Below the pieces are notes generated by a model. The model was given only the letters and a program-made list of their open reading frames with translations. It searched no databases and was not told where the DNA came from. 15,087 nucleotides of DNA from Vitrella brassicaformis CCMP3155 (Eukaryota > Protista > Chromerida), in contig CDMY01000858.1 in the NCBI GenBank assembly GCA_001179505.1, positions 1 through 15,087 on the forward strand. Direction: 5' to 3'. The translations under genes were made by a program, and so were the position numbers. The stretch's first letter is position 1, and each line of letters starts with the position of its first letter. Shown here piece by piece: positions 1 to 15,087 of the stretch.

Positions 1-927
1 CAACAGAGACGGTCCTGGTCTCATCCTCGCCCACACTTGCAATGCCCTTGAGCACCTCCTCCTCGCTCAGACGACAGGCGGCCATGACGCCGTCCCTTGG
101 CGGTGCGTCGTCCATGATTCGTGCTCGTTCCGCGATGAGCTTGAGTCCGTCCTCGAGGCTCATGACACCGGCGACGGTGGCGGCGACGTACTCGCCCAGG
201 CTGTGGCCCATGACCACATCGGGCGTCACACCACGGCTCCGCAGCAGCTGAGCCAACGAATACTCGACCGCAAAGATCAGCGGCTGCGAGAACCGAGTCT
301 GGTCGATGAGCTTCTGCATTCTGATCTTGTCCTTGTCGGTCTTGGGGTAGAGGATGCCCGTAAGTGGCACGGGCAGCAGCGGATCCAAGATGGTCGCGCA
401 CTGGTCGATGCAGCTCCGGAACACCTTGTCGTTGTCATAGAGCTTGCGCCCCATGTCGACGTACTGTGAGCCCTGCCCGGTGAACATGAACCCGATCTTG
501 TTCTGCAGCGCCGCCGAGCCACTGTCCTTTGTGAGCATCTCATCGATCTGCGCGGCACTGAGCGCCTTGGCCTCCACGAGGATATGGGCATTGGCGCCAC
601 CGAATCCGAATGAGCTGACGCCGCCGACCATGCAGTCCTTGCCCGGCAGACCGGACACCAGTGGCACTGGCTCGGTGGGGAAGACCACTGGGAAGGTGTC
701 GTTCATCGCTATGTAGGGGTTCAGCTGAGTCAAGTGCAGGTTGGAGGCCGCGCAGCCGTGCAAGAGCGTCATGATGAGCTTCGCGAGACCCGCTATTCCC
801 GCGGCTCCCTCCAAGTGGCCGATATTGGTCTTGAGTGCACCCAGCACAAAAGGATTGTTGTCACTGCGGCCAGGGCCGAACACAGCCTTCAGGGCGCCGA
901 ACTCGATGGGGTCGCCGAGAGAAGTGC
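1..927. repeat. Direct repeat of 14161-15087 (KS-AT), offset 14160; marks module periodicity
   Basis: Colinear without indels; about 56 mismatches in 927 bp (about 94%). Confidence 0.95.
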
Positions 928-934
928 CCGTGCC
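2..934 (-). CDS. PKS segment: KS C-terminal part and AT N-terminal part of the downstream module (absent from the ORF track because it runs off the window)
   Basis: My translation is stop-free: GTGTSLGDPIE...KTNIGHLEGAAG...SSFGFGGANAH...IGFMFTGQGSQY...GHSLGEY (194-208)...RTVSV. Confidence 0.95.
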
Positions 935-3900
935 NNNNNNNNNNNNNNNNNNNNNNNNNNNNNNNNNNNNNNNNNNNNNNNNNNNNNNNNNNNNNNNNNN
1001 NNNNNNNNNNNNNNNNNNNNNNNNNNNNNNNNNNNNNNNNNNNNNNNNNNNNNNNNNNNNNNNNNNNNNNNNNNNNNNNNNNNNNNNNNNNNNNNNNNNN
1101 NNNNNNNNNNNNNNNNNNNNNNNNNNNNNNNNNNNNNNNNNNNNNNNNNNNNNNNNNNNNNNNNNNNNNNNNNNNNNNNNNNNNNNNNNNNNNNNNNNNN
1201 NNNNNNNNNNNNNNNNNNNNNNNNNNNNNNNNNNTGGCACCGCACCCGCTGGAGCTTCATGGCCTCCACGTCGCTCGCGCGCTGCAGCACTACTGCGCCA
1301 GCACCCTCGCCCCTCACATAGCCGTTGGCCTTGGCGTCAAATGTCTGACACTTGCAGTCAGGCGAGAGCATGCGTGCCTTGCAGAGCGCAATGAAGACGT
1401 GGGGCGAGAGCATGAGATTAACACCTCCCACCAGGGCACCGCGGCACGCCCCCATGCGCGTGTTCTTGACTGCCGCGTCCATGGCGACGAGGGACGACGA
1501 GCAGGCTGTGTCGATGGTCATGGAGGGACCCTTGAGACCAAACACATAGGACAGGCGGTTCGAGACGATGCTGCTGGCGCCGCCTGTTCCAGCGTAGCTG
1601 CTGCTCTTGTCGGTCAAGTCGATGAAGTTCCAGTCTTGGTTGCAGCACCCAATGACCACAGCCAGGTCCTGACCGATGAGTTTCTCGCGGCTGAGGCCCG
1701 CGCTGTGGAAGGCCTCGTAGCCCACTTCAAGCATCAGCCGCTGCTGGGGGTCCATGCAGTTGACCTCAGCGGGGCCGATGTTGAAGAAGGCGTTGTCGAA
1801 CATGTCGGCCGCCTCCATGAAGGCCGCCTTTCGCGTGTAGCACTTGCCCTTGGCATCGGGGTCGGCGTCGTAGACCTCGTCGACATTCCAGCGGGTCAGC
1901 GGCACCTCGTCGACACAGTCGGTCTTGTCCATGAGCATCGACCAGAAGGACGAGGGGGTTGTCACCCCGCCGGGCAGGCGGCACGACACGCCAACCACAG
2001 CCAGGCTCTCAGACATGGCCACAGGCAACGGCCCACCCCACTCGTCCACAGCGGCCGCCTGGTCCAGCCCCCGGAGATCTCAGTGCAGATGAAGTCAATG
2101 ATGGCGTTGAGCGTCGGGTAGTCGAAGAGAGTGGTGGCGGGCAGCTTGACGCCGATCTTGGAGGACAGGGCGTTGCGGAATTCGACGGCGCCGAGTGAGT
2201 CAATGCCCAGCTCTCGGAGGGGCGAGTCCAGAGGAGGTGCAGTGATGTCGACCACTTCCTGTCCTAACACACCAGCCGCCGACTCAACTACCACCGACTG
2301 GATGTAAGATCGCAGCTGTGATGGACTCAGGCCGCTGATGTCCGCCGTTGGAGTTCGTCCTGTCTTTTCTCCTGCAGGCGGCGTCCTTCCCGTCTGACTG
2401 GTTCGCTGCACTCTCAAGACGTGTCGGGCGCCTGGCGAGAGCGACGAGCTCAGGGACACTTGCAGCGCTTCAGCGAGGAAGCAGGCATCCAGTTGAAGCA
2501 GCGAGGCATCCCATCGAACGAGAGCCGATCGATGAGAGGGCTTGGCCTTCAGAGTGCGGCTGAGAGTCTCAACCAGAGGCGAAGAAGGGAGAGTGTGGGA
2601 TTCTGCGGCCTTTCCCAATGCCTCGAGGGTGACGACGGTCGATTCAGGAGCTTGGGCCTGCACGGTCTCAACCAATGATCGAGCCCGGATGAGCTGCTGA
2701 TCGTCGTCCTCTGCTGACTGTCCATTCATTACGCAGAGACACCGCGTGATGGGTGGCCCCTCCCTCTTGGCCAATGCTCCACACCACAACATATCTCCAC
2801 ATCGGATNNNNNNNNNNNNNNNNNNNNNNNNNNNNNNNNNNNNNNNNNNNNNNNNNNNNNNNNNNNNNNNNNNNNNNNNNNNNNNNNNNNNNNNNNNNNN
2901 NNNNNNNNNNNNNNNNNNNNNNNNNNNNNNNNNNNNNNNNNNNNNNNNNNNNNNNNNNNNNNNNNNNNNNNNNNNNNNNNNNNNNNNNNNNNNNNNNNNN
3001 NNNNNNNNNNNNNNNNNNNNNNNNNNNNNNNNNNNNNNNNNNNNNNNNNNNNNNNNNNNNNNNNNNNNNNNNNNNNNNNNNNNNNNNNNNNNNNNNNNNN
3101 NNNNNNNAGGGGTAGTCGAAGAGAGTGGTGGCGGGCAGCTTGACGCCGATCTTGGAGGACAGGGCATTTCTGAACTCAATGGCGCCGAGTGAGTCAATGC
3201 CCAGCTCTCGGAGGGGCGAGTCCAGAGGAGGTGCAGTGATGTCGACCACTTCCTGTCCTAACACACCAGCCGCCGACTCAACTACCACCGACTGGATGTA
3301 AGATCGCAGTTGTGATGGACTCAGGCCGCTGATGTCCGCCGTTGGAGTTCGTCCTGTCTCTTCTCCTGCAGGCGGCGTCCTTTCCGTCTGACTGGTTCGC
3401 TGCACTCTCAAGACGTGTCGGGCGCCTGGCGAGGGCGACGAGCTCAGGGACACTTGCAGCGCTTCAGTGAGGAAGCAGGCATCCAGTTGAAGCAGCGAGG
3501 CATCCCATCGAACGAGAGCCGATCGATGAGAGGGCTTGGCCTTCAGAGTGCGGCTGAGAGCCTCAACCAGAGGCGAAGAAGGGAGAGTGTGGGATTCTGC
3601 GGTAAACTTGCCCAATGCCTCGAGGGTGACGACGGTCGATTCAGGGGCTTGGGCCTGCACGGTCTCAACCAATGATCGAGCCCGGATCAGCTGCTGATCA
3701 TCGTCCTCTGCTGACTGTCCATTCACTACGCAGAGACACCGCGTGATGGGTGGCCCCTCCCTCTTGGCCAATGCTTCACACCACAACATATCTCCACATC
3801 GGATGCCGCGATCTCGTGCATCGTATCGCAGCCTCCTGGCGGTCACGCGGATGCCGTCAGACAGGTGAGTCACCCACGCGGCCAGATTGGCAGGAGGCGG

Positions 3901-6900
3901 TCCCCATGAGGCAACGACGAGGGTCTTGCATCCCTGCTGAATGAGGGCTTGAGCTGCTGCCAAGGCAATAACCTCCACATCACCGCACACCAGGACGCAT
4001 TGACTCCTTGAGATCACGACAGGGCTGGACGGCAGGGGTCTCGGGACAGCAACGACGCTGTCCGCTGCGTTGCGCACGACCATGACACTCTGATGTCCGA
4101 AGAGGCCCTCGCTAGGAGTTGCGTACTCCAAGACGAATCCCGTGTCGTGGAAGGCCCTTTGCCATCCGGACTGGGGCAGAAGAGGACCGTCACGCCGCAG
4201 GTCCGAGTCAATAAAGCGCCACCAGCCCTCGAGCAGGCCGAATGTCGTCTGGAGCATGAAGGTCTGCTGCGTCAGCTCCGATATGATGAGAAGGCCGTCA
4301 GGCTTAAGGGACGCCTTCACGTTGCGCAGCGTTCGACGGAGGTCTTGTGTGGCATGCAGCACGTTGACGGCAATCGCCAGGTCGAAGATGCCTGTCGCAA
4401 TGCCGCTGTGACGGGGATCCCTCTCGACGTCGAACAGGCAGTATTCAACGTTGGGGTAGTCGACGAATCGCTTGGCAGCGTTGCGCAGGAAGTACTCGCT
4501 TATGTCCGTGAAGAAGTAGGTCGTGCGGCGGGCATCCAGCTTGGGCAGGACGCAAGAGGTCGTGCCACCAGTGCCAGCGCCCACCTCGCAGATGTGCATT
4601 CGCCGTGCGCCACTTGACAGCCGATGTCTGCATATTGCGTCGGTGACCTCCATAATCACACCGTTGCTGAACTGTGCTGGGATGGTGTCTTGGTACATGG
4701 CGGTCGCCAAGTCCATNNNNNNNNNNNNNNNNNNNNNNNNNNNNNNNNNNNNNNNNNNNNNNNNNNNNNNNNNNNNNNNNNNNNNNNNNNNNNNNNNNNN
4801 NNNNNNNNNNNNNNNNNNNNNNNNNNNNNNNNNNNNNNNNNNNNNNNNNNNNNNNNNNNNNNNNNNNNNNNNNNNNNNNNNNNNNNNNNNNNNNNNNNNN
4901 NNNNNNNNNNNNNNNNNNNNNNNNNNNNNNNNNNNNNNNNNNNNNNNNNNNNNNNNNNNNNNNNNNNNNNNNNNNNNNNNNNNNNNNNNNNNNNNNNNNN
5001 NNNNNNNNNNNNNNNNAGCAACGACGCTGTCCGCTGCGTTGCGCACGACCATGACACTCTGATGTCCGAAGAGGCCCTCGCTAGGAGTTGCGTACTCCAA
5101 GACGAATCCCGTGTCGTGGAAGGCCCTTTGCCATCCGGACTGGGGCAGAAGAGGACCGTCACGCCGCAGGTCCGAGTCAATAAAGCGCCACCAGCCCTCG
5201 AGCAGGCCGAATGTCGTCTGGAGCATGAAGGTCTGCTGCGTCAGCTCCGATATGATGAGAAGGCCGTCAGGCTTAAGGGACGCCTTCACGTTGCGCAGCG
5301 TTCGACGGAGGTCTTGTGTGGCATGCAGCACGTTGACGGCAATCGCCAGGTCGAAGATGCCTGTCGCAATGCCGCTGTGACGGGGATCCCTCTCGACGTC
5401 GAACAGGCAGTACTCAACGTTGGGGTAGTCGACGAATCGCTTGGCAGCGTTGCGCAGGAAGTACTCGCTTATGTCCGTGAAGAAGTAGGTCGTGCGGCGG
5501 GCATCCAGCTTGGGCAGGACGCAAGAGGTCGTGCCACCAGTGCCAGCGCCCACCTCGCAGATGTGCATTCGCCGTGCGCCACTTGACAGCCGATGTCTGC
5601 ATATTGCGTCGGTGACCTCCATAATCACACCGTTGCTGAACTGTGCTGGGATGGTGTCTTGGTACATGGCGGTCGCCAAGTCCATGGACCCTCCAGGGAA
5701 GATGAGCTCCAATGCATCGACGCCACCCTTCAGGACTTCGACCAGCTTAGGTGCGCAAGCGTGCGCGAGGCTGGCCTCGTGAGACACTTGCTGTGGAGCG
5801 TTCTCGAGTGATAACTTCGGACTCTGCGGAACAGCGTCCCCATCGGAGCCCCGCAGAGCGTCGATGAGGCACTGATACAGCTTACGCTGATGTGGATGGA
5901 CCACATCAGCTTCTCGGACAGCCTTGATGGCCGACTCACAGTATGCACGACACGCCTCCTCGACGTGCACAAATCCATCAGCCCACTGCCGTGCTTCATC
6001 CGACTCCATCGCATGCTGAATAGAGGCAGACAGGTGCTCACTCAGGGACAGTGGAGGCAATGAAACATCCACAGCACCAGCGGGAGCACCTCGACCGATT
6101 CGAAGGACAACAATCTCATCACTGTCCACTCCCCTCTTCTCCAATGATTCTGACAGGCGGTAAGTGTCTTCCACGTCCTCTTCACAAACCGTCACGCGAG
6201 CATCTGCGGTGACACTGTCAAGCAGCATGCGAAGCCCATGTCTGTCTCCAGCCGCCTGGCGCCCGAGATTCCGCCTGGATGCTTCGAGATAGCCGACGAG
6301 TGTCCAGCTGCTCTCTGACGGCGTCCCAGTGGTATCGATGCGCTTCACAAGGCGTGCATCCGTAACGGCCCTGTCCGCTCTAATCTGTTGTGCAGCATCC
6401 TCAAGCCAGCCAGCCGCCGTGTCGCCAACTTTCAGGTGTGAAACGGCATCTCCGACCTCCGCAACAATGCCGCCGCATGCCAACGGACCAGCCAGGCGAT
6501 CATCGGCGTCTTGTGCAGAGGGCGGAAGGGCCAGTGCATGGATGCACATCACCACTTGGTGCGCTGATGGTGAGGAAGCTGGTGTGCTGCTGTGTGCCAC
6601 CTGCCAATCGTTTGCCCACTTGACGTGCACTCCCTTGCCTGAGGATGTCCTTGTGTCCGACAGGAGGGCAGCTGGGAACAGGTCGATGGACAGAGGGATG
6701 TCCCTCAATGTCCGACACTNNNNNNNNNNNNNNNNNNNNNNNNNNNNNNNNNNNNNNNNNNNNNNNNNNNNNNNNNNNNNNNNNNNNNNNNNNNNNNNNN
6801 NNNNNNNNNNNNNNNNNNNNNNNNNNNNNNNNNNNNNNNNNNNNNNNNNNNNNNNNNNNNNNNNNNNNNNNNNNNNNNNNNNNNNNNNNNNNNNNNNNNN

Positions 6901-9900
6901 NNNNNNNNNNNNNNNNNNNNNNNNNNNNNNNNNNNNNNNNNNNNNNNNNNNNNNNNNNNNNNNNNNNNNNNNNNNNNNNNNNNNNNNNNNNNNNNNNNNN
7001 NNNNNNNNNNNNNNNNNNNGCCCATGCCAATTCGGACCCAGCGGGTCCGTCTTGCGTCTTCGAGACCATGATGCTGATGACCGTGCACGTCACTGAGGCA
7101 GTCGCTGCGAGGGATGGAGGCGTCCCGATGAAATCCAGCGACCGGATGGGGCACTTTGCGGCATCATCACCGCCCTCGAGACTCTTGAATGAGAGGAAGC
7201 TGTCGTAAGAGGGCTCATCACCATCAGGCTTATCGACCAACACGAGAACCCCCACAGGCATATCAGGACCCGAAGACCTCAGCGCTTTCAAAAAGGCGCA
7301 AAGCTGCTCCCTCTGATGCGCTGCATCCTCCGCCTGATGACGACATCGATGCACTAGAACGACCCCTCCTGGTGTGTCACGGAGACGCCTCGCTGCATTT
7401 GCCAGTGCCTCCACGCTCGAACACACTTCGGCATGCTTGAGGCCTTCCCCGTGCCCGAGAGCACCATAGAGCTCTGCAGCCCCGTGAGTCAACAGGACCG
7501 CCACACAGTCCAGAGCCGTTGTCATTGCCTCGCGGCTGATGGGATCCTCCAACGGGGCCCAGCCCTCTTCACACAGAGCTGTGCGAGCCAAGAAAGGTCC
7601 GCCGGCCTTTGACCTGGCTTCCTTGACCTCCAAACAGGAGAAGAAGGGCGTGCGGGGGATGACACGGAAGTAGGTCTCGAAACGAATGGGCTGGCAGCCG
7701 ATGACGTCGATGGTTGCGATGTGAGCCTGGACGGCCCAGAGGCTCCGAAGGCCGATGTCATTGGTGACGGCAGCGAAGCCCATCTTCTCGAGCTGTCGTT
7801 GAGTGACGAGCTGTGCCGCCTTGCCTTGCTCTGTCCAGGCGCCCCACTGGATGCTGGAGCCCGCGAGGCCCTGGGATCGTCGGTATGTCACCAGAGCATC
7901 GAGGCATGCGTTTGCTGCTGCATGGTTCGCTTGGCCGAAGTTGCCCAGCAGGCCAGCAATGGACGAGAAGACCAGGAAGGTGTCGGCCTGCACGCCGCTC
8001 TCAATCAGTAGGTCGTGGAAGGCCCAGGCGCCCTGGACTTTGGGGCCGTAGACATCTGCTATGGTCTCGAGCGTCTGACTGCCGATGGTTGCGTCACTCA
8101 GTGTGCCAGCAGCATGAAGGATCGCCTTGGGCACCAGCCCCTCCCCTTGGACTTGCGTGAGCAGGGCGCGGCAGTCCTCGATGGAGCTCAGGTCACACTT
8201 GGCTGCACGCAAAGTGATGCACGACCCCTCCGTCGCTTCGGCTCTCTGCATGATGGTCTCGAGCCGCTGCCATTCTTTGCTCTCCTGCATCTCCTGAGTT
8301 GGTTGGCCTCGTCGCGATGCAAGGATGATGCTCCTGGCCCCATGCTCAATCAGCCATGCAGCCACCACGAGACCAAGGCCGCCAAGACCGCCAGTGATCA
8401 CGTACGCATAAGGGCAACTCCGTGCACGCTTCTCCGTCGCTCGTGCCTCGATCACCTCGAACCCCGGAGCAGAGGGCACGGTGAGCACAATCTTGCCGAT
8501 GTGGAGCGCTCGCTGCATGAAGGTGAAGGCTGCTGAGACCCCTTCGTCCTCGTCGCTGAGATCGAAGGCGTGAATGGGGGGAGGGGTGAGCTGGTCCGTC
8601 GCGATCATGCAGTTGATGCGGTTCAGCATGCCGCGGAACCACACAGGGTCGTCACGAATCATGACGTCGAGAGCAACGGCTTCATAGTTGACGTCGGTGC
8701 GCTCTTGAGCCATCTTCTCCCGGCTCCAGATGCCTCGCTTGCCGATCTCTACGAACCATCCACCGGGACGCAGCAGCGCCAAAGAGAAGCCGATGAAGTG
8801 ACCGCTGAGGCACTTCAAGACGACATCGAACCGACCTTCGTTTCCCAGGAACGATTGCATATCCGACTGGAAGCGATGCGGGTCTCCTGGGCTTGTGGTG
8901 TACTGGATGCCTAGATGTCGCAGGAGGGTCCTCTTGCGATCGCTGCCTGCCGTCGCGTAGACGATGGCTCCTGCCCTGATGCAGTGCTGCACAGCAGTCA
9001 AGCCGACTCCGCCACTCGCAGCGTGGATCAGCACCGGGTCGCCAGCCTTGACGTCTGCGACGTCTCGAAGGCAGACCTCCACCGTGCCGACGATTATCGG
9101 CAGCCCAGCAGCTGCAGCGAAGGATATGTTGGGCGGCTTCAAGACCACTGGCCCAGCGGCTCTGGTCGTGACGTAGGTCTTGAGGCACCCACTGATGACA
9201 CCATACACCTCATCCCCCACTTTGAAGGAGGTATTTTCATCGCCGGCAATGCGTGTGACCGTCCCACTGCACTCTCCCCCGGCATCAACCGACACTCTTT
9301 CAGCAGACGCATAAGCGCCGAGCACCAGCAGGAAATCGCGAAAGTTGAGACCCGCGGCCCTCACGCGAATCTCCATCTCTCCGGGGGCCAGCTCTCTCCG
9401 ATCCTCAGGAGCTTGAGCGCGCAATTTCAGCATGCTCTTGAGCGATCCTCGGCCAGACAGCTCCAGCTCAACGGGCCCTCGCGCCACAAGGGAGCTCTTA
9501 GTCAGTCGACGCGCGTAGATAACGTCGGCGCGCACGGCAATTTCCGTCTCTTCCTCAGTCCTGAGCCGTGATGAGTTGGCCGCGACGCAAAGCAGCTGGT
9601 CCTCCCAGCTTGCCGAACTCGGTCCATCTAAATCCACAGTCACGAGGCGAGCTGCATCCTGCCGCTCGAGCCTCGCGCTTCGCAGCATGCCCCAGATGCC
9701 CGCATGGACGGGTCGTCCCACGGCGGGGTCACGGGCGTGCATCCTGTGGATGGTGGACGTGAAGAAGAGGGCACCGCTGTTGTGTTGCGACCCCGAGTCG
9801 CCGCCAATGAGGGCTGCTGCCACTTGCATGGCCCCCAGGAGAACGTGCTGCGCATCAACGTCCGAGCTCAGTCCAAGTAGACACATGACCGTCTCCCCTC

Positions 9901-12900
9901 GTCCCTCCGCGAGCAACGTGTCGATATCCTCCTTGATACTAGGCTTGGAAGACCAATCCCACCACACGACACCAGCAGCTGGCGCTTTCAGGCCTCTCTC
10001 GATTGCAGCCACGAGGGTCTCCTGGGACCTCTCGGCCACAATGATCGGCCGCATATCTTGCTCAGTGAGTGCATCAGACTCCAATGTGAGATGCGGGATC
10101 CACTTGGTCTCCCACAACTCACCATCTGCTTCGAAGAGCGACAGCTCCCGCGGACGTAGCTTCTCGATAAATGCGGCCTCCATCTGGCGCAGGCTGACGT
10201 TCTTCAGGTAGGCGGCCATGCGGCCCCTGCTGTCCTGAATGACCACATCGATGGTGGCAGCACGGTCCCCGCGCTTCAGCNNNNNNNNNNNNNNNNNNNN
10301 NNNNNNNNNNNNNNNNNNNNNNNNNNNNNNNNNNNNNNNNNNNNNNNNNNNNNNNNNNNNNNNNNNNNNNNNNNNNNNNNNNNNNNNNNNNNNNNNNNNN
10401 NNNNNNNNNNNNNNNNNNNNNNNNNNNNNNNNNNNNNNNNNNNNNNNNNNNNNNNNNNNNNNNNNNNNNNNNNNNNNNNNNNNNNNNNNNNNNNNNNNNN
10501 NNNNNNNNNNNNNNNNNNNNNNNNNNNNNNNNNNNNNNNNNNNNNNNNNNNNNNNNNNNNNNNNNNNNNNNNNNNNNNNNCCATACACCTCATCCCCCAC
10601 TTTGAAGGAGGTATTTTCATCGCCGGCAATGCGTGTGACCGTCCCACTGCACTCTCCCCCGGCATCAACCGACACTCTTTCAGCAGACGCACAAGCGCCG
10701 AGCACCAGCAGGAGATCGCGAAAGTTGAGACCCGCGGCCCTCACGCGAATCTCCATCTCTCCGGGGGCCAGCTCTCTCCGATCCTCAGGAGCTTGAGCGC
10801 GCAATTTCAGCATGCTCTTGAGCGATCCTCGGCCAGACAGCTCCAGCTCAACGGGCCCTCGCGCCACAAGGGAGCTCTTAGTCAGCCGATGCGCGTAGAT
10901 AACGTCGGCGCGCACGGCAATTTCCGTCTCTTCCTCATTCATGAACCGTGATGAGCTGGCCGCGACGCAAAGCAGCTGGTCCTCCCAGCTTGCCGAACTC
11001 GGTCCATCTAAATCCACAGTCACGAGGCGAGCTGCATCCTGCCGCTCGAGCCTCGCGCTTCGCAGCATGCCCCAGATGCCCGCATGGACGGGTCGTCCCA
11101 CGGCGGGGTCACGGGCGTGCATCCTGTGGATGGTGGACGTGAAGAAGAGGGCACCGCTGTTGTGTTGCGAGCCCGAGTCGCCGTCAATGAGGGCTGCTGC
11201 CACTTGCATGGCCCCCAGAAGAACGTGCTGCGCATCAACGTCCGAGGTCAGTCCAAGCAGACACATGACCGTCTGCCCTCGTCCCTCCGCGAGCAACGTG
11301 TCGATATCCTCCTTGACACTAGGCGCGGAAGACCCATCCCACCACACGACACCAGCAGCTGGCGCTTTCAGGCCTCTCTCGATTGCAGCCACGAGGGTCT
11401 CCTGGGACCTCTCGGCCACAATGATCGGCCGCATATCTTGCTCAGTGGTTGCATCGGAGTCCAATGTGAGATGCGGGATCCACTTGGTCTCCCACAATTC
11501 ACCATCTGCTTTGTGGATCGACATCTCCCTCAAAACTAGCTTCTCGATAGATGCGGCCTCCATCTGCCGCAGGCTGACGTTTTTGAGGCACGCGGCCATG
11601 CGGCCCCTGCTGTCCTGAATGACCACATCGATGGTGGCAGCACGGTCCCCGCGCTTCAGCAGGCGGGCGTGGCTCCACAGCTCGCTCGACGGGCTCACAC
11701 GCGCCAGTGAGACCCTCTCCACCCCCGCGGGCACCAGAACTGCCTTGGTATTCCCCTTGCCGGACTGATCGGCCGCGAGTACCGCAGCGGCTGACTGCAG
11801 CGCACCGTCTAGGATGGCGGGATGCAGCCGGAAGCCTCCCTCGAATGGCTTGATGGGCGGGTCGAGCTTGAGCAGGGCCAGAGCCTGGTCGTCCGACACC
11901 AACAGCTCCCTCACCGTCTGGAACCTCGGACCGTACGCCAAACCGATCTCCTTGAGCTGCGTGTAGAACTCTGCAACTGGGGCGACCTTGTTGCACCGGT
12001 GTTTGAGGGCCGTGAGGTCCTCCACCAGGTCTCTCTCGCCGTCCCCCGCACCCGCGACCTTGACCAAACGGGCGGTTGCATGCGGCACAAAGCCCTCCTC
12101 GCCTGGCGCCCGCGTGGCGATCTCGACGGCCATGGGGGGCATGGCAGCGTCGGTATCGGTGGTCGGCTGCTTCTCGACGGTGACACGGAGGGTGGGCATC
12201 TTCGGCTCATCCTGTTTGTCGTCAGCTTTGGCCAGCATGAGCGGCCGCTCGAACGACACCTCCTCCAGGTGCACCAGCTCCTCCGCCGATGACGTCTTGG
12301 CGCCCCTCTCCGCCTGCGCAGCCGCCAGGCCTGCACTGGCCATAATGTCAATCCACCCTGCGCCGGGCATCAGAGGCACGCCTGCGTACCAATCAAGACA
12401 TAGAAACACAGCCAGCCACATGATGTGTGCTTCAAGCAGCAAGGAGGTGTGTGTGTGTGCGGTGCGTGGCATACCGAGGACGACATTGTCCTCGATGAGC
12501 GCCTTGAGGTCTTGTCGCAGGGTGGCTTCGAAGGTCAGGCCGATCGGGGTCGTGTGCTGGCGACCGAGCGCAGGATGGGCCGCCTCGACCCACGGAAAGC
12601 TCCGGTGGTTCCACTGGTGAGTGCCCTTGAGCTTGGCGAGGCACGTCGCGACCGTCAGGCTGGCACCGTCCTGGTCGTCCTTGGTGGGGTCCATGGGCGC
12701 CAGCCAATGCAGGTCCATCTCTTGGGCAACGTCTTGCAGGCACTGCTTGCCCATTCCGATAAGTGTGGGCCGTGGGCCAACCTCAACGATCACACGGGCG
12801 CCGGCCTCGACCATGGCTCGCATGCCGTCCATGAAGCGCACGGGGTGGGTGATGTGTTTGGCCCAGTACTCGCCCCGCATGACCTCGTCGCCGGCCACCT

Positions 12901-15087
12901 TGCCGCTGACGTTGGACACCAGGGGGATCTTGGCAGTCTTGAGGTTGACTGTGGACAGCACCTGCTGGAAGGGAGCCACCGTCTCGGCCATGAGCGGCGA
13001 GTGGAAGGCATGTGACACTCTGAGGAGCTTGTAACGGCCCCCCACCTTGAGCGCCTTCATCACGGCCTCGACCTCGCCCCGCTTGCCAGACACCACCACA
13101 CTCTTGGGGCCGTTGACGGCCGCGACAGAGACGGTCTTGGTCTCATATTCTCCCACACTTGCAATGCCCTTGAGCACCTCCTCCTCGCTGAGACGACAGG
13201 CGGCCATGACGCCATCATTCTGTGAAGCGTCGTTCATGATTCGTGCTCGTTCCACGATGAGCTTGAGTCCGTCCTCGAGGCTCATCACGCCGGCGATGGT
13301 GGCGGCCACGTACTCGCCCATGCTGTGGCCCATGACCACATCGGGCGTCACACCACGGCTCCGCAAAAGCTGAGCCAACGAATACTCAACAGCGAAGATC
13401 AGCGGCTGGGAGAACCGAGTCTGGTCGATCATTTCCTGTATTTTGGTCTTGGCCTNNNNNNNNNNNNNNNNNNNNNNNNNNNNNNNNNNNNNNNNNNNNN
13501 NNNNNNNNNNNNNNNNNNNNNNNNNNNNNNNNNNNNNNNNNNNNNNNNNNNNNNNNNNNNNNNNNNNNNNNNNNNNNNNNNNNNNNNNNNNNNNNNNNNN
13601 NNNNNNNNNNNNNNNNNNNNNNNNNNNNNNNNNNNNNNNNNNNNNNNNNNNNNNNNNNNNNNNNNNNNNNNNNNNNNNNNNNNNNNNNNNNNNNNNNNNN
13701 NNNNNNNNNNNNNNNNNNNNNNNNNNNNNNNNNNNNNNNNNNNNNNNNNNNNNNNTCTCTTGGGCAACGTCTTGCAGGCACTGCTTGCCCATTCCGATAA
13801 GTGTGGGCCGTGGGCCAACCTCAACGATCACACGGGCGCCGGCCTCGACCATGGCTCGCATGCCGTCCATGAAGCGCACGGGGTGGGTGATGTGTTTGGC
13901 CCAGTACTCGCCCCGCATGACCTCGTCGCCGGCCACCTTGCCGCTGACGTTGGACACCAGGGGGATCTTGGCAGTCTTGAGGTTGACTGTGGACAGCACC
14001 TGCTGGAAGGGAGCCACCGTCTCGGCCATGAGCGGCGAGTGGAAGGCATGTGACACTCTGAGGAGCTTGTAACGGCCCCCCACCTCAAGCGCCTTCATCA
14101 CGGCCTCGACCTCGCCCCGCTTGCCAGACACCACCACACTCTTGGGGCCGTTGACGGCCGCCACAGAGACGGTCCTGGTCTCATCCTCGCCCACACTTGC
14201 AATGCCCTTGAGCACCTCCTCCTCGCTGAGACGACAGGCGGCCATGACGCCATCATTCTGTGGAGCGTCGTTCATGATTCGTGCTCGTTCCGCGATGAGC
14301 TTGAGTCCGTCCTCGAGGCTCATGACGCCGGCGACCGTGGCGGCCACGTACTCGCCCAGGCTGTGGCCCATGACCACATCGGGCGTCACACCATGGCTCC
14401 GCAAAAGCTGAGCCAACGAGTACTCGACAGCGAAGATCAGCGGCTGCAAGAAACGAGTCTGGTCGATCACTTCCTGCATTTTGGTCTTGTCCTGGTCGGT
14501 CTTGGGGTACAGGATGCCTGTAAGTGGCACAGGCAGCAGCGGATCAAAGACAGTCGCGCACTGGTCGATGCAGCTCCGGAACACCTCCTCGTTGTCATAG
14601 AGCTTGCGCCCCATGTCGACGTACTGGGAACCCTGCCCGGTGAACATGAACCCGATCTTGTTCTGCAGCGCCGCCGACCCACTGTCCTCGTTGAGCATCT
14701 CATCGATCTGCGCGGCACTGAGCGCCTTGGTCTCCACCAGGATATGAGCATTGGCGCCACCGAATCCGAATGAGCTGACGCCGCCGACCATGCAGTCCTT
14801 GCCCGGCAGACCGGACACCAGTGGCACTGGCTCGGTGGGGAAGACCACTGGGAAGGCGTCGTTCATCGCTAAGTAGGAGTTCAGCTGAGTGAAGTGCAGA
14901 TTGGGGGCCGCGCAGCCGTGCAGGAGCGTCATGATGAGCTTCGCGAGACCCGCTATGCCCGCGGATCCCTCCAAGTGGCCGATATTGGTCTTGAGTGCAC
15001 CCAGCACAAGAGGATTCTTGTCACTGCGGCCAGGGCCGAACACAGCCTTCAGGGCGCCGAACTCGATGGGGTCGCCGAGAGAAGTGC
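2..15087 (-). CDS. Giant modular cis-AT type I polyketide synthase, partial at both ends; fragmented by six assembly gaps, one intron and one frameshift
   Basis: Ordered PKS motifs on the minus strand across the whole window: GTSLGDPIE, KTNIGHLEG, SSFGFGG (KS); GQGSQ, GHSLG, HAFH (AT); HPALG, DGALQ (DH); LNFRD, HAASGGVG (ER); TGGLGGLG (KR); EVGAGTGG, NVLHAT (MT); GIDSL (ACP); DPQQR, DTACSSS (KS). Confidence 0.97.
935..1234. other. Assembly gap (300 N) within KS; hides the first catalytic His of HGTGT
   Basis: N run; flanks are not duplicated. Confidence 1.
1235..2070 (-). CDS. PKS segment: ACP-KS linker and N-terminal two-thirds of the next ketosynthase
   Basis: ESLAVVGVSCRLPGG, FDNAFF, MDPQQRLMLE, GPSMTIDTACSSS (active Cys at 1501-1503), ANGYVRGEGAG. 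Confidence 0.96.
2070..2807 (-). CDS. PKS segment: second copy of relic-KR tail and complete ACP
   Basis: [44 protein letters not shown]. The phosphopantetheine attachment Ser is at 2196-2198. Confidence 0.95.
2116..3804. repeat. Gap-flanking duplication 2116-2807 / 3110-3804 (relic KR tail and ACP)
   Basis: About 690 bp, about 20 substitutions plus one 3-nt indel (LGKAAE vs LGKFTAE). Confidence 0.92.
2808..3107. other. Assembly gap (300 N), duplicated flanks
   Basis: N run. Confidence 1.
3108..4716 (-). CDS. PKS segment: duplicated MT core, relic KR Rossmann-like region, ACP
   Basis: EVGAGTGG (4564-4587), NVLHAT (4348-4365), VLVCGDVEVIALAAAQALIQQGCKTLVVASW (KR-like, glycines lost), [13 protein letters not shown] (3184-3201), [10 protein letters not shown]. 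Confidence 0.92.
4048..5685. repeat. Gap-flanking duplication 4048-4716 / 5017-5685 (MT core)
   Basis: 669 bp, offset 969, one synonymous mismatch seen (4444 T vs 5413 C). Confidence 0.93.
4717..5016. other. Assembly gap (300 N), duplicated flanks
   Basis: N run. Confidence 1.
5017..6719 (-). CDS. PKS segment: relic ER N-terminal region followed by a SAM-dependent C-methyltransferase
   Basis: ACGGIVAEVGDAVSHLKVGD resembles the ER GroES-like segment. MT motifs: EVGAGTGG (5533-5556), YFFTDIS, FDVERDP, NVLHAT (5317-5334), FGLLEGWW. Confidence 0.9.
6720..7019. other. Assembly gap (300 N) between relic psiKR and relic ER
   Basis: N run; flanks are not duplicated. Confidence 1.
7020..10280 (-). 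CDS. PKS segment: duplicated DH end and psiKR, complete enoylreductase (about 9470-8480), ketoreductase (about 8410-7690), then a degenerate psiKR-like region
   Basis: ER: LNFRD, HAASGGVG (9002-9025), GWFVEIGKR, HIGKIVL. KR: YVITGGLGGLG (about 8372-8400), HAAGTLSD, PKVQGA, SSIAGLLGNFGQANHAAAN. Confidence 0.95.
9201..11660. repeat. Gap-flanking duplication 9201-10280 / 10581-11660 (DH end, psiKR, ER start)
   Basis: 1080 bp, offset 1380, about 39 mismatches, no indels. Confidence 0.93.
10281..10580. other. Assembly gap (300 N), duplicated flanks
   Basis: N run. Confidence 1.
10581..13455 (-). CDS. PKS segment: second copy of AT C-terminal part, dehydratase (DH, with intron), structural psiKR, ER N-terminal part
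   Basis: GHSMG (13316-13330), HAFH (13001-13012), HPALG (about 12577), GLAYGPRF, HPAILDGALQ, VWGML-like GIWGMLRSARLE (psiKR), AAGLNFRD and GECSG (ER). Confidence 0.95.
12382..12474 (-). other. Spliceosomal intron, 93 nt, phase 1, in frame and stop-free, inside the DH active-site motif
   Basis: Minus strand reads ...GTCCTCG|GTATGCCACGCACCGCACACACACACACC...TCTTGATTGGTACGCAG|GCGTGCCT... It has a GT donor, a CAG acceptor and a (CA)6 tract. Removing it deletes 31 aa (MPRTAHTHTSLLLEAHIMWLAVFLCLDWYAG) and restores the DH motif spacing N-VVL-G-VPLM-P. Confidence 0.9.
12447..12459 (+). repeat. (GT)6 microsatellite inside the intron
   Basis: GTGTGTGTGTGTG read directly; the only such tract I saw in the window. 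Confidence 0.85.
12718..14493. repeat. Gap-flanking duplication 12718-13455 / 13756-14493 (AT C-terminal part)
   Basis: 738 bp, offset 1038, about 22 mismatches, all within 13046-13455. Confidence 0.93.
13456..13755. other. Assembly gap (300 N), duplicated flanks
   Basis: N run. Confidence 1.
13756..15087 (-). CDS. PKS segment: KS C-terminal part and complete acyltransferase (AT), malonyl-CoA type
   Basis: TSLGDPIE...KTNIGHLEGSAG...GVSSFGFGGANAH, then IGFMFTGQGSQY, GHSLG (14354-14368), conserved Arg (IAERARIM), HAFH (14039-14050). The frame is open to the window edge. Confidence 0.96.
14161..15087. repeat. Direct repeat of 1-927 (KS-AT)
   Basis: Same alignment as for 1-927. Confidence 0.95.

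Follow-up and report, generated by a model that had tools for sequence, protein, structure and literature searches.

A module that places more than 1,000 residues between its ketoreductase (KR) and its ACP raises the question of what fills that interval. Such a module, probably one of the extension modules in a multimodular type I polyketide or fatty-acid synthase, is encoded by the 15,087-nucleotide stretch analyzed here (the window; Vitrella brassicaformis CCMP3155 contig CDMY01000858.1, positions 1-15,087), with all domains on the minus strand (Table 1). Pfam identifies KS-AT-DH-ER-KR across pieces 13757-15085, 10583-13453 and 7022-10279, then a methyltransferase (MT), matched both in 5017-6717 and in 3109-4716; after it come the ACP and the KS-AT that is next in line. 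From the end of the KR, near 7830, to the first position of the ACP match at 3283, the sequence with duplicates removed amounts to about 1,102 aa (269 + 12 + 567 + 254), and it measures 1,101 aa in a gap-free paralog on contig C685, so that the ACP-free stretch of over 1,000 residues noted in the original prediction is real.

Four parts, X, Y, MT and Z, make up this interval. The organization that we consider probable is KS-AT-DH-psiKR-ER-KR-[psiKR*-ER*-MT-KR*]-ACP, in which a second, redox-dead reductive loop carries an intact-looking CurJ-type MT. Profile alignments, the fold of Z and the paralogs all support this previously proposed layout, although unevenly over the three dead parts: strongly for ER* (Y), moderately for KR* (Z) and weakly for psiKR* (X). 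The reading frame is continuous across the module and an identical domain order is found in four paralogous modules. The parallels between the loops that had been noticed by inspection also hold, as a BLASTP comparison of the two loops ranks the KR-start and ER-strand pairs as its two top matches, in collinear order (E 0.024 and 0.044), and CPIRSLDFIG and ELAW align on canonical psiKR motifs in the profile alignment.

Table 1. Coordinates of the module's features in the window.
Feature	Position	Strand	Description	Basis
psiKR1	9494..10087	-	KR structural subdomain of first (conserved) loop	psiKR profile, hhalign
ER1	8444..9427	-	Enoylreductase; NADPH-binding motif HAASGGVG	Pfam ADH_N, ADH_zinc_N, ADH_zinc_N_2; dN/dS 0.17
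KR1	7664..8443	-	Ketoreductase; TGGLGGLG motif; His (CAT, 7922-7924) for catalytic Tyr	Pfam KR E 2.2e-52; alignment to solved KRs; genome survey
KR1-to-second-loop linker	7571..7663	-	Fast-evolving	dN/dS 0.74; 39% amino-acid identity between paralogs
X (psiKR*)	7022..7570, continuing through gap to 6718	-	Probable KR structural subdomain remnant	hhalign vs psiKR; dN/dS 0.31-0.48
Assembly gap	6720..7019	.	True length 32 bases, in frame; with flanking bases encodes AYRDGALLAPRE, end of X	Bridging contigs in three runs, translation, paralogs
Y (ER*)	6052..6717	-	GroES-like N-terminal part of ER; core homologous ~6334-6594 plus about 100 aa of other sequence; nucleotide-binding domain and GGVG motif absent	
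C-methyltransferase with N-terminal helical lid	5017..6051	-	VGAGTGG 5533-5553, NVLHAT 5317-5334, LLEGWW 5188-5205	Pfam Methyltransf_12/23/11/25
MT scaffolding duplicate	4048..4716	-	Repeats 5017-5685, C-terminal MT part, across artefactual gap 4717-5016	blastn 669 bases, 99.85%; paralogs
Z (KR*)	3289..4047	-	Putative SDR/KR-like Rossmann domain; lacks glycine-rich NADPH motif (VLVCGDVEVIAL at 3961-3996) and Ser/Tyr/Asn	AlphaFold2, VIA, atlas, hhalign
ACP	3109..3283	-	GIDSL at 3181-3201; cut by gap 2808-3107, repeated in 1965-2807	Pfam PP-binding

Identity of the four parts

Y is strongly indicated to be a homolog of ER that has lost its NADPH-binding half. Comparison with 34 PKS ERs by hhalign gives a probability of 95.2% (E 2.7e-8, 85 columns), with Y 44-133 placed on ER 12-104. 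The ER HMM returns 20-21 bits in hmmsearch, three paralogs show sub-threshold matches to Pfam ADH_N, and 1.84 billion proteins searched exhaustively yielded a single match, the MDR dehydrogenase P0121, which is aligned in its GroES part. The MT sits where the nucleotide-binding half of an ER would be in the second loop. An intact MT had been noted after the second ER-like part, and the domain appears to be alive judging from its motifs: the SAM motif is present, the His and Glu align with those of CurJ C-MT 5THY, its best solved relative (E 8.6e-54), and dN/dS is 0.18-0.23.

Z, at about 250 aa, is moderately supported as a degenerate KR catalytic subdomain with an SDR fold. Its AlphaFold2 model, which is moderately confident, displays a Rossmann fold with a six- to seven-strand sheet (pLDDT 60-85 for residues 14-145) and reaches Foldseek E-values of only about 1e-3. 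In VIA, a modular PKS reducing region ranks first (Z-score 11.7), tied with ordinary SDRs and several FAS/PKS KRs, and the KRs of human FAS, MAS-like PKS, LovB and bacillaene are matched in their catalytic subdomains at Z-scores of 10-11.7. The ten best named language-model clusters from the atlas features are all PF08659 KR. The glycine motif for NADPH binding is absent, as had been noted. HMM search gave no psiKR or KR signal in Z, and the hhalign scores are weak for both psiKR (E 0.0017, 103 columns) and KR (E 0.0032, 44 columns).

The marginal lead of psiKR in the latter comparison is among the observations that would fit MT-Z being the canonical cis-AT MT-psiKR pair, in which case Z would be the structural rather than the catalytic KR subdomain and a fusion of modules would have left a second loop of psiKR*-ER*-MT-psiKR. 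The MT has its nearest relatives among CurJ-type MTs of cis-AT systems (42-43% identity), its BLASTP alignment to P0033 extends past the MT into the P0033 psiKR, opposite Z, and SpnB_Rossmann occurs on some atlas clusters. However, this assignment is unlikely given that the Rossmann sheet in the model is complete, that for all listed KR structures with two subdomains VIA aligns 146-187 residues of Z to the catalytic half, that Z is by eye collinear with KR1 as far as the WG.W strand, and that KR1 itself cross-matches the psiKR profile similarly (E 6.6e-4).

X, of about 190 aa, is tentatively assigned as a degenerate KR structural subdomain. The comparison with psiKR by hhalign yields E 0.004; the alignment is collinear across 159 columns, takes in the IDLd and E.A.R.G..RL motifs, and has a score matched by none of 60 column shuffles. 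X also opens with a W-x-P motif resembling the beginning of psiKR1. HMM search returned no significant match for X, and its AlphaFold2 model (pLDDT 33) is unusable. These last two results would also be expected if only Y were a domain remnant and X and Z were linker or docking domains specific to the lineage, with no relation to KR, such that no whole loop was duplicated; the same holds for the lack of psiKR or KR signal in Z by HMM, the exhaustive search without relatives of X, and the atlas features of X that point, at low score, to unrelated alpha/beta domains. We regard this as decidedly unlikely because X is collinear with psiKR over its full length, terminal motifs and W-x-P start included, and outscores every shuffle, the fold of Z is of SDR type and its atlas neighbors are all KRs, and the order X-Y-Z is that of psiKR-ER-KR, which counts against X and Z being unrelated linkers.

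Selection on the dead parts and state of the first loop

The dN/dS values of X, Y and Z lie at 0.31-0.48 (bootstrap upper limits 0.47-0.59), against 0.74 for the adjoining linker and 0.14-0.28 for the catalytic domains. Values of 0.3-0.5 indicate that selection on the three dead parts is relaxed yet still purifying, which fits a putative scaffold role. In the first loop, a profile built from 61 canonical psiKR segments gives psiKR1 35-36 bits on paralogs C685 and C236, and hhalign gives 95.7% on a three-copy alignment including the window. The upstream KR had been described as normal-looking, but its catalytic Tyr is replaced by a His that aligns under the Tyr of YAAAN in solved KRs. This substitution is present in KR1 of all four double-loop copies read, whereas 17 other KRs of the genome keep the Tyr. 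The DH of the window's copy carries a His to Asn change as well, and the first loop may therefore itself be impaired.

Absence of the catalytic Tyr from KR1 in all double-loop modules means that some compensation could be needed, and Z is conserved (dN/dS 0.34-0.41), as would be the case if Y or Z still bound NAD(P)H non-canonically and the second loop remained a reductase. This is highly improbable, as Z has neither the glycine-rich motif nor the Ser, Tyr and Asn positions, Y is without the entire nucleotide-binding domain, and in KR1 the cofactor motif is retained along with the Lys, Ser and Asn, under a dN/dS of 0.19-0.25.

With a redox-dead second loop, the module could operate as follows. 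The AT, which has a malonyl-type HAFH motif, would load malonate, and the MT would use SAM to methylate the alpha-carbon of the beta-ketoacyl-ACP, the dead loop acting as a rigid scaffold that keeps the MT next to the ACP. Reduction by the first loop after methylation would then yield a methyl-branched acyl unit. The most likely origin is either a tandem duplication of psiKR-ER-KR or a two-module fusion with loss of ACP-KS-AT-DH, after which the MT would have taken over the position of the ER core and the redox residues would have degenerated.

Comparison with known synthases

We found no description in the literature of an MT inside a dead second reductive loop. None of 120 MT-bearing synthases shows the order ER then MT (no ER within 500 aa upstream of the MT), and an exhaustive profile search of 1.84 billion proteins, a library without this genome's own proteins, returned no X-Y relatives. 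Canonical reducing cis-AT and iterative modules with a C-MT (CurJ, LovB, Dictyostelium PKS) contain the same domain types in the order KS-AT-DH-MT-psiKR-ER-KR-ACP, their MTs are 42-43% identical to the MT here, and they likewise have the ER between the structural and catalytic KR subdomains. In contrast, their MT precedes psiKR and they have one loop (32 MT-ER-KR and 29 MT-KR cases), whereas the MT here follows a complete psiKR-ER-KR loop and occupies the ER-core position of the second, dead loop. The original prediction was correct that cis-AT and fungal synthases place the MT before ER/KR in a single loop, but it overlooked trans-AT PKSs, in which the MT is routinely located between KR and ACP, as here, though with no additional loop. 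These modules, KS-(DH)-KR-MT-ACP of the rhizoxin, patellazole and bacillaene type, head the match list for the region; however, they have no cis AT, ER stump or second Rossmann domain, and by the same measure their KR-to-MT and MT-to-ACP distances are 33-118 aa and <65 aa, as opposed to 521 and 251 aa here.

In the modifying region of animal FAS (2VZ8/2VZ9), a dead pseudo-methyltransferase and a pseudo-KR are kept structurally and the ER splits the KR. Both systems thus retain catalytically dead relics as structural parts alongside a KR split by ER, but in animal FAS the MT is dead and the reductive loop alive, while here the extra loop is dead, the MT apparently alive and the loops two in number. 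The inactive ER (ER0) of LovB-type fungal HR-PKSs (PDB 7CPX, among the matches of both MT and Z) is similarly an inactive ER-derived region in a KR-split loop; LovB, however, retains the ER fold at full length, with a live KR, in its one loop, as against a GroES-like stump with the MT replacing the rest.

Assembly gaps and duplicated segments

The gap at 6720-7019 was the place where an ACP-KS-AT might have been concealed. Logan contigs of three public runs bridge 6719 to 7020 with 32 bases, in frame, which together with two partial codons form 12 codons, and neither these contigs nor their translation holds any such domains. The same 12 residues occur at the matching place in C685, C236 and C496, each within one open gap-free stretch. 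The open frames of C685 (3,206 aa) and C236 (2,342 aa) run ER-KR-[660 aa]-MT-[280 aa]-ACP-KS with no gap or stop, and a single contig piece of C496 covers the KR end to the MT lid. That the MT and its flanks derive from another module or a mis-joined contig, a notion prompted by six 300-N gaps in the scaffold, contig-end overlaps merely 96-97% identical and the lack of any overlap spanning gap 6720-7019 within the window, is scarcely credible and already refuted by the independent bridging contigs and by the two gap-free paralogs of the same order and the third that bridges the junction.

The 669-base overlap flanking gap 4717-5016 (99.85% identical, blastn) identifies the second MT in the window as a scaffolding duplicate, so that the module has one MT, as do the gap-free paralogs. 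The ACP repeat across gap 2808-3107 overlaps by 695 bases at 96.8% identity. Since overlapping contig ends are only 96-97% identical, the scaffold may mix paralogs or haplotypes; despite this possible mixing, the same order is present in the gap-free paralogs.

Continuity of the region between KR1 and the ACP

Pfam matches place the module in the modular type I PKS/FAS extension type, with KS, AT and ACP together with DH, ER and KR all matched, and the order of matches along the gene is KS(C)-AT, AT-DH-ER(N), ER-KR, MT, MT-ACP, ACP, KS, KS(C)-AT. The ACP carries the motif GIDSL and the AT the motifs GHSMG and HAFH. The contig that holds the gene belongs to an assembly of 72.7 Mb in 1,064 contigs, and the window is interrupted by six gaps of exactly 300 N each, between which all of the pieces are open in one minus-strand frame. 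The repeats across these gaps are overlapping contig ends (738 bases at 97.0%, 1,080 at 96.4%, 669 at 99.85% and 695 at 96.8%), with overlap absent solely at gaps 6720-7019 and 935-1234. In the 669-base overlap, positions 5017-5685 repeat 4048-4716; the module therefore contains one MT, and the intervening gap 4717-5016 is, as judged from the repeated sequence, an artefact.

The original prediction held that KR1, the last domain of the conserved upstream loop 1 (psiKR1-ER1-KR1), is followed by more than 1,000 aa without an ACP, and closure of gap 6720-7019 had been set beforehand as one test that could refute the proposed layout. Two contigs of the same genome with paralogous double-loop modules, C685 and C236, provide gap-free open frames of 3,206 and 2,342 aa, respectively, and both have the order ER, KR, ~660 aa, MT, ~280 aa, ACP, KS. 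When aligned with them, the window is missing just 12 residues at the gap. A single contig piece of the closest paralog, C496, spans the same junction, and Logan contigs from three public runs (the bridging by public sequence used contigs only) place 32 letters between 6719 and 7020, giving an in-frame join, partial codons included, of ...GSELAW-AYRDGALLAPRE-CRTLRD.... Because the gap-free paralogs, the C496 piece and the Logan contigs agree, the gap hides at most 12 codons, and the stretch from KR1 to the ACP, with no ACP in between, comes to ~1,100 aa after gap closure; the result that would have refuted the layout, a hidden ACP-KS-AT, was not obtained.

The methyltransferase and the other parts of the proposed loop 2

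The proposed second reductive loop (loop 2), which lies between KR1 and the ACP, was divided into a methyltransferase and three further parts, X, Y and Z.

Parts of loop 2 in the window and the basis of their delimitation
Feature	Window positions	Strand	Basis
X, candidate psiKR remnant	7022-7570 plus gap	minus	split of KR-to-ACP region
Y, candidate ER stump	6052-6717	minus	split of KR-to-ACP region
MT with lid	5017-6051	minus	Pfam Methyltransf_12/23/11/25
Z, degenerate KR-like domain	3289-4047	minus	split of KR-to-ACP region

The MT belongs to the PKS C-methyltransferase class (CurJ/LovB type), as defined by a class I SAM fold, an ExGxGxG motif, an N-terminal helical lid and homology to solved PKS C-MTs. 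It matches the CurJ C-MT structure 5THY with an E-value of 8.6e-54, and all seven solved structures matched at E <=0.001 are methyltransferases, including the C-MTs of CurJ, DisA, the citrinin PKS and LovB. The SAM motif (VGAGTGG), the His of NVLHAT and the Glu of EGWW are identical to those of CurJ, and the MT thus appears intact, as had been predicted. We take this His and Glu to be the catalytic dyad.

The remaining parts of loop 2 were compared with loop 1 and with reference profiles built from 120 listed MT-bearing synthases (61 canonical psiKR segments, each taken from the stretch that separates the MT from the ER or KR, plus 34 ERs and 83 KRs). A BLASTP comparison of the two loops returned two best, collinear matches with E-values of 0.024 and 0.044, and these are exactly the KR-start and ER-strand parallels from which a second loop had been proposed. 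Shallow profile-profile comparisons inside the genome were weak; the alignments used throughout comprise four paralogs and are shallow.

Of the three parts, Y is the most readily assigned. Its GroES-like N-terminal catalytic subdomain aligns by hhalign with the ER profile at 95.2% probability (E 2.7e-8; Y 44-133 on ER 12-104), the ER HMM scores it at 20-21 bits, and Pfam ADH_N matches it below threshold in three paralogs at the same profile positions. Neither ADH_zinc_N nor ER profile positions past ~104 found a match in Y, and the Rossmann nucleotide-binding subdomain with GGVG is absent. Because this nucleotide-binding half is unmatched and the MT lid begins ~100 aa past the GroES-like part, Y is, on these profile alignments, an ER relic or stump and no longer an ER.

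The candidate psiKR remnant, X, aligns with the psiKR profile over 159 collinear columns (hhalign E 0.004, probability 8.5%), a score reached by 0 of 60 column shuffles, while the ER and KR profiles give E-values of 0.17 and 0.13; psiKR1, as positive control, reaches 95.7%. The stretches VVLV, the PVxxLVLV strand, SLDFIG and SE.AWAYRDG.LLAPRE fall on hallmark positions of the psiKR profile (WlvT, IDLd and E.qvA.R.g.R.v.RL); canonical psiKR is further characterised by the end motifs WGL..E.P...DL and E.A.R.G..RL. HMMs of psiKR and KR gave no signal on X, and a language-model search returned low-scoring, unrelated alpha/beta domains. An AlphaFold2 model of X-Y (445 aa, five-row alignment) had a mean pLDDT of 33 and was kept out of the fold search, and a co-fold of X with Z (score 0.15, mark 0.34) is not evidence either way.

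Beyond this genome, the 1,095-aa region matched 138 synthases in a word-based search, in each case through the MT alone and at 14-38% coverage. The X-Y profile, run exhaustively with HMMER against 1.84 billion representatives, hit one protein (E 5e-4), a relative of zinc-type alcohol dehydrogenases (MDR) aligned in its GroES-like domain. The library searched lacks the proteins of this genome, as none of the paralogs was returned, so absence of X-Y from other protists does not follow.

For Z, two origins were weighed. The AlphaFold2 model (pTM 0.55; pLDDT 60-85 over residues 14-145) has a Rossmann fold of six to seven strands in beta-alpha-beta order, and an exhaustive VIA search places it on the catalytic rather than the structural KR subdomain in human FAS, insect FAS, MAS-like PKS and LovB, as well as in the KRs of the bacillaene, macrolactin and phoslactomycin synthases. 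The top match is the modular-PKS reducing region 8G7W (Z-score 11.7, 169 residues); Z-scores against KR catalytic subdomains are 10-11.7 over ~170 residues, tied with ordinary SDRs, and Foldseek against the PDB gave only generic Rossmann matches (E ~1e-3, TM 0.3-0.44). The ten best named language-model clusters are all PF08659 KR (lead-level scores 0.82-0.84). We therefore assign Z a predicted SDR Rossmann fold with moderate confidence, and the model suggests that Z is a KR catalytic relic. Alternatively, Z might correspond to the psiKR usually found after the MT in cis-AT modules, as extension of the BLAST match suggests; against this, the predicted fold favours the KR catalytic relic. By hhalign, Z matches psiKR (E 0.0017) and KR (E 0.0032), each above all 60 shuffles, and the psiKR and KR HMMs gave no signal on it. 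Compared with KR1, Z is without TGxxGxxG, reading CGDVEVIAL where KR1 has TGGLGGLGL, and without equivalents of SS..G or YAAAN, the Ser, Tyr and Asn positions being absent.

Comparison with known synthase layouts

Two domain orders occur among the 120 listed MT-bearing synthases, cis-AT MT-(ER)-KR-ACP and trans-AT KR-MT-ACP. The original account of known layouts omitted the trans-AT order. The window module is not of the trans-AT type. Trans-AT KR-MT-ACP modules have no integrated AT, and KR and ACP are the immediate neighbours of their MT, with 33-118 aa from KR to MT and <65 aa from MT to ACP, whereas the window module has an AT and by the same measure 521 and 251 aa. None of the 120 listed MT-bearing synthases has an ER, full or partial, within 500 aa upstream of the MT.

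MT-bearing synthases in Vitrella and Chromera are mentioned in the chromerid and algal PKS papers searched (PMC7464705, PMC4661987, PMC5029157), and a double-loop layout with an MT is absent from them. In the proposed loop 2 the MT occupies the ER insertion site between the two KR halves, a placement found neither in the literature searched nor among the 120 listed synthases. Animal fatty acid synthase retains its MT as a dead relic; the window module is its mirror image, and the contrast bears on the origin and persistence of pseudo-domains. Elsewhere in the genome, another synthase (L008/L032, C791:103385-104545) has the canonical MT-psiKR-KR order, with a distant MT (26% identity) directly before a KR with a normal Tyr.

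Selection on loop 2, catalytic residues and a possible timing role

Comparison of C685 with C236 and of C685 with the window gave dN/dS values of 0.31-0.48 for X, 0.35-0.39 for Y and 0.34-0.41 for Z, with bootstrap upper limits of 0.47-0.59 across the three. The corresponding values are 0.14-0.25 for ER1, KR1, the MT core, ACP and KS, and 0.74 for the KR-to-X linker. The dead parts of loop 2 are relaxed yet not neutral; they are being kept.

In KR1 the catalytic Tyr of YAAAN is replaced by His (codon CAT, window 7922-7924, minus strand) in all four double-loop copies read (window, C685, C236 and C496), and 17 other KRs of the genome keep the Tyr. KR1 retains its cofactor motif, Lys, Ser and Asn, at a dN/dS of 0.19-0.25. 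For SDR catalysis, the pairing of a Tyr-to-His KR with a double loop is an oddity that can be tested.

As the HAFH motif of the AT is of the malonyl type, a methyl branch would have to derive from the MT. The dead loop could serve as a rigid frame setting the MT beside the ACP. On this proposal, SAM-dependent methylation of the beta-ketoacyl-ACP at the alpha position would come first, followed by reduction in loop 1. It is conceivable, if improbable, that dead loop 2 and the Tyr-to-His KR1 co-evolved as a timing device by which every chain is methylated before reduction, the dead loop parking the MT by the carrier domain and the weakened KR giving it time. If true, this would be a built-in answer to the competition between MT and KR by which methyl branching is programmed, and engineers could use it as a natural model for inserting MTs at the ER site of synthases. 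More broadly, the layout suggests that a PKS modifying region can duplicate in tandem, that the second copy can be reused to hold a different catalytic domain, and that domain swaps are tolerated at the ER slot. In chromerid and apicomplexan lipid biology, it points to a malonyl-specific module as a source of lipids or polyketides whose methyl branches come from SAM.

Several further features of the locus were observed. The DH is interrupted by an in-frame insert of 93 bases bounded by GT...AG (12380-12472, minus strand), likely an intron, and in the spliced motif NxxxGxxxxP an Asn (AAT, 12485-12487, minus strand) replaces the catalytic His; the closest paralog, C496, keeps the His, and the Asn may reflect either a genuine loss of activity or a base error. 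At gaps 13456-13755, 10281-10580 and 2808-3107 the flanking ends overlap by 695-1,080 bases at just 96-97% identity, and the KS-AT of the next module is 94% identical to that of the present one (window 1-934 vs 14163-15087); paralogous modules or haplotypes of near-identical sequence may be mixed along the scaffold. The ACP-KS linker (~1965-2079, minus strand) carries a one-base frame shift where five G follow one another, the probable cause being an indel in the assembly or a short intron; unlike in the window, ACP and KS share one frame in C685 and C236. In the C685 gene (L017, C685:7254-16871; residues 2017-2817 of the open frame) the module after the ACP runs from KS to DH without an AT, whereas the window's next module has one. 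Finally, 22-31% of sampled 31-letter words from window 5017-6719 are present in several marine-sediment metagenomes from two studies, a sign that sediments may harbour the alga or one of its close relatives.
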